DNA of 64,000 nt from Gemmatimonadota bacterium (GCA_965116475.1 OZ220691.1:32001-96000); one strand, 5' to 3'; positions 1 through 64,000 are shown, counted from the first letter of the stretch. Translations and numbers: made by a program. The notes: a model not told the origin generated them from the letters alone.

Positions 1-142
1 CCGCCCCGGCCACCGCCGCCCAGGCGTCCCAGCGGCCGGACAGGGCGACGCCCACCGCAACGAGCGCGGCCACCAGGAAGAGAGCCGCACCGATGACGAC
101 GACGGGACGCGACCGCCCCGGCCCGGGCCCGCGATCCCCCAC
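1..142 (-). CDS. 5' part of a membrane protein, possibly lysylphosphatidylglycerol-synthase-TM/flippase-like (runs off the window)
   Basis: Hand translation from GTG at 142: MGDRGPGPGRSRPVVVIGAALFLVAALVAVGVALSGRWDAWAAVAGA, one TM helix. Starts 4 nt after the previous stop. The family call is a guess from the N-terminal pattern and context. Confidence 0.45.
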   Translation of the reverse strand, partial: MGDRGPGPGRSRPVVVIGAALFLVAALVAVGVALSGRWDAWAAVAGA

Positions 143-146
143 CGCC

Positions 147-1670
147 TCAGTCCGTGGCCGCGGGCGCGGGCAGTAGACGGAAGATGTACGAAGGCGGCTC
201 GCCGTCCTCATACACCAACTCGAACCGGGTTTGGTACGCCTGAATCGCGGGAACGAGGTACCGCCCCGTCGTGCCGCTTATCTGATCCACGACCACGTAG
301 TCCGCGCCCATCTCCTCGAGGCCGCGCATCACGGAGGCCGGATCGGAGGAGAACGCGTACACATCGCCGGGGCGGCGTGCGTGCCAGTAGAAGAGACGCG
401 GCTTCCGGTTCGCGATGATTGCGTCCAGGGGCGTGTTATCCCGGGCCCAGCGGGCGGCCGCATACAGGCTCGCTTCGGCGGGGCGGTCGCACGGGCGCCC
501 GGCGCGATAGGCGGCGGCGCAGACGATGCGGTCCGGCGCGGTCTCCGCGACCCAGGCAACGCCGAACACGGCAACCACGATCGGGGCCGCCCAGCCGATC
601 CACGCCCGGGAGCGAGACGCCAGCCGCCACACGGCCACGAAGGCCAGGACGAGCAATACCGGCAGGAGCGGGAGAAGGAAGCGGCGGTCCGTCCACGCGG
701 GCGGCCAGGTCAGTATGACTCCCGTGTAGAGGAACGCGAACACTTCGGCGGGCCGCAAACCTTCGCGCACGCGCAGCGTCCAGCCGGCCAGAGCCGCAGC
801 CGCAACCGCCAGGCCGAGGACCATGGAAACACCGCTCGCCCCGCCGAGGGCGCCCGGGCCGGCGAGCGTCTGCGGGAGCACGGATTCCACGTAGCGCCAG
901 GAGTTGTCGGCGGCGCGGACGATGAGGCCACCCAGATCCACGTTCCCCGCCCCGGCGTCGTAGGGGTTGGCCAGCAGCAGTTCGGTCAGGTACCCGTCCC
1001 GGCCCGGCGCGGCCCACCGCTGGTAGAGCACCCATCCTCCGACGACCCCAACGGCGGTCCCCGCCGCCCCCAGCGCGCGGCGGCGGCCGTGTCCTTCGAG
1101 GAGCCAGGCGAGGGGCAGCGCGAGGAGCAGGGCGACGCCGGCGGTCCGGGTCATGAAGGCCAAGGCCGCCGCGGTCAGCGCGAGCACAACGCCCTTCCTG
1201 TCGTCGCGCAGCGCCAGCCAGAGCGCGAGCGTGACGAACAGCGTGAACGGGGCCTCGCTGAGGATGTAGTGGCCGTACTCCAGCAGCGTCGGGTTGACGG
1301 CCAGCACGCCCGCGGCGGCGAGAGCCGGACCCTTCCCCGCCAACCGCCGGCCGAAGAGCGCCGTGACCCAGACCACTCCCGCCGTGCACGCCAGCATGAG
1401 CACCTTCGCCACGATGACGCCGCCCACCCAACCCGACAGCGCAAGCAGCGACGGCAGCACAGGCGGATACTTGTCGTGGAGCGGCGTCCCCGGGAGATAG
1501 AGGTCGCGATACCCTTCTCCGGTCCTCAGCGCCTCCCCGAGGATGAGGTATGCGGCGTTGTCGCCGCCGGGAAAGAGCGTGGGCTCGAAGACGATCAGCC
1601 CCAGCAGGAAATGAAGGAGCGCCAGGCCCGCGGCGACAAGACTGAAGTTGTCCTTCCGCGGGGCGCTCAC
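147..1670 (-). CDS. Polytopic GT-C-fold glycosyltransferase (ArnT/PMT_2/GT39-like)
   Basis: First TM followed by a loop with GGDNAAYLILGEAL...KYPP. Also ILSEAPF, about 10 TM helices and a C-terminal soluble domain. Start re-set to GTG 1670 just after the GT2 stop. Confidence 0.75.
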   Translation of the reverse strand: MSAPRKDNFSLVAAGLALLHFLLGLIVFEPTLFPGGDNAAYLILGEALRTGEGYRDLYLPGTPLHDKYPPVLPSLLALSGWVGGVIVAKVLMLACTAGVVWVTALFGRRLAGKGPALAAAGVLAVNPTLLEYGHYILSEAPFTLFVTLALWLALRDDRKGVVLALTAAALAFMTRTAGVALLLALPLAWLLEGHGRRRALGAAGTAVGVVGGWVLYQRWAAPGRDGYLTELLLANPYDAGAGNVDLGGLIVRAADNSWRYVESVLPQTLAGPGALGGASGVSMVLGLAVAAAALAGWTLRVREGLRPAEVFAFLYTGVILTWPPAWTDRRFLLPLLPVLLVLAFVAVWRLASRSRAWIGWAAPIVVAVFGVAWVAETAPDRIVCAAAYRAGRPCDRPAEASLYAAARWARDNTPLDAIIANRKPRLFYWHARRPGDVYAFSSDPASVMRGLEEMGADYVVVDQISGTTGRYLVPAIQAYQTRFELVYEDGEPPSYIFRLLPAPAATD

Positions 1671-1672
1671 CG

Positions 1673-2599
1673 TCAACCGTCCCCGCCGCGTTTGAGGTCC
1701 TCGATCTCGTCGCGGAGCTGCGCCATCGTTTCCGCGAGAAATCCCAGGATGAAGAGGAGGAGGCCTCCCACGACCAGGAGAAGTACGAGCGTGAGCAGCG
1801 GGCGGTACCCGAGTCCGAAGCCGAAGCGCAGGACGAGGGCCGTGAGTCCCGTCACGCAGCCCGCCGCGATCAGCGCGAGGCCGCTCGTGCCGAAGAAGAG
1901 CAGCGGCTTGCGCCCGAACACGAGCTGGAACCACACCGACACCATGTCGAGCATCCCGATGAGGATGCGCCGACGCCCGGAGAACTTGGGTTCGCCATGC
2001 CGGCGCGGGAGGAGGTCGATGTCCAGTTCGCCGAGCCGGTATCCCCGGGCGTGGGCGAGCACGACGAAATAGCGGTGCCAGTCGTGCCGCAGCCGGAGGC
2101 CCCTGAGGACGTCGGCCCGAAAGGCCTTCATCGAGTTGAGGTCGCGCACGGGCACCTTGAAGATCGCGCGCGCGAGCCGGTTGTAGATGGACGACGTGAA
2201 GCGCTTCTCGTAGCGCCCCACCTTACGGCCCGCGACGAGGTCGTACCCCTCGTCCAGCTTCGCCGCGAAGCGCGGAATCTCTTCGGTGGAATGTTGCAGG
2301 TCCGCGTCGAAGAGGACGAGATATTCGCCGCGGGCCGCCGCCGCGGCGGTGAGCATCGCCTCCGTCTTCCCGCGGTTCGCCCGGTGTCGAAGCACGACGG
2401 CCCCGCCGCCCAGCCCCGCCTGCCCGGCCGCCTGCTCGGCGGCTTCGGCCGTCCCGTCGCCGGAGCCATCGTCGACCAGCACGACTTCCGCCGCGAGATC
2501 GTGCTTCGCGAACGTCGCCGCGAGTTCCGCGAACAGTTCGGGCATGTTCTCGGCTTCGTCGTACGCCGGGACGAGGACCGAAACTCTCGGGTCGCTCAT
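1673..2599 (-). CDS. GT2 glycosyltransferase, polyprenol-phosphate sugar synthase type (DPM1/ArnC/GtrB-like)
   Basis: VSVLVPAYDE, LVDDGSGDGT, FDADLQH (DxD) and two C-terminal TM helices. ATG overlaps the rpoN stop. Confidence 0.9.
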   Translation of the reverse strand: MSDPRVSVLVPAYDEAENMPELFAELAATFAKHDLAAEVVLVDDGSGDGTAEAAEQAAGQAGLGGGAVVLRHRANRGKTEAMLTAAAAARGEYLVLFDADLQHSTEEIPRFAAKLDEGYDLVAGRKVGRYEKRFTSSIYNRLARAIFKVPVRDLNSMKAFRADVLRGLRLRHDWHRYFVVLAHARGYRLGELDIDLLPRRHGEPKFSGRRRILIGMLDMVSVWFQLVFGRKPLLFFGTSGLALIAAGCVTGLTALVLRFGFGLGYRPLLTLVLLLVVGGLLLFILGFLAETMAQLRDEIEDLKRGGDG

Positions 2600-4059
2600 A
2601 CGCGCCTGCGCAGCCGCGCCGAGAGGATCCCGAGCCCGTCCCGGTACTTCGCCACCGTGCGGCGCGCGATCCGGACGCCCGCTTCCTGCAGGCGGGAGGT
2701 GATCTCGTGGTCGCTGAGGGGCGCCGTCGGGTCCTCCTCTGCCACCAGCCTGCGGATGCGGGCCCGCACGCCCTCCGCCGACAGGTCTTCCCCCCCGAGC
2801 GTCGAGTAGCCGCCCGAAAAGAAGAACTTGAGCGGATAGAGTCCGCGCGGCGTCTGCACGTACTTGCCGTTCGTCACGCGCGAAACGGTGGACTCGTGCA
2901 TCTCGATGTGCCGGGCCACATCGCGAAGCGTGAGCGGCCGCAGGTGTTCGACCCCCTTTTCGAAGAAGTCGTGCTGCCGCTCGACGATGAAGTTCATCAC
3001 CTTCAGCATCGTCTGCCGGCGCTGTTCGATCGCCTGGATCAGCCACCGGGCGCTGTTGAGCCGTTCCGAGATGAACGCCCTGTTTTGTCCCTCGAACCGG
3101 GCGCGGTCGGCGGCCACGTCCTCGTAGACGGGAGAGATCCTCAGCCGCGGCAGCGACCTATCGGCGTGGGAGACGCGATACCGCCCCTCGACCTTCTCCA
3201 CCGTGAGGTCCGGGATCACGTAGGAATCGGACGCGTCGGCGTACCTGAGACCGGGTTTGGGATCGAGTTTCGCGATCTCGTCCGCCGCCGCCTGCACGTC
3301 GCCCGGCTCAATCCCGAAATCCTCCGCCAGTTCCGGCCACCGGCGGTTCGCGAGATCATCGAAGTGGCCGTCGACGATGCGGTGGGCCAGCGACCCCTCC
3401 CGCCCGCGGTCCCGCAACTGCAGCAGAAGCGTCTCGCGCAGGTCCCGCGCCGCGATGCCGCTGGGTTCGAAGGACTGGATCCGGGCGAGCATCTCCTCCA
3501 CTTCCTCGCGCGACACCCCCTCCAGCGCTTCGACGATCCGGTCGAGCGAGCAGGAGAGGAACCCGTCGCGGTCCACGTTGCCGATGATCTCTTCGCCGAT
3601 CCGCAGTTGGCGCTCGCCGAGACGGAGCAGGTTCAACTGCTCGTGGAGATGGTCCCACAACGTCCGCGCGGCGGTGGCCGTGGGCGCGAAGTATTCCCGA
3701 TCCCCGTATTCCTCGGGCCGCCCGCCCGCATCGAAGTCGTCGAGGAGGGGGTCGTCCCAGTCCATTTCCTCCGCGGCCTCTTCCGCCGCCTCCCCCTCGG
3801 CCTCTCCGGGGTCGTCTCCAGCGCCGTCTCGAGCGTCGTCGGCCAGGGAATCGCGCAGGTCGTCGATGGGGTCGTCCGGCTCGTCGCCCGGTTCCACGAG
3901 GTCGAGGAACGGGTTCTCGACGAGCGCCTCCTGCAGGTGGCTCTGGAGGTCGAGCAGCGGCATGTGCAGAAGGTCCATCGCCTGGTAGAGGCGTGGCTGC
4001 GCCTTCTGTTCCTGCCGCAGGTGAAGGCCCGCGGCGAGACTCTGCCGTCCCGCTGCCAT
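2596..4059 (-). CDS. rpoN: RNA polymerase sigma-54 factor
   Basis: Region I Q/L-rich start, HESTVSRVT helix-turn-helix, RpoN box ARRTVAKYR. Confidence 0.97.
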   Translation of the reverse strand: MAAGRQSLAAGLHLRQEQKAQPRLYQAMDLLHMPLLDLQSHLQEALVENPFLDLVEPGDEPDDPIDDLRDSLADDARDGAGDDPGEAEGEAAEEAAEEMDWDDPLLDDFDAGGRPEEYGDREYFAPTATAARTLWDHLHEQLNLLRLGERQLRIGEEIIGNVDRDGFLSCSLDRIVEALEGVSREEVEEMLARIQSFEPSGIAARDLRETLLLQLRDRGREGSLAHRIVDGHFDDLANRRWPELAEDFGIEPGDVQAAADEIAKLDPKPGLRYADASDSYVIPDLTVEKVEGRYRVSHADRSLPRLRISPVYEDVAADRARFEGQNRAFISERLNSARWLIQAIEQRRQTMLKVMNFIVERQHDFFEKGVEHLRPLTLRDVARHIEMHESTVSRVTNGKYVQTPRGLYPLKFFFSGGYSTLGGEDLSAEGVRARIRRLVAEEDPTAPLSDHEITSRLQEAGVRIARRTVAKYRDGLGILSARLRRRV

Positions 4060-4061
4060 GT

Positions 4062-4787
4062 TCAGAGCCTGAAATCCTCCCCGAGGTACAGTTGCCGCGC
4101 TTCCGGATCGTTCACCAGGTGATCCGCCTCGCCCTGCACCAGGATCTTGCCCTCGAACAGGAGGTAGGCGCGGTCCGTGATCGACAGCGTCTCGCGCACG
4201 TTGTGGTCGGTGATGAGCACCCCCAGACCCTTGTCCCTGAGGCCGCGCACGATGCGCTGAATGTCGTCGATTGCGATCGGATCGACCCCGGTGAACGGCT
4301 CATCGAGCAGCAGAAACTTGGGCCGGGTCGCCAGCGCCCGGGTGATCTCCAGGCGCCGCCGCTCTCCCCCCGAAAGCGAATACGCCTTGTTCGCCCGAAG
4401 GTGCTTGATGGACAGTTCGTCGAGCAACTCCTCCAGGCGGTCGCGCCGCTCCTGCCGCGACATCTTCATCGTCTCGAGGATCGCCATCACGTTCTGTTCG
4501 ACCGTGAGCTTCTGGAAGATCGACGCCTCCTGCGGAAGATAGCCGATGCCGGCCCGCGCCCGCCGGTACATGGGCCAGCTCGTGAGTTCGTCGCTGTCGA
4601 GGTAGACGCGTCCCTCATCCGCCTTGAGCAGACCCACGATCATGTAGAAGGTCGTGGTCTTCCCCGCCCCGTTGGGGCCGAGCAATCCGACGACCTCACC
4701 CTGCCGCACCTCGATCTCCACATGGTTCACGACGCAGCGGCGCTTGAAGGAGCGGACGAGGCCTTCGGCCCGTAGTACACTGCTCAA
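4062..4787 (-). CDS. lptB: LPS export ABC transporter ATPase
   Basis: [45 protein letters not shown]; lies upstream of rpoN. Confidence 0.97.
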
Positions 4788-6742
4788 CGGGATCTCCCGG
4801 ATCTGAGGGCCGGAGACGCGCCGGACGTCGTGCGCCGCTCCCGTCCCGGTTGGTGGTTGCGCGCGGCGTGCTGCACGTCGCTCGGGCGGCGCCCGCGGCG
4901 GTGCACGGTGTCCGGAGGTGCGCCGACCGTGTCGGGCGGCGCCGCCGTGCTGTCGGGCCGGACATTCGACGTGTCCGATGGCGCGCCGAGCGAGTCGGCG
5001 GGGGCGGAGGCGCTGTCGGCGGCGGCTGCCGCACTGTCGGCCACGGCTACGCTGTCGGCCGCGGCCGCGCTATCCGCCGCCGACGGCGTCCCGAACACTT
5101 CGCGTGGCTCGAGGTAGGCGCCGATCGCGTGTTCTCCTTCGACTCCCGTGGGTGCTCCCGCCTCGAAGTCGATCTGGAGGCGCCGCGCCACGAGATAGTT
5201 CAGCGACGGTCGCGCGCTCGTCGTCGAATCCCGGACCATTCGGTAGAAGGCGCTGGCGTTTCCCTCGACCACGAGCTGTCGCATGAAGGGGTCTGGGGCC
5301 GGCGCCGAGTCCGCGGCGGGGACGGCGGAGCGCTCGAAGACCGCGATAAGCGTATCGCCGCGCGCCCAGTTCGCCGAGCCGTCCGTCGCGAGTTCGATTT
5401 CGGCCGGCTCATCGTCCTCCTCCGCGACTTCAGTGGTGTCCGGGGCCGCGGCGCCGGTATCCGCGCCGACCTGAGCGGAGTCCGCCGCAAGGGTGGCAGC
5501 GGTGTCCGCCGGGGGGCTGGCAGCGGTGTCCGCGGGGGCTGCGGCGGTGTCCGCGGGGGCTGCGGTCGTGTCCCGGGCTGGGGCCGCGGCGGTGTCCTGG
5601 GCGGCGGCCGCGGCGGTCGAGTCGCGGGCGGTCGGACCCGCAGCCGTCGAGTCGGGGGCCGCCAGCTCGGCGGCGGTCGAATCCACAGCCGTCGAGTCGG
5701 CGGCGGTCGAATCGGCCGGCTCCGGAGCCGCAGGCACCGCCCACGACGAGTCGCTCTGGACCGCGACCGCACCGCCGATGGCGTACGCCGTGTCGATCTG
5801 ACTCCCGTACATCACGAAGTGGATCGAGTCGCCGAGAAGCTCGTGGCTGCCGGAGACTGCCCGGCTCACACCCTCCCCGTGCGCCTGCAACCGCTCCACC
5901 TCGCGATTTGCCAGGTCGATGTCGATCACTTCCGCCGCCACCTCGAACCTCTCCCCGGACGCGTAGCCATCGCCAACGGCGTGGATCTCTTCGAGTTCCT
6001 GGTTTTGGGAAACGAACTGTATCGAATCGCCCTCGAGTCGGACCCCCTCGGCCTCGATCCACGGCTCGCCCCACAGGACGCCCAAACCATCGGCACGGGT
6101 CAGCAATGCGCTGTCCGCCCGGGCGCTCAGGTCGCTCCGATTGATGAACGCATCCCCGTAGAAGCGGGCCTCGTCCTCTCCGGCGAAGATGGCCATCTCC
6201 GATTCGACGGTGAACGGCTCCGGCGACTCGGTGTTCGTCGGATAGAACGTAACGGTCGGCCGCCCGGGCGCGGTCGTGACGGCGTCGACACCGGAAACGG
6301 CTCGCAGAAACTCCACGCGGGGGCCGAGGAGGGTAGAGCGATCCGTCAGGCGGACGAGTTCGACATCTTCTTCGGCGATGATGAAGTCGGAGAGCTGAAA
6401 GTACAGGAGGCGTTCCGAGTTCAGCGTCCTGATCGAATCTTCGTAGACGACCGCGCCGAGGAGTTCCACCTGTCGCGGCCCGTCGCGCTTTATCGCACTG
6501 TCCGCCTCCATCGTGGCGGTGCCACAGGTCCACAGGTACCGGCCGCTGAGCACGGTGACGTGCGCACCGGTCGGGTCACGGTTCGTGACGCTCCTCGTGT
6601 CGTCTTCGAGCGGGCGCCACCGGAGACTGCACTGGCCAAGCGCAGATCCGACACCGGCTTCGGGCTCCTGCGCGGCGAGCGGGCCGGTGAGGCAGACCGC
6701 CGCCGCGAGGCAGGTCGCAAACCCGCTGCGTCCGCGAGTCAC
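4784..6742 (-). CDS. LptA/OstA-like multi-beta-jellyroll periplasmic protein with low-complexity insertions
   Basis: Signal peptide (…GPLAA-QE), repeated OstA-like strands (ADSA, GDSI, GDTL), position between lptC and lptB. Confidence 0.75.
4900..5085 (-). repeat. Degenerate coding repeat giving (A/P)D(S/T)x array at the LptA-like C-terminus
   Basis: Translates to [60 protein letters not shown]. Confidence 0.8.
5431..5730 (-). repeat. Degenerate 15-24 bp coding repeats forming an internal Ala/Asp/Ser/Thr/Pro insertion in the LptA-like protein
   Basis: Near-identical units such as gcggtgtccgcgggggct on +; protein [16 protein letters not shown]...[21 protein letters not shown]. Confidence 0.85.
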
Positions 6743-7731
6743 CGGCGCGCCGCCGTCGTGGTATCGGGGGGCGCCGCCACGCTGTCCGGAGGGGTGACCG
6801 CCGTCGTGGTGTCCGGGGGCGCCGCCGTGGTGTCCGGTGGGACCGCCGCTGCCGTCGTGTCGGGCAACGCCTCCACGCTGTCCGGCACAGCCGCCGTGCT
6901 GTCCGCCGCCGCCGAATCCTGCGCCGGAAGCACGTCCGGATCGATCCCCTCCGCCCCAAGGTCGGTCTCTGCGGCCGCAGGATCGGTCTCCACGGCCCCC
7001 GGATCGACGCCCGCCGCGGCCGAGTCCCCTGCCGCCGGGTCAATCTCCGCCGCGGTCGAGTCCCCCAGGGCCGGATCGTCCGTGACCGGCTCCGAGGCAA
7101 CCGCCTCCCCCTCCGTGTCCCCGGCCGGCACCGGCGGCAGGGGGACGGACTCCGTGAAGGCGACTCCGGGGAGCATCTCGCCTTCCTGATTCAGGACGAT
7201 GATCGAGTCGAGCGCCGGGTCCGATTCGAACCCCGTCCCCTCGAGCGTCAGCCCCTCGACCCCCCGAAGGAGCCGGAATGCGGTATCGCCGTACAGGCGA
7301 CCCTCCAGGTTCCGATATTCGAGCCGCTCCGTCTCGAGACGCTGATCGTCCACCCGGTCTTCCACGACCACCTGCCGTTCGGCGTCGAGGTCCCCGCTGA
7401 GTTGGTAGAAGATCCCGAACTCCGCGGTGACTTCGGTCGATTCCAAGCCGCTCACATCGAAGAAAGTCAGGGTCATCCGCCGCAGGTGAATCTCGTTCCC
7501 CTCGCGCCATTCCGCCGTGTCGGCCTCCACGACGGCGCGCCGGATCCCATCGCGCGTGACGAACGTCCGCATCCCCTGCACCGCGGTATCCACCCCTTCG
7601 GGCAGCGGTTCGCTCGCGGTCGGAGGCCCATCGCCGGACCCGCACGCGGCGAAAAAGGGCAGTACCGACACCCAGGCGAACAGACCGAGCGCGCCATCGC
7701 GCCCCGCGCACCCCTGCCTTTCAACCCGCAA
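6739..7731 (-). CDS. lptC: LPS export periplasmic protein LptC with lipobox-like FAAC and a long acidic tail
   Basis: LptC-like core (VEADTA, EVTAEFGIF, RLETERLEY, LEGTGFESD) between kdsC and the lptA-like gene. Start uncertain (TTG 7731). Confidence 0.8.
   Translation of the reverse strand: MRVERQGCAGRDGALGLFAWVSVLPFFAACGSGDGPPTASEPLPEGVDTAVQGMRTFVTRDGIRRAVVEADTAEWREGNEIHLRRMTLTFFDVSGLESTEVTAEFGIFYQLSGDLDAERQVVVEDRVDDQRLETERLEYRNLEGRLYGDTAFRLLRGVEGLTLEGTGFESDPALDSIIVLNQEGEMLPGVAFTESVPLPPVPAGDTEGEAVASEPVTDDPALGDSTAAEIDPAAGDSAAAGVDPGAVETDPAAAETDLGAEGIDPDVLPAQDSAAADSTAAVPDSVEALPDTTAAAVPPDTTAAPPDTTTAVTPPDSVAAPPDTTTAARR
6745..7075 (-). repeat. Coding repeat array PD(T/S)x at the LptC C-terminus
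   Basis: [60 protein letters not shown]. Confidence 0.85.
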
Positions 7732-8284
7732 ACCGTCCTCCTTCCCGGAACTCCGTCACCAGCCTCTCCCACTCCCCCCGAGCCACGAGCAGGGCCTCCG
7801 CGAATTCGCGCACGGCCCCCTCCCCGCCCGGCACGGTCCCTACCCATGCCGCGCTCGCTCGGACCTCGGGCACGGCGCCGACGACGGCCGCCGGCAAGCC
7901 CACCCGTTCCATCACGGCCAGGTCCGTGAGGTCGTCGCCAAGGTGCGCGGCCTGGTCCCATGTGCAACCGCGCCGCGCGAGCATACCCCGAAGCGCCGAA
8001 AGCTTTCCCTTCCGGGAACCGAGCGAAATCTCCGCGATATCCAGCTCCCGCGCCCGCAGGCGGACCGCGGCCGACCGCTTGCCGCTGAGGAACGCGACCA
8101 CGAGTCCCGCCCGCTGCATCATCCGGATCGCCAGGCCATCGAGGGCGTGAAAGCGGCGCAGATCCCGTGGGGCGCTGAGGTCCGAGTCCGCGCCCACCCA
8201 GATCGAACCGTCCGTGAGCACGCCGTCCACGTCCAGCGACACGAAGCGAACGGACTCCGCCAGTCGGCGATCCAGCGGATTCAT
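7721..8284 (-). CDS. kdsC: KDO 8-phosphate phosphatase (HAD)
   Basis: LDVDGVLTDG, GDDLTDL, GGEGAVRE. Confidence 0.93.
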   Translation of the reverse strand: MNPLDRRLAESVRFVSLDVDGVLTDGSIWVGADSDLSAPRDLRRFHALDGLAIRMMQRAGLVVAFLSGKRSAAVRLRARELDIAEISLGSRKGKLSALRGMLARRGCTWDQAAHLGDDLTDLAVMERVGLPAAVVGAVPEVRASAAWVGTVPGGEGAVREFAEALLVARGEWERLVTEFREGGRFAG

Positions 8285-8323
8285 CGGGGTCTCGCAACTC
8301 CAGGGCTCACGGGGATCGGGCTC

Positions 8324-11621
<3,298 letters not shown>

Positions 11622-11662
11622 CGCTGGGAGGGCCGGGAGACGGTCCGGAGCGGCATCGCGAA

Positions 11663-11691
11663 AAGCTAGGCCCACGCTCCAGGGTTGTCAA
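11663..11691 (-). promoter_or_regulatory. Sigma70-type promoter for the kdsB-pyrG-kdsA...lpt-rpoN operon
   Basis: Minus strand TTGACA-N17-TAGCTT in the intergenic gap about 40 nt upstream of the kdsB ATG. Confidence 0.7.
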
Positions 11692-11698
11692 AGAAGAA

Positions 11699-13306
11699 TC
11701 AGCGGGGCGGCGGCATGCGCGTGGGCCGGTGCGACTTGCGCGTCCGCACGTCGATGAACCCGATGAGGCCGGGATCGTCGGGATCGAGCGTGGAACCCGC
11801 CGCGAGCCCGAACTCGAGCTTGAAGTCCCACATCCGGAGGGCCAGCCCGGCTTGTACCGTCGCGTGCAGATCGGTCCCGCTAACCTCTTCGTAGCGTGGA
11901 AACGCGACGACAGCCCCGCTGGTGCGAGCGAACAGGTCGAGGCCGCCGAGCGCCGCGTCGCCGAGGAGCGGGACCGCGTAAGAGGCTTCCGCGTAGGCCA
12001 TCCGCCGAGGGTTCAACCCGCGCAGGGCCACCGTCGGGAGGGTCCCCACCCCGCCCAACGTCGAATACCGCTGGAGCGGCAGGTCGCCGGCGAGATCGGC
12101 CCGCCCGATCGCGAACACCTCCACGGCATGCCCCGCCGGAGTAACGCGTCGAGCGGCGACGCGCCCTTCCACGAGCAGGAAGTCGAACAGGTTCGCGCGG
12201 CCCCCGCCGGGGCCGAGGAGCTCGACGCGGTCGAACTCGTCCTCAAACCCCGCTTCCAGACCGAGGCCGAAGGCCGCAAAGCCGCCGCGATCCTGCAACG
12301 ACCACTCGAAGGCCCCGCGCGCAAACCAAAGGCTCCCCTCATCGATGACGATGGAGGGGGTTCGCTCGAACCACGGGCCCCGGCCTGGGGGGTCGCCTTC
12401 GAACAGAACCGCCACGTCACGCCTGCGCAGAGATTCCGCATCCTCCCACCCCGCCGAGATCGCGAGTCGCCAGCGGGGCGCGTCCTCCCATACCGGCGGC
12501 TCCGGCGACAGCCACTCCAGTTGGACGCCGAATTCCCGGGAGTCGTAGAAGTTGCGGACATCGTTGCCGGCCACAAACTGAGCCAGGCCGTTGTACCACG
12601 TCGGGCGGGTCCATTCCTCGTTGCTGACCACGGCGCTCGTTGCGAACAGGCCGAGCCGGACGCGTTCACCGAGGCGCCACGAGTTGCGGAGGCGGTAGTC
12701 CACGTCTTCCCGGGCGGGGATCCAGGTGAGGCCGCCGGCGAGTTCGGGGCCGCCGGGAACGGTGGAGCTGCGGGCCAGGGCCCCGACCGGCATCGTAAGG
12801 CCGTTCACGCGGTCGTAGGTGGGGAGATGGAAACCGCCGTCGAATTTGAAGATGGGCTCCGGCTCCACCTCGGAGATGATCTCGAACCCGCCGCGCGAGG
12901 GCCGGACGCGCAGCGGCTCGCTCGGACGATAGGTGACGGCCCCCTCGATCTCCGCCACGTCCGAGTCGTAGAACCCGCCTCCGAGCACGAGCACGTCCCC
13001 GGCGATGGACGCGCCGGCGCGAAGGAAGAGGTCGCCGTCGACGACGTAGAGATCGCCCTCGATCCGCCCGGCGATGCGAGCCGTGCCTTCGAGCAGGAGG
13101 ACGGCGCCCGGCACCGTGTCTCCGCGGGCGAGAACCGTGTCCCTCGTCCACACCGTGAAGCCGCCGGCTTCGAGGAAGGCCGCCAGCGCCGCCTGCGCCT
13201 CCGACCGCGGATCCTCGGCCAGCCACACCTCCTGCCCGCTGGCCGGGGCCACCAGGGCGGCGGCCGTCCCCGCGGCGAGCACGACCGCCAGCGCGAGCCG
13301 CTTCAT
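11699..13306 (-). CDS. Exported protein: N-terminal bactofilin/polymer-forming-like beta repeats plus probable C-terminal OM beta-barrel
   Basis: Signal peptide MKRLALAVVLAAGTAAALVAPASG-Q. Repeats IEGDLYVVDGDL, IAGDVLVLGG, then YDRVNGL and amphipathic strands. ATG overlaps the nitroreductase stop. Confidence 0.55.
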   Translation of the reverse strand: MKRLALAVVLAAGTAAALVAPASGQEVWLAEDPRSEAQAALAAFLEAGGFTVWTRDTVLARGDTVPGAVLLLEGTARIAGRIEGDLYVVDGDLFLRAGASIAGDVLVLGGGFYDSDVAEIEGAVTYRPSEPLRVRPSRGGFEIISEVEPEPIFKFDGGFHLPTYDRVNGLTMPVGALARSSTVPGGPELAGGLTWIPAREDVDYRLRNSWRLGERVRLGLFATSAVVSNEEWTRPTWYNGLAQFVAGNDVRNFYDSREFGVQLEWLSPEPPVWEDAPRWRLAISAGWEDAESLRRRDVAVLFEGDPPGRGPWFERTPSIVIDEGSLWFARGAFEWSLQDRGGFAAFGLGLEAGFEDEFDRVELLGPGGGRANLFDFLLVEGRVAARRVTPAGHAVEVFAIGRADLAGDLPLQRYSTLGGVGTLPTVALRGLNPRRMAYAEASYAVPLLGDAALGGLDLFARTSGAVVAFPRYEEVSGTDLHATVQAGLALRMWDFKLEFGLAAGSTLDPDDPGLIGFIDVRTRKSHRPTRMPPPR

Positions 13307-13845
13307 TCGCCGGCCCTCACGGGCGTCCGCCAGCGGTCCCAGGCGATCACCTCCTCGCGCGGCACCCGCTCCGGCAGCTCCGCCAACCCGTCGTGGTACC
13401 CGAGGCAGAAGAGGGCCACCATCGGGATGTGCTCCGGAACGCCGAGAATCTCCCGCACGTCGCCCTCCTTGAAGCCGTAGACCCAGCTCGACTGCACGCC
13501 GAGGTCCGCCGCCGTCAGCATCATCGTCTGGGTCGCGGAGGCGAGGTCCATGGCGAAGCTCGGCCGGCCCGTGCCGCTCACGTGCGAGTGGATGCGCGCG
13601 CAGCAGGCGACGACAACGGGCGCCGTCTTCACGTGCGGGTGGTTGAAGGCGGCCGCCGCGATCCGGTGGCGGGTCAGCGCCTCCTGCACGACGACGAAGC
13701 GCCACGGTTGTGCCTCCCGGGCGGAGGAGGCGTAGCGGGCCGCCTCCAGCACCGCGTCCACGACGTCGGGTTCGACGAGCCGGTCGCGGAAGCGCCGGAC
13801 CGGACGCCGGTTGCGCGACAGGTGGAGGAGGCGGGTCAACCTCAT
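13303..13845 (-). CDS. Nitroreductase family protein
   Basis: RRPVRRF, AQPWRFVVV, MMLTAADLGVQSSWV, FCLGY. Confidence 0.85.
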   Translation of the reverse strand: MRLTRLLHLSRNRRPVRRFRDRLVEPDVVDAVLEAARYASSAREAQPWRFVVVQEALTRHRIAAAAFNHPHVKTAPVVVACCARIHSHVSGTGRPSFAMDLASATQTMMLTAADLGVQSSWVYGFKEGDVREILGVPEHIPMVALFCLGYHDGLAELPERVPREEVIAWDRWRTPVRAGE

Positions 13846-13869
13846 CGACGCGGCTCACCCACGATGCCG

Positions 13870-14784
13870 TCACCCACGCGGATGGTGGCTGCGGTGCACC
13901 TGGCGCAGGAGCGAGCGGTCCGCGTGCGTGTAGATCTCGGTCGTCGAGATGTCTGCATGTCCGAGCATCTCCTGGACCGACGCGAGGTCGGCGCCTCCCT
14001 CCAGCAGGTGAGTCGCGAAGCTGTGGCGCAGCGTATGGGGCGTCACGCGCTTCAGGATGCCGGCACGCTCGACGCGGCGGCGAAGGATCTTCAAGACGCC
14101 CATCCGGCTCAGCGGACGCCCCCGCGCATTGAGGAAAACGCAACCTTCGGAGTGTCCCCGGTCGAGTTCGGGCCTCAGTGTCTCAAGGTATCGGCCCACC
14201 GCCGAACATGCATACGCGCCGATCGGAACGATTCGCTCCTTCCCGCCCTTCCCGCGCACGCGCACAAAAGCTTCCTCGAGGTCGACATCTCTCCCCTTCA
14301 ACGACAGGAGTTCCGAAACGCGGAGCCCGCAGCCGTAGAGGATCTCGAACATGGCGTTATCCCGAGGCACCGCGCGGCCCTCCGGGTCGCCCGCCCCGAT
14401 CAGCGCCTCGATCTCGTGGACGGACAGCACGTCCGGGAGAGGGCGGCCCGCGCGTGGCGCCTCGAGGCGCTCGCTCGGATCGGCCTCGAGGGCGCCCTCG
14501 ACGACGAGGAAGCGGAAGTAGCCGCGCAGCGCGTAGACGCTCCGCGCGACGGTCGAGGCCGCCCGCCCCTCGCCGGCGAGCCGCGCCACGTGGTCGCGAA
14601 GCAGCCCGTACGTGACGCCGCCCGGCTCCGCGACGCCCTCCGAGGCCGCGAACGCCGCGAAGCGCCGCGCCTCGCGCAGATATGCGTCGATGGTGCGCGG
14701 AGAGAGTCCACGTTCGAAGCCGAGGTGGTCCCGGAAAGGTTCGAGATGGAAGGCGCGCTCGATGCCGGGGCCCTCTCCCGTCAC
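13870..14784 (-). CDS. xerD: Tyrosine recombinase XerD-type
   Basis: ERGLSPRTIDAY, GLRVSEL, GKGGKERIVP, PHTLRHSFATHLLEGGADL, LGHADISTTEIYTH. Confidence 0.9.
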   Translation of the reverse strand: MTGEGPGIERAFHLEPFRDHLGFERGLSPRTIDAYLREARRFAAFAASEGVAEPGGVTYGLLRDHVARLAGEGRAASTVARSVYALRGYFRFLVVEGALEADPSERLEAPRAGRPLPDVLSVHEIEALIGAGDPEGRAVPRDNAMFEILYGCGLRVSELLSLKGRDVDLEEAFVRVRGKGGKERIVPIGAYACSAVGRYLETLRPELDRGHSEGCVFLNARGRPLSRMGVLKILRRRVERAGILKRVTPHTLRHSFATHLLEGGADLASVQEMLGHADISTTEIYTHADRSLLRQVHRSHHPRG

Positions 14785-15413
14785 GAAGCGTCCTCCTCGC
14801 GCCGGCTTCGGATCCACCAGGTGACAATGGCGCCGATGAGGATGACGGCTACGACGAGGAGCCAGGCGTTGACCTGGCCGAGGAGCTCCAGCAGGCGGTC
14901 CACGTTGCGCGAGGCGAACAGCCCTCCCGCCAGCATGAGCGCGTTCCAGAGCAGCGACGCGGCGACGACCGGGGCCATCGCCCGCACCGCGCCCAGTCCC
15001 GTGAATCCCGCGAAGGTAGGGACGACCACGCGCAGGACCGGAAGGCAGCGGGCGAAGAAGATGGCCCATAACCCGTGCCGTTCGTAAAAGCGGGCGAGAC
15101 GCTCGAACTGGTGCGGGCGGAGGAGGCGCCGGCCCCAGCGGGTCTCGAACGCGCTGCGACCGCGCCGGCGCGCGAGTCCGAACACGACCATGGCGCCACC
15201 GGAGTTCGCGATCCACGCGCAGAGGAGTACGGGGAGGGGCTGCAACGATCCGCGGTCCGCCAGCACGGCGCCGAGCACCACGAACGTGTCCGAGGGGACG
15301 GGGGGAAAGATGTTCTCGAGGGCGGACCCCGCGGTGATGAGCGCGTAGGCGGTGAGCGCCGGGAGGGCGAGGAGAAAGTCGAGGAGGGGTTGAACGCCGG
15401 GAACCTCAGACAC
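14781..15413 (-). CDS. DedA family membrane protein
   Basis: LENIFPPVPSD, FYERHG..AIFFARCLPVLR. Confidence 0.9.
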   Translation of the reverse strand: MSEVPGVQPLLDFLLALPALTAYALITAGSALENIFPPVPSDTFVVLGAVLADRGSLQPLPVLLCAWIANSGGAMVVFGLARRRGRSAFETRWGRRLLRPHQFERLARFYERHGLWAIFFARCLPVLRVVVPTFAGFTGLGAVRAMAPVVAASLLWNALMLAGGLFASRNVDRLLELLGQVNAWLLVVAVILIGAIVTWWIRSRREEDAS

Positions 15414-15894
15414 CGTCCCCCGCAGCCGGGGTCACCGTCGCGACCGCGATGGCGGCGAGGCCCTCGCCCCGTCCGATCCACCCCATCCCCTCGTTCGACT
15501 TCCCCTTGATCGACACCCCGGCCGCCCCCGTGCCCAGCGCCGCGCCGAGCCGCTCCCGCATGGCCGCGGCGTGCGGCAGGATGCGGGGCCGCTCGGCGAT
15601 GACGGTCACGTCGACGTTTCCGACCCGGCATCCCTTCTCGCGCAGCCGGCGCACCGCCGAGGCGAGGAGTTCGACGGAGTCGGCGCCCGCGTAAGCCGGG
15701 TCCGTATCCGGGAAGAGCGCGCCGATGTCCCCGAGGCCCGCCGCGCCCAGGACCGCATCGGTGATCGCGTGCGCGACCGCGTCCCCATCGGAGTGCCCCT
15801 TCAGGCCGGGAGCGTCGGGGATCGTCACCCCCCCCAGCACGAGGGGGCGCGCCTCGTCGAAACGGTGGGAATCGTACCCGACGCCCGTCCGCAC
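15406..15894 (-). CDS. ispF: 2-C-methyl-D-erythritol 2,4-cyclodiphosphate synthase
   Basis: GVGYDSHRF, GHSDGDAVAHAITDAVLGA, GDIG.LFPD. Confidence 0.97.
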   Translation of the reverse strand: MRTGVGYDSHRFDEARPLVLGGVTIPDAPGLKGHSDGDAVAHAITDAVLGAAGLGDIGALFPDTDPAYAGADSVELLASAVRRLREKGCRVGNVDVTVIAERPRILPHAAAMRERLGAALGTGAAGVSIKGKSNEGMGWIGRGEGLAAIAVATVTPAAGDGV

Positions 15895-15916
15895 CGGACG
15901 AACCTCCCCGGCTTGG

Positions 15917-16321
15917 CTAGCCTCGCCCCGTGCCCAGGATGCGGAGGGCGAGGTGGGCCGCGTTCTTCGCGTTGTCGATGCCCACGGCGGCGACGGGGAC
16001 GCCCGGCGGCATCTGCGCGCACGACAGGAGCGCGTCGAGCCCTCCGAGCGTGCCCGCGGAGACAGGGACGCCGATCACCGGCAGCGAGGTGTGGGCCGCC
16101 ACGACGCCGGGGAGCGCCGCCGACAGCCCCGCCCCGCAGATCACGACGGAATGGCCGGCCGCCGCCGCCCCCTCCGCCAACTCCGCGGTTCGCTTCGGCT
16201 GCCGGTGGGCCGAACTCACCTCGACCTGCACCTCGACCCCGTGTTCGCGAAGGATCGCCACGCCCTTCTCCATCGTGGGCATGTCCGATTCCGACCCCAT
16301 CATCACCAGTACCGAACTCAT
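15917..16321 (-). CDS. purE: PurE (N5-CAIR mutase/AIR carboxylase family), short 134-aa form
   Basis: MGSESD, SSAHR, PVIGVP, QMPPGVPVA. Confidence 0.92.
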   Translation of the reverse strand: MSSVLVMMGSESDMPTMEKGVAILREHGVEVQVEVSSAHRQPKRTAELAEGAAAAGHSVVICGAGLSAALPGVVAAHTSLPVIGVPVSAGTLGGLDALLSCAQMPPGVPVAAVGIDNAKNAAHLALRILGTGRG

Positions 16322-16331
16322 CGCATCCCCT

Positions 16332-17594
16332 CTAGTTGCCGTTCCAGCGCCGGACGGCCAGGCAGACGTTGTGGCCGCCGAACCCGAAGGAATTCGAGAG
16401 CGCGACCTCGACCTCCCGTTCCAGCACGCCCGCATGGGCGTATTCGAGATCGCACTCGGGATCCGCTTCTTCGAAGTTGATCGTGGGCGGGATGATCCCG
16501 TGCCGGCAGACGAGGACGGAGATCGCCCCTTCTATGGCCCCCGCCGCCCCGAGCGTGTGTCCGGTCATCGATTTCGTCGAGCCCACGACGATCGAGTACG
16601 CGTGGTCGCCCAGGACATCCTTGATGGCTTTCGTCTCCGAGACGTCGTTGGCGGGCGTCGACGTGCCGTGCGCGTTGATGTACCCGACGTCCGCCGGGTC
16701 GAGCCCCGCGTCGTCGAGCGCCTGTTCCATGGCGAGCCGCGCTCCGGAGCCATCCGGCGCCGGCGCCGTCATGTGGTAGGCGTCCGCGCTCTGCCCGAAG
16801 CCCGCCACCTCCCCGAGAATCGTCGCCCCGCGCGCCTTCGCGTGTTCGAGTTCCTCGAGTATGAACATCCCCGCGCCTTCCCCGAGCACGAACCCGTCGC
16901 GGTGCGCGTCGAACGGGCGCGAGGCCCGCTTCGGATCGTCGTTGCGCGTGGACATCGCCCGCATGTTCGCGAAGCCCGCGACCGCGAGCGGCGTGATCGT
17001 GGATTCGCTGCCCCCCGTGATCATCACGTCGGCCTCGCCGTTTCGGATCGAACGGAAGGCCAGCCCGACGGAATGGCCGCTGGAGGCGCAGGCCGAAACC
17101 GTCGCATAGTTGGGGCCCTGCGCCCCGTACCGCATCGACACCATCCCCGAAGCCATGTCGGGGATGAACATGGGGATGAAGAAGGGGGAGACGCGCCGCG
17201 GCCCGCCGCCGAGCAGCCTTTCGTGCTGGGCCTCGAGCAGCGGGAGCCCGCCGATCCCGACGCCGATGAGCACGCCGACCCGATCCGGGGGCAGCTCTCC
17301 GAAGCCCTCGGCGAACCCCGCCTGGGCCACGGCCTGCTCCGCCGCGGCCATCGCGAAGTGCAGGAACCGGTCCGCCCGGCGGGCGTCCTTCCGGTCCATG
17401 TACTTCGCCGGGTCGAAGTCCTTCACCTCGCAGGCGAAGCGCACCGACTGGTCGGACGCGTCGAACTGCGTGATGGCCCCCGCGCCGCTCACGCCGCCGA
17501 GGAGGGCGTCCCAGGTCGAGTCCGGATCGAGCCCGATCGGCGTGACCAGGCCGATCCCCGTGATCGCTACGCGTCTCTTCATGAGACTGCTCAT
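16332..17594 (-). CDS. fabF: Beta-ketoacyl-ACP synthase II
   Basis: VSACAS (active Cys), INAHGTST, KSMTGHTLG, SNSFGFGGHN. Start may be 17582. Confidence 0.97.
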   Translation of the reverse strand: MSSLMKRRVAITGIGLVTPIGLDPDSTWDALLGGVSGAGAITQFDASDQSVRFACEVKDFDPAKYMDRKDARRADRFLHFAMAAAEQAVAQAGFAEGFGELPPDRVGVLIGVGIGGLPLLEAQHERLLGGGPRRVSPFFIPMFIPDMASGMVSMRYGAQGPNYATVSACASSGHSVGLAFRSIRNGEADVMITGGSESTITPLAVAGFANMRAMSTRNDDPKRASRPFDAHRDGFVLGEGAGMFILEELEHAKARGATILGEVAGFGQSADAYHMTAPAPDGSGARLAMEQALDDAGLDPADVGYINAHGTSTPANDVSETKAIKDVLGDHAYSIVVGSTKSMTGHTLGAAGAIEGAISVLVCRHGIIPPTINFEEADPECDLEYAHAGVLEREVEVALSNSFGFGGHNVCLAVRRWNGN

Positions 17595-17643
17595 GAAACG
17601 GAAGGCCCGCGGGCGCCGGCGGCCCGCACGGGAGCCTCGATTG

Positions 17644-17874
17644 CTAGGCCTTCTCGTTCAGGTACGCGATGGCCTCCTCGACCGTCTGCATTCTCTCGGC
17701 GTCCTCATCCGGGATCTCGATCCCGAACTCCTCCTCGAAAGCCATCACGAGTTCGACGGTATCGAGCGAGTCGGCGCCCAGATCATCGACGAAGTTCGCG
17801 TCGTCCACCACCTTCTCCTGCTCCACGCCGAGTTCCTGGGCGATGATCTCCCGCACGCGTGCCGCGTTGTCCAT
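17644..17874 (-). CDS. acpP: Acyl carrier protein
   Basis: [28 protein letters not shown] upstream. Confidence 0.98.
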
Positions 17875-17907
17875 GATTGCGTGTTCTCCTTGTATGAAGG
17901 GGACCGA

Positions 17908-17955
17908 CCCGCGGCCCCGCTTTTTCCCCAGCCTTCCCCGACCTTTTCCCGACCC
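17908..17955 (-). other. Six G-tracts in the acpP leader (G-quadruplex-pattern sequence)
   Basis: Minus strand GGG-tc-GGG-aaaaggtc-GGGG-aaggct-GGGG-aaaaagc-GGGG-ccgc-GGG. Confidence 0.45.
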
Positions 17956-17985
17956 TCTCAGGCGACCGAATATGCGGCGGCGACG

Positions 17986-18729
17986 CTAGGATTGCATGAC
18001 CATCCCGCCGTCGACGACGACTACCTGCCCGGTAACGTACGAAGCCCCGGGACCGACGAGAAATCGCACCACCGTGGCGACATCTTCCGGGGACCCCGGC
18101 CGGCCGAGGGGAATCCTCTCCGACATGGCTTTTTGAACGCTTTCCGGCAGTCCCGAGGTCATGTCGGTCGAGATGAACCCGGGTGCGACCGCGTTGGCTC
18201 GCACCCCGCGACTCGCAAGCTCCTGAGCGACGCTTCGGGTGAGCGAGATCAGGGCGGCTTTGGCCGCCGCATAGTTGGACTGGCCGCGGTTTCCCGTCAA
18301 GCCCACGACGCTGGAGATGTTCACGATGTTTCCGGCGCGCCGTTTCATCATGCCGCGGGCGACGGCCCGCATGAGATAGAAGGCCCCCGACAGATTCGTG
18401 TCGAGCACCGAGCGCCAGTCCTCGTCCTTGAGGCGGAGGAGGATGTTGTCGCGCGTGATTCCCGCGTTGTTCACGAGGATCGTCGCGGCGCCGAGCGTCT
18501 CGGAGACATCCGCGACGAGCCCCTTGCAAGCCTCCGGGTCGGAGATGTCGCACCCGAAGCCCGCATGACCGTCGCCGGGCAGGCCCTCGGCCACCGCCCG
18601 GGCCCGGTCCGCTCCCGTGCCGACCACGGCCACGCGCGCGCCCCCCCGGGCCAGTTCCGCCGCGATCGCGGTCCCGATGCCGCGCGTCGCCCCCGTGACG
18701 ATGGCGATCTCCCCCGTCAGTTCGCTCAT
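17986..18729 (-). CDS. fabG: 3-oxoacyl-ACP reductase
   Basis: TGATRGIG, LVNNAGITRD, YAAAK, NAVAPGFI. Confidence 0.97.
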   Translation of the reverse strand: MSELTGEIAIVTGATRGIGTAIAAELARGGARVAVVGTGADRARAVAEGLPGDGHAGFGCDISDPEACKGLVADVSETLGAATILVNNAGITRDNILLRLKDEDWRSVLDTNLSGAFYLMRAVARGMMKRRAGNIVNISSVVGLTGNRGQSNYAAAKAALISLTRSVAQELASRGVRANAVAPGFISTDMTSGLPESVQKAMSERIPLGRPGSPEDVATVVRFLVGPGASYVTGQVVVVDGGMVMQS

Positions 18730-18740
18730 TCAGCTCCCCT

Positions 18741-18805
18741 GTGCAGTGCCGGCGTGCGGTGCCAGCGTGCGGTGCCAGCGTGCGGTGTCAGCGTGCGGTG
18801 TCATT
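18741..18805. repeat. Intergenic 13-bp tandem repeat x5 between fabD and fabG
   Basis: gtgcagtgccggc/gtgcggtgccagc/gtgcggtgccagc/gtgcggtgtcagc/gtgcggtgtcatt. Confidence 0.9.
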
Positions 18806-18809
18806 CGCG

Positions 18810-19745
18810 CTAGTCCGACGATCCCAGGTAGGCGTCCACGGACGGCGAGTCTCCGACCGCGGTCACGCGCAGACTCCGATCGATGCGGCGGGCGAGGCCG
18901 GAGAGCACGTTGCCGGGTCCGACCTCGATGCAGCGCGTGGCCCCCGCCTCGCGGATGCGTTCGATCCCCTCCCTCCAGCGGACGGGCGACGTGAGCTGCA
19001 GGATGAGGGTTCGCCGCGCCTCCTCCGAGTCCGTCACGGGAGTCGCCGTGGCGTTGGACACGATGGGGAACGACGGATCGCGCCACATCGTCCCGTCGAG
19101 CGCCACCTTCAGCCCGTCGGCCGCCGTCGCCATGAGCGGCGAATGGAACGCGCCGCTCACGTTGAGCGGGAGGACGCGGCGCGCGCCGGCCTCCGAGGCG
19201 AGCCGGCCCGCCCGGCCCACGGCCTCGACGTCGCCGCTGATGACGACCTGTCCGGGTGCGTTGAGATTCGCGGGCACGGCGATCCCCCCGGCCGCCCCCG
19301 CGCGCTCGCACACGTCGGCGACGGTCGCCGCGTCCAACCCGAGTACGGCCGCCATCGTGCCCGGCCGGTCCGCGCCCGAGGCGCCCATGAGCCGTCCGCG
19401 CTCGCGCACGATTCGGAGACCGTCCTCGAAGCCGAAGGCGTCGGACACGAGGTACGCCGACAGTTCCCCGAGCGAATGTCCCGCCCCGATGCCCGGCTTG
19501 CCGGCGCGCGCGCCGATGAGATGCCAGATGGCGAACGAGTGCAGCATGATCGCGGGTTGCGCGTTCTCCGTCGCCCGCAGCTCGTCCTCGGGCCCCTCCC
19601 AGCAGATGCGGCGCAGCGGCATGCCGAGCGCATCGTCCGCCCGCTCGTAGAGTTCCCGCACCGAGGCGTCGTCTTCCGCCAGGTCCCGGCCCATGCCCAC
19701 GTACTGGGAGCCCTGTCCCGGGAAGAGGAGCGCGACCCCGCTCAC
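18810..19745 (-). CDS. fabD: Malonyl-CoA:ACP transacylase
   Basis: FPGQGSQ, TENAQPAI, GHSLGE, VSGAFHS. GTG overlaps the plsX stop. Confidence 0.97.
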   Translation of the reverse strand: MSGVALLFPGQGSQYVGMGRDLAEDDASVRELYERADDALGMPLRRICWEGPEDELRATENAQPAIMLHSFAIWHLIGARAGKPGIGAGHSLGELSAYLVSDAFGFEDGLRIVRERGRLMGASGADRPGTMAAVLGLDAATVADVCERAGAAGGIAVPANLNAPGQVVISGDVEAVGRAGRLASEAGARRVLPLNVSGAFHSPLMATAADGLKVALDGTMWRDPSFPIVSNATATPVTDSEEARRTLILQLTSPVRWREGIERIREAGATRCIEVGPGNVLSGLARRIDRSLRVTAVGDSPSVDAYLGSSD

Positions 19746-20722
19746 GCGCCGCTCTCCTGCATGCGGACGAGGGAGGTGCGGGTGACGGAGGTGAAGCCGG
19801 AGGCGGCGCAGTCGGCCGCCGTGCGGATCCCGTTCATGATGGCGCGCGCGGGGGAGGTCCCGTGACAGATGACCGTGACGCCGTCCACGCCGAACAGGGG
19901 CGCCCCGCCATACTCGGTGTAGTCGAGAAAGCGCAGGGCCTCGCCGAGCTCGCCGCCTTCTCCCACGCCGGCGTTCCGGAAGATCTCCAGCACGAACTCG
20001 GCGATCGACTCGTAGAACTTCAGCAGCACGTTGCCGACGAAGCCGCCGCACACGAGCACGTCGCAGGCCCCGGTCACGATCTGGTGTCCTTCCACGTTCC
20101 CGACGAAATGCAGCCCGGGATCGGCGGAGAGGAGGCCGTGGGCCATCGCGACCGCGCCCCCGCCTTTCTCTCCCTCCACCCCGATATTGAGAAGGCCGAC
20201 CCGCGGCCGCCCGATCGAGAGCGTCCGGCGCAGGTAGGTCGAACCCAGGTGCGCGAACTGGTGCAGTTGCCTGGGGCGGACGTCCACGTTCGCGCCCACG
20301 TCCATGACGAGCACGCGCCCGGTCGCGGTCGGGAAGAGGGCGCCCACGGGCGGCCGATCCACGCCGGGGAGCAAGCCGAGCGTGAGTACCGAGGCAACGA
20401 CCGTGGCCCCGGTCGGCCCGGCGGACACGAAGCCGTCTGCGCTCCCGTCGCGCACGGCCTCCAGGCCGCGGACCACGGTGCTGTCCGCCTTCCGGCGCAC
20501 GGCGAGGGCGGGCGGTTCCGCCGGGTCGATGAACTCCTCCGCCGCGAGCCACGCCACCCGGTCGCGCGGGAATCCGGTGCGTGCTTCGCGCATGAGGCTG
20601 CGGGGGCCTACGAGCAGGAGGGAGAGGTCGTCCGGCCACGCGTCGAGCGCTCCCGCGGCGGCCTCCAGCACCGCCTCCGGCGCGGCGTCTCCGCCCAGCA
20701 GATCGAGTGCAATCCGAACCAT
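19742..20722 (-). CDS. plsX: Phosphate acyltransferase
   Basis: RIALDLLGGDAAP, VSAGPTGA, DVGANVD, GLLNIG.E..KG, YGGAPL, ICHG. Confidence 0.95.
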   Translation of the reverse strand: MVRIALDLLGGDAAPEAVLEAAAGALDAWPDDLSLLLVGPRSLMREARTGFPRDRVAWLAAEEFIDPAEPPALAVRRKADSTVVRGLEAVRDGSADGFVSAGPTGATVVASVLTLGLLPGVDRPPVGALFPTATGRVLVMDVGANVDVRPRQLHQFAHLGSTYLRRTLSIGRPRVGLLNIGVEGEKGGGAVAMAHGLLSADPGLHFVGNVEGHQIVTGACDVLVCGGFVGNVLLKFYESIAEFVLEIFRNAGVGEGGELGEALRFLDYTEYGGAPLFGVDGVTVICHGTSPARAIMNGIRTAADCAASGFTSVTRTSLVRMQESGA

Positions 20723-20790
20723 GTCGGGCTCCCCGCCCGATTCACCTACCCGGCCCGGCCGCCGGAGGGCGGCGGCCGCGCTCGGGAGCA

Positions 20791-20973
20791 TCAAAAGTCG
20801 TCGATCTGAACGACCTCGCGGTCCGCGTAGTGGCCGCAGGTCGGGCAGACGCGATGCGGTCGTTTCGGGTCCCCGCACTTGGGGCACGCCTGGCGCGCGT
20901 TGTCCGCGGCCTTGTAATGCGTACGCCGCTTGCGCTTGCGCTGCTTCGACGTCCGTCTCTTGGGAACAGCCAT
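20791..20973 (-). CDS. rpmF: 50S ribosomal protein L32 (Zn-ribbon form)
   Basis: [21 protein letters not shown]...HRVCPTCG. Confidence 0.98.
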
Positions 20974-21060
20974 ATCGTCAACACACTCCTGGCAGCCATC
21001 GACTGGAACTCCGCGACGTTCGGGCGGAGCATGGCAACTGGCGCTTTTCGCGCCGGAATG

Positions 21061-21684
21061 TCAAGGAATGTCGCCCTCCGAAGCGCCCTTCGCGGCACCT
21101 TCGGAAGCGCCCTCCGAGGCACCTTCCGAGATACCCTCCGAACCTCCTCCCAGACCCTCCAGTGCGGCCCAGCGCGCATCGGGTTCCGGCGGCGGGCAGC
21201 GACACGCCTGTTCCGCGCGCCGCGCGCCGCACGCCGGGCACAGTCCCGGGCAGTCGGCCGAGCACTCCACCCAGGCGGGCGCATGGACCCACAACTCCTC
21301 GCGGAGAGGCCCCGCCAGATCCAGTTCGCCCGACCCGGTGTCCAGCGCCCAAACCCCCTCTTCCCCCGGCGCGACCCGGCCGGGCGGACGGTACAGCGCG
21401 GCCCACTTCGCGCGTACGCGAACCGGCGTCGGATCGAGACAGCGGCGGCACTCGACGGTGGCCCGCGCGGCGAGCGTGCCGCGGGCGCGAACCGCGGACC
21501 CATCCGCCTTCCGGACTTCGACCTCGACATCGATGTACTCGAAGGTCAGCGGCAGGACGCCGAGCGAGTCACCCGGCGCCTCGACGCGAAACGCCCGCTC
21601 GATGGGGCCGGCGTCGAGCCCCGCAAGTCCGATGCGCGCGGGCTCCGCCGGGTCGGGCGATGGCGATGCGCGCCGCGGACTCAC
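21061..21684 (-). CDS. yceD: YceD/DUF177 family protein
   Basis: ECRRCL, CSADCPGLCPACG, DARWAAL; upstream of rpmF. Confidence 0.88.
   Translation of the reverse strand: MSPRRASPSPDPAEPARIGLAGLDAGPIERAFRVEAPGDSLGVLPLTFEYIDVEVEVRKADGSAVRARGTLAARATVECRRCLDPTPVRVRAKWAALYRPPGRVAPGEEGVWALDTGSGELDLAGPLREELWVHAPAWVECSADCPGLCPACGARRAEQACRCPPPEPDARWAALEGLGGGSEGISEGASEGASEGAAKGASEGDIP
21073..21144 (-). repeat. 12-bp coding tandem repeat x6 (GSEGISEGASEGASEGAAKGASEG) at the YceD C-terminus
   Basis: Units gccctccgaagc / gcccttcgcggc / accttcggaagc / gccctccgaggc / accttccgagat / accctccgaacc. Confidence 0.8.
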
Positions 21685-22106
21685 GCGCTTTCGATGAGGT
21701 CGACCTGTCCGAAGAAAAAGCCGAGTTCCCCCCTCGCGTTTTCGTCGGAGTCGGAGCCGTGGATCGCGTTGCGCTCCTTGCTCTCCGCGTACAGCGAGCG
21801 CACGGTGCCCGGCGCGGCCTCCGCCGGATCCGTGGCGCCGATGACCTCGCGCAGGTAGGGCACGGCCCGTTCGTGTTCCAGCGCGAGGGCCATGCAGGGC
21901 CCCGACGTCATGAACTCCACGAGCGCCCCGAAGAAGGGCCGCTCCCGGTGCACCGCGTAGAACGCTTCCGCACCGGCCCGCCCGAGCCGCAGCACCCGTG
22001 AGCCCCGTATGCGAAAACCCGCGTCCTCGAGCGCGGCGAGCACCCGGCCGGCCTTCCCGGACCCGAACGCATCGGGCTTGATGATCGCGAGCGTCATCGT
22101 CTGCAC
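21681..22106 (-). CDS. ndk: Nucleoside diphosphate kinase
   Basis: TLAIIKPDA, FYAVHRERPFF, NAIHGSDS. Confidence 0.98.
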   Translation of the reverse strand: MQTMTLAIIKPDAFGSGKAGRVLAALEDAGFRIRGSRVLRLGRAGAEAFYAVHRERPFFGALVEFMTSGPCMALALEHERAVPYLREVIGATDPAEAAPGTVRSLYAESKERNAIHGSDSDENARGELGFFFGQVDLIESA

Positions 22107-22110
22107 GGCT

Positions 22111-22572
22111 TCACTCCCCTTTCGTTTCCTTCGCTTCGTTCGTTTCGCCTTCCGTGTCCTCGGCGTCCCGAAGAAGGAGTCTTCGGATGATGTCGCCGCG
22201 CGTCAGAAACCCGACGAGCTGGCCCTCGCGGACAACCGGCAGGCGTTCGATTTCCCTGTCCAGCATCAGACGAACCACGTTGGCGAGCGGTTCGTCCTCC
22301 TTCACGCACATCACGGCGCGTTCCATGATGTCGCGGACCTCGCCGGCGTGGGCGCTTCCCGCCGCCGGCGCGCCCACCTCGGCCCGCTCGAGCGCGGGGA
22401 GGAGGCCGCTGATCAGCAGGCGGTCCGTGAGCATCCCGAGCACATGGCCCTCGTCATCGATGACCGGCATGGCGCGGAGCCGCTTCCGCGCGAGCATATC
22501 CGCCGCCTCCTCCAGCGCCATTCCGGGAGCGGCCGTCGTCACGTCGCGGGTCATGATCTCCCGTACCTTCAT
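22111..22572 (-). CDS. Stand-alone CBS-pair protein
   Basis: MKVREIMT, MPVIDDEGHVLGML, VRDIM, LPVVREGQLVGFLTRGDII; SD AGGAGG. Confidence 0.9.
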   Translation of the reverse strand: MKVREIMTRDVTTAAPGMALEEAADMLARKRLRAMPVIDDEGHVLGMLTDRLLISGLLPALERAEVGAPAAGSAHAGEVRDIMERAVMCVKEDEPLANVVRLMLDREIERLPVVREGQLVGFLTRGDIIRRLLLRDAEDTEGETNEAKETKGE

Positions 22573-22619
22573 TGCCGCCTCCTGCCGGTTCTGCGTCGCA
22601 GCGGTCCCGACCCGAATCG

Positions 22620-23489
22620 CTAGCAGCGGTCGCGGATGAGGTCCACAAGGTCGGCGGGTCTCCGCGCGACCCCGATCCCGTGGCCCTCGAAGGCGCGGAT
22701 CTTCTCCTCCGCCGTCCCCTCGGAGCCCGAGATGATCGCGCCCGCGTGCCCCATGCGCCGGCCGGGCGGCGCCGTCTGGCCCGCGATGAATCCGACCACG
22801 GGTTTGCTCATCTCCCGCGACACGTACTCCGCCGCCACCTGCTCGTCCGTCCCGCCGATCTCCCCGATCACCGCGACGGCCTCGGTCTCCGGATCGGCCT
22901 CGAACGCCGCCAGGCAATCGACGAAGTCCGTGCCGATGAGCGGGTCGCCGCCGATCCCGACGCAGGCGGACTGCCCGATCCCGGCCCGCGTGAGCTGAAA
23001 GATGACCTCGTAGGTGAGGGTGCCGGAACGGCTCACGATGCCGACCGGCCCCTCGCGCACGATCTGTCCGGGGAGGATACCTACCTTGCCGCGGCCGGGG
23101 ACGATGAGCCCCGGGCAGTTGGGGCCGATGAGGCGCGCGCCCTTCTCCCGCACGTACGGGAGCACCCGCAGCATGTCCCCGACCGGCACGCCCTCGGTGA
23201 TGCAGACGATGAGCGCGATCCCCGCGTCCGCCGCCTCGAACACCGCGTCCGCCGCGAAGCGCGCCGGCACGTAGATGACGCTCGTGTTCGCCTCCGCCTC
23301 GGCCACCGCCTCCTCCACGGTGTCGAACACGGGCACGGCCTCGTCGAACGTCCGGCCGCCCTTCCCCGGCGTCACGCCCGCCACGACGCGCGTGCCGTAC
23401 TCCATCATCTGCCGCGTGTGGAACGAGCCGTCGCGCCCCGTGATCCCCTGGACGACGAGCCTCGTGTCGTCTCCGATGAAGATCCCCAT
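22620..23489 (-). CDS. sucD: Succinyl-CoA synthetase alpha subunit
   Basis: [38 protein letters not shown]. Confidence 0.98.
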
Positions 23490-24667
23490 CAGCGGCCCCC
23501 GTCCCCGGGCTCGCCGCCCGCGCTGCCGCCGGCACTGTCGCCCGCACGGCGGACGGCCGTCTCGACCGCCCGGTCCATGTCCACCATCGCCGCGAATCCC
23601 CGCGCAGCGAGGATCGCAACCCCCTCCTCCTCGTTGGTTCCCGTGAGGCGGATCGTGATCGGCACCCCCAGCTCCATGCGGTTCGTCGCCTCCACGATCC
23701 CGTTCGCGACATCGTCGCAGCGCGTGATCCCGCCGAAGATGTTGAACAGAATGGAGTTCACCTTCGGGTCCTCGGTGATGAGTTCGAGCGCCGCCACGAC
23801 CTTGTCGGGATTCGAGGACCCCCCGATGTCGAGGAAGTTCGCGGGTTCGCCGCCGTAGTACTTGACCAGGTCCATCGTGGCCATCGCGAGGCCCGCTCCG
23901 TTCACGCAGCACCCGACGTTGCCGTCGAGCTGGATGTAGGAGAGTTCGGCCTCGCGCGCCCGCGCCTCGGCCGGATTCTCCGCCTCCGTGTCGCGAAGCG
24001 CCGCGATCTCCGGCAGCCGGAAGAGGGCGTTGTCATCGATGTTCATCTTCGCGTCGATCGCCTTCACCTCGCCGGCGGGGTTCACGATCATGGGGTTGAT
24101 TTCCGCCAGCGTGGCGCCGCTCGCCCGGTACGCCTCGTAGAGCTTCGCGATGATGGACGAAGCCTGCCGCGCCGTGCGCGGATCGTCGTACAGGTGATGG
24201 CCGAGGAGGGCCGCCTGGTGGGCGAGGAGCCCGTAGCGCGGGTCTACGGCGACCTTCCGGATCGCCTCCGGCATCGTGGCGGCGACTTCCTCGATGTCGA
24301 CGCCGCCCTCCGACGAGACCATGATCGTGTCCGCCTGGCGCGCGCGGTCGAGCACGATGCCGACGAAGGCCTCCGATGCGATGTCCTCGGCCGGCGCCAC
24401 GAGGACGCGCCGCACCTCGATCCCCTTGATCTCCATCCCGAGGATGGCTTCGGCGGCGGCGCGCGTCTCCGGCGGCGTCGCGGCGAGCTTGACGCCTCCC
24501 GCCTTGCCGCGTCCGCCGGCGTGGACCTGGGCCTTGACGACGACCGCTCCGCCGAAGCGCTCGGCCGCCGCCGCGGCTTCCTCCGCCGTCGCGGCGACCT
24601 CGGCCTCCGGCACCGGGATGCCGTGCCGCGCGAGGATCCGCCGCGCCTGGTATTCGTGAATGTTCAT
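23489..24667 (-). CDS. sucC: Succinyl-CoA synthetase beta subunit
   Basis: [46 protein letters not shown]. Confidence 0.98.
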
Positions 24668-24735
24668 CGGATCGTCATCATGGAATCGTCGTCATATCCC
24701 TTCTGGTCCCCGGTGGGGAGCCTTCGAATCTCGCT

Positions 24736-26103
24736 TCAAACCGCCGGCAGGTCGACCCCCTGACCGGCCAGGAACGTCCGCGCCACCTCCGCGATCTCCC
24801 GCAGACGCTCCTCCGTGTCCGCCTCCACGCGCGCCACCACGACCGGCTGGGTGTTGCTCGCCCGGATCAGCAGCCACCCGCCGTCGAACAGCACGCGCAC
24901 GCCGTCGATGTCGATGACCTCGTACCGCTCGCTGAAGAAGCGCACGGCCTCCGCCACGAGGCCGAACTTCCGCTCTTCGGGACAGTCCAGGCGCAGTTCG
25001 GGCGTGGCCGGATAGCTCGGAATCTCCGCCGCCAACTCCGAGAGCCGGCGTCCCGAGCGGGACACGAGACCCGCGAGGCGGGCGGCCGCGTAGATCGCGT
25101 CGTCGGTGCCGAAGAACCTGTCCGCAAAGCAGATATGGCCGCTCATCTCACCCGCGATGGGAGATCCCCCGGCCCGCATCCGCTCCTTGATGAGCGAGTG
25201 CCCCGTCTTCCACATCACGGGAACGCCACCGTGGGCCCGGATGACCCGCGGCAACGCCTGCGAGCACTTCACGTCGAAGACGACCTCGGCTCCGGGCCGT
25301 TCCGCCAGCACTTCCAGCGCGAACAGAAGCAGCAGGTGATCGCCCCGGATGATCTTCCCTTCCTCGGTCACCGCGCCGATCCGGTCCGCGTCTCCGTCGA
25401 GCCCGACGCCCAGATCCGCCGAGGTTCCCCGGACGCGTGCGATGAGGTCCTGCACGTACTCATCCACGGTCGGGTCCGGGTGGTGGTTGGGGAAGGTCCC
25501 GTCGGACTCGCAGTAGAGGCCGTCCACATCGACGCCCGCGGCGGTCAGGGCCCGTACCGCGACGACGCTCCCCACCCCGTTCCCGCAGTCGAGCACCATG
25601 CGCACGTCGCCCTCGACGCGTCCGCGCGTGGCGATCTCCTCCACGTAGCGGTCGAGGATCGCCGCCTCCCGCACCTCCCCACGGCCCGACGCTAACGCCT
25701 CCGCCTCGATCCGGTCTCGCAGGGCCCGGATCGCCGGGCCGTAGAGCGCCGCGCCGTCCCGCACCATCTTGATCCCATTGTACTCGGGGGGATTGTGGGA
25801 TCCGGTGATCTGAATCCCCGCGTCCGTCCCGAACTCGATGGCCGCGAAATAGAGGGCCGGCGTGGGTACCGTCCCGACCGTCGTCACGTCGACCCCGGCG
25901 GCGCACAGACCGCGGCACACGGCGGCCGAGAGCGCCGGAGACGAGGGCCGGTTGTCGTGTCCGACGACGACGCGCGGCGCCGGACGGTCCGCGAGTTCCG
26001 TCCCGAAGGCGTGCCCCACGAGTTGGGCCGCCGTCTCCGTCAGGTCGTCCCCGACGATCCCGCGAATGTCGTATTCGCGGAAGATTCCGGAGTGGATCGG
26101 CAT
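24736..26103 (-). CDS. Phosphomannomutase/phosphoglucomutase (AlgC type)
   Basis: IFREYDIRG, TGSHNP, DGDADR, GEMSGH, RASNT. Confidence 0.95.
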   Translation of the reverse strand: MPIHSGIFREYDIRGIVGDDLTETAAQLVGHAFGTELADRPAPRVVVGHDNRPSSPALSAAVCRGLCAAGVDVTTVGTVPTPALYFAAIEFGTDAGIQITGSHNPPEYNGIKMVRDGAALYGPAIRALRDRIEAEALASGRGEVREAAILDRYVEEIATRGRVEGDVRMVLDCGNGVGSVVAVRALTAAGVDVDGLYCESDGTFPNHHPDPTVDEYVQDLIARVRGTSADLGVGLDGDADRIGAVTEEGKIIRGDHLLLLFALEVLAERPGAEVVFDVKCSQALPRVIRAHGGVPVMWKTGHSLIKERMRAGGSPIAGEMSGHICFADRFFGTDDAIYAAARLAGLVSRSGRRLSELAAEIPSYPATPELRLDCPEERKFGLVAEAVRFFSERYEVIDIDGVRVLFDGGWLLIRASNTQPVVVARVEADTEERLREIAEVARTFLAGQGVDLPAV

Positions 26104-27596
26104 CAGGGAGTCGGCGGATCCTCGGCCTGGACCACCATGCCCGGCGCCGGCGCATCCGCGAGGGCCTCGCGGGCCCGGTCGATGATGCGTCCCGGGAAGA
26201 GGCCGCCGAGCAGGATCAGAGCCACGCACGTCCCGATCACGAGGTTGAACCCCGGCCGCGGCGGCGGCGGCGTGCGGGCGTCCTCGGGCGCCGCCTCGAA
26301 GTACATCTTCCACACCACGCGGAGGTAGTAGTAGTAGGCGACGAGGCTCGTCAGAACGAGCGTGACCGCGAGCGAAATCTCCCCCGCATCCACCGCGGCG
26401 CGCAGCAGGTACAGCTTGCCGACGAAGCCCGCCGTGGGCGGGAAGCCGGCCAGCGAGAGGAGGAAGACGAGAAGCGCGGCTCCCAGCACCGGACGCCGCC
26501 AGCCCAGCCCCCGGTAGTCGCGCACGCGCTGGTTCCGGTCGCCCCGCCCCGCTACGTGGAAGACGATGGCGAAGCTCCCCGCCGTCACGACGGTGTACGC
26601 CGCGAGGTAGAACAGCGACGCGGACCGGCCCAGTTCGGAGGCCGCGACGACGCCGACGAGGAGATACCCGGCGTGCGCCACCGAGGAGTAGGCAAGCATC
26701 CGCTTCACGTCCCGCTGCGAGAGCGCGACCAGGTTGGGCACGATCATGGTGAGGATCGCCAGCCACCACACGGCGCCCTTCCACACTTCGGCCGCGCCCC
26801 CCAGGTCCACGGTCAGTACGCGCAGGAGCGCGATGAAGGCGGCCGCCTTGACCCCCGTCGCCATGAACGAGGTGACCGGCGTGGGGGCGCCGTCGTAGGC
26901 GTCCGGGGCCCACATGTGGAAGGGGACGGCGGCGATCTTGAACGCGAAGCCGATGAGCAGGAGGCCGATGCCCGCGACGAGGAGGAGGTCCCCCCCGGCC
27001 GGCGCGGCCGCGATCCGTTCGGCGGCGGTGGCGAGGCGCGTCGTCCCGGTAGCCCCGTACAGGAGCGCGATCCCGTACACGACGAAGGCGCTCGCGAAGG
27101 CGCCGACGATGAAGTACTTGAGGCTCGCCTCGGAGGAGCGCGGGTTCTTCCGCACGAACCCGGTGAGGACGTAGACGGAGATCGACATCAACTCGAGGCC
27201 GACGAAGAGGAGGATCAGGTCGCGCGCCGCCACGAGCACCATCATCCCGACGAGGGCGAGGAGAATCAGCGCGTGGAACTCCGGAGACCGCAGTCCCTCC
27301 CGGCTCAGGTAGTCGCGCGAGAGCGACACCACGAGCAGAGCTCCGCCGCACAGGATCGTGTCCGCCGCCACGCGGAAGCCGTCGAGCGCGATCATCGCGC
27401 CCGGCGGAGCGGAAGCGTCCATGAGCCACAGGCTCGCGATGAACGCGCCGGCAATGGCGTAGAGCGTGACGAGACAGTCGACGGACATCCGCCCGCCGCC
27501 TCCCCCGTCCGTGCGCACGAAGGCGTCGCGCATGAGGATGAACATGGCGGCCAGCGACAGCAGGACCTCCGGCAGGAGCGCGACCCAGTGATTCAC
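26103..27596 (-). CDS. nuoN: NADH-quinone oxidoreductase subunit N
   Basis: GLELMSIS, EASLKYF, FKIAAVPFHMWAPDAY, KRMLAYSSVAH. Confidence 0.95.
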   Translation of the reverse strand: MNHWVALLPEVLLSLAAMFILMRDAFVRTDGGGGGRMSVDCLVTLYAIAGAFIASLWLMDASAPPGAMIALDGFRVAADTILCGGALLVVSLSRDYLSREGLRSPEFHALILLALVGMMVLVAARDLILLFVGLELMSISVYVLTGFVRKNPRSSEASLKYFIVGAFASAFVVYGIALLYGATGTTRLATAAERIAAAPAGGDLLLVAGIGLLLIGFAFKIAAVPFHMWAPDAYDGAPTPVTSFMATGVKAAAFIALLRVLTVDLGGAAEVWKGAVWWLAILTMIVPNLVALSQRDVKRMLAYSSVAHAGYLLVGVVAASELGRSASLFYLAAYTVVTAGSFAIVFHVAGRGDRNQRVRDYRGLGWRRPVLGAALLVFLLSLAGFPPTAGFVGKLYLLRAAVDAGEISLAVTLVLTSLVAYYYYLRVVWKMYFEAAPEDARTPPPPRPGFNLVIGTCVALILLGGLFPGRIIDRAREALADAPAPGMVVQAEDPPTP

Positions 27597-27597
27597 G

Positions 27598-29151
27598 TCA
27601 CTCCCCTCCCCCGGCTTCGGACCCGACGTCGAGCCCAACCTCCGCCGTTCGCGTCTCCACGTGCTCGATCAGCGCCTCCACGGACGCCCGCGTCCGGTTC
27701 AGGAAGGGGCCCGGCCACACGCCGATGAGCAGGATCAGCGCGAGCAGCGGCGCGAGGATCAGGCGTTCGCGGCGGTTCACGTCGGTGAGCGCCCGGTTCT
27801 CCTCGCGGTCGAGGCGGTTGAAGAGGACGCGCTGCACCATGGGCAGCATGTAGCAGGCCGCGAAGATCACGCCCGTCGTCGCGATGGCCGCGATCCAGGG
27901 GTGCGTCCTGAACGTCCCCACGAGGATGAGGAACTCGCCCACGAAGCCGTTCGTCCCCGGCAGCCCGACGGAGGACAGCGCGACGACGACGAGCGCGAAG
28001 GCGAACACCGGCATCACCCTGGCGATGCCGCCGAAGTCCGCGATGCGCCGCGAGTGGCGCCGCTCGTACAGCATCCCGATGAGGAGGAAGAGCGCCCCGG
28101 TCGAGATCCCGTGGTTCACCATCTGGAGGATGCCGCCCTCGATCCCCTGCGTCGTGAGCCCGAACACGCCGAGCACGACGAAGCCGAGGTGGGCGACCGA
28201 GGTGTAGGCGATGAGTTTCTTCGCGTCCGGCTGCACCGCCGCCACCCAGGCCGCGTAGAGGATCCCGATCAGCCCCAGCACGAGCATCGCGTTCACGACC
28301 CCCGGGTCCGTCGCCGCGGCCGGGAAGAAGGGGAGCCCGAAGCGCAGGAACCCGTACACCCCCATCTTGAGCAGCACGCCCGCCAGGATCACGGAACCCG
28401 CCGTCGGCGCCTCCACGTGCGCGTCCGGCAGCCAGGTGTGGAACGGGAAGAGCGGCACCTTGATCGCGAACGCGAGCGCGAACCCCGCGAAGAGCCACAG
28501 TTGCGTCCGCCGCGCGAGATCCAGCGACACGAGATCCTCGTAGGCGAAGCTCCACGCCCCCGAGCCGTCCTGGAAGATCCACGCGAGGGTCACGATCGCG
28601 ACCAGCATGAGGAGCGAGCCCACCGCCGTGTAGAGGAAGAACTTCACGGCGGAATAGATCCGGCGCTCCCCGCCCCAGACCCCGATGAGGAAGTACATCG
28701 GGATCAGCATGATCTCCCAGAACACGTAGAACAGGAAGAGATCGAGAGCGACGAAGACGCCGATCATCCCCGTCGTGAGGAAGAGGAGCATCGCGTAGAA
28801 GGCGCGCTCGCGGCGCCGGATGTAGGAGAAGGAGCCCGCGACGGCCAGCGGCATCGTGAAGGTCGTGAGCAGGATCATGAGGATGGAGATCCCGTCCACG
28901 CCCACCGCGTAGGAGATCCCCCACGCCTCGATCCACGGGATGGAGACGAGATTCTGGAATCCCGGCTCCGCCGTGTCGAAGGTCCAGAAGAGCGGCAGCG
29001 AGAGCGCAAACAGGACGAGCGTCGTCGCGAGGGCGACGGTCTTCGCGCGCGCCTCGGGCGCCACGAGGCAGGCGGCCCCGCCCAGAAGGGGGAGGACCAC
29101 GAGCGCGGTCAGGATCCAGTGGGCGTCATAGAGCGCCATCACGGGGGCCAT
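27598..29151 (-). CDS. nuoM: NADH-quinone oxidoreductase subunit M
   Basis: FYVFWEIMLIP, PFHTWLPDAHVEAPT, LLKMG, QMVNHG. Confidence 0.96.
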   Translation of the reverse strand: MAPVMALYDAHWILTALVVLPLLGGAACLVAPEARAKTVALATTLVLFALSLPLFWTFDTAEPGFQNLVSIPWIEAWGISYAVGVDGISILMILLTTFTMPLAVAGSFSYIRRRERAFYAMLLFLTTGMIGVFVALDLFLFYVFWEIMLIPMYFLIGVWGGERRIYSAVKFFLYTAVGSLLMLVAIVTLAWIFQDGSGAWSFAYEDLVSLDLARRTQLWLFAGFALAFAIKVPLFPFHTWLPDAHVEAPTAGSVILAGVLLKMGVYGFLRFGLPFFPAAATDPGVVNAMLVLGLIGILYAAWVAAVQPDAKKLIAYTSVAHLGFVVLGVFGLTTQGIEGGILQMVNHGISTGALFLLIGMLYERRHSRRIADFGGIARVMPVFAFALVVVALSSVGLPGTNGFVGEFLILVGTFRTHPWIAAIATTGVIFAACYMLPMVQRVLFNRLDREENRALTDVNRRERLILAPLLALILLIGVWPGPFLNRTRASVEALIEHVETRTAEVGLDVGSEAGGGE

Positions 29152-31205
29152 CACGAGAGCACCCCGAGGATGAGCAGGGCCCCGAGCATGAAGGCGACGA
29201 GGTAGGTCGTCACGCGGCCCGTCTGCAGTTGTCCCCCGGCCCAGCCGAGGAGACGGGCGGCGCGCCCCGCGCCGTTCACCGCGCCGTCGATGAGGCCCGC
29301 GTCCACGATCCGCCAGCAGGCGCGCCACAGGGCGAGCGAGGGGCGGACGATCGCGCGATCGTACAGTTCATCCACGTACCACTTGTCGTGGAGCACGCGG
29401 GCGAACCCGGTCGGAGCCACGGCCTCCGCCTCCGTCGGCACCGGCTTCGGCGACAGGACGCGCACCGTCCCGACGACGGCGGCGATCGCGATCGCGGCGG
29501 AGATCACCGCCCACAGCGCCTCACCGCCCCCGACCGGGGACCGGTATTCGGGGGCGAAGCCGTGCGCCTCCTTGACGGCGATCGCCGGCGCGAACACCGG
29601 CTCGAGCCAGTGGTGCAGCCACTCGACGGTCGGGAGCAGCGGCAGCGCCTCGGGGATGTTCGCCCAGCCCCCGACGACCGAGAGGACGGCGAGCACCGCC
29701 AGCGGCGCCCACATGACGGCGGGCACTTCGTGCAGGCGCCGTCCGGCCTCCGCCCCTCCGCCGTGGCCGAAGGTCCGGTTCCCCCCGTGAAAGGTCATCA
29801 CCATGAGCCGCGCCATGTACACCGCCGTCAGCAGCGCCGTGGCGAGCGCGACGCCCCACAGGATCGGGTACCCGTACGCTCCCGAGTACCAGATGATCTC
29901 GTCCTTCGAGAAGAAGCCGGCCAGCGGCGGCACGCCCGCGATCGCGAGCGTCGCGATCCACATGAAGACGAACGTGCGGGGCATGAACTTCCGGAGCCCG
30001 CCGTGGTTCCGCATGTCGTTGGGGTCTCCGTGCCCGTCCCCGTGCTCGCCGTCTCCGTGCGCCCACGCATGGTGGACCGCGTGAATCACCGCCCCCGCGC
30101 CCAGGAAGAGGAGCGCCTTGAAGAAGGCGTGCGTCATCAGGTGGAAGACGCCGGCCGTAAACGCCCCCACCCCGACGGCGAGGAACATGTAGCCGAGCTG
30201 CGAGATCGTGGAGTACGCGAGCACCTTCTTGATGTCGTACTGCCGGATCGCGATCGAGGCCGCGAAGAGCGCCGTCCCCGCCCCCACCGCCGCGACCACC
30301 CCCTGGGCGACGGGCGAGAGCGCGAACAGGACGCTGGTGCGCGCGATGAGATAGACCCCCGCCGTCACCATCGTCGCCGCGTGAATGAGCGCCGAGACCG
30401 GCGTCGGGCCCGCCATTGCGTCCGGTAGCCAGGTATGGAGCGGGATCTGGGCCGATTTCCCGGTGCAGCCGAGGAAGAGGAGGAGCGTGATCCCGGTGAC
30501 GAGCGCGCCGCCGTACGCGAGCGTCCCGTCCGCCGCCTCGAGGACGGGGATGAAGTCCAGTGTCCCGAAGGCCGTGAACACGAGGAACATGGCGACGAGG
30601 AAGCCCGCGTCGCCGATCCGGTTCATGATGAACGCCTTCTTGCCCGCGTTCGCGTAGTCCCGGTTCTCGTACCAGAAGCCGATGAGCAGGTACGAGCATA
30701 GTCCCACGCCCTCCCAGCCCACGAACATCAGCGGGAAGCTGGCCCCGAGGACGAGGACGAGCATGAAGAAGACGAACAGGTTGAGATACGAGAAGTAGCG
30801 GGAATAGCCGGGATCGTCGCGCATGTAGCCGACGGAATAGATGTGGATCAGGCTCCCGACCCCGGTCACGATCATGCACATCAGCATCGAGAGCTGGTCG
30901 AACTGGAGGTCGACCCCGATGCTGAGGTCCCCGGACACGATCCAGCTCCACAGGCGGACGACTTCAGCGCCGTGCAGGTCCGCGCCGCTCATCGCGATGA
31001 AGTTGACGAGGACGACCGCGAAGCTCCCGAGCAGCGCCGCGGGTCCGACCAGCGTCGGGATCCGCTTGTCGTCGCGCCACAGGAAGGCCCCCGCCCCGTT
31101 CACGGCCGCCCCGAGCAGCGGGAGGGCCAGGATGAGCCACGGCAGCACCGGATGGAACCCGGCCCCCGCGCCCTCCTGCCCCGCCACCGCGCCGAGGCTC
31201 ACCAC
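29151..31205 (-). CDS. nuoL: NADH-quinone oxidoreductase subunit L
   Basis: [51 protein letters not shown]. Confidence 0.97.
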
Positions 31206-31528
31206 TTCAGGAGCCGGAAGCGGTCGAGGTCCACGACTTCATAGTGCCGGAAGATCGCGATGATGATCGCGAGACCCACGGCGGCCTCCGCCGCGGCCAC
31301 GGCCATGACGAAGAAGACGAAGATCTGGCCCTCTATCCCGTGCATGCGCGAGAAGGCGACGAGCGACAGGTTCGCGGCATTCAGCATCAGCTCGACGCAC
31401 ATGAAGACGATGATCGCGTTGCGCCGCAGCAGCACCCCGATCACGCCGATCGTGAACAGGATCGCGCTCACGAAGAGGGCGATGAGTCCGTTCAGGCCGA
31501 GCGCGGCCGCCATGCCCGCCTCGTTCAC
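31199..31528 (-). CDS. nuoK: NADH-quinone oxidoreductase subunit K
   Basis: [26 protein letters not shown]. Confidence 0.96.
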
Positions 31529-32052
31529 GTCCGCTCCCTGCGGGCCAGCAGGATCGTCCCCACGATGGACACGAGCAGGAGGACGCCGGTGACCTCGAGG
31601 ACGATCGTGTACTCCGTAAAGAGCGGCCGGGCCACGACGCCGACCACGCCCTGTTCGGCGGCCGCCTCGCGCAGCGCGCCGCCGGCGATCTCCACGACCG
31701 GCCGGGCATCCGTCCCGCCCACGAAGAGGCGCGTGAGCACGCCGAGGAAGGCGATGGAGATCGAGCCGCCGATGAGCCCTCCCACCGGCCCCCGCAGGTC
31801 GCGCCAGTCCGCGTGCCCCAGGTTCAGGAGCATGAGGACGAAGAGGAAGAGGACCATGATGGCCCCCCCGTACAGGATCACGTTGATCGCCGCGATGTAG
31901 TGCGCGTCCAGCATGAGGAACATGCCCGACGTGGCGAAGAACACGCCGACCAGGAAGATCACGGCGGAGACGGGATTCCGGCGCGTGACCATGATCACTG
32001 CGCCCAGAATCGCGCCCGCCGCGAAGGCCTGAAAGAGGAAGTCCTGGATCAT
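31525..32052 (-). CDS. nuoJ: NADH-quinone oxidoreductase subunit J
   Basis: [24 protein letters not shown]. Confidence 0.95.
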
Positions 32053-32059
32053 TGCGCCA

Positions 32060-32557
32060 TCACTGCGACGCCGGGTCCTGCGGATCCCACAGCGCGGTCA
32101 CGTCGTGCTCCTGCTCGACGAGCCGCTCGAGGTCGTACACCCAGCGCTCGCGCGAGTACTCCGCGTTCTCGTAGTGCACGCCGAGGTGGATCGCCTCCAC
32201 CGGGCACACCTCCTGGCAGTAGCCGCAGAAGATGCAGCGGAACTCGTCGATCTCGTAGATCGCCGCGTAGCGCTCGCCGTTCTCGTCCTCCGCCGGCACC
32301 AGCTTGATGCAGTTCACCGGGCACACGGTCGGGCACAGGCCGCACGCGACGCACTTCGCCCGCCCGTCCTCGTGCACCTCCATGCGGTGCGTGCCGCGCG
32401 TCCGGGGCGCCAGTTCCCACTTCTCGTCCGGGTACTGCTGCGTCTTCTTGTTCGGGCTCAGGAGGTGCCGCATGGTGATCGACATCCCCTTCGCCGCCGC
32501 CCGCACGTACGAACTCTCGGCCCGCGGCCGCTCCACGACCTTCACGTCTCCAGGCAT
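32060..32557 (-). CDS. nuoI: NADH-quinone oxidoreductase subunit I
   Basis: Two ferredoxin motifs, CVACGLCPTVCP and CIFCGYCQEVCP. Confidence 0.96.
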   Translation of the reverse strand: MPGDVKVVERPRAESSYVRAAAKGMSITMRHLLSPNKKTQQYPDEKWELAPRTRGTHRMEVHEDGRAKCVACGLCPTVCPVNCIKLVPAEDENGERYAAIYEIDEFRCIFCGYCQEVCPVEAIHLGVHYENAEYSRERWVYDLERLVEQEHDVTALWDPQDPASQ

Positions 32558-32564
32558 CTGACCT

Positions 32565-33827
32565 CTACCCTCCCTGGCCTTTTTTCGCGGCGCCGCCGCC
32601 GGCCGACTTCGCCCCCTTCGCCCCGCCGCGGATCAGCGTCCCCCGGTCCATGGCGAAGAAGAGGGCCCCCGCGAGCGCAAGATTCACGAGGAAGAGAACG
32701 AACGCGTACCAGCCGCCGGCCGGGATCCCGACCGCCTCGATGCCGAGGATGACGAAGGCGATGACGAGGATGTAGACCGTCACCGCTTCCAGCATGAACT
32801 TCCAGCCCAGGTCCATGAGCTGGTCGTAGCGGAAGCGCGGCAGCGTCCACCGAATCCACACAAAGACGAGCACGAGCAGCGACGTCTTCACACCGAAGGC
32901 GCCGAGCGTGAGCAGCGTCTTCCACCACGTCGGCTCTCCGATCACCGTTCCATCGGAGAGGACGCGGATATTGTCCCCCTGCCAGAACGGGATGTCCCAC
33001 CCGCCGAGGAAGAAGACGGTGACGAGCGCCGCGACCGTGATCACGTGCGCGAACTCGCCGATCATGAACATCGAGAACTTCATCGCCGAATACTCCGTGT
33101 GGTATCCGGTGATGAGTTCGGCCTCCGCTTCGGGCATGTCGAAGGGAAGGCGGTTCGTCTCGGCGAGTCCCGACACGAAGAAGAAGAAGAGACCGACGAG
33201 GAGCGGGAACACGAACCACGTCGCGTACGTCGCGGGCCCCGCCGTGAACGTCTGCTGCATGGAGACGATCTCGGGGGCGCGCACATCTCCCGTGAGCAGG
33301 ATGAGCGGGACGAGGCTGAGCGCGAGCGCGACCTCGTAGCTCACCATCTGCGCCGAGCCGCGCAGGCCGCCGAGCAGCGAGTACTTCGAGCCGGAGGCCC
33401 AGCCGCCCATGGCGACGCCGTACACGCCGATCGAGCCGATCGCGAGCACGTAGAGGAAGCCGATCGGCACGTCCGCCACGATCATCTCCACGAGTCCCCA
33501 CTGCGTGGGCAGCGGCGCAGCGAAGGGGATGACGGCGAAGAGGATCGTGGCCGGCACGATCGCGAGGACGGGCGCGAGGAGGAAGAAGGGCCGGACCGCC
33601 TGCTCCGGCATCGTCTCTTCCTTGAGGAGGTTCTTGAGCCCGTCGGCGATGACCTGGAGCATTCCCCACGGGCCGACCCGGTTCGGACCGCTCCGGTCCT
33701 GCATGAAGCCGCACACCTTGCGCTCGAAGATCGTGGCGAACATGACCGCGAGCATCAGCACCGAGAAGAAGAGGACGACCTTCCCCACCGTGGCGAGGGC
33801 GAACGCTCCGCCGGTGACCGGGCTCAC
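32565..33827 (-). CDS. nuoH: NADH-quinone oxidoreductase subunit H (extended, 420 aa)
   Basis: ERK..QDRSGPNRVG, AQMVSYE, ETNRLPFDMPEAE, RWTLPRFRYDQL. Confidence 0.96.
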   Translation of the reverse strand: MSPVTGGAFALATVGKVVLFFSVLMLAVMFATIFERKVCGFMQDRSGPNRVGPWGMLQVIADGLKNLLKEETMPEQAVRPFFLLAPVLAIVPATILFAVIPFAAPLPTQWGLVEMIVADVPIGFLYVLAIGSIGVYGVAMGGWASGSKYSLLGGLRGSAQMVSYEVALALSLVPLILLTGDVRAPEIVSMQQTFTAGPATYATWFVFPLLVGLFFFFVSGLAETNRLPFDMPEAEAELITGYHTEYSAMKFSMFMIGEFAHVITVAALVTVFFLGGWDIPFWQGDNIRVLSDGTVIGEPTWWKTLLTLGAFGVKTSLLVLVFVWIRWTLPRFRYDQLMDLGWKFMLEAVTVYILVIAFVILGIEAVGIPAGGWYAFVLFLVNLALAGALFFAMDRGTLIRGGAKGAKSAGGGAAKKGQGG

Positions 33828-35482
33828 GCGTCGGCCTCCGCGGCACCGGCGGCTCCGGCAGGACCGGCGACGCCGGCGGCTTCCGCGGCCGCACCGGCGG
33901 CCAGCGCGCCCTTGAGCCCGATCCCGTCCCACGTCAGGCCTGCGAAGGGCGGAGCCTCCGCCGCCATCCGCTCGAACGCGGCCCGCACATCGTTGACGGC
34001 CTCGCCGTCTCCCAGGCGGGCGAGCACGCGACTCAGCACCATCCAGCCCGGGCGAGCCAGGCCCGGCGGCCTCAGGGCCTGGTGGAAGCGCTGCACGCGG
34101 CCCTCGAAGTTCGTGAACGTGCCGCCCATCTCGGCGAAAGTCGCGATCGGGAGCACCGCGTCCGCGTTGCGCGCCGCGCCGGGCAGCCGCGTGCCGACGT
34201 AGAGGAAGAAGCCGGCCGAGGCGCCGAAGTCGTCGCCGGCGCCCTCGAGTTCGTCATCGAGCACGACGAGCGCCCCGCCCGCCGCGGCACCGCCCGCCGC
34301 GCCGTTGGGGAGCGCGTCCGCGCGGCGGCCGCCGAAGAACCCGGCGCCCGCGACGTTCGCGGCGCGATCCGCCCGCAGCTTGAGCGTGGGCACGGTGGGC
34401 AGCGCGGCGGTCTCGCCCTGCGCGACCCGGAAGGCGGCGTCCGCGACGCCAAGCCGGTCGAGGAGCCGCCGGACGTAGAACAGGTTCTCGTTCGAGGCGG
34501 CCGGGGACACGACCGCGCTCCCGCCGGGCGCGCCGAGCGCGTCGATCTTCTCCGCCACCCAGTCGAGCGCCGTCGCCCAGTCCACCGGCCGGAGGTCGCC
34601 GCCGCCGTCGCGGATGAGGGGGACCTCGGCCCGCACACCGCGGTTCGTCATCACGAGGTGCCTGCGGCCGTAGTCGCACATCCACCAGGAGTTGACCGCC
34701 GCGTTGTGCCGCGGCTTCACGCGCACGATCTGGTTCTCCTTCGTGTCGATCGTGACGTTGCAGCCGGTGGGACACCCCGGACACACGCTCGCCGTCGCGT
34801 CCATGTCCCACGCCCGCGCCTTGAACACGAAATCCTCGTGCACGAGCGCGCCGACGGGGCACACGTCGACGATGTTCCCCTGGAAGGGGTTGTCGAGTTC
34901 GCGGCCGGGGAAGGTGTCGATGTAGGCCTTGTCGCCACGCTGGGCGACGATGAGCGAATCGTCCTCCGCGACGTCCCGCATGAAGCGCACGCAGCGCGTG
35001 CAGATGACGCAGCGATCCGCGAAATAGAGGATGTCGTCGGAGATGCGGTCGCGTCCCATGATCCGCTTGGGCTCGTCGACCCGGCTCTCGAGCTGGTTCG
35101 TGACGTAGGCGTAGTCCTGGAGCATGCACTGCCCCGCGGCATCGCAGATCGGGCAGTCGAGCGGGTGGTTGACGAGGAGAAACTCGATGACCGACTGGCG
35201 GGCCGTGCGGGCCGTGTCGCTCGCCGTGTTCACGACCATGTCGTCGGCCGCCTGCAGCGTACACGAGGGCTCGAGCTTGGGGCGTCCCTCGACCTCCACC
35301 AGACACATGCGGCACTGCGCCGGCCGCGTGGGAATGCCCGGATGGTAGCAGTAGCGCGGCACGACGACGCCCACGTGCTCCGCCGCCTCGATGACGCGGG
35401 TGCCGCTCGGGACCGTGACCTCGACCCCGTCGATCGTGAGCGTGACCGTCGCCTTCGCGCCGTTCTCAGGCATCGTCGTCAC
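33824..35482 (-). CDS. nuoG: NADH-quinone oxidoreductase subunit G (short, 552 aa)
   Basis: N1b (CYH..CRMC..SC), N5 (HPLDCPIC..C), N4 (CVICTRC..CPVGAL), N7 (CPGCPTGC..C). Confidence 0.92.
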   Translation of the reverse strand: MTTMPENGAKATVTLTIDGVEVTVPSGTRVIEAAEHVGVVVPRYCYHPGIPTRPAQCRMCLVEVEGRPKLEPSCTLQAADDMVVNTASDTARTARQSVIEFLLVNHPLDCPICDAAGQCMLQDYAYVTNQLESRVDEPKRIMGRDRISDDILYFADRCVICTRCVRFMRDVAEDDSLIVAQRGDKAYIDTFPGRELDNPFQGNIVDVCPVGALVHEDFVFKARAWDMDATASVCPGCPTGCNVTIDTKENQIVRVKPRHNAAVNSWWMCDYGRRHLVMTNRGVRAEVPLIRDGGGDLRPVDWATALDWVAEKIDALGAPGGSAVVSPAASNENLFYVRRLLDRLGVADAAFRVAQGETAALPTVPTLKLRADRAANVAGAGFFGGRRADALPNGAAGGAAAGGALVVLDDELEGAGDDFGASAGFFLYVGTRLPGAARNADAVLPIATFAEMGGTFTNFEGRVQRFHQALRPPGLARPGWMVLSRVLARLGDGEAVNDVRAAFERMAAEAPPFAGLTWDGIGLKGALAAGAAAEAAGVAGPAGAAGAAEADA

Positions 35483-35492
35483 CCGCCATGCC

Positions 35493-36782
35493 TCACCCCG
35501 CCGCGACCAGAGAAGGCTTCATCAGCGCCTCGTAGTCGGCGCGGAACTTGTCGAGCGAGGACTCGAGCGGGAACACGACGCTGTCGGCCAGCACGCAGAT
35601 CGTGCGTCCCGTCATCTGCTCGCACAGCTCGTACAGCGTGTCGATGTCGCCCGGACGCCCGTCCCCCGCCTCGATGCGCTGCAGGATGCGGACGACCCAC
35701 GACGTGCCCTCGCGGCACTGCACGCACTGGCCGCACGACTCGTGTGCATAGAATTGAGCAATCCGGCGCATGGCGGCGACGATGTCCGTGTCCTCGTCCA
35801 TCACGATCGGCGAGGCGGTGCCGAGCGCGCTGCCCGCCTCCGCCAGCCCCTCGTACGTCGTCGCGCAGTCGAGTTCGTCGCCGCTCAGGAACGCGGTGGA
35901 CGACCCGCCCGGGATCACGGCCTTCACCGGCTTGCCCGAGGGCGTGCCGCCGCAGGCGTCGAAGATGATGTCGCTCAGGGGAAGCCCCAGCGCGAACTCG
36001 TAGTTGCCGGGGCGCACGAGGTGGCCCGAGCAGCTCCACAGCTTCGTGCCGGGCGACTGCTCGCTCCCCCACTGCCGGTACCAGTCGGCGCCGTGCTCGA
36101 GGATCATGGGGACCGCCGCGAGCGTCTCGACGTTGTTCACCGTCGTCGGCATCCCGAACGCCCCGGCCTGCGCCGGGAAGGGCGGCTTCGCCCAGGGCTC
36201 CGCGCGGTTGCCCATGAGCGAGTTCATGAGGCCGGTCTCCTCGCCCGCGATGTACGCCCCCGCGCCGGCGTGGATCGTCACGTCGCACGACCACGACGAG
36301 CCCAGGATGCCCTCCCCCGCCAGGCCGTGCTCGTATGCCTCCACGACCGCGGCGTTCAGCACCTGCGTTTCCTCGAAGAACTCGCCCCGGACATAGATGT
36401 AGGCGTGCTCCGCCCCGATCGCGCGCGCCGCGATCAGGCAGCCCTCGATGAGGAGGTGGGGCGTCCAGCGGATGACCTCGCGGTCCTTGAAGGCGCCCGG
36501 CTCGGATTCGTCCGCGTTGCAGCACAGGTAGTGCGGCTTGCCGTCGTCCTTCGGCATGAAGCTCCACTTGAGTCCCGTCGGGAAGCCGGCCCCGCCCCGC
36601 CCGCGGAGTCCGGAGGCCTTCACGACCTCGGTGATCTCGGCGGGCGACAGGTCGAGCGACTTCCGGAGCGCCTCGTAGCCGCCGCGCGCGCGCCAGCCGT
36701 CGAGCGTCCGCGCCTCCGCCTCGCCCTGGTGCCGCGAGAGCCGGGTCGTCGTCTCGAGGTCGCTGCCGTGCGGGAAGCTCAT
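35493..36782 (-). CDS. nuoF: NADH-quinone oxidoreductase subunit F
   Basis: GLRGRGGAGFPTG, NADESEPG, YIAGEETGL, ESCGQCVQCREG. Confidence 0.96.
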   Translation of the reverse strand: MSFPHGSDLETTTRLSRHQGEAEARTLDGWRARGGYEALRKSLDLSPAEITEVVKASGLRGRGGAGFPTGLKWSFMPKDDGKPHYLCCNADESEPGAFKDREVIRWTPHLLIEGCLIAARAIGAEHAYIYVRGEFFEETQVLNAAVVEAYEHGLAGEGILGSSWSCDVTIHAGAGAYIAGEETGLMNSLMGNRAEPWAKPPFPAQAGAFGMPTTVNNVETLAAVPMILEHGADWYRQWGSEQSPGTKLWSCSGHLVRPGNYEFALGLPLSDIIFDACGGTPSGKPVKAVIPGGSSTAFLSGDELDCATTYEGLAEAGSALGTASPIVMDEDTDIVAAMRRIAQFYAHESCGQCVQCREGTSWVVRILQRIEAGDGRPGDIDTLYELCEQMTGRTICVLADSVVFPLESSLDKFRADYEALMKPSLVAAG

Positions 36783-37390
36783 GCGCCGCCTCCCCCCTCC
36801 GGTCGGCCCACGGCCGACCCGCTGGCCGCGTCGCCGTCGGGCGCCCCGCGGAGGTTCGCGACGATCCCGGGCACCCGCTCCGGCGTCACGTCCTCGAGGT
36901 AGCGATCGTTGACCTGCACGACCGTGGCGAAGCCGCAGGCGCCGAGACACTCCGCCTCGATCACGGTGAACTCGCCGTCCTCCGAGATCTCCCCCTCCCG
37001 CGTCCCCGTCTCGGCGAGGAAGCCGCGCAGGACCTCTTCGGCGCGGTTCAGGTGGCAGGAGATGTTCGTGCACACCTGGACGAAGTGACGTCCGACCGGA
37101 TGCTTGTTGTACATCGTGTAGAAGGTCGCGATCGAGTGCACGTAGGCCGGTGTCAGGTCCAGGGCCTCGGCCACTTCGACCATGTCCGGCGGCTCGATCC
37201 ACCCCTTCACCGACTGCACGAAGCCGAGCATGGGGAGGAGCGCCGCCTGCTTCGTCGGATAGCGGGAGAGGGCCGCCTCCAACCGCTGCTTCCCCTCCTT
37301 CGTCTCGAAGATGGGACCGTCGAACGTCTCCCTCGCCGTCAACTGGAAGGGCTGCGCCCCGACGACCGCGGGATGGATGCGCCGGCTCAC
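36779..37390 (-). CDS. nuoE: NADH-quinone oxidoreductase subunit E
   Basis: ATFYTMY, VCTNISC...ECLGAC ([2Fe-2S] N1a). GTG overlaps the nuoCD stop. Confidence 0.94.
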
Positions 37391-39318
37391 CGGTCGATCT
37401 CTCCGAGCACGACGTCGAGCGAGGCGTTGATCGCCACGACATCCGCGACGAGTTCGCCCTGCACGAGTTCCGGCAGCGACGCGATGTTGATGAACGACGG
37501 GCCGCGGAAACGGCAGCGGACGGGCTTCGTGCCGCCATCGGAGATGATCCCGAACCCCAGTTCGCCCTTCGAGCTTTCGATCGAGTACCACGTCTCGCCC
37601 GCCGGCACGCGGACGCCCTCCATCACGAGCTTGAAGTGCGAGATCATCGTGTCGATCGACCCCATCGCCTCCCCCTTCGGGGGCAGCACGATCCGGTAGT
37701 CGTCGATGTTGATGGGGCCGCCCGGCAGCCGGTCCAGCGCCTGCTCGATGATGCGGACGCTCTGCCGCATCTCCTCCACCCGCACGAGATAGCGGTCGTA
37801 GACGTCGCCCGCCGTCCCCACGGGCACGTCGAAGTCGTACTCCTCGTAGCCGAGGTAGGGACGCGCCTTCCGCACGTCGTAGGCCACGCCGCTCGCGCGC
37901 AGCGTGGGTCCGGTGACGCCGTAGCTCACCGCCTTGTCGGCCGCGAGCACCCCGATGTCCATCGTGCGACCCTGCCAGATCGCATTGCGCGACAGGAGCC
38001 GCTCGACCTCGTCCAGCGTCTCCGGGAAGGAGGCCGTGAAGTCGCGCGCCGCCGCCGTCCAGCCCACGGGCAGGTCCGCCATCATCCCGCCCACCCGCGT
38101 GACGGAGGTCGTGATCCGCCCCCCCGTGTAGGCCTCGTGCAGGTTGTAGATCCGCTCGCGCTCCTGGAAGGTGTAGAGGAAGACGGAGAAGGCGCCGATG
38201 TCGATCGCCGTCGTCCCCAGCCACAACAGGTGGCCGAGGATGCGGTTCAACTCGCCGAGGATGACGCGGACCACGCGGCAGCGCTCCGTGATCTCGATGT
38301 CGAGGAGCGCCTCGACGGCCCCGGCGTAGCCGATGTTGTAGAGCATCGGCGCGAGGTAGTCCATGCGGTCCGTGTAGGGGACGCACTGGTTCCACTCGCG
38401 GAACTCGCACGTCTTCTCGAAGCCCGTGTGCAGGTACCCGATATGGGGGGAGCAGCGCACGATGCGCTCTCCGTCGAGCTGGAGCACGAGCCTGAGCACG
38501 CCGTGTGTGGCGGGGTGCTGCGGTCCCATGTTGATGAGGATGGGTGCGCCCTCGAGCGCGTCCTCGGGTTTCTCGTCGGGGCTCACATCGCGGATCCCGG
38601 CCGGCGCGCCGCCGTCCTCCTCGCGCTCCGACGGAGCCCGCACCTCTCCCTCGTCGGTGACGGCGTAGCCCGCCAGTTCCAACTCCTCGACGGCGTACAT
38701 GTCGACGAGGTCGCGGGAGAGCGCGCGGCTCACCTGCGCGGAGCGGCTGAAGCGCCCGCGGAGCGGAAAGTCCTTTCGGAGCGGGAAGCCTTCCTCGTAG
38801 TTCTCCGGCATGAGGATGCGGCGCAGGTCCGGATGGCCGCGGAAGCTCACGCCGTACATGTCCCACGCCTCGCGCTCGAGCCAGTCGGCGGCGAGCCACT
38901 GGTCGGTGACGCTGTCCAGCTCGAGGTCATCCATCGGCACCTCGCACGCGACCCGGAGCTGGCGGCCGTGCGCCATGGACCACAGCTGATACCACACCTG
39001 GATCGGGGCGCCGATGCCGCCATGCGCCCCCATGAGGTCCGCGAGCAGATCGTACGCCTGGTCGGGCGCCTCGCGCAGGAAGCGCAGCGCCTCGGCGTTG
39101 ATGCCGGGGTCGATCCACACGACGGGGTAGCCGAGCGCGTCGCTCTCCACGCGGCGCACGCCCTCGCCGAAGCGCTCGCGAAGGGCGCGGACGGAGGGAT
39201 GGCTCGCCGCCTCCCCGCCGGGGGACGAGCCCCGCACCATGCCCGGAGGCGCGGTCGTCGTCGCGGTCGTCAACGGCGGGGCGCTCCGCTCAATCCCGGT
39301 GTTCCAGGCGGCGTTCAC
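37387..39318 (-). CDS. nuoCD: Fused NADH-quinone oxidoreductase subunits C/D
   Basis: NuoC part ([27 protein letters not shown]), acidic linker, then NuoD ([25 protein letters not shown]) in one frame. Start uncertain (39318 or 39240). Confidence 0.93.
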
Positions 39319-39991
39319 GCCGGTCGCGGGACCGGGCCAGCGCGGAGGTCGGGCCGAGCCCGCTCATGCGGTTCTGGTTCGTCGAGTTGCCGAACGGCTG
39401 CGCGACGAGTTCGATCGTTTCCGGCGGCAGGTTCGGGCGTCCCACCGCCTCCGGAGCTTCGTCCCGCGCGCGGGGATCGGCGAGCGACTCGCCCTTGATC
39501 TTCTCCTGGACCATGAGGAGTCCGTAGATGAGCCCCTCCGGCCGCGGCGGACAGCCCGGGACGTACACATCGACCGGCACGATCGTGTCGATCCCCTGGA
39601 CGATCGTGTAGTTGTCGAACATCCCGCCGGAACTCGCGCACGCGCCCATCGACACGCACCACTTGGGCTGCGGCATCTGATCCCACACGCGGCGCAGGAC
39701 CGGGGCCAGCTTGTAGGTGACCCGGCCGGCGACGATCATCAGGTCCGCCTGGCGGGGGCTGAAGGACATGCGCTCCATCCCGAAGCGGCCGATGTCGTAC
39801 TTGCTCGCGGCCGACGCCATCATCTCGATCGCGCAGCAGGCGGTGCCGAACGGCATGGGCCACAGCGAGTTGCGGCGCGCCCAGTTGATGACGTAGTCGA
39901 GCTTCGTCGTCATCCAGTTGTGCGGGATACCGGTATCGAGCCTGCCCTCGTCCGCGAGGCTGCCGGGTGGCAGCGTGTCGAGCGGCTTCAT
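39290..39991 (-). CDS. nuoB: NADH-quinone oxidoreductase subunit B
   Basis: [32 protein letters not shown]. Confidence 0.97.
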
Positions 39992-40016
39992 GGCGCGGCT
40001 CCGACCGGTCCCGAGT

Positions 40017-40373
40017 TCAGTCCCATTCGAGGGCTCCCTTCTTCCAGGCGTACACGAGTCCGACGCCGAGCACCGTGAGGAACGCGGTGATCTCCACGAA
40101 CCCGACCATCCCCAGCTCCCGGAAGATCGCCGCCCACGGAATGAGGAAGAGCGTCTCGATGTCGAGGACGATGAAAAGCATCGCCACGATGTAGAAGTTG
40201 ACCGAGAACCGCTCCCGCGTCGTCCCGAGCGGGGGAATCCCCGACTCGTACGGGCTTGCCTTCACCGGAGTCGGTCGGCGCGAACCGACGAAGTGCGATA
40301 CGCCCATCATCGCGGCAGCGTTCAGCACGCCGACCAACGCGAGGATCAGGATGCCGAGATATGGGTCGAGCAA
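40017..40373 (-). CDS. nuoA: NADH-quinone oxidoreductase subunit A
   Basis: [32 protein letters not shown] start with SD GAGGAG. Confidence 0.95.
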
Positions 40374-40398
40374 GGGGGTTCGCTCCTCTCGTGCGAGC

Positions 40399-40416
40399 TT
40401 GTGAATTTCTTCACTT
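40399..40416. promoter_or_regulatory. Rex-type (also CRP-shaped) operator upstream of nuoA
   Basis: TTGTGAA-TTTC-TTCACTT versus Rex consensus TTGTGAA-N4-TTCACAA (12/14). AT-rich island in a GC-rich region. Confidence 0.65.
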
Positions 40417-40428
40417 TCCCGCGCCGCG

Positions 40429-40457
40429 AAGGTATCGCGGAGGAGTAGGAGCGGCAA
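40429..40457 (-). promoter_or_regulatory. Sigma70-type promoter of the nuo operon
   Basis: Minus strand TTGCCG-N17-TACCTT. Confidence 0.55.
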
Positions 40458-40489
40458 GCGGTATTTGGCCTCGGAAGCAGAGGGAGCGA

Positions 40490-41365
40490 GTGAGTCGAAA
40501 GCGGGCTTTGGTACGCACTGTGACGATCCGCGACGGCACCGTGCGCGTGACGGTTCTGGGACAGGGGCGCCCCGTCCTTTTCCTGCACGGGATCAGCGCC
40601 CACGGCCGCGCCTGGCGGCCCGTCGCAGAGCGCTTCGCCGAGGCACATCCGGGGTGGGAATGTTGGCTTCCCGACCTGCCGGGACGGGGCGCGTCGGACG
40701 CGCGGGCGGAGCTCTCCTACACGCTGGATGACGAGGTGCGGCGGGTTCGCGCCGTCACGCGGTTGCTCGCGCCGGATGGCCCCCGGCCGCAACTCGTCGC
40801 CGGGCACTCCCAGGGCGCTGCCATCGCCCTCGCACTCGCGGAGGTGGAACCGGGCATCGGAGGTCTGCTGCTCTCGAATCCGGTCACGCCGGAGGTCCGG
40901 AGCCCATCCATCCTCCGGCTGCTGCGGTCGTCCGCGGTGCGCCGGGCCGTCGGCAGCCTCCTGGCGCCGCTGCACGCGTCGCTGGGCCACCTGGTGCTGA
41001 GGCGGGCGTGCGGTCCCGCTTTCCGCGCCCCTTCGGAGCTGGTGGCCGCCTACGCCCGGCCCTGGGCAAGCCCGGCGCGCGCCCGGACACTCCTGCGCAT
41101 CCTGGCCGACTGGCGTCCGGCGGAACTCGAGGAGCGCATGCCCTCGCGCCCGATCGCCGCACACGTCGTGACCGGCGCGCACGATCCGAGGATCCCGGTT
41201 GAAGCGGCGAAGCGCCTCGCCTCGCGCCTCGACTGCGACCTCACCGTGTCACCCGACGGCGGGCACGTGCTGACCGAGCAGCACCCGGGCCTGCTCGCCC
41301 GCCTCCTCGGAGAAGTCGCCGGCCGGCTGCCCCCTCCGTCGGCTCCTAGAGTTTCGGGGGGGTGA
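40490..41365 (+). CDS. Alpha/beta hydrolase
   Basis: [14 protein letters not shown], nucleophile GHSQG, GAHD, GGHVL. The 3' end overlaps the dcd 3' end by 20 nt. Confidence 0.88.
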
Positions 41366-41900
41366 CGCCGGTCTGGCCCTGGTACTTGCCCGCCTTGTCG
41401 GCGTAGCTGACCTCGCACTCCTCGTCCGACTCGAAGAAGAGGACCTGCGCGATCCCCTCGTTCGCGTACACGCGGGCCGGAAGCGGCGTCGTGTTCGAGA
41501 TCTCCAGCGTCACGTGCCCTTCCCACTCGGGCTCGAAGGGCGTGACGTTCACGATGAGGCCGCAGCGCGCGTAGGTACTCTTCCCCACGCAGATCGTGAG
41601 GATGTTGCGCGGAATCCGGAAGTACTCGATGGAGCGCGCGAGGGCGAAGGAGTTCGGGGGGATGATGCAGACGTCGCCCGAGTACTCGAGGAAGGAGCGC
41701 TCGTCGAACTTCTTCGGGTCGACGACCGGGAAGAGCGCGTTGTGGAAGATCCGGAATTCGTCGGCGACGCGCATGTCGTAGCCGTAGCTGCTGACGCCGT
41801 AGGAGATGACACCGTCGCGGATCTGGCGGTCGGCGAAGGGTTCGATCATCCCGTGCTTGCGCGCCATGCGCCGAATCCATCCGTCGCTCTTGATCGCCAA
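41346..41900 (-). CDS. dcd: dCTP deaminase
   Basis: [40 protein letters not shown]. Confidence 0.97.
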
Positions 41901-41996
41901 TCGGACCTCTCGGTGGGGGGGACGGCCGCTCGCGAGTCAACTTCCGTCGAGTGAACCTATGCGTGCGTCAAGGGGTGCGGCCCACCACGCCGGGCC

Positions 41997-42386
41997 TCAG
42001 GTGCGAGTGAGGGCGATCCAGGCGGCCCAGATCCAGGCGGCGATGAGGGCGGCGCCGCCGACGGGCGTGACCGCGCCGAGCCAGCCGAGGCCGGACAGGG
42101 CGAGGGCGTAGAGCGTGCCGCTGAACACCGCGACGCCGGCCAGCATCAGGAGCCCGGGACAGTGCCACGCCGCACCGGGCCAGCGGGCCGCCGCGAGGCC
42201 GAGCAGGATGAGCCCGAGGGCGTGCAACATGTGGTAGCGGGCCGCGGTGTCGAAGATCGCGAGGGCGTCCGCCGACAGGCGGCCTTCGAGCGAGTGCGCG
42301 CCGAACGCTCCGGCGGCGACGCCCAGCCCCGCGAGCAGACACCCGACCGCGAGGAGCCCGCGGTGTGGCGACCCGGCGACAGTCAA
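41997..42386 (-). CDS. DUF423 (YgdD/TMEM256) membrane protein
   Basis: GAFGAH, TAARYHMLHALG, FSGTLY, TPVGG. Confidence 0.92.
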   Translation of the reverse strand: MTVAGSPHRGLLAVGCLLAGLGVAAGAFGAHSLEGRLSADALAIFDTAARYHMLHALGLILLGLAAARWPGAAWHCPGLLMLAGVAVFSGTLYALALSGLGWLGAVTPVGGAALIAAWIWAAWIALTRT

Positions 42387-42396
42387 GCGAAGACGG

Positions 42397-42642
42397 TCAG
42401 TCGAACATCGGCGCCGCGCCCGCGCCCGCCCTCCGCGCCGCCTCGCCGGCGATCGTCTCCATGACCCGGTCCCAGCGCTCCGGACTCAACTCGGCCAGCG
42501 TGGCTTCGAGGAGGGCCGCCAGTTCGGCCCCTTCCTCGCGCCGCATGGGGGAATCGCCGTCTTCGAGTTCGAGCCGGCGGCGCAGGTCGGTCGCGCGTTC
42601 GAGCAGATCCCTGTGGCGGAGTCGTTCCTCGTAGTTGGTCAT
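42397..42642 (-). CDS. Hypothetical 81-aa helical protein coupled to moaA
   Basis: ATG overlaps the moaA TGA; MTNYEERLRHRDLLERATDLRRRLELEDG...; fills the gap to DUF423. Confidence 0.6.
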   Translation of the reverse strand: MTNYEERLRHRDLLERATDLRRRLELEDGDSPMRREEGAELAALLEATLAELSPERWDRVMETIAGEAARRAGAGAAPMFD

Positions 42643-43619
42643 CCGCCGACCTGACTCAGCGCCGCGAGCCCGCCGCTCCCGGCCGCCGTGCCCAACTCCA
42701 GGTAATGGCGCTTCGGCTTTCCGGCGAGCGCCTCCGCCACTGCGCCCTCGATGCGGCCCGTTTCGCGCAGCGGGCCCTTCAGGTCGACCTCGTGGTCGCC
42801 GAACAGGCATGTCCGCAGCTTGCCGTCCGCCGTCAGGCGCATGCGGTTGCAGCGTTCGCAGTAGTTGTGGGAGAGCGGCGTGATCGCACCCACCGTCCCG
42901 GCGCCGCCCGGGAAGCGGTAGTACACGGCGGGCCCGTTGCCCCGCGGTCCGGAGTCGGGCAGCAGGTCCCCGATCGCGCGGATCCTGTCGAGTACTTCGT
43001 CCGTCGAGATGAAGCGGTCGGTGAGGTGCAGGTTCTCCCCCACCGGCATGAGTTCGATGAAGCGCACGTGCCACGGGCGCTCGCGCGTGATCTCGGCGAA
43101 GTCGGCGACCTCATGGTCGTTGAGGCCCCGCATGATGACGCAGTTGATCTTGATCGGCGCGAACCCCGCCTCCTCGGCGGCCTGAAGGCCCTCCATCGTT
43201 TCGTCGAAGCGCCGCGCCGGCCGCCGGGCGATCTCCTCGAAGCGGTCCCGGTCGAGCGTGTCGAGGCTGACGTTCACGCGCGCGATCCCCGCCTCACGGA
43301 GAGCGGTCGCGAAACGCGGCAGGAGGATGGCGTTCGTGGAGAGCGAGATGTCCTCGACGCCCGGAACCGCGGCGATCATGCGCACCAGGTCCGGCAGGTC
43401 CTTGCGGACGAGCGGTTCCCCGCCCGTGATCCGGACCCGCTCCAACCCGAGCGCGGCCATCTGGCGTACGATCTCGGCAATCTCCTCGTACGCGAGCATC
43501 TCCGGCTTGGGGATCCAGGCGAGCCCCTCCTCCGGCATGCAGTACGTGCAGCGCAGATTGCATCGATCCGTGACCGAGATCCGAAGATACCGGATATTGC
43601 GGCCGAACTGATCTCTCAT
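42639..43619 (-). CDS. moaA: GTP 3',8-cyclase (radical SAM)
   Basis: YLRISVTDRCNLRCTYCMP, TGGEPL, RFIELMP, CERCNRMR..TCL, C-terminal QVGG. Confidence 0.97.
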   Translation of the reverse strand: MRDQFGRNIRYLRISVTDRCNLRCTYCMPEEGLAWIPKPEMLAYEEIAEIVRQMAALGLERVRITGGEPLVRKDLPDLVRMIAAVPGVEDISLSTNAILLPRFATALREAGIARVNVSLDTLDRDRFEEIARRPARRFDETMEGLQAAEEAGFAPIKINCVIMRGLNDHEVADFAEITRERPWHVRFIELMPVGENLHLTDRFISTDEVLDRIRAIGDLLPDSGPRGNGPAVYYRFPGGAGTVGAITPLSHNYCERCNRMRLTADGKLRTCLFGDHEVDLKGPLRETGRIEGAVAEALAGKPKRHYLELGTAAGSGGLAALSQVGG

Positions 43620-43677
43620 GGCACCGGTCGTGAGGGTTTCCCGGGAAGCTCGTCGCCCTCCGGGCCGGGAGCGGCGA

Positions 43678-43724
43678 GTGGCGGGACTCCGCGCGGCCGT
43701 GCGGCTGCGCGGAGTCCTCGCCAC
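43678..43724 (-). other. Strong GC stem-loop right after the small-peptide stop, followed by a second hairpin (43653-43677) in the moaA leader
   Basis: GTGGCG-a-GGACTCCGCGC ... GCGCGGAGTCC-CGCCAC (about 17-bp stem); no U-tract. Confidence 0.7.
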
Positions 43725-43730
43725 CGACGG

Positions 43731-43853
43731 CTAGCTGATCGCCGTCACATCCTCCTGCATCATCATGTTGTCATCGTCGTCGCCACAGTCCCCGGCAAAC
43801 GAGACCGTCGCGATCATCGCGACGACCAGCAGGTTGCGGACCATCTTCAACAT
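43731..43853 (-). CDS. 40-aa exported small protein MLKMVRNLLVVAMIATVSFAGDCGDDDDNMMMQEDVTAIS
   Basis: SD GGAGGAGG 5 nt before ATG; n-region K/R, hydrophobic h-region, acidic mature part; occupies otherwise empty space between moaE and moaA. Confidence 0.7.
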   Translation of the reverse strand: MLKMVRNLLVVAMIATVSFAGDCGDDDDNMMMQEDVTAIS

Positions 43854-43932
43854 CGCGTCCTCCTCCGTTTGGGCGTCCGCGCCCGAGGCCGGCTGCCCCG
43901 GCAACCATCGGACCGCCCGTGACCAGACTTCC

Positions 43933-44421
43933 CTACTCGAATCGTGCGCCGGTTGAAGCCCCGGCCTCCCCGGTCGGGGCGCCCACCCAGTGCGATTCGC
44001 CGTTCTCGTAGTGCTCGTGCTTCCAGATCGGCAATCTGACCTTGATCGTTTCGATAATCCACCGCGACGCCCGGTAGCCATCGTCACGGTGTGCCGACGT
44101 GACCGCGATCGCCACGCTCACCTCCCCCAGCGCGAGGTCGCCCACGCGATGGGCCGCGGCGACGGAACCCACATCGAACCGCTCCAGCGCCTCGCGGCAG
44201 ATGGCCGACAGCTCCCGCTCCGCCATCTCCCCGTACGCCTCGTAGGCGAGACGCGACACCGCCCGACCGCGGTTCGTACGGCGGACGCGCCCCTGAAAGA
44301 AGAGCAGCGCGCCGTCCGCGACGGACCCGATCTCCCGTACAATATCCTCAAACTGCGCAAAATCGTCCAGACTCTCGCGGGTGATCCACGTCCGGACGCA
44401 GTCGTTCGACCCCTGCGACAC
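43933..44421 (-). CDS. moaE: Molybdopterin synthase catalytic subunit
   Basis: GALLFFQGRVR, LAYEAY, HRVGDL, SAHR, IKVRLPIWKHE. Confidence 0.93.
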   Translation of the reverse strand: MSQGSNDCVRTWITRESLDDFAQFEDIVREIGSVADGALLFFQGRVRRTNRGRAVSRLAYEAYGEMAERELSAICREALERFDVGSVAAAHRVGDLALGEVSVAIAVTSAHRDDGYRASRWIIETIKVRLPIWKHEHYENGESHWVGAPTGEAGASTGARFE

Positions 44422-44425
44422 CGGC

Positions 44426-44692
44426 TCAGCCGCCCGCGACGGGAGGTATGAGCGCCACCTCGTCCCCATCGGACAGGACCGTGCCGGCCTCCGCGTAACT
44501 CTGGTTGACGGCGACGACGACCCGCTCCGGGAGCCAGTCGAGCCCCCCCGGACCGCGCAGGGCTTCGACGAGGTCCGCCACCGTGCTGTCCGCCGCGAGC
44601 TCCGCCGACCCCTCCCGTCGCGCGGCGAGTTCACCGTACACGCCGAAGAACAGCGTGCGAACCGAGATCCGGTCCACTGCGTCTGCGTCCAT
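44426..44692 (-). CDS. moaD: Molybdopterin synthase sulfur carrier
   Basis: VRTLFFG, VAVNQSY, GDEVALIPPVAGG (C-terminal GG). Start overlaps the upstream TAA (TAATG). Confidence 0.93.
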   Translation of the reverse strand: MDADAVDRISVRTLFFGVYGELAARREGSAELAADSTVADLVEALRGPGGLDWLPERVVVAVNQSYAEAGTVLSDGDEVALIPPVAGG

Positions 44693-44967
44693 TACGGGCG
44701 CGCGTTCGCCAGCGCGAGGTAGGCGAGAAGCCGCGGCACAATCCCTTCTTCGCGCAGCGTCGTCACCCGGACCCGCGTTCCGGCAGGCCCCTCGGGATCC
44801 GGGAAGGCGGCGACCGAGAGGTTGCCGCGGAACGTGCAGAACGCGATGTGCGTATCGCTCTCGGTGTCGACCCAGGCGTCCACCATCCGGTCGTCCCCGA
44901 GGAAGAAGTCTCGCGTGGCGGCCAGCACATCCGCCGGGGCCAGCGCGCTTACGGTCTCTGTCGTCAT
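44692..44967 (-). CDS. Hypothetical 91-aa protein heading the Moco cluster
   Basis: SD GGGGAG, globular alpha/beta composition, stop coupled to the moaD start. Confidence 0.65.
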   Translation of the reverse strand: MTTETVSALAPADVLAATRDFFLGDDRMVDAWVDTESDTHIAFCTFRGNLSVAAFPDPEGPAGTRVRVTTLREEGIVPRLLAYLALANARP

Positions 44968-45063
44968 GGACTCTCCCCGCGTACCATCCAGCAGCCGAGA
45001 AGATAGGGGCGCAGCAGCCCTCTCTCAAACCCAACCGATCCGTTTCGACAAGAGCGCGCCACC

Positions 45064-46236
45064 GTGCCCCTTACGCAGTTTTCTCCGAACGTCGCCCAAC
45101 TGGAGGCATCGGCCACGCTGGTGCTGGCCGCCCGCGCCCGGAAGCTGAGGGCGGCGGGAGTCCCGGTCGTGGACCTTTCGGCCGGCGAGCCACAGTACCC
45201 CGCACCGCCGTTCGCGGCACGCGCCGGAATCCGGGCCGTCGAGGAGGGGAAGACGGGATATCCTCCCACGTCCGGGCTGCCCGAACTGCGCCAGGCGATC
45301 GCACGCTATCTGCGCGAGACGACAGCCGCCGAGGCGGTGGATGCGGACTCGGTGATCGTGAGCGCGGGCGTGAAGCAGTCGCTGTTCAACTGCTGCTACG
45401 CCCTGTTCGGCGCCGGCGAGGAAGTGCTTGTGCCCTCCCCCTTCTGGCCGAGCTACACGACGATCGTCCGGCTCGCGGGGGCGGAACCGGTCATCGTGGA
45501 GACGACGTGGGAAGGCGGGTTCGTGCCGACGGTCGAGGATCTCGAAGCCGCCCGCACGGCGCGGACGCGGGGGCTGATGCTCAACAGCCCGGGAAACCCG
45601 ACCGGCGCGGTCATCCCGCCCGATCTCCTGCGCCGGATCCTCGCGTGGGCGGACCGGCACGGGATCTGGGTGCTCTCCGACGAGATCTACCGCCGGCTCG
45701 CCTACGGGGCCCCGGCGCCTTCCGTGTTCGACCTTCCGGAGCGCGGGGAGAGGGCGATCCTGCTCGACGGCGTCTCGAAGGCGTTCTGCATGCCGGGGTT
45801 CCGCATCGGGTACGCCGTGGGGCCGCGCGATGTCGTCCGGAAGATGGCCGACCTGCAGGGACAGACGACCTCCGGCGCCGTCGGCCCCTCGCAGCACGCC
45901 GCCGCGGCCGCGCTCGGCGAGAGCGCTCCCCGCGAGGCGTTCGTCGCGGACCTCCTGTCCAGGCTCTCCGAACTCAGGGAACGGGGGCTGTCGAGATTCG
46001 CGGAGATCGACGGGATCGAGGCGTTTGCGCCGGACGGCGCCCTGTATTTCTACGCACGGCTCACCGGCGGCGGAGGCGCGTCGCTCGATGTCGCCGAGCG
46101 GCTGCTGGCCGACGCGCAGGTGGCGTGCATGCCCGGGGAGCCGTTCGGCTCTCCGGGGCACCTGCGCTTCAACTTCGCCGTGGAGCGGGAAGTCCTGGAG
46201 GAGGGACTGGAACGGATCGCCGGCTTCTTCGGCTGA
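45064..46236 (+). CDS. Class I/II PLP aminotransferase (AspC-like)
   Basis: LSAGEP, NSPGNPTG, SDEIY, GVSKAFCMPGFRIG. Confidence 0.93.
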   Translation: MPLTQFSPNVAQLEASATLVLAARARKLRAAGVPVVDLSAGEPQYPAPPFAARAGIRAVEEGKTGYPPTSGLPELRQAIARYLRETTAAEAVDADSVIVSAGVKQSLFNCCYALFGAGEEVLVPSPFWPSYTTIVRLAGAEPVIVETTWEGGFVPTVEDLEAARTARTRGLMLNSPGNPTGAVIPPDLLRRILAWADRHGIWVLSDEIYRRLAYGAPAPSVFDLPERGERAILLDGVSKAFCMPGFRIGYAVGPRDVVRKMADLQGQTTSGAVGPSQHAAAAALGESAPREAFVADLLSRLSELRERGLSRFAEIDGIEAFAPDGALYFYARLTGGGGASLDVAERLLADAQVACMPGEPFGSPGHLRFNFAVEREVLEEGLERIAGFFG

Positions 46237-46261
46237 CCCGCCCGCCCTGCCTCACGCTCTT

Positions 46262-46555
46262 CTAGTCCGCGAGGCTCGACGCCACCTCGTCGCGCAGCAG
46301 ACGCGAGGGCTTGAAGACGGGCACCTTCCGCGGCGGCACGCGCACGGGATCTCCCGTGCGGGGATTGCGGGCCATGCGGGTCCGGCGTTCCCGGACCTTG
46401 AAGGTGCCGAAGCCGCGAATCTCGATGTGGTTGCCCTGTACGACGGCTCCTTTGACGGCGTTCAGAAACGCGTTGACCACCGCGGCACAGTCCCTCTTCG
46501 TCACGCCGGGACCGATGGCCTCGTGGACCTGTTCGATGAGATCCGCCTTCGTCAT
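46262..46555 (-). CDS. HU/IHF family DNA-binding protein
   Basis: MTKADLI, IEIRGFGTF, ARNPRTG, PVFKPS. Confidence 0.96.
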   Translation of the reverse strand: MTKADLIEQVHEAIGPGVTKRDCAAVVNAFLNAVKGAVVQGNHIEIRGFGTFKVRERRTRMARNPRTGDPVRVPPRKVPVFKPSRLLRDEVASSLAD

Positions 46556-46618
46556 CTCCCTCTCCTCCGAGCGTTTAGCAACCGTTGGATGCAGCGTTCC
46601 GCTCCTGGATGGGAGCGA

Positions 46619-47518
46619 CTATCTCAGTTCAAAGAGGAGTCTCGGCGCGCCCGGGCGCAGGGGTGCCAAAGACCCGATCCACGCCCGCGCATCGCCGAGG
46701 CTCAACCCGCCGAGGAGGTCGAGCAGGCCGATGGTCGGTTCGCGCGGCCTGACCACTCTCGGATCCCCTCCCAGACCCGCCATCCGGCCCGCGAGTTCGA
46801 TGGTTTCGGGCAGCGTCATCAGACCGTCGACGAGGCCGAGTTCGTTCGCCTGCCGGCCCGTGAAGATGCGGCCGTCCGCCAGTCCGCGAACGGTCTCCCG
46901 GTCCAGGTTCCGGTTCTCGGACACCACCTCGACGAACTGCTCATGCACATCGCTCACGAGTTCCTCGAGGAACTCGCGGTCCTCCGGAGAAAGGGCGCGC
47001 CCGTAACCGCCCAGATCCTTGTGCTCCGCGCTCGCGACGACTTCCCAGTCGACCCCGACCTTGCGGAACAGCTCCTCAGCGTTGGGGAATTCCATGATGA
47101 CGCCGATGGAGCCCGTCATCGTGCCGGGCAGCGCGTACACGCTGTCCGCCCCGACGGCGGCGTAGTATCCCCCTGAAGCTCCCACGTCGCCCATCCAGGC
47201 GAGGACGGGGCGGTCGTCGTCGTCGCGCAGACCGCGGATGGCTTCGAAGATGCTCTGCGAGGCTCCGACGGTGCCTCCCGGGGACTCGATCTCGATCACG
47301 AATGCGCGCACGGCGGGGTCTTCGCGAAAACCGTCGAGGGCCTTCGTGAACGCCGCTTCGTCCGCGATCACGCCCCGCAGCGGGATGACCGCGACCCGTC
47401 CCCCCGCGAGAAACGACGTATTCCCCACCGTCAACCAGATGGAGAGAATCGCGCCCACGCCGAAGACGCCGAATAGCGCCAGGAGGGCGATCACCGTGTT
47501 TCGCTTGTCGTAGGTCAC
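46619..47518 (-). CDS. sppA: Signal peptide peptidase SppA (36K type)
   Basis: IESPGG, GASGGYY, TGSIGV, DGRIFTGRQA..GLVD. Confidence 0.95.
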   Translation of the reverse strand: MTYDKRNTVIALLALFGVFGVGAILSIWLTVGNTSFLAGGRVAVIPLRGVIADEAAFTKALDGFREDPAVRAFVIEIESPGGTVGASQSIFEAIRGLRDDDDRPVLAWMGDVGASGGYYAAVGADSVYALPGTMTGSIGVIMEFPNAEELFRKVGVDWEVVASAEHKDLGGYGRALSPEDREFLEELVSDVHEQFVEVVSENRNLDRETVRGLADGRIFTGRQANELGLVDGLMTLPETIELAGRMAGLGGDPRVVRPREPTIGLLDLLGGLSLGDARAWIGSLAPLRPGAPRLLFELR

Positions 47519-47566
47519 GTCGCGCCGCGGTCCGTGAGTGAGGGTCCGTGGGCGGAAGCCCGACGC

Positions 47567-47595
47567 AACCTAGACAACATGTCGTCAACGTACAA
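47567..47595 (-). promoter_or_regulatory. Candidate sigma70 promoter for sppA-HU with a palindrome in the spacer
   Basis: Minus strand TTGTAC-N17-TAGGTT; spacer contains GACGACATGTTGTC (one mismatched pair). Confidence 0.45.
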
Positions 47596-47621
47596 CGGAT
47601 TGTGCACGGGATCGCGCACGG

Positions 47622-48758
47622 TCAACCCGGGGCGGGGCTTGCGGCACTTTGCATCGTCTCGACGAAGCGGTTGAACAGATACCGGCTGTCGTGGGGTCCC
47701 GGAGCCGATTCCGGATGGTACTGCACCGCGAACACCGGCCGCTCCCGGTGGACCAGCCCTTCGACCGTGCCGTCGTTCAGATTTCGGTGCGTGATCTCGA
47801 GATCGTCGCCGCCCTCGATCCGTCCGTTCTTTTCGAGCACGGAAAAGCCGTGATTCTGGGAGGTGATCTCCACGGCGCCCGTGGCTTCGTTGAGCACGGG
47901 ATGATTCCCGCCCCGGTGCCCGTACGGCAGCTTGTAGTTGGTGCCCCCGAAGGCCCGCGCGATGAGCTGGTGTCCGAGGCAGATGCCGAACAGCGGGACG
48001 CCGGCGTCGCTCAGCGTGCGGATGCGCTCGACCGCACCCGGCACGGCCTCCGGATCGCCGGGTCCGTTCGAGACGAAGACGCCGTTCGGGCGGGCGGAGA
48101 GCAGCGCCTCAGCGTCCGTGTCGCACGGGACGACGCGCACCCGATATCCCTCGCGACGGAACAGGTCGAGGCTGCGCGTCTTCACACCGTAGTCGAGGCA
48201 GAGGACGAGGCCGCGTTCGGCCGACCCGTCGAGGGGGGCGAGTTCGTACGGTTCGGGCGTCGAGACGGCGGTCGCGAGGTCGCGGCCGGACATCTCCGGC
48301 TCGGCGGCCAGGCGCTCCGCGGCCCGCTCCGGCGCCACCCCGTCGTGCGCCATGACCGCCCGCATCGCGCCCGCATCGCGGATATGGCGCGTCAGCGCGC
48401 GCGTGTCCGCGCCGACGAGCGTCGGAATCCCGTGCGAGGCGAGGTACTCGGGCAGGGTGGAATCGGCCGGCCCGGACCCGATCTCGTGCGACAGGTGCCT
48501 TACGACGAAGCCCGCGACCCATGGCCGCCGCGACTGAACGTCGGGATCGCGGATGCCGTACACTCCCTGCATGGGCGCCGTCATGACGACGATCTGCGCG
48601 GCGAAGGAAGGATCCGTGAGCACCTCGTGATAGCCCGTCATCACCGTCGTGAAGACGGCTTCGCCGGCGGTTTCGGTCTCGAGGCCCACGTAGGCGCCGC
48701 CGAAGCGGCGGCCATCTTCGAGCAGCAGGTATCCGGGGCGTGCTTGCGTCTCGCTCAA
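47622..48758 (-). CDS. carA: Carbamoyl-phosphate synthase small subunit
   Basis: GEAVFTT.MTGY, SNGPGDP, GICLGHQ, TSQNHGF, QYHPE. Start set at TTG 48758. Confidence 0.96.
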   Translation of the reverse strand: MSETQARPGYLLLEDGRRFGGAYVGLETETAGEAVFTTVMTGYHEVLTDPSFAAQIVVMTAPMQGVYGIRDPDVQSRRPWVAGFVVRHLSHEIGSGPADSTLPEYLASHGIPTLVGADTRALTRHIRDAGAMRAVMAHDGVAPERAAERLAAEPEMSGRDLATAVSTPEPYELAPLDGSAERGLVLCLDYGVKTRSLDLFRREGYRVRVVPCDTDAEALLSARPNGVFVSNGPGDPEAVPGAVERIRTLSDAGVPLFGICLGHQLIARAFGGTNYKLPYGHRGGNHPVLNEATGAVEITSQNHGFSVLEKNGRIEGGDDLEITHRNLNDGTVEGLVHRERPVFAVQYHPESAPGPHDSRYLFNRFVETMQSAASPAPG

Positions 48759-48850
48759 GGGGCGCGTCCAATGTGGCGGTTGAAGGTGCGGGCACCCGGG
48801 CATCGGCTCGCGGCCCGCGTGCCCGGCGAACCCAAGCCGCGGGAGGCGCG

Positions 48851-49501
48851 TTGACCACCGACTCCGAACCCGGGCGGGAGAGCGGAACCGATGCCCCGCT
48901 CGTTCATATTTTCGCCGACGAGTCCTGCCTCGGCAACCAGTTCGAGAATCGTCGGAATCCGGGGGCGGCCGCCGGTCTCATCGAGCGGTTCGACGAGCGC
49001 CGCGGGTGGTATCGGCGGGACTTCGCCCACTTCGATCCGGATACGACGAACAACCGGATGGCCATCGTCTCCGGGATCGTCGGGCTGGGCGCCCTGCGCC
49101 GGGCGTGCCGCGTCGTCTTCACGAGCGACAGCCAGTACCTCGTCCGCGGAATGAAGGAGTGGGTGCACGGCTGGGCCCGCCGGGGCTGGCGCCGGAAGGG
49201 CGGGCCGATCGAGAACCTCGATCTCTGGCGGGAACTCGTGCGGGCCGCCGCGCGCCACCGCATCGAGTGGCGCTGGACCCGGGGACACGCCGACGACGTG
49301 AAGAACGCCTACGCGGACCACCTGGCGGTGACGGCGGCGCGGGAACGGCTCGGGACCGACGGACTCGTCCCGTCCGGGTTCGAGAGCTGGCTCGCGGAGG
49401 CTCAGGAGAAGGAGCGGTACGTCGAGTTTCTGGACCTGCCCAGCGACGCGTTCGCCGAGGATCCCCGCCCCCCTGTCGGCGACGAGGCAGAACGCGACTG
49501 A
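48851..49501 (+). CDS. rnhA: Ribonuclease HI with variant active site
   Basis: TTNNRM, SDSQYL, WARRGW, ENLDLW, WTRGHA..KN..ADHLA; TTG start after GGAGG. Confidence 0.9.
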   Translation: MTTDSEPGRESGTDAPLVHIFADESCLGNQFENRRNPGAAAGLIERFDERRGWYRRDFAHFDPDTTNNRMAIVSGIVGLGALRRACRVVFTSDSQYLVRGMKEWVHGWARRGWRRKGGPIENLDLWRELVRAAARHRIEWRWTRGHADDVKNAYADHLAVTAARERLGTDGLVPSGFESWLAEAQEKERYVEFLDLPSDAFAEDPRPPVGDEAERD

Positions 49502-49515
49502 CGAGCGGTGAGCGG

Positions 49516-49995
49516 TTACGGGCCGGAGTTCCCGCTTCCCGAGTCGGGATCGCCGCTTCCGGAGCCCGGGTCCCCTTCCTCTCCCTCCGTCCCGTCGGGC
49601 ACCGCGGCGCCCTCCTCGGACCCGGGAGCGGCGGCTTCGTCGGACGGAGCTGCGCCTTCCCCGGGCTCGGGGGAGATCTCCAGGAGCGAAGCCGGCGCTT
49701 CGGGGAGGCTTTGCTGGCCGGGAAGCCCCTGACGCAGGATCGATTCGGGCGCCGTGTCCGGACGCGAGGAGAGCACGGTCAGCACGAGCGCGAGGAAGAG
49801 GAAGCTCCCCCCGCCGTACCAGCTCGCCTTCGTCAGCGCGTTGGCCGCCTGGCGTCCTCCCATGAAGGAGTCCGTGGAGGAGGAGGCTCCGCCGAAGGAG
49901 GCGGCGAGCCCGCCGCCCTTCGCGGACTGGAGAAGGATCATCACGCACAGCACGAGCGCGATCAGCGATATCAATACGATCAGGAACGTGAACAT
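49516..49995 (-). CDS. secG: Preprotein translocase SecG with acidic Pro/Gly tail
   Basis: ILLQSAKGGGLAASFGG, LTKASW; follows tpiA. Confidence 0.93.
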   Translation of the reverse strand: MFTFLIVLISLIALVLCVMILLQSAKGGGLAASFGGASSSTDSFMGGRQAANALTKASWYGGGSFLFLALVLTVLSSRPDTAPESILRQGLPGQQSLPEAPASLLEISPEPGEGAAPSDEAAAPGSEEGAAVPDGTEGEEGDPGSGSGDPDSGSGNSGP

Positions 49996-50102
49996 CGTCT
50001 ACCTGCCATGGTTGAATCGGGCGGCCGACAGCCCGTGGGGCAGCAGGGCCTTGCCACGGGTCAAGCTAGAGCGGCTGGCGAGATGGGGCCAGTTTTCCGG
50101 GG

Positions 50103-50867
50103 TTACCGGCCCGCCGAGCAGATCGCGGCCCAGCTGTCGGGATCGAGGCTCGCGCCGCCGACGAGCACGCCGTCCACCCCCGGGGCGGCGAGGAGCGCCT
50201 CGATGTTCGATGGCTTGACGCTCCCGCCGTAGAGGATCGCGGCCCGCTCGGCGTCGCACCCCTCCTCCCGCGCCAGTCGGTCGCGGACGATGGCGTGGGC
50301 TTCCGCGGCATCGGCGGGGCTCGCCGTACGTCCGGTACCGATCGCCCACACGGGCTCGTAGGCGTAGGCGAGCCGGCCCCGGCCCTCGCGGTCGAGCGGG
50401 CGGAGGGCTTCCCGGATCTGCGTTCCGAGCACTGACGCGAGCCGTCCGGCCTCGCGCTCCTCGAGGGTTTCGCCGACGCACAGGACGGGCCGGAGTCCGC
50501 CCTCGAGCAGGCGAACCAGCTTGCGTCCCACGTCCCTATCGGTGTCGCCGAACTCGCGCCGGCGTTCCGAGTGGCCCGCGAGCCCCCAGGTGGCGCCGGT
50601 CGCCGGGACCATGGCGGCCGAGATGCCGCTCGTGTGCGCGCCCTCGACCTCGGTGTGCACATCCTGCACGCCGCACTCGAGGTCCGGGCGACCGGAGGCC
50701 GCGGCGGAAAAGGCCGCCAGGCTGATGGCGGGCGGGAACACGACGACCGTCGCGTCGTCGCGCGGACTGTGGCGCGCCGTGAAGCGCTCCAGGAACGCCC
50801 CGGTCTCCGCGGGGCCGTGGCACATCTTCCAGTTCGCGGCGAACACCGGGGTGCGCAGCTGACTCAC
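50103..50867 (-). CDS. tpiA: Triosephosphate isomerase
   Basis: AANWKM, GHSERR, AYEPVWAIGTG, LYGGSV, LVGGASL. Confidence 0.98.
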   Translation of the reverse strand: MSQLRTPVFAANWKMCHGPAETGAFLERFTARHSPRDDATVVVFPPAISLAAFSAAASGRPDLECGVQDVHTEVEGAHTSGISAAMVPATGATWGLAGHSERRREFGDTDRDVGRKLVRLLEGGLRPVLCVGETLEEREAGRLASVLGTQIREALRPLDREGRGRLAYAYEPVWAIGTGRTASPADAAEAHAIVRDRLAREEGCDAERAAILYGGSVKPSNIEALLAAPGVDGVLVGGASLDPDSWAAICSAGR

Positions 50868-52060
50868 GGCCGCCTCCTTTCGGCGAGAGCGTCGAGGCCG
50901 GGCAAGCGCCCGCTCGACAGGTATTCGAGGGCTGCTCCGCCCCCGGTGCAGACATGCGATACGCGGCCCTGCAACCCGGCGCGGCGAACGGCGGCCGCGG
51001 AGTCGCCGCCTCCGATGACCGTGAAGGCGCCGGCCGCCGTCGCTTCCGCGGCGGCTTCCGCGATGGCGAACGTGCCCGCCGCGAACCTCGGGTCCTCGAA
51101 CAGGCCCATGGGACCGTTCCAGAAGAGGGCGGCGCAGCCGCTCAACGCCTCGGCGTAGCGGGCGCGAGACTCGGGCCCGATGTCCAGGACGGCCATCCCC
51201 GGCCTGATCAAGTCGACGCTGACGGTCTCGACGCTCTCCCCTTCGCCGTTCGACCGGTCCAGGACCATCGCGTCCGTCGGCAGCCGGATCCGTTCCTCGG
51301 CCGCGGACAGGATCGACCTGGCGAGATCGAGCGCCGCCTCCTCGACGAGCGAGGTTCCGGTCTCGAACCCCTGTGCACGGAGGAAGGTATTCGCCATGGC
51401 GCCGCCCACGAGGATCAGATCGGCGCGGGCCGCGAAGCGGCGCATGAGTTCGATCTTGTCGCCGATCTTGGCCCCTCCGAAAGCAACGACGAACGGGCGG
51501 CGCGGCTCCTCGAGCGCGCCCAGCGCCTCGAGTTCGCGCTCGACGAGCAATCCCGCCGCGGAAGGCTTCAGGAGAGCGGGCACGCCCGCCGTAGAGGCGT
51601 GCGCGCGGTGCAGCGTGCCGAAGGCATCGTTGACGAAGAAGTCGCCGAGCCGGGCGAGGCGGCCGGCGAGGGCATCATCGTTCGCCGTCTCCCCGGGCAG
51701 GAAGCGCGTGTTCTCCGCGAGGAGCACCTGCCCGACCTTCAGCTCGAGGCTGGCGCGGCGCGCGTCCTCTCCGTCGCAGGGGGCGACAAAGAGGACCTCG
51801 GCCCCGAGCAGACCGGTGAGCACGGAGGCCACGGGCGCCAGCGACAGCGCGGGGTTCGGCTGCCCGCCCGGGCGGCCGAGATGCGAGAGCAGCACCGGCC
51901 GCGCATCGTGCCGGAGCAACCATCGGAGCGTCGGCAGCGACGCCTCGATGCGCGTCGCGTCCGCCACCCGCCCGGCGTCGAGCGGGACGTTGTAGTCCAG
52001 CCGCACGAGGGCCCGCTTCCCGGCCAGGTCGGCCGGGAGGTCACGCAGGGTCCTGGTCAC
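50864..52060 (-). CDS. pgk: Phosphoglycerate kinase
   Basis: VRLDYNVP, SHLGRP, NDAFGTLHRAHAS, WNGPMG, TGGGAALE. Confidence 0.97.
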   Translation of the reverse strand: MTRTLRDLPADLAGKRALVRLDYNVPLDAGRVADATRIEASLPTLRWLLRHDARPVLLSHLGRPGGQPNPALSLAPVASVLTGLLGAEVLFVAPCDGEDARRASLELKVGQVLLAENTRFLPGETANDDALAGRLARLGDFFVNDAFGTLHRAHASTAGVPALLKPSAAGLLVERELEALGALEEPRRPFVVAFGGAKIGDKIELMRRFAARADLILVGGAMANTFLRAQGFETGTSLVEEAALDLARSILSAAEERIRLPTDAMVLDRSNGEGESVETVSVDLIRPGMAVLDIGPESRARYAEALSGCAALFWNGPMGLFEDPRFAAGTFAIAEAAAEATAAGAFTVIGGGDSAAAVRRAGLQGRVSHVCTGGGAALEYLSSGRLPGLDALAERRRP

Positions 52061-52098
52061 GGGCGACGGGCCCGGGGCGCTGGCCGTCCGCCGGACTG

Positions 52099-53127
52099 CT
52101 AGGCCCCGACGGCGGCGGGCAGGCGCTCTCCGACGAAACTCGCCAGGTCCACCAGGCGATTCGAATACCCCCACTCGTTGTCGTACCACGAGATGACCTT
52201 CACGAGCGTGCCGTCCATGACCGATGTCGACTGTGCATCGACGATCGCGCTGGCCGGGTGTCCCGTGAAGTCCACGGACACGAGCGGCTCTTCGGTGTAT
52301 TCGAGCACGCCGTCGAGCGGTCCCTCCGCGGCATCGCGAAACGCCGCGTTGATCTCGCCGGCCGACGTGTCGCGCGACACGGTGGCGACGAGGTCCACGA
52401 TCGACACGTCCGGCGTCGGGACGCGCATCGCCATCCCGTCGAGCTTCCCCCTGACCTGCGGGAGAACGAGGCCCACGGCCTTCGCCGCGCCCGTCGTCGT
52501 GGGGATGATCGAAAGCGCGGCCGCGCGGGCGCGCCGAAGGTCCTTGTGCGGGAGGTCGAGGAGCTGCTGGCCGTTCGTGTACGCGTGGACCGTCGTCATG
52601 AGGCCGCGCTCGAAGCCGAAGCGGTCCAGCAGGACCTTCACGACCGGGGCGATGCAGTTGGTCGTGCAGCTCGCGTTCGAGATCACGTCGTGCCGCCCCG
52701 GGTCGTATTCGTCACCGTTCACGCCCAGGACCAGCGTGATGTCCGGCTCGATGCCCGGCGCGGAGATGATGACCTTCTTCGCTCCGGCGCGCAGGTGCCG
52801 GGTCGCATCCTCCCGCTTGCGGAAGATGCCCGTGGATTCGATGACGATGTCCACGCCAAGTTCCGCCCACGGGAGGTCGGCCGGGTCGCGTTCGGAGAAG
52901 ACGCGCACGCGTTCCTCCCCCAGCACGAGTTCGCCCCCGTCCACTCGGACCTCGCCGGGAAAGCGGCCGTGCACGGAGTCGTACTTGAACAGATGGGCGA
53001 GCGTCGCCGCATCCGTGAGATCGTTTATCGCAACGAAATCGAGGTCGCCGCGCGGGTTCTCGAGCGCCGCGCGGAGGATGTTCCGGCCGATGCGACCGAA
53101 ACCGTTGATGGCCACCCTCACACTCAT
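52099..53127 (-). CDS. gap: Type I glyceraldehyde-3-phosphate dehydrogenase
   Basis: [26 protein letters not shown]. Confidence 0.98.
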
Positions 53128-53149
53128 TCGGATTCCTCTCGGGAAGGAT

Positions 53150-53187
53150 TACGGGCGACGCGCCCGGGTACTACGGGCGACTCGCCC
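53150..53187. repeat. Two 16-bp direct repeats, each self-palindromic, 22 bp apart, upstream of gap
   Basis: tacgggcgacgcgccc (53150-53165) and tacgggcgactcgccc (53172-53187). Confidence 0.65.
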
Positions 53188-53983
53188 CGGTCGGCGATTC
53201 ATCCCCGTCCAGGGGACGCAAGGTGCGCGCAAAACTAACGGTGGCCACGCTGCGGAATCCAGCCTCGGCCAGCGTCTCGGCGCAGGCGATCGCGGTGGCT
53301 CCGGTCGTGAGTACATCGTCGACGACGATCGCGCTCCGGCCCCCATTCGGAAGGTCGGCGTGCAAGCGAAAGCGGCCCTGTACGTTCGCGCGGCGCAGCG
53401 CCCCGCGGACGCCCGCCTGGCGCCCGCCCCCCGGACGGCGGGCCAGGAACGGCCCCAGCGGTCCGAGGCCGCGGTCGGCCAGTGCGCGAGCGAGTTCCCC
53501 TGCCTGGTTGAAGCCCCGCTCGCGCTGCCGGGCGGGCGTAAGCGGCACCGGGATCAGCCACGGCGCGCCATCGTCGATCCGGGATGCGACCGCCGCGGCT
53601 GCGGGAGCCATGCGCGCGGCCATCCATGGAGCGAGGGAACGCCAGCGGTCGTACTTGAGGGCGCGTACGGTCCGGGCCGCGAGGCCTTCGAAGGCGAAGG
53701 GCGCGTCGGCCGCGACCAGGACTTCCGGCCACTCCTCGCACGTACCGCACCGCACGAGATCGCCGGCCGCCGCGGCGAGGTTCCCGAGCGGTTGAGCGCA
53801 GCGCGGGCAGCGGGGATTCGCCAGCCGCGGGAGGCGCGACCGGCACAGGGAGCACAGCGGCGGACCATCGGGAGCGACGCCGCGACGGCACCCGACGCAC
53901 GCCGCCGGCACGAGCGCATCGAAGGCCGCGGCGGCCGCCCTGCCCACGAGACGGAGCCGGCCAGCGCGCGGGGCGGCCCTCAC
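53171..53983 (-). CDS. comF: ComF family protein (double Zn ribbon + phosphoribosyltransferase)
   Basis: CVGC/CSLC/CPRC/CGTC, LKY, PVPL, RGFNQ, VVDDVLTTGAT. Confidence 0.9.
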   Translation of the reverse strand: MRAAPRAGRLRLVGRAAAAAFDALVPAACVGCRRGVAPDGPPLCSLCRSRLPRLANPRCPRCAQPLGNLAAAAGDLVRCGTCEEWPEVLVAADAPFAFEGLAARTVRALKYDRWRSLAPWMAARMAPAAAAVASRIDDGAPWLIPVPLTPARQRERGFNQAGELARALADRGLGPLGPFLARRPGGGRQAGVRGALRRANVQGRFRLHADLPNGGRSAIVVDDVLTTGATAIACAETLAEAGFRSVATVSFARTLRPLDGDESPTGASRP

Positions 53984-54861
53984 GCGGCGCCCGATCGGTC
54001 CCCTGCTTCCCAACCCGTCCGCCGCGCGAGTTCCGCCACGGCCGCCTCTCGCATCGCGTCGAACGGGACGGCGCGGCCGGGGAACCAGCGCTCGAGCGAG
54101 AGCACCGCCTGGCCCACGAGCATGTCGAGTCCGCCCGCAGCCCGGATTCCGAGTGCGCGCGCGTGTCGGACCCACGCGGTTTCTCCAGCGGCGTACACCA
54201 TGTCGAAGGCGGCGCCGAACCGCGCCCGGTCCGATCCCCGGTCCGAGTGGCGATCCAGGTCGAGGGGGAGCGGGTCTCCGGGAGCCAGCCCGAGGCTCGT
54301 CGAGTTCAGCACGAGGTCGTACGCCGCGCCCGGGTGCGGCGCCGCGACGACGCGCACGGCGTCGGCCGCCCGGGACGGCGCCCGGTCGCGCAGCTCGCGC
54401 GCCCGCGCCGGCGTCCGGTTGAGGATTTCGACGGACGACGCGCCGTCCTCGAGCAGCGCGTGGACCGCCGCCCGGGCCGCGCCCCCGGCGCCCAGGAGGA
54501 GCACGCGCGCGCCGCGCGGCCGGAAGCCAAGGCGGGAGAAGGCGATGCGGAGGCCGCCGACGTCCGTGTTGTCGCCGGCGAGCTCGCCATCCGATCCCCG
54601 CCACCAGCAGTTGCACGCCCCGGTCGCCCGCACCGCGGCGCTCGGCCGCACGAGCGCGCGCGCCGCCCGCAGCTTGTGCGGGAGCGTCACGTTGCCGCCC
54701 GCCAAGTCCCCGCTCCGCATGACGGGTTCGACTTCGTCGGGAGTGGTCCGGCGGGCTACGTATTCCGCGTCGAGGCCGAGGACCTCGAAGGCAGCGCGGA
54801 GCATCGCGGGCGAAATCGAGTGCCCTACCGGATCCCCTAGGAGTGCGAAGCGGAGCGTCAC
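53980..54861 (-). CDS. aroE: Shikimate dehydrogenase
   Basis: HSISP, NVTLPHK, NTDVGG, LGAGGAARA, DMVY, MLVGQA. Confidence 0.95.
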   Translation of the reverse strand: MTLRFALLGDPVGHSISPAMLRAAFEVLGLDAEYVARRTTPDEVEPVMRSGDLAGGNVTLPHKLRAARALVRPSAAVRATGACNCWWRGSDGELAGDNTDVGGLRIAFSRLGFRPRGARVLLLGAGGAARAAVHALLEDGASSVEILNRTPARARELRDRAPSRAADAVRVVAAPHPGAAYDLVLNSTSLGLAPGDPLPLDLDRHSDRGSDRARFGAAFDMVYAAGETAWVRHARALGIRAAGGLDMLVGQAVLSLERWFPGRAVPFDAMREAAVAELARRTGWEAGDRSGAA

Positions 54862-55343
54862 GGCCGGGACCCTTCGCGCCCTCCCCGTTCTTCGCCGAGC
54901 GCGTCAAAGAGCCCCCGCATGGCCCGCATCAGCAACTTCCGCGTCGCTTCGTAGGTGTCGATATCTCCACCGTACGGATCCGGGACCCCGCCCCCGCGCC
55001 ACTCGTCGCCGGCGGGCAGAAAATCCGTCATGACGCGGACCGCGGCGCTCGGCGCCAGGCTCGCCGCCGCCCGGGCATGCGACACCTCCATGCCGATGAC
55101 CACGTCGGCCCATTCGAGCAGTTCGGGCGACAGTTCCCGCGAGGCGTGTGCCGCGAGGTCGAGTCCGTGCGCGGCCGCGACCGCGATCCCTGGACCCGAG
55201 GCCGGCTGGCCCGGAAATGCGAAGGTGCCCGCCGATGCGCAGACGACCTCCGCCCACCCTCGCGCTTCGGCCTCTCCCCGCGCGATCACCTCGGCCAGCG
55301 GGCTGCGGCATATGTTGCCGGTGCAGACGAAGAGGAGGTTCAT
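54858..55343 (-). CDS. Low-molecular-weight protein phosphatase (LMW-PTP family)
   Basis: MNLLFVCTGNICRSP, SAGT, DPYGG. ATG overlaps the tsaC stop. Confidence 0.93.
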   Translation of the reverse strand: MNLLFVCTGNICRSPLAEVIARGEAEARGWAEVVCASAGTFAFPGQPASGPGIAVAAAHGLDLAAHASRELSPELLEWADVVIGMEVSHARAAASLAPSAAVRVMTDFLPAGDEWRGGGVPDPYGGDIDTYEATRKLLMRAMRGLFDALGEERGGREGSRP

Positions 55344-55993
55344 CGGAGGACTCCCGTCACCTCCGTCGCCGACAGGGCGCCTTCTCGCAGGATTTCGACC
55401 GCTTCCCCCGTCACGCGCACGAGCGTCGATGGCGCCGAACCGGCGAGATCGCCCGCGTCGAGCCAGCCCAGCGTTCCCGCCGCGGATCCGACGTCGGACA
55501 GCACGGCGCGCACCTCCCGGCGCGTCCTCGCCGGGGCCTTCGCCGTCACGTTGAGGCTCGTGGAGGTCAGCAGCCCGCCGGCCCGGTCGAGGAGCCGTCG
55601 TACGACCGGGTGCGGATCGACGCGCACAGCGACCCCACCGTCGCTGCCGTCCTCCAGCACCAGGGTGAGCGGTCCGGGCCAGAATGCGTCGGCAAGCCGC
55701 CGTGCCGTCTCCGGCCACCGCGCCCCGGGCAGCGCCTCGCCGAGCGCACCGCGGCTCGCGGCGAGCCGGATCAACGGCCCCGGCGGCCGGCGCTTGATCG
55801 CGGCGATCCGCGCGTCGACATCCGGCCACGGCCGCCCGCCCAACCCGTACACCGTCGAGGTCGGGTGGGCCACGACTCCGCCGGCGTCGAGCAGCGCCGC
55901 CGCCCGGTCCAGCGCTTCATCTCCCGTCGCCAGCGCCCGTCCCGCACCGGCGGCCCCCTCCGGAGCCCCCGTCCACTCGCGCCATTTCACCAC
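55340..55993 (-). CDS. tsaC: L-threonylcarbamoyladenylate synthase (YrdC/TsaC, no Sua5 C-domain)
   Basis: HPTSTVYGL, IKRR, FWPGPLTLVL, TSTSLN, PSTLV, ILREGA. Confidence 0.85.
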   Translation of the reverse strand: MVKWREWTGAPEGAAGAGRALATGDEALDRAAALLDAGGVVAHPTSTVYGLGGRPWPDVDARIAAIKRRPPGPLIRLAASRGALGEALPGARWPETARRLADAFWPGPLTLVLEDGSDGGVAVRVDPHPVVRRLLDRAGGLLTSTSLNVTAKAPARTRREVRAVLSDVGSAAGTLGWLDAGDLAGSAPSTLVRVTGEAVEILREGALSATEVTGVLR

Positions 55994-56042
55994 GTCGAAT
56001 CCGTTCCCGCTCCTGTCTTCATCACGTCACGCGGTCACCGCG

Positions 56043-56771
56043 TTAATTCTCCGCGGCGATCAAGCCGGTCTCAATCATGGCCCGCGCGAGCGCCAGGTCG
56101 CCCGCGGTCGTGATCTTCAGGTTCGCCGGATCGCCCGCCACCGTGGACACATCGATGCCGAACCGCTCGCACAGCAGCGCGTCATCCGTCATGGTGGCGG
56201 CGTCCTGCGCTTCCCATGCGCCGGCGTCGTCGAGCGCGTGCGTACGGTTCAGGACCTCGGCCGGGAACCCCTGCGGCGTCTGTACGCGGCGGAGCCGTTC
56301 CCGCGGCACGGTCGCCTCGATCCAGCCTCCCTCGTCCACGCGCTTCACGGTGTCCTCGACGGCGATCACCGGCACGACGGGGCCGGTGCGAGCCCCGTCC
56401 ACGACGCGGGAGACGAGTTCGGCGGACACGAACGGCCGCGCTCCATCATGCACGAGCACGGTCTCGACGGCGCCCGCCAGCGCCGCGGCGCCGGCGCGCA
56501 CCGAGTCGGCCCGGAACACGCCGCCCGGCACGACGAGCACCCCCTCCGGAAGCCAGGCCGGCGGCGAGGCCGCCCGCGGCGGCGCCAGCACGACCGCGAC
56601 CCGGTCGACGTCGGGATGGTTCACGAGCGTGCGCACCGACCAGGCGAGCACGGGCATGCCGCAGAGGTCGACGAACTGCTTGGGCCGCGACGCGCCGAAG
56701 CGATGTCCCTGCCCCGCCGCAACGACGACGGCGCCGACGCCGCGGACGGCCGCCGGGCCTCCCCCCGGCAC
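56043..56771 (-). CDS. ispD: 2-C-methyl-D-erythritol 4-phosphate cytidylyltransferase
   Basis: AAGQGHRFG..PKQF, VHDGARP, VQTPQGF, TDD, NLKITT. Confidence 0.96.
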   Translation of the reverse strand: MPGGGPAAVRGVGAVVVAAGQGHRFGASRPKQFVDLCGMPVLAWSVRTLVNHPDVDRVAVVLAPPRAASPPAWLPEGVLVVPGGVFRADSVRAGAAALAGAVETVLVHDGARPFVSAELVSRVVDGARTGPVVPVIAVEDTVKRVDEGGWIEATVPRERLRRVQTPQGFPAEVLNRTHALDDAGAWEAQDAATMTDDALLCERFGIDVSTVAGDPANLKITTAGDLALARAMIETGLIAAEN

Positions 56772-58156
56772 TAGTCGGGTTCCGGGCGGCGGCTCACGGA
56801 CTCGAACGCCGTGAAGGCCTTGTGGAAATAGAGGTCGACGGTTCCGGTGGGCCCGTTGCGCTGCTTGCCCACGATGAGTTCGGCCTTCCCCGCCAGTCCC
56901 CGTTCCTCCACCTCTTCCGGCTTGCGGTGCATCTCCTCACGGAAGATGAAAAGGACGACGTCCGCATCCTGCTCGATCGCCCCGGACTCGCGCAGGTCCG
57001 AGAGCCGCGGCCGGTTCCCCTCGCGCTGTTCGGGCGCCCGCGACAGCTGGGAGAGCGCGAGGAGCGGCACGCCGACCTCCTTCGCGATCGCCTTCAGCGA
57101 CCGGGAGATCGCGCTGATCTCCTGCTGACGGTTCTCGACGCGCGCCCCGCCGGACATCAGCTGCAGGTAGTCGAGCACGACGAGCCCGACCCCGACTTCC
57201 GCGTGCAGGCGCCGCACCTTGGCGCGGAGCTCGATGGGCGAGATCGCGGGCGTGTCGTCGATCCAGATCGGGGCCGTGTTCAGGTGGCCCGCTCCGCTCG
57301 CCAGCCGCGTGAAGTCGTCGGACGACAACCGCCCGGTGCGGATCCGGCTCGAATCCACCTTCGACTCCGCGCTCAGCATCCGCTGCACCAGGGATTCCCT
57401 CGACATTTCGAGCGAGAAGATCGCCACCGGGACATCCTCGCCGATTGCCGTATGCTGGGCGATGTTCAGCGCGAGGGCCGTCTTGCCCATCGAGGGGCGC
57501 CCGGCGAGGACGATCAGGTCGGCGGGTTGGAACCCCGCCGTCATCCGGTCGAGATCGGAGAACCCCGACGCGACGCCGGTGATCGAACCGGGGTTTCGCA
57601 CGAGTTCGTCGATCCGGTCCATCGTCGAGCGCAGGACTTCCTTGATGCGGACGAAGGTCCCGCGCTGCTCCGCCTGCGAAATCTCGAAGATCCGCTGCTC
57701 CGCGCGGTCGAGCGTCTCGTCGACTTCGCCCGAGCCCGCCTCGTAGGCGTCCTGGACGATCTCGGTGGCACTGGAGATGAGCCGCCGGAGCACCGTCTTG
57801 TCGCGCAGGATCCGGCAGTGGTGGCCGACGTTGGCGGCGGTGGGCACCGCGTCCACGAGCCTCGCGAGGTACGCCATCCCCCCGACGGCGTCGAGTTCCC
57901 CGGCCGTCTGGAGTTCGTCGGCGAGCGTGACGGCGTCGATCACGTCGCCGCGCCCGTACAGGCGCACCATCGCGCGAAAGATTCGACGATTCCCCTCCCG
58001 ATGGAAGGCGGAATCGTCGATCCGCTCGAGGGCGACGGCCACGGCATCGCCGTCGATGAGCATCGCCCCGAGGACCGAGATTTCGGCCTCCTCGGACCAG
58101 GGCGTGCGCCGGGCCTCGATCGCGTCGCTGGGGAGACTGATCGCCGTGTCAACCAA
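56771..58156 (-). CDS. dnaB: Replicative DNA helicase (no intein)
   Basis: EAEISVLGAML, GRPSMGKT, FSLEMS, DYLQLM, LSQLSR, DLRESGAIEQDAD, KQRNGP. Confidence 0.98.
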   Translation of the reverse strand: MVDTAISLPSDAIEARRTPWSEEAEISVLGAMLIDGDAVAVALERIDDSAFHREGNRRIFRAMVRLYGRGDVIDAVTLADELQTAGELDAVGGMAYLARLVDAVPTAANVGHHCRILRDKTVLRRLISSATEIVQDAYEAGSGEVDETLDRAEQRIFEISQAEQRGTFVRIKEVLRSTMDRIDELVRNPGSITGVASGFSDLDRMTAGFQPADLIVLAGRPSMGKTALALNIAQHTAIGEDVPVAIFSLEMSRESLVQRMLSAESKVDSSRIRTGRLSSDDFTRLASGAGHLNTAPIWIDDTPAISPIELRAKVRRLHAEVGVGLVVLDYLQLMSGGARVENRQQEISAISRSLKAIAKEVGVPLLALSQLSRAPEQREGNRPRLSDLRESGAIEQDADVVLFIFREEMHRKPEEVEERGLAGKAELIVGKQRNGPTGTVDLYFHKAFTAFESVSRRPEPD

Positions 58157-58979
58157 TGCCGGCCTCGCGATCTTCGACGCCGTCGAGCATGCGGCGCACC
58201 ATCTGCAGATCCTCCCAGGTGGGGCGGATCCAGCCCGGGTTTCGGAGCAGCGCCGCCGGGTGGTACGTGACGACGACGGGATATCCGGAATAGCGATGGA
58301 CGGCGCCGCGGAGCCGGCCGAGCGCGGATTTCGTTTCGAGCAGCGTGCGCGCGGCGAAGGCGCCGAAGGCGATGATGACCTCGGGTTCGATGAGCGCCAG
58401 TTGCCTCAGGAGATAGGGAGCGCAGGCCGCGACCTCCTCCGGGAGCGGGTCGCGGTTTCGGGGCGGCCGGGACTTCAGCACGTTGCAGATATAGACGGAC
58501 GTCCGCGGAAGCCCGACCGAGAGCAGCAAGCGGTCGAGCAGCCGGCCGGCGCGGCCGACGAAGGGGCGGCCGGACTCGTCCTCGTGCATCCCGGGCGCCT
58601 CCCCCACGCACACGACGCGGGCGTCCGCCGCGCCCTCGCCGAAGACCGGGTTCTTCCGCGATTCGTGGAGCGTGCAGCGGGTGCAGGTGCCGACCAGCGC
58701 GGCCAGCGTCTCCAGGTCCGGCGCCTCCGCGATCATCGCCCCCGTCACCGTCGGCGTGGCGCTCGTCACCGCATCCGGCGGAGCGTCAGCAACCCCTCGC
58801 GCGTCCCGTCGCGCGCCCTCTCGCGCGTCTCCTCGCGCCGGGTGTCCGGCGGCGGCCAGCCCGCGCACAACCGCTTCGCGCGTCGCGTGCTCGAGCATGA
58901 GCGCGTTCCCCTCCGCGGAGAGCGTCTGCTCGAAAAAGGTGCGCGCGAGCGCCCGGGCTTCGGCGTCCGGCGGGTTCAC
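58149..58979 (-). CDS. Uracil-DNA glycosylase family 4 with N-terminal extension
   Basis: CTRCTL, VGEAPG..ED..GRPFVG.AG, TYHPAALLR. GTG overlaps the coaBC stop. Confidence 0.92.
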   Translation of the reverse strand: MNPPDAEARALARTFFEQTLSAEGNALMLEHATREAVVRGLAAAGHPARGDAREGARRDARGVADAPPDAVTSATPTVTGAMIAEAPDLETLAALVGTCTRCTLHESRKNPVFGEGAADARVVCVGEAPGMHEDESGRPFVGRAGRLLDRLLLSVGLPRTSVYICNVLKSRPPRNRDPLPEEVAACAPYLLRQLALIEPEVIIAFGAFAARTLLETKSALGRLRGAVHRYSGYPVVVTYHPAALLRNPGWIRPTWEDLQMVRRMLDGVEDREAGIG

Positions 58980-60193
58980 CTCCCGGCCGCCGCCGGGATC
59001 GAGGCTTCGACCCGGTCGAGCAACGCGTCCGCCAACTCGGTCTTCTTCGCCAAAGGCAACTCCTCGACCCTGCCGCTCCGGTCGATCAGCGTGATGCGGT
59101 TCGTCTCGGACTCGAATCCCGCGCCGGGCTCCACCGCCGAGTTCACGGCGACGAGGTGCATACCCTTCCGCTCGAGTTTCTCCCGTCCGCGGGTGAGAAG
59201 GTCCTCCGTCTCGAGCGCGAACCCCAGAGTAAAGATTCCCTTCCGTTCGCGGAACGCCCGCGTCTCCATAAGGAGGTCCGGGCCCGCCCGGAGCACGAGT
59301 TCGAAACCCGTCCCGGCCCCGTCCGTCTTCTTGATCTTGGAGTCCGCCGCGCGGGCCGGCTCGAAATCGCCGACGGCGGCCGCCATCAGAAGGATGTCGG
59401 CATCCGTCAACGCGGTCTCCAGCGCGGCCAGCATCTCGCCGGCCGTCTCGACCTCCACCACGTCGGGACCGGGGGGGCACGGCACCCGGCCGGGTCCGCT
59501 GATGAGCGTGACGTCGCCCCCGCGCCGCCAGGCCGCCTCGGCGAGCGCGAACCCCATGCGGCCCGAAGAGCGGTTCGTGATGAAGCGGACGGGATCCAGC
59601 GCGGCTCTCGTCGGCCCCGCCGTCGCCACGACCTTTCGTCCGCTCAGGCCGGTCGCCGTCTCCAGCGCCCGTCCGATGCGCGGCAGGATTTCCTCCGGCT
59701 CCAGCAGCCGCCCCGGCCCGCTCTCGCCCTCCGCGAGCGGACCATCGGCCGGCCCGGCGATCGCGTAGCCGACATCGGCCAGCCGCGCGACGTTCGCCTG
59801 GGTAATCGGATGCTCCCACATGCGGGTGTTCATCGCGGGACAGACGATCACCGGCGCGCGCGAGGCCAGCACGGCGGTCGTCGCCAGATCGTCCGCGGCC
59901 CCGGCCGCGAGCCTGGAAATGAGGTTGGCCGTCGCGGGCGCGACGACGACGACATCGGCTTCGAGTCCGAGATCCAGATGCGCCATGGGCCGGTCCCACA
60001 ACGACGCGTGTACCGGACGGCCGGTAATCCCCTCGAAGGTGACGCGCCCGATGAAACGCTCGGCCGACGCGGTGAGGATGACCTCGACCCCGGCCCCGGC
60101 CTCGATCAGGCGGCGGGCAAGGATCGCGCTCTTGTACGCGGCAATCCCGCCGGATACGACAAGCAGCGCGCGACGACCGTCAAAGGGCCGCAC
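58976..60193 (-). CDS. coaBC: Bifunctional phosphopantothenoylcysteine decarboxylase/synthetase
   Basis: SGGIAAYK, APATAN, PAMNTRMW, TAGPT..DPVRFITNRSSGRMG, GFALET. Confidence 0.96.
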   Translation of the reverse strand: MRPFDGRRALLVVSGGIAAYKSAILARRLIEAGAGVEVILTASAERFIGRVTFEGITGRPVHASLWDRPMAHLDLGLEADVVVVAPATANLISRLAAGAADDLATTAVLASRAPVIVCPAMNTRMWEHPITQANVARLADVGYAIAGPADGPLAEGESGPGRLLEPEEILPRIGRALETATGLSGRKVVATAGPTRAALDPVRFITNRSSGRMGFALAEAAWRRGGDVTLISGPGRVPCPPGPDVVEVETAGEMLAALETALTDADILLMAAAVGDFEPARAADSKIKKTDGAGTGFELVLRAGPDLLMETRAFRERKGIFTLGFALETEDLLTRGREKLERKGMHLVAVNSAVEPGAGFESETNRITLIDRSGRVEELPLAKKTELADALLDRVEASIPAAAGR

Positions 60194-60233
60194 GGAGCTA
60201 GCGGTCCGGCAGGGGTTTCGCCACGGGCTGCTG

Positions 60234-60455
60234 CTAGGGCATCAGGGTGGGGCGCGCCCGGGCCAGCCGGTATTGCAGCTTCTTTTCCTCCGAGGTCAGC
60301 GCGTCCGCGGCGACCGTCGTCAGCTTCTCCGCGCCGTACGGCGAGTGTTCGAGCGGGAGGGCGTTGAGTTCGCGCGCATACTTCGCGGCGATGAGCACGC
60401 CCAGGTACTTGTTGGTCGCCGCCTTTGCCACGGCGTCCGGGGTAAAGACCTTCAT
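60234..60455 (-). CDS. rpoZ: RNA polymerase omega subunit
   Basis: NKYLGVLIAAKYAREL; gmk-X-coaBC context. Confidence 0.85.
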   Translation of the reverse strand: MKVFTPDAVAKAATNKYLGVLIAAKYARELNALPLEHSPYGAEKLTTVAADALTSEEKKLQYRLARARPTLMP

Positions 60456-60577
60456 TCCATTTCTCCCTCGACCATCACGGTCCAGCGCTTTCCGTCGCGC
60501 TTTCGATCGCGCATTCTACCGCACTCCGCGCCGCGGCCCGAACCGAGCCGCGCCCATTGAGCAATCTACCACATGCG

Positions 60578-61234
60578 TCAAAGGGCATCCAACTCCCCGA
60601 TGATGCGTTTCACGTACCGCCACTCCGCCGCACCCAGACGACGGCCGGGCAGGAGCCCCTTCGCCACGAGCACCGACACCGCGGCGACCGCTTCCTCGAT
60701 CCGGTCGTTGACGACGAGCCGGTCGAACTCGGCCGCGGCCTCCAACTCGGATCGGGCGTTCGCAAGCCGGCGCCGGAGTTGCGCCGGGCTCTCGCTGCCC
60801 CGACCCCGCAACTGCCGCGCAATCCGTTCTCCGGTGGGCGGAACGATGAAGATCGACAGGACCTCCGTCACGGCCTCCCACACCTGCCGCGCCCCCTGCA
60901 CGTCGATGTCCAGCAGGAGATGGGCGCCCGCTTCCCGCGCCCGGTCGAGGTTGTCACGCGGCGTTCCGTAGCGCTCGCCATGGACCGTCGCGTATTCGAG
61001 CATGGCCCCGTCGTCGACGAGCGCCTCGAAGCGGTCTCGCGAGACGAACCGGTAGTCCACGCCATCCCGCTCCCCCGCGCGCGGCGCCCGCGTCGTCATC
61101 GAGACCGAGAACAGGAATCCGGGAGAGCGGGTTTGAACGAGCAACCGGTCGCGGATCGTCGTCTTACCCGCCCCGGAGGGGCCGGAGAGAATGACGGGAA
61201 ACAGCGGAGGCGAGCCGGATGCCGCCGGGCTCAC
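60578..61234 (-). CDS. gmk: Guanylate kinase
   Basis: SGPSGAGKTT, SMTTRAPRAGERDGVDY, YGT, LDIDVQG. Confidence 0.96.
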   Translation of the reverse strand: MSPAASGSPPLFPVILSGPSGAGKTTIRDRLLVQTRSPGFLFSVSMTTRAPRAGERDGVDYRFVSRDRFEALVDDGAMLEYATVHGERYGTPRDNLDRAREAGAHLLLDIDVQGARQVWEAVTEVLSIFIVPPTGERIARQLRGRGSESPAQLRRRLANARSELEAAAEFDRLVVNDRIEEAVAAVSVLVAKGLLPGRRLGAAEWRYVKRIIGELDAL

Positions 61235-62109
61235 TCGACGTTCTCCACCTGTTCCCGGAGCCTCTCGATCTCGTTCTTCGCCTCCACCACGAGTCTCGAG
61301 ATACGGGAGTCGTTCGCCTTTGCCCCCAGCGTGTTGAATTCGCGCTGCAACTCCTGCACGAGAAAGCCGAGCCGCCGCCCCACCGGCTCGTCGATCGGGG
61401 CCTCGAGAAACTCCTCGAACGCTTCCACGTGCGAGCGCGCGCGCACGAGTTCCTCGCTGATCTCCCAGCGGTCCGCAATGAGGGCGATCTCGCGCAGCAG
61501 CCGGTCCTCGTCCAGATCCTTCCCCGCCAGATCCGCGACCGCGTCACGGAGCCGGCGGCGCTCGCGTGCGAGCCGTTCCGGCGCCATCGCCTCCGCGCCG
61601 TCGATCGCCTCCCGCAGCCCCGCCAGCCGTCCCCGAAGGTCGACTTCGAGCCGGGCCCCTTCCCCATCCCGCATCTCCACCAGCAGATCGAGCGCGGCCG
61701 CCGCCGCCCGCTTCACATCTTGCAGCTCCGGCACGAACTCCGCGCCTTCGCCGGCCTTGCAGAAGATGCCCCCCACGCGCAGCAGCGAAGCCACGTCCGG
61801 TTCGCCGGACACCCCGAAGTGGTCCCGGAGCCGTGCGCACGCGTCGAGCACTTCCCGCACGCGCGCCTCGTCGAGGCTCGCACCTCCCGTCGCCGGCGCG
61901 CCTTCCACGCGAACGAAAAGGTCCAGGCGCCCGCGGCGGGCCCGGGATTCCGCGAGGGCGCGTAGCTCGCTTTCCCGGCCTTCGACCCCGGGGGGGGCCT
62001 TCACGACGACCTTCAGCCCCCGCGAATTCACCGAGCGCGCCTCGACCGTGACCGTCCCGTCCTCCCGCGTCACGGCCGCCGACCCGTAGCCGGTCATGCT
62101 GCGAATCAC
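61231..62109 (-). CDS. yicC: YicC/YloC family endoribonuclease
   Basis: MIRSMTGYG, SVNSR, GRRLGFLVQELQREFNTLGAK, REQVENVE. Confidence 0.95.
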   Translation of the reverse strand: MIRSMTGYGSAAVTREDGTVTVEARSVNSRGLKVVVKAPPGVEGRESELRALAESRARRGRLDLFVRVEGAPATGGASLDEARVREVLDACARLRDHFGVSGEPDVASLLRVGGIFCKAGEGAEFVPELQDVKRAAAAALDLLVEMRDGEGARLEVDLRGRLAGLREAIDGAEAMAPERLARERRRLRDAVADLAGKDLDEDRLLREIALIADRWEISEELVRARSHVEAFEEFLEAPIDEPVGRRLGFLVQELQREFNTLGAKANDSRISRLVVEAKNEIERLREQVENVE

Positions 62110-62140
62110 TTCGACCTCCGCCGGCGCGGCGCTCGTCCCA

Positions 62141-64000
62141 TCAATTGAAGAACTCCCAGCGCAGGCCGAACACGTTGAGCTGCCGGGGGAAAAGCGCGCC
62201 CTGAAAATCTCCGATCTCGTCCGCCCCCAGGTTGCCGAACCGCCAGAAGAACCGAAAGTCGGCGATCTTGAACATCAGGTGTCCGCCCATCCAGCTGTCG
62301 GCTTCCAGCATCGCCGGGTCGGCCGAGCCGGGAACCGGGACGAGCCGCGTCCCGCGGCGGTCGATGTGCAGCGACACCCAGATGCGAAGGTTCTCGTCGA
62401 AGAAGGAGTCGGTCAGGTACAGCTCGGTGCGGAACAGACGGTCCGGAAGGAAGAGGGTCTCGGCGCCGCGCGAGTCGAACTTTCGCCACGAGGCGCGCAG
62501 GCGGATCGGCTCCACGCCCCGCAGCAGCACGCCGAGCGGCACGACCGGCCCGTCGAAGCGCACCTCCAGCGACGTCAGGTCCACCTCCCCGGAGTCGGCG
62601 ACGACGAGCCGGTCGAAGGGAGCGCCGAAGCCGATCTGCCGGTCCAACCGCTGCTCCGAGTAGCGCCCGCCGAGGTTGAACGGTCCGATCTCGAAGGCGG
62701 CAGCGGCGCCGCGAGAATCGAACCTGACGCTGTCCGCAAGCAGGAATTTCGCCGTCCCTAGGCTGTCGAGCCCGGCATGCCGCGGGAAGCCGATGCCCCG
62801 GGTTCCCTTCGCGGTGAACGCCCTCAGTTCGATCGGAAAGCGGAGCGTTTCCCGGAAGGCCAGCCCGGCGCGCCAGGATTTGGTCGGGAATTCGTTCCAG
62901 CTCGCGAGTTCGGCCCCGCCCTCGAGCGCTAAGGGCCCGATGGGCTGCCAAGCGGAGAGATCCGCGAGGCGCGATGCGTAGGCGTCGCGCCCGGCGAAGC
63001 GGAGCCCCATCGAGATCCCTCCCGACCCGGGCCGAGCCGAGAAGCGCAGACCGACGCCGTCCGCGCCCCACTGAGGCGGAGAAATGCTGTCCGGGAGGTT
63101 CTCGACGGCGTCCGTGAAGGTCGTGGCCTGGCCGTAGGCCTCGAACTGGGCCCGCCGCCCGAGGTTCGCCCGCGTCCGCAGCACGAACTCCCGGCGTGAG
63201 AATTCAAGCGTGTCGAGCCCGGTGCGTTCGATGTTCTCCGAGCGGTAGTCGAACTGAACCCCGAAGTCGTTCGAGCGCGGCATCCACGAGAAGCGGCCCT
63301 GTACCGCGAACCGGTTCTGATCGTTCTGCCGATCCCGGACGTCGTACCGTTCGAAGGAGGCCTCTACGTTGGACGCGCCGCCCAGCGAGTTGGCGAAGAC
63401 GGCGTCGAGGATCTCGGAGCGCGGGTCTCCGGTCAGTCCGCTGACGCGCGAGTAGGCCTGGACCCCGTCGTGGCGAATGAGGTCGACATCGATGACGAGG
63501 CCGTCCGCGCCGCGGTACACGCGCACCCGGTCGACGTAGTTCAACGACACGCGCCGGAGGTCCCCCTGGCTTCGGGAGAGGGGGAGGACTTCACGACCGT
63601 CGATGTAGAGGGTCACGAGCCCCGGTCCGAAGCCGCCGTCGAAGACGTGGTGCGGTCCCTGGAAGAACTCGCCGCGAACGCCCGTGATGCCCGGAACGTG
63701 CTCGAGCAGGAGTTCGAGGAGGGTAAACGAGGGCGACGCGTGCACGCACTCCCGGTCGCAATCGAAAACCTCGTGCGTGGGGCCGCGCAGGCCTGTCAGC
63801 CGCTCCGGAAAGCTCTGCGCCCGCCCGGCCACGCTGTCGGCGAACGCGGCGAGGACCGAGTCGGGGACGACTTCCAGGCTGTCCGAAACCGGCGGCAGGC
63901 TGTCCGGGACGGGTGGATCCTGGGCATGGGCCGCGGAGACGCCCCCGACCGCGAGCAGAAGCGCGCCGAGCAGCTGAACGCCGAGCAGCCGAACGCCGAG
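62141..64000 (-). CDS. Outer-membrane beta-barrel protein with a TonB-plug-like N-domain (putative porin); 5' end outside the window
   Basis: Frame stays open to 64000: LGVRLLGVQLLGALLLAVGGVSAAHA-QDPP (signal peptide). Plug-like LLEHVPGI..LYIDG..VDRVRVYRG; C-terminal barrel signature FGLRWEFFN. Confidence 0.7.
   Translation of the reverse strand, partial: LGVRLLGVQLLGALLLAVGGVSAAHAQDPPVPDSLPPVSDSLEVVPDSVLAAFADSVAGRAQSFPERLTGLRGPTHEVFDCDRECVHASPSFTLLELLLEHVPGITGVRGEFFQGPHHVFDGGFGPGLVTLYIDGREVLPLSRSQGDLRRVSLNYVDRVRVYRGADGLVIDVDLIRHDGVQAYSRVSGLTGDPRSEILDAVFANSLGGASNVEASFERYDVRDRQNDQNRFAVQGRFSWMPRSNDFGVQFDYRSENIERTGLDTLEFSRREFVLRTRANLGRRAQFEAYGQATTFTDAVENLPDSISPPQWGADGVGLRFSARPGSGGISMGLRFAGRDAYASRLADLSAWQPIGPLALEGGAELASWNEFPTKSWRAGLAFRETLRFPIELRAFTAKGTRGIGFPRHAGLDSLGTAKFLLADSVRFDSRGAAAAFEIGPFNLGGRYSEQRLDRQIGFGAPFDRLVVADSGEVDLTSLEVRFDGPVVPLGVLLRGVEPIRLRASWRKFDSRGAETLFLPDRLFRTELYLTDSFFDENLRIWVSLHIDRRGTRLVPVPGSADPAMLEADSWMGGHLMFKIADFRFFWRFGNLGADEIGDFQGALFPRQLNVFGLRWEFFN
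63964..64000. repeat. 15-bp tandem repeat within the signal-peptide coding region
   Basis: cgccgagcagctgaa cgccgagcagccgaa cgccgag (truncated by the window edge). Confidence 0.7.

Follow-up and report, generated by a model that had tools for sequence, protein, structure and literature searches.

The window analysed here, a stretch of 64,000 nt with 68 called genes (GCA_965116475.1 OZ220691.1:32001-96000), comes from a marine member of the Gemmatimonadota, Candidatus Palauibacter, and not from a member of the Bacteroidota. The preliminary description of this DNA had suggested Gemmatimonadota as a relative within the FCB group, and NCBI taxonomy does place the phylum there. On the minus strand lie lptC (6739..7731, 330 aa), a long lptA/ostA-type gene (4784..6742, 652 aa) and lptB (4062..4787; TIGR04406 at 1.8e-111), with lptC directly upstream of lptA-lptB, 4-nt overlaps between neighbours in the window, and the same gene order kept in related loci. 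An initial alignment of 28 sequences (A1) offered no conserved stretch for scanning loci, and the scan was built on a closer sequence set, A2.

LptC misses the cutoffs of the sequence models, scoring 33.5 bits against TIGR04409 (2.8e-8; curated cutoff 38) and 18.4 bits against PF06835 (cutoff 21); orthologues sharing 59-70% identity with it are called LptC by NCBI and match PF06835. Its AF2 model contains a beta-jellyroll at aa 45-180 (7192..7599; pLDDT >90), for which the best six PDB matches by Foldseek are all LptC chains (TM 0.68-0.81, rmsd 2.0-5.2). The N-terminus is a hydrophobic stretch followed by Cys30 (7642..7644) in an AAC context that resembles a lipobox (FFAAC, then G); all 39 LptC sequences in the alignment have this cysteine, and LptC may be anchored either as a lipoprotein or by a TM helix. 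LptA starts with a signal peptide (ending PLAA, before QEP) that is kept in the family consensus. It has two modelled jellyroll parts, the first all-beta (aa 40-330, 5753..6625; pLDDT >90) and the second at aa 457-544 (5111..5374). Where the E. coli type has a single jellyroll of about 130-180 residues per chain, the structured jellyroll of this one chain amounts to about 380 residues, close to three times an E. coli LptA, a long variant common to 116 homologues. The window protein has no Pfam match at 0.01 (0.061 for its N-terminal part); PF03968 or PF13100 is found in distant homologues, the family profile matched 13 PDB sequences, all LptH, LptA or LptD (best LptH, 2.9e-4), and structure comparison returned LptD, LptC, LptA and LptH. 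The position between lptC and lptB, the jellyroll fold and the signal peptide are thus all present, and from fold, synteny and orthologue names the two carriers of the arrays described below are genuine Candidatus Palauibacter Lpt proteins, the names first given to them standing as LptC and a long LptA/OstA-type protein.

Both proteins contain low-complexity blocks in which a D-[ST]-x triplet recurs, usually preceded by Pro or Ala. A regular expression applied to the minus-strand ORF translations counted 10 D-[ST]-[ATV] triplets in a C-terminal array of LptC (aa 224-325, 6757..7062; predicted disordered, pLDDT ~50), 12 in an internal array of LptA (aa 344-437, 5432..5713; inside a predicted disordered insertion at aa ~335-445, pLDDT ~40) and 8 in a C-terminal array of LptA (aa 557-613, 4904..5074; predicted disordered). 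The manual counts in the preliminary description (about 10, 12 and 8) were the same, and its block coordinates were off by at most about 20 bases. Asp is followed by Ser or Thr at 10/16 occurrences in the LptC tail, 13/15 in the LptA internal block and 9/9 in the LptA C-terminal block. Over whole proteins, D[ST][AILVMT] occurs 14 times in LptC and 29 times in LptA, and among the 68 genes of the window only LptA (29 observed, 3.5 expected), LptC (14 and 2.0) and a Plug-domain receptor (8 and 1.7) are enriched. The tail of cytoplasmic YceD, said from the start to be free of the motif, consists of SEGA-type units in which the triplet is absent. None of 20,000 residue shuffles per block attained the observed count (means of 1.60, 1.81 and 0.96 and maxima of 7, 8 and 6 for the LptC tail, the LptA internal block and the LptA C-terminal block, respectively). 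These shuffles overstate the surprise, because the blocks rest on degenerate tandem DNA repeats, found under all three by Tandem Repeats Finder (periods 15-48, 62-83% matches); for such repeat-built, predicted disordered blocks, part of the enrichment comes from descent.

The grammar of the triplet extends across the family. In the low-complexity regions of 116 LptA homologues, taken in four identity tiers down to about 25% identity, Asp is followed by Ser or Thr in 77, 51, 63 and 68% of cases (expected 16-20%), and D[ST] by one of AILVMT in 91, 85, 91 and 92% (expected 39-48%). Directly after D[ST], Leu is enriched 3-5 fold, and Pro and Gly are rare (1-2% against an expected 10-15%, and 0-4% against 6-10%); Thr makes up 25-37% of the residues following Asp in these arrays. 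The forward motif outnumbers its mirror image in every tier (708, 167, 283 and 169 against 115, 17, 21 and 9), and E[ST]Phi occurs just 12, 9, 14 and 8 times, although the second tier has 545 Glu against 394 Asp. Among 41 close LptA homologues, motif Asp is 0.93 identical and the Ser/Thr and third-position classes are each 0.96 conserved, values that may be inflated since MAFFT tends to align Asp with Asp in repeats, and identity in the spacers is 0.60; alignment of orthologues thus upholds the view that the triplet is held constant and the spacers vary. Both TCN and AGY serine codons, which interconvert by single steps via Thr, are used in the arrays. The LptC tails of 36 orthologues are built of differing units (PPDTTAA, LPDSLEA, RDSLVAPPDTTVA) with the same triplet, at 0-36 triplets each. 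At the level of sequence, selection on the triplet beyond repeat descent is evident. In one gemmatimonadotal clade (L030-L038), LptC lacks the tail and LptA has 0-5 clustered triplets, so Lpt function does not depend on the arrays.

Exported and cytoplasmic proteins were compared over 711 genes (the window and 39 related loci), few of which are exported. Low-complexity regions of LptA contain 679 Asp, 451 D[ST] and 402 motifs, and those of LptC 376, 280 and 257; the corresponding numbers for the cytoplasmic controls are 217, 9 and 5 for RpoN and 121, 1 and 1 for the GT2 protein. Clusters of at least three triplets occurred among the 711 genes only in LptA (33/38), LptC (27/37) and the Plug-domain protein (1/1), the three carrier families. 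The last is a TonB-dependent-receptor-like gene that runs off the window (62141-64000, minus strand; PF07715 1.4e-6), with an N-terminal array of four D-S-[LV] triplets right after the signal peptide (63830..63904). Each of the 48 members of its family has 2-7 triplets within its first 110 residues; these come right behind the signal peptide except in P0168, a fragment truncated at the N-terminus, and homologues at 27-31% identity have 5-7 triplets in pentapeptide repeats. A signal peptide or lipobox, together with the Lpt jellyroll or the receptor N-terminus, would place the arrays outside the cytoplasm, and the counts show that in the data at hand triplet arrays are restricted to periplasm-facing proteins. 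One further signal-peptide family of the syntenic loci (exp535) reached an O/E of only 1.7 and contained no arrays, and the 65-residue low-complexity tail of SecG, whose sidedness is uncertain, lacked the motif. Per-family O/E values in syntenic loci are non-independent because orthologues share ancestry, and apparent motif depletion in KdsA, FabF and GT2 was set aside as evidence for the same reason. The high O/E of ACP reflects two triplets per protein, one of which, DSL, is presumably the phosphopantetheine attachment site.

A word-indexed search with the LptC tail recovered LptC orthologues alone (15/15) and no other carrier family within the 181-578 aa range, and an ESM Atlas search with the tail gave no usable match. 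A profile of the tails picked out other proteins whose linkers are P-D-S/T-x arrays of a similar kind, and 19 of the 23 matches with Pfam domains have domains typical of exported proteins (OstA, Big_5, Fib_succ_major, CBM6, Laminin_G_3, cohesin, polysaccharide deacetylase and cytochrome c), in a search that is circular for the motif and also collects eukaryotic mucins without Asp.

The likeness to a bacterial O-glycosylation sequon, proposed in the preliminary description, extends to its details. Glycosylation in B. fragilis requires Asp and does not tolerate Glu, takes L/I/V/T/A/S/M as the third residue and is abolished by Gly (PMC12871550); in the arrays, too, Asp does not give way to Glu, and a hydrophobic residue or Thr, rather than Gly or Pro, stands third. 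That the arrays are acceptors for a periplasmic O-glycosylation with Bacteroidota-like specificity, giving a glycan brush on the Lpt bridge, is a reading to which we assign about an even chance. The lptC-lptA-lptB genes encode the periplasmic LPS bridge of a Palauibacter-type member of the Gemmatimonadota, off which predicted disordered segments extend at the C-terminal end of LptC, in the gap between the LptA jellyroll parts and at the C-terminal end of LptA. Each segment is a fast-evolving degenerate tandem repeat in which what is kept is Asp-(Ser/Thr)-(Ala/Thr/Leu/Val/Ile/Met), these triplets most likely serving as acceptor sites for a periplasmic system with the specificity of the Bacteroidota general system. 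After Sec export, many glycans side by side could turn the segments into bottle-brushes; around the bridge, the brush may extend and hydrate them and keep periplasmic proteases off. Recognition by a transferase, the glycan and the function of the brush are inferred throughout. The wider proposal, that Palauibacter-type Gemmatimonadota run a Bacteroidota-type system, with its sequon multiplied into mucin-like arrays that sheathe every seam of the LPS bridge, is put forward more tentatively and is, in our estimate, somewhat likelier to be wrong than right. A literature search returned nothing relevant on O-glycosylation in Gemmatimonadota or on glycosylated LptA or LptC, and no described precedent was found for multi-site arrays of 10-36.

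The strongest competing explanation, though an unlikely one in our judgement, takes the segments for acidic Pro/Ala-rich spacers free of modification, such as entropic bristles or polyproline-II rods, whose triplet arises from repeat descent and a structural preference (e.g., Asp/Ser/Thr capping short Ala-rich turns) with no enzyme reading it. The tandem DNA repeats beneath all blocks, the predicted disorder of the segments, and the free variation of tail length and copy number, including the absence of LptC tails in one clade, are what such spacers would lead one to expect. However, descent is insufficient for a grammar shared by an unrelated family and by arrays that differ in their units and cannot be aligned; Pro and Gly are nearly excluded after D[ST] though both are abundant in LptA low-complexity regions; the forward motif exceeds its mirror 6-19 fold and Glu goes unused; and cytoplasmic low-complexity regions of the same genomes are without the motif.

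Less probable still is that the arrays are glycosylated by another kind of system, either a PglL/O-antigen-ligase-type OTase or a PMT-like GT-C whose donor is a polyprenol-phosphate monosaccharide, the latter possibly with the GT2 and PMT_2 pair just downstream of rpoN. The candidate GT2 (1673..2599, minus strand; PF00535 1.3e-27), which overlaps the rpoN stop and resembles polyprenol-phosphate-sugar synthases over its full length (ArnC 1.8e-28, with AglJ and PgfS also matched), follows rpoN in all 33 loci that reach that far. The candidate GT-C membrane glycosyltransferase (147..1676, minus strand; PF13231 4.7e-7, 30.6 bits, cutoff 26.1) has at least 8 predicted TM segments and is present in 30/39 loci; a PDB sequence search with it gave 0 matches at E up to 1, so that it is without a PDB relative by sequence. 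The conserved position of the pair adjoining lptCAB-rpoN favours such a system, as does the presence in related loci of a GT4, a methyltransferase, a YfhO-like protein and an LPG_synthase_TM protein. However, the pair also occurs in the array-free clade. Its presence does not track that of the arrays, and its case as their glycosyltransferase gains nothing specific from synteny; for genes beside kdsABC and lpt, modification of LPS in the manner of ArnC/ArnT is no less likely. PglL acts on periplasmic regions that are disordered and Ala/Pro-rich, much like the segments here, but shows no rigid sequon and favours Ala at -1 and Ser over Thr (PMC8423747), whereas here the -1 residue is Asp and Thr occupies a third to half of sites.

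The TonB-box consensus is D/E-T-x-V-V, and Lpt jellyrolls join by strand pairing. That D-[ST]-Phi is a TonB-box-like motif adding a beta-strand to a periplasmic partner, with the arrays as multivalent docking sites, would suit both this mode of joining and the Plug-domain triplets, which occupy the expected place of a TonB box with the sequences DSLEVVP or DTLxV, and would leave the arrays without a role as modification sites, but it is highly improbable, since most Lpt units are poor strands, with Pro every 5-7 residues and Ala/Thr after the triplet (PPDTTAA), up to 36 copies in one tail have no known TonB-box parallel, and LptC and LptA have no reason to bind TonB.

If the arrays are glycosylated, they would represent a mucin-like, multi-site form of O-glycosylation on an essential envelope machine and offer a comparative handle on the missing transferase, through array-rich Palauibacterales and array-free Gemmatimonadota. 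The OTase, ligase and core flippase of Bacteroidota are undiscovered (PMC12871550), and as array-rich and array-free Gemmatimonadota coexist, comparing their gene content with that of Bacteroidota could reveal the long-missing O-oligosaccharyltransferase. If they are unglycosylated, a strict D-S/T-Phi grammar in periplasmic disorder would need another reader, itself new. The three-length LptA and the possibly lipoprotein-anchored LptC illustrate the range of Lpt-bridge variation outside Proteobacteria.

Among known systems, the arrays resemble the PTS repeats of eukaryotic mucins in being Pro/Thr/Ser/Ala-rich, predicted disordered and rapidly varying tandem repeats, and the top match of the tail profile is a real mucin-like protein; mucin repeats, however, have no obligatory Asp, and GalNAc-transferases are not known to have such a sequon. 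In actinobacterial protein O-mannosylation, Ppm1 and Pmt act on Pro/Thr/Ala-rich linkers, and a GT2 and a PMT-superfamily GT-C encoded near Pro/Ala/Thr-rich, putatively disordered candidate acceptors are found here too, although this pair fits LPS modification equally well, and PMT systems are not known to require Asp. The carriers share the beta-jellyroll fold and the lptC-lptA-lptB order with the E. coli type, from which they differ in the 652-aa LptA chain, split by a 110-residue insert predicted to be disordered, and in the 150-residue LptC tail and an invariant Cys in a lipobox-like setting, where a plain TM helix may have been replaced. The PglL-type systems of Neisseria, Burkholderia and Acinetobacter use periplasmic disordered, Ala/Pro-rich acceptors, but the pattern given for them in PMC8423747, Ser flanked by Ala, is not that of the Asp-preceded, often Thr-containing sites here. 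The closest likeness is to the general O-glycosylation of Bacteroidota, also of the FCB group, with which the arrays share the tripeptide grammar (Asp not Glu at -1, Gly/Pro excluded at +1) and a predicted extracytoplasmic location; the P. gingivalis system prefers periplasmic domains and counts the Lpt components LptD and LptF among its glycoproteins (PMC8729774). The phylum differs. Whereas known Bacteroidota glycoproteins average about 2 sites (257 sites in 145 proteins; PMC8729774), with one or a few per folded protein, the Gemmatimonadota arrays pack 8-36 candidate sites into disordered tandem repeats.

Dense arrays of the triplet D[ST][AILVMT] were found in three minus-strand blocks, namely the LptC tail (6757-7062), an internal LptA insert (5432-5713), and the LptA C-terminus (4904-5074), and recounting gave exactly the 10, 12, and 8 triplets that the preliminary description had estimated by eye. 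Shuffling the residues of each block gave expectations of 1.6, 1.8, and 1.0 triplets, respectively, and the observed count was reached in 0 of 20,000 shuffles for every block. The DNA underlying the blocks consists of degenerate tandem repeats (periods 15-48, 62-83% matches), and residue shuffles alone are therefore no proof of selection. All three blocks are predicted to be disordered (pLDDT 40-55), and their GC3 of 0.84-0.88 indicates that they are read in the annotated frame.

The two carriers are encoded in a minus-strand gene series (kdsB, pyrG, kdsA, kdsC, a 330-aa ORF, a 652-aa ORF, lptB, and rpoN) within a window of approximately 70% G+C; lptB was identified by TIGR04406 (1.8e-111), and 4-nt overlaps occur at both the lptC/lptA and lptA/lptB junctions. 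LptC family models matched the 330-aa protein (6739-7731, minus strand) below their curated cutoffs (TIGR04409, 2.8e-8; PF06835, 0.0018). Its assignment as LptC is supported by a confident jellyroll in its AlphaFold model (aa 45-180), by the six best PDB matches to that model, all of them LptC chains (TM 0.68-0.81), and by the NCBI name of its orthologues. Cys30 (7642-7644, minus strand) does not vary among 39 sequences and lies in AAC|G surroundings that resemble a lipobox, suggesting that this LptC may be lipoprotein-anchored, in place of the transmembrane helix that anchors LptC of the E. coli type.

The 652-aa protein (4784-6742, minus strand) had no Pfam or NCBIfam match of its own. It is nonetheless a long LptA-type protein, whose single chain spans some three E. 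coli LptA lengths, because distant members of its 116-protein family contain PF03968 or PF13100, all 13 PDB matches to the family profile were LptH, LptA, or LptD (best 2.9e-4), its model is all-beta with pLDDT >90 across aa 40-330 and 457-544, and structures matching that model were LptD, LptC, LptA, and LptH. The jellyroll is split by a disordered 110-residue insert (aa 335-445), and the last ~40 residues are strongly basic. Its nearest relatives belong to Candidatus Palauibacter (Gemmatimonadota), a phylum placed within the FCB group by NCBI taxonomy, as had been presumed from the sequence.

Four lines of evidence for selection on the triplet exceed what repeat descent provides. When the 116 LptA homologues were divided into four identity tiers (>66% down to ~25%), Asp in their low-complexity regions was followed by Ser or Thr in 77, 51, 63, and 68% of cases versus 16%-20% expected from composition, and D[ST] by A/I/L/V/M/T in 91, 85, 91, and 92% versus 39%-48% expected. 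After D[ST], Pro (1%-2% versus 10%-15% expected) and Gly (0%-4% versus 6%-10%) were both rare. Across the tiers, the forward motif was 6-19 fold commoner than its mirror image, and the Glu version, E[ST]Phi, was nearly absent even where Glu was more frequent than Asp. An alignment of 41 close homologues showed 0.93 identity for the motif Asp and 0.96 conservation by class for each of the second and third positions, versus 0.60 identity for the spacers, bearing out the earlier impression of a constant triplet between varying Ala/Pro spacers, with the caveat that aligners favor D-D columns in repeats. Motif Ser is drawn from both codon families, joined through Thr. LptC tails from 36 related loci retained the same triplet in quite different repeat units, with 0 to 36 triplets. 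Disorder and tandem repetition are what the blocks would share with an unmodified spacer, a reading that we consider doubtful alongside this selection.

Cytoplasmic low-complexity regions of the same loci almost never used the motif: RpoN had 217 Asp, 9 D[ST], and 5 motifs, and GT2 had 121, 1, and 1, versus 679, 451, and 402 in LptA and 376, 280, and 257 in LptC. The tail of YceD (20795-21684, minus strand; PF02620, 7.1e-20), said in the preliminary description to consist of SEGA units lacking the motif, is indeed of this type, ending in GGGSEGISEGASEGASEGAAKGASEG; an rpmF-like ORF follows, forming the usual yceD-rpmF pair. Cytoplasmic PyrG (CTP synthase; 9142-10863, minus strand), like its orthologues in three related loci (L001, L002, and L007), ends in a short tail in which W-A-D-S-A is conserved, so a single triplet alone is not diagnostic. 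The 65-residue Pro/Glu/Gly/Ala/Ser-rich C-terminal tail of SecG (49516-49995, minus strand), whose membrane side is uncertain, contains no D[ST]Phi.

Among 711 genes of the window and 39 related loci, clusters of at least three triplets were confined to three families: LptA (33/38), LptC (27/37), and one Plug-domain protein. This restriction to three families speaks against generality, as does a conserved signal-peptide protein of these loci (exp535), which had a motif O/E of 1.7 and no arrays. Pointing the same way, one Gemmatimonadota clade (L030-L038; LptC of 151-202 aa) has no LptC tail and 0-5 clustered triplets in LptA while retaining the gene order and the glycosyltransferase pair described below, and is a natural contrast group to the array carriers. 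At the other extreme, LptC tails (L016, 8532-10004; L013, 8787-9992; L015, 9317-10399) reach 36 triplets, in a 490-aa protein built of RDTLVAPPDTTVA units; the degeneration of some units to D-K-T or LEELVAPP indicates ongoing repeat turnover.

The Plug-domain, TonB-dependent-receptor-like protein (62141-64000, minus strand) carries four D-S-[LV] directly after its signal peptide (63830-63904). Within the first 110 residues, every one of the 48 Plug-domain homologues, one a truncated fragment, had 2-7 triplets, and those of 27%-31% identity had 5-7, in pentapeptide repeats; these proteins constitute a third family facing the periplasm, with arrays that were built independently. Their triplets could double as, or be mistaken for, a TonB box. 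Also against generality, a word-indexed search with the LptC tail returned only LptC orthologues. An LptC-tail profile search of 1.84 billion representatives, circular for the motif and also retrieving Asp-free eukaryotic mucins, gave 225 proteins at E <=0.001, and 110 of 146 new proteins among the matches listed had an array by the set criterion. Of 50 array proteins chosen for a Pfam run, 23 had a match, with domains typical of exported proteins in 19 (OstA, 4; Big_5 with or without CarboxypepD_reg, 6; Fib_succ_major, 3; Laminin_G_3, 2; CBM6, polysaccharide deacetylase, cytochrome c, and cohesin, one each) and not in 4. One family (P0185, P0202, P0220, P0225, P0289, and P0290) combines N-terminal Big_5 and CarboxypepD_reg with long, Lpt-like PPDT/ADS arrays.

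Directly downstream of rpoN (within 147-2599, minus strand), a GT2 gene overlaps the rpoN stop; its product matches ArnC (1.8e-28), AglJ, and PgfS over the full length and has two transmembrane segments at its C-terminal end. The next gene encodes a PMT_2 GT-C with at least eight such segments. Across the 39 loci, GT2 followed rpoN in 33 of the 33 reaching that far, and GT-C was present in 30. Related loci (L001, 14138-21264; L002, 13907-21719) add a GT4, a methyltransferase, an LPG_synthase_TM protein, and an 800-aa protein that weakly matches YfhO. The cluster is putative machinery adding sugar on the periplasmic side, for which a role in LPS modification is no less likely than one in protein glycosylation, since it also occurs in the array-free clade and lies among LPS genes.

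In the literature on O-glycosylation in Gemmatimonadota and on glycosylated LptA/LptC, and among the entries listed for Palauibacter, we found no description of such arrays. Glycosylation by another, PglL-like or PMT-like, system is unlikely; PglL prefers Ala at -1 and Ser (PMC8423747), which fits the arrays less well. That the triplet is a TonB-box-like strand-docking motif is highly improbable. Glycosylation of the arrays by a system with Bacteroidota-type specificity has, in our estimation, about an even chance of being correct. The Bacteroidota system, the only bacterial O-glycosylation known to obey a motif, needs Asp (in B. fragilis, Glu cannot replace it), takes L/I/V/T/A/S/M in third position, is abolished by Gly, and acts on non-cytoplasmic targets, its OTase, ligase, and core flippase being undiscovered (PMC12871550). 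The P. gingivalis system favors periplasmic domains and has LptD and LptF among its substrates (PMC8729774). The grammar of the arrays equals that of the Bacteroidota sequon (PMC12871550). With glycosylation itself putative, the sequon grammar is known, and what is new is the phylum, the mucin-like multi-site format, and the Lpt bridge as carrier.
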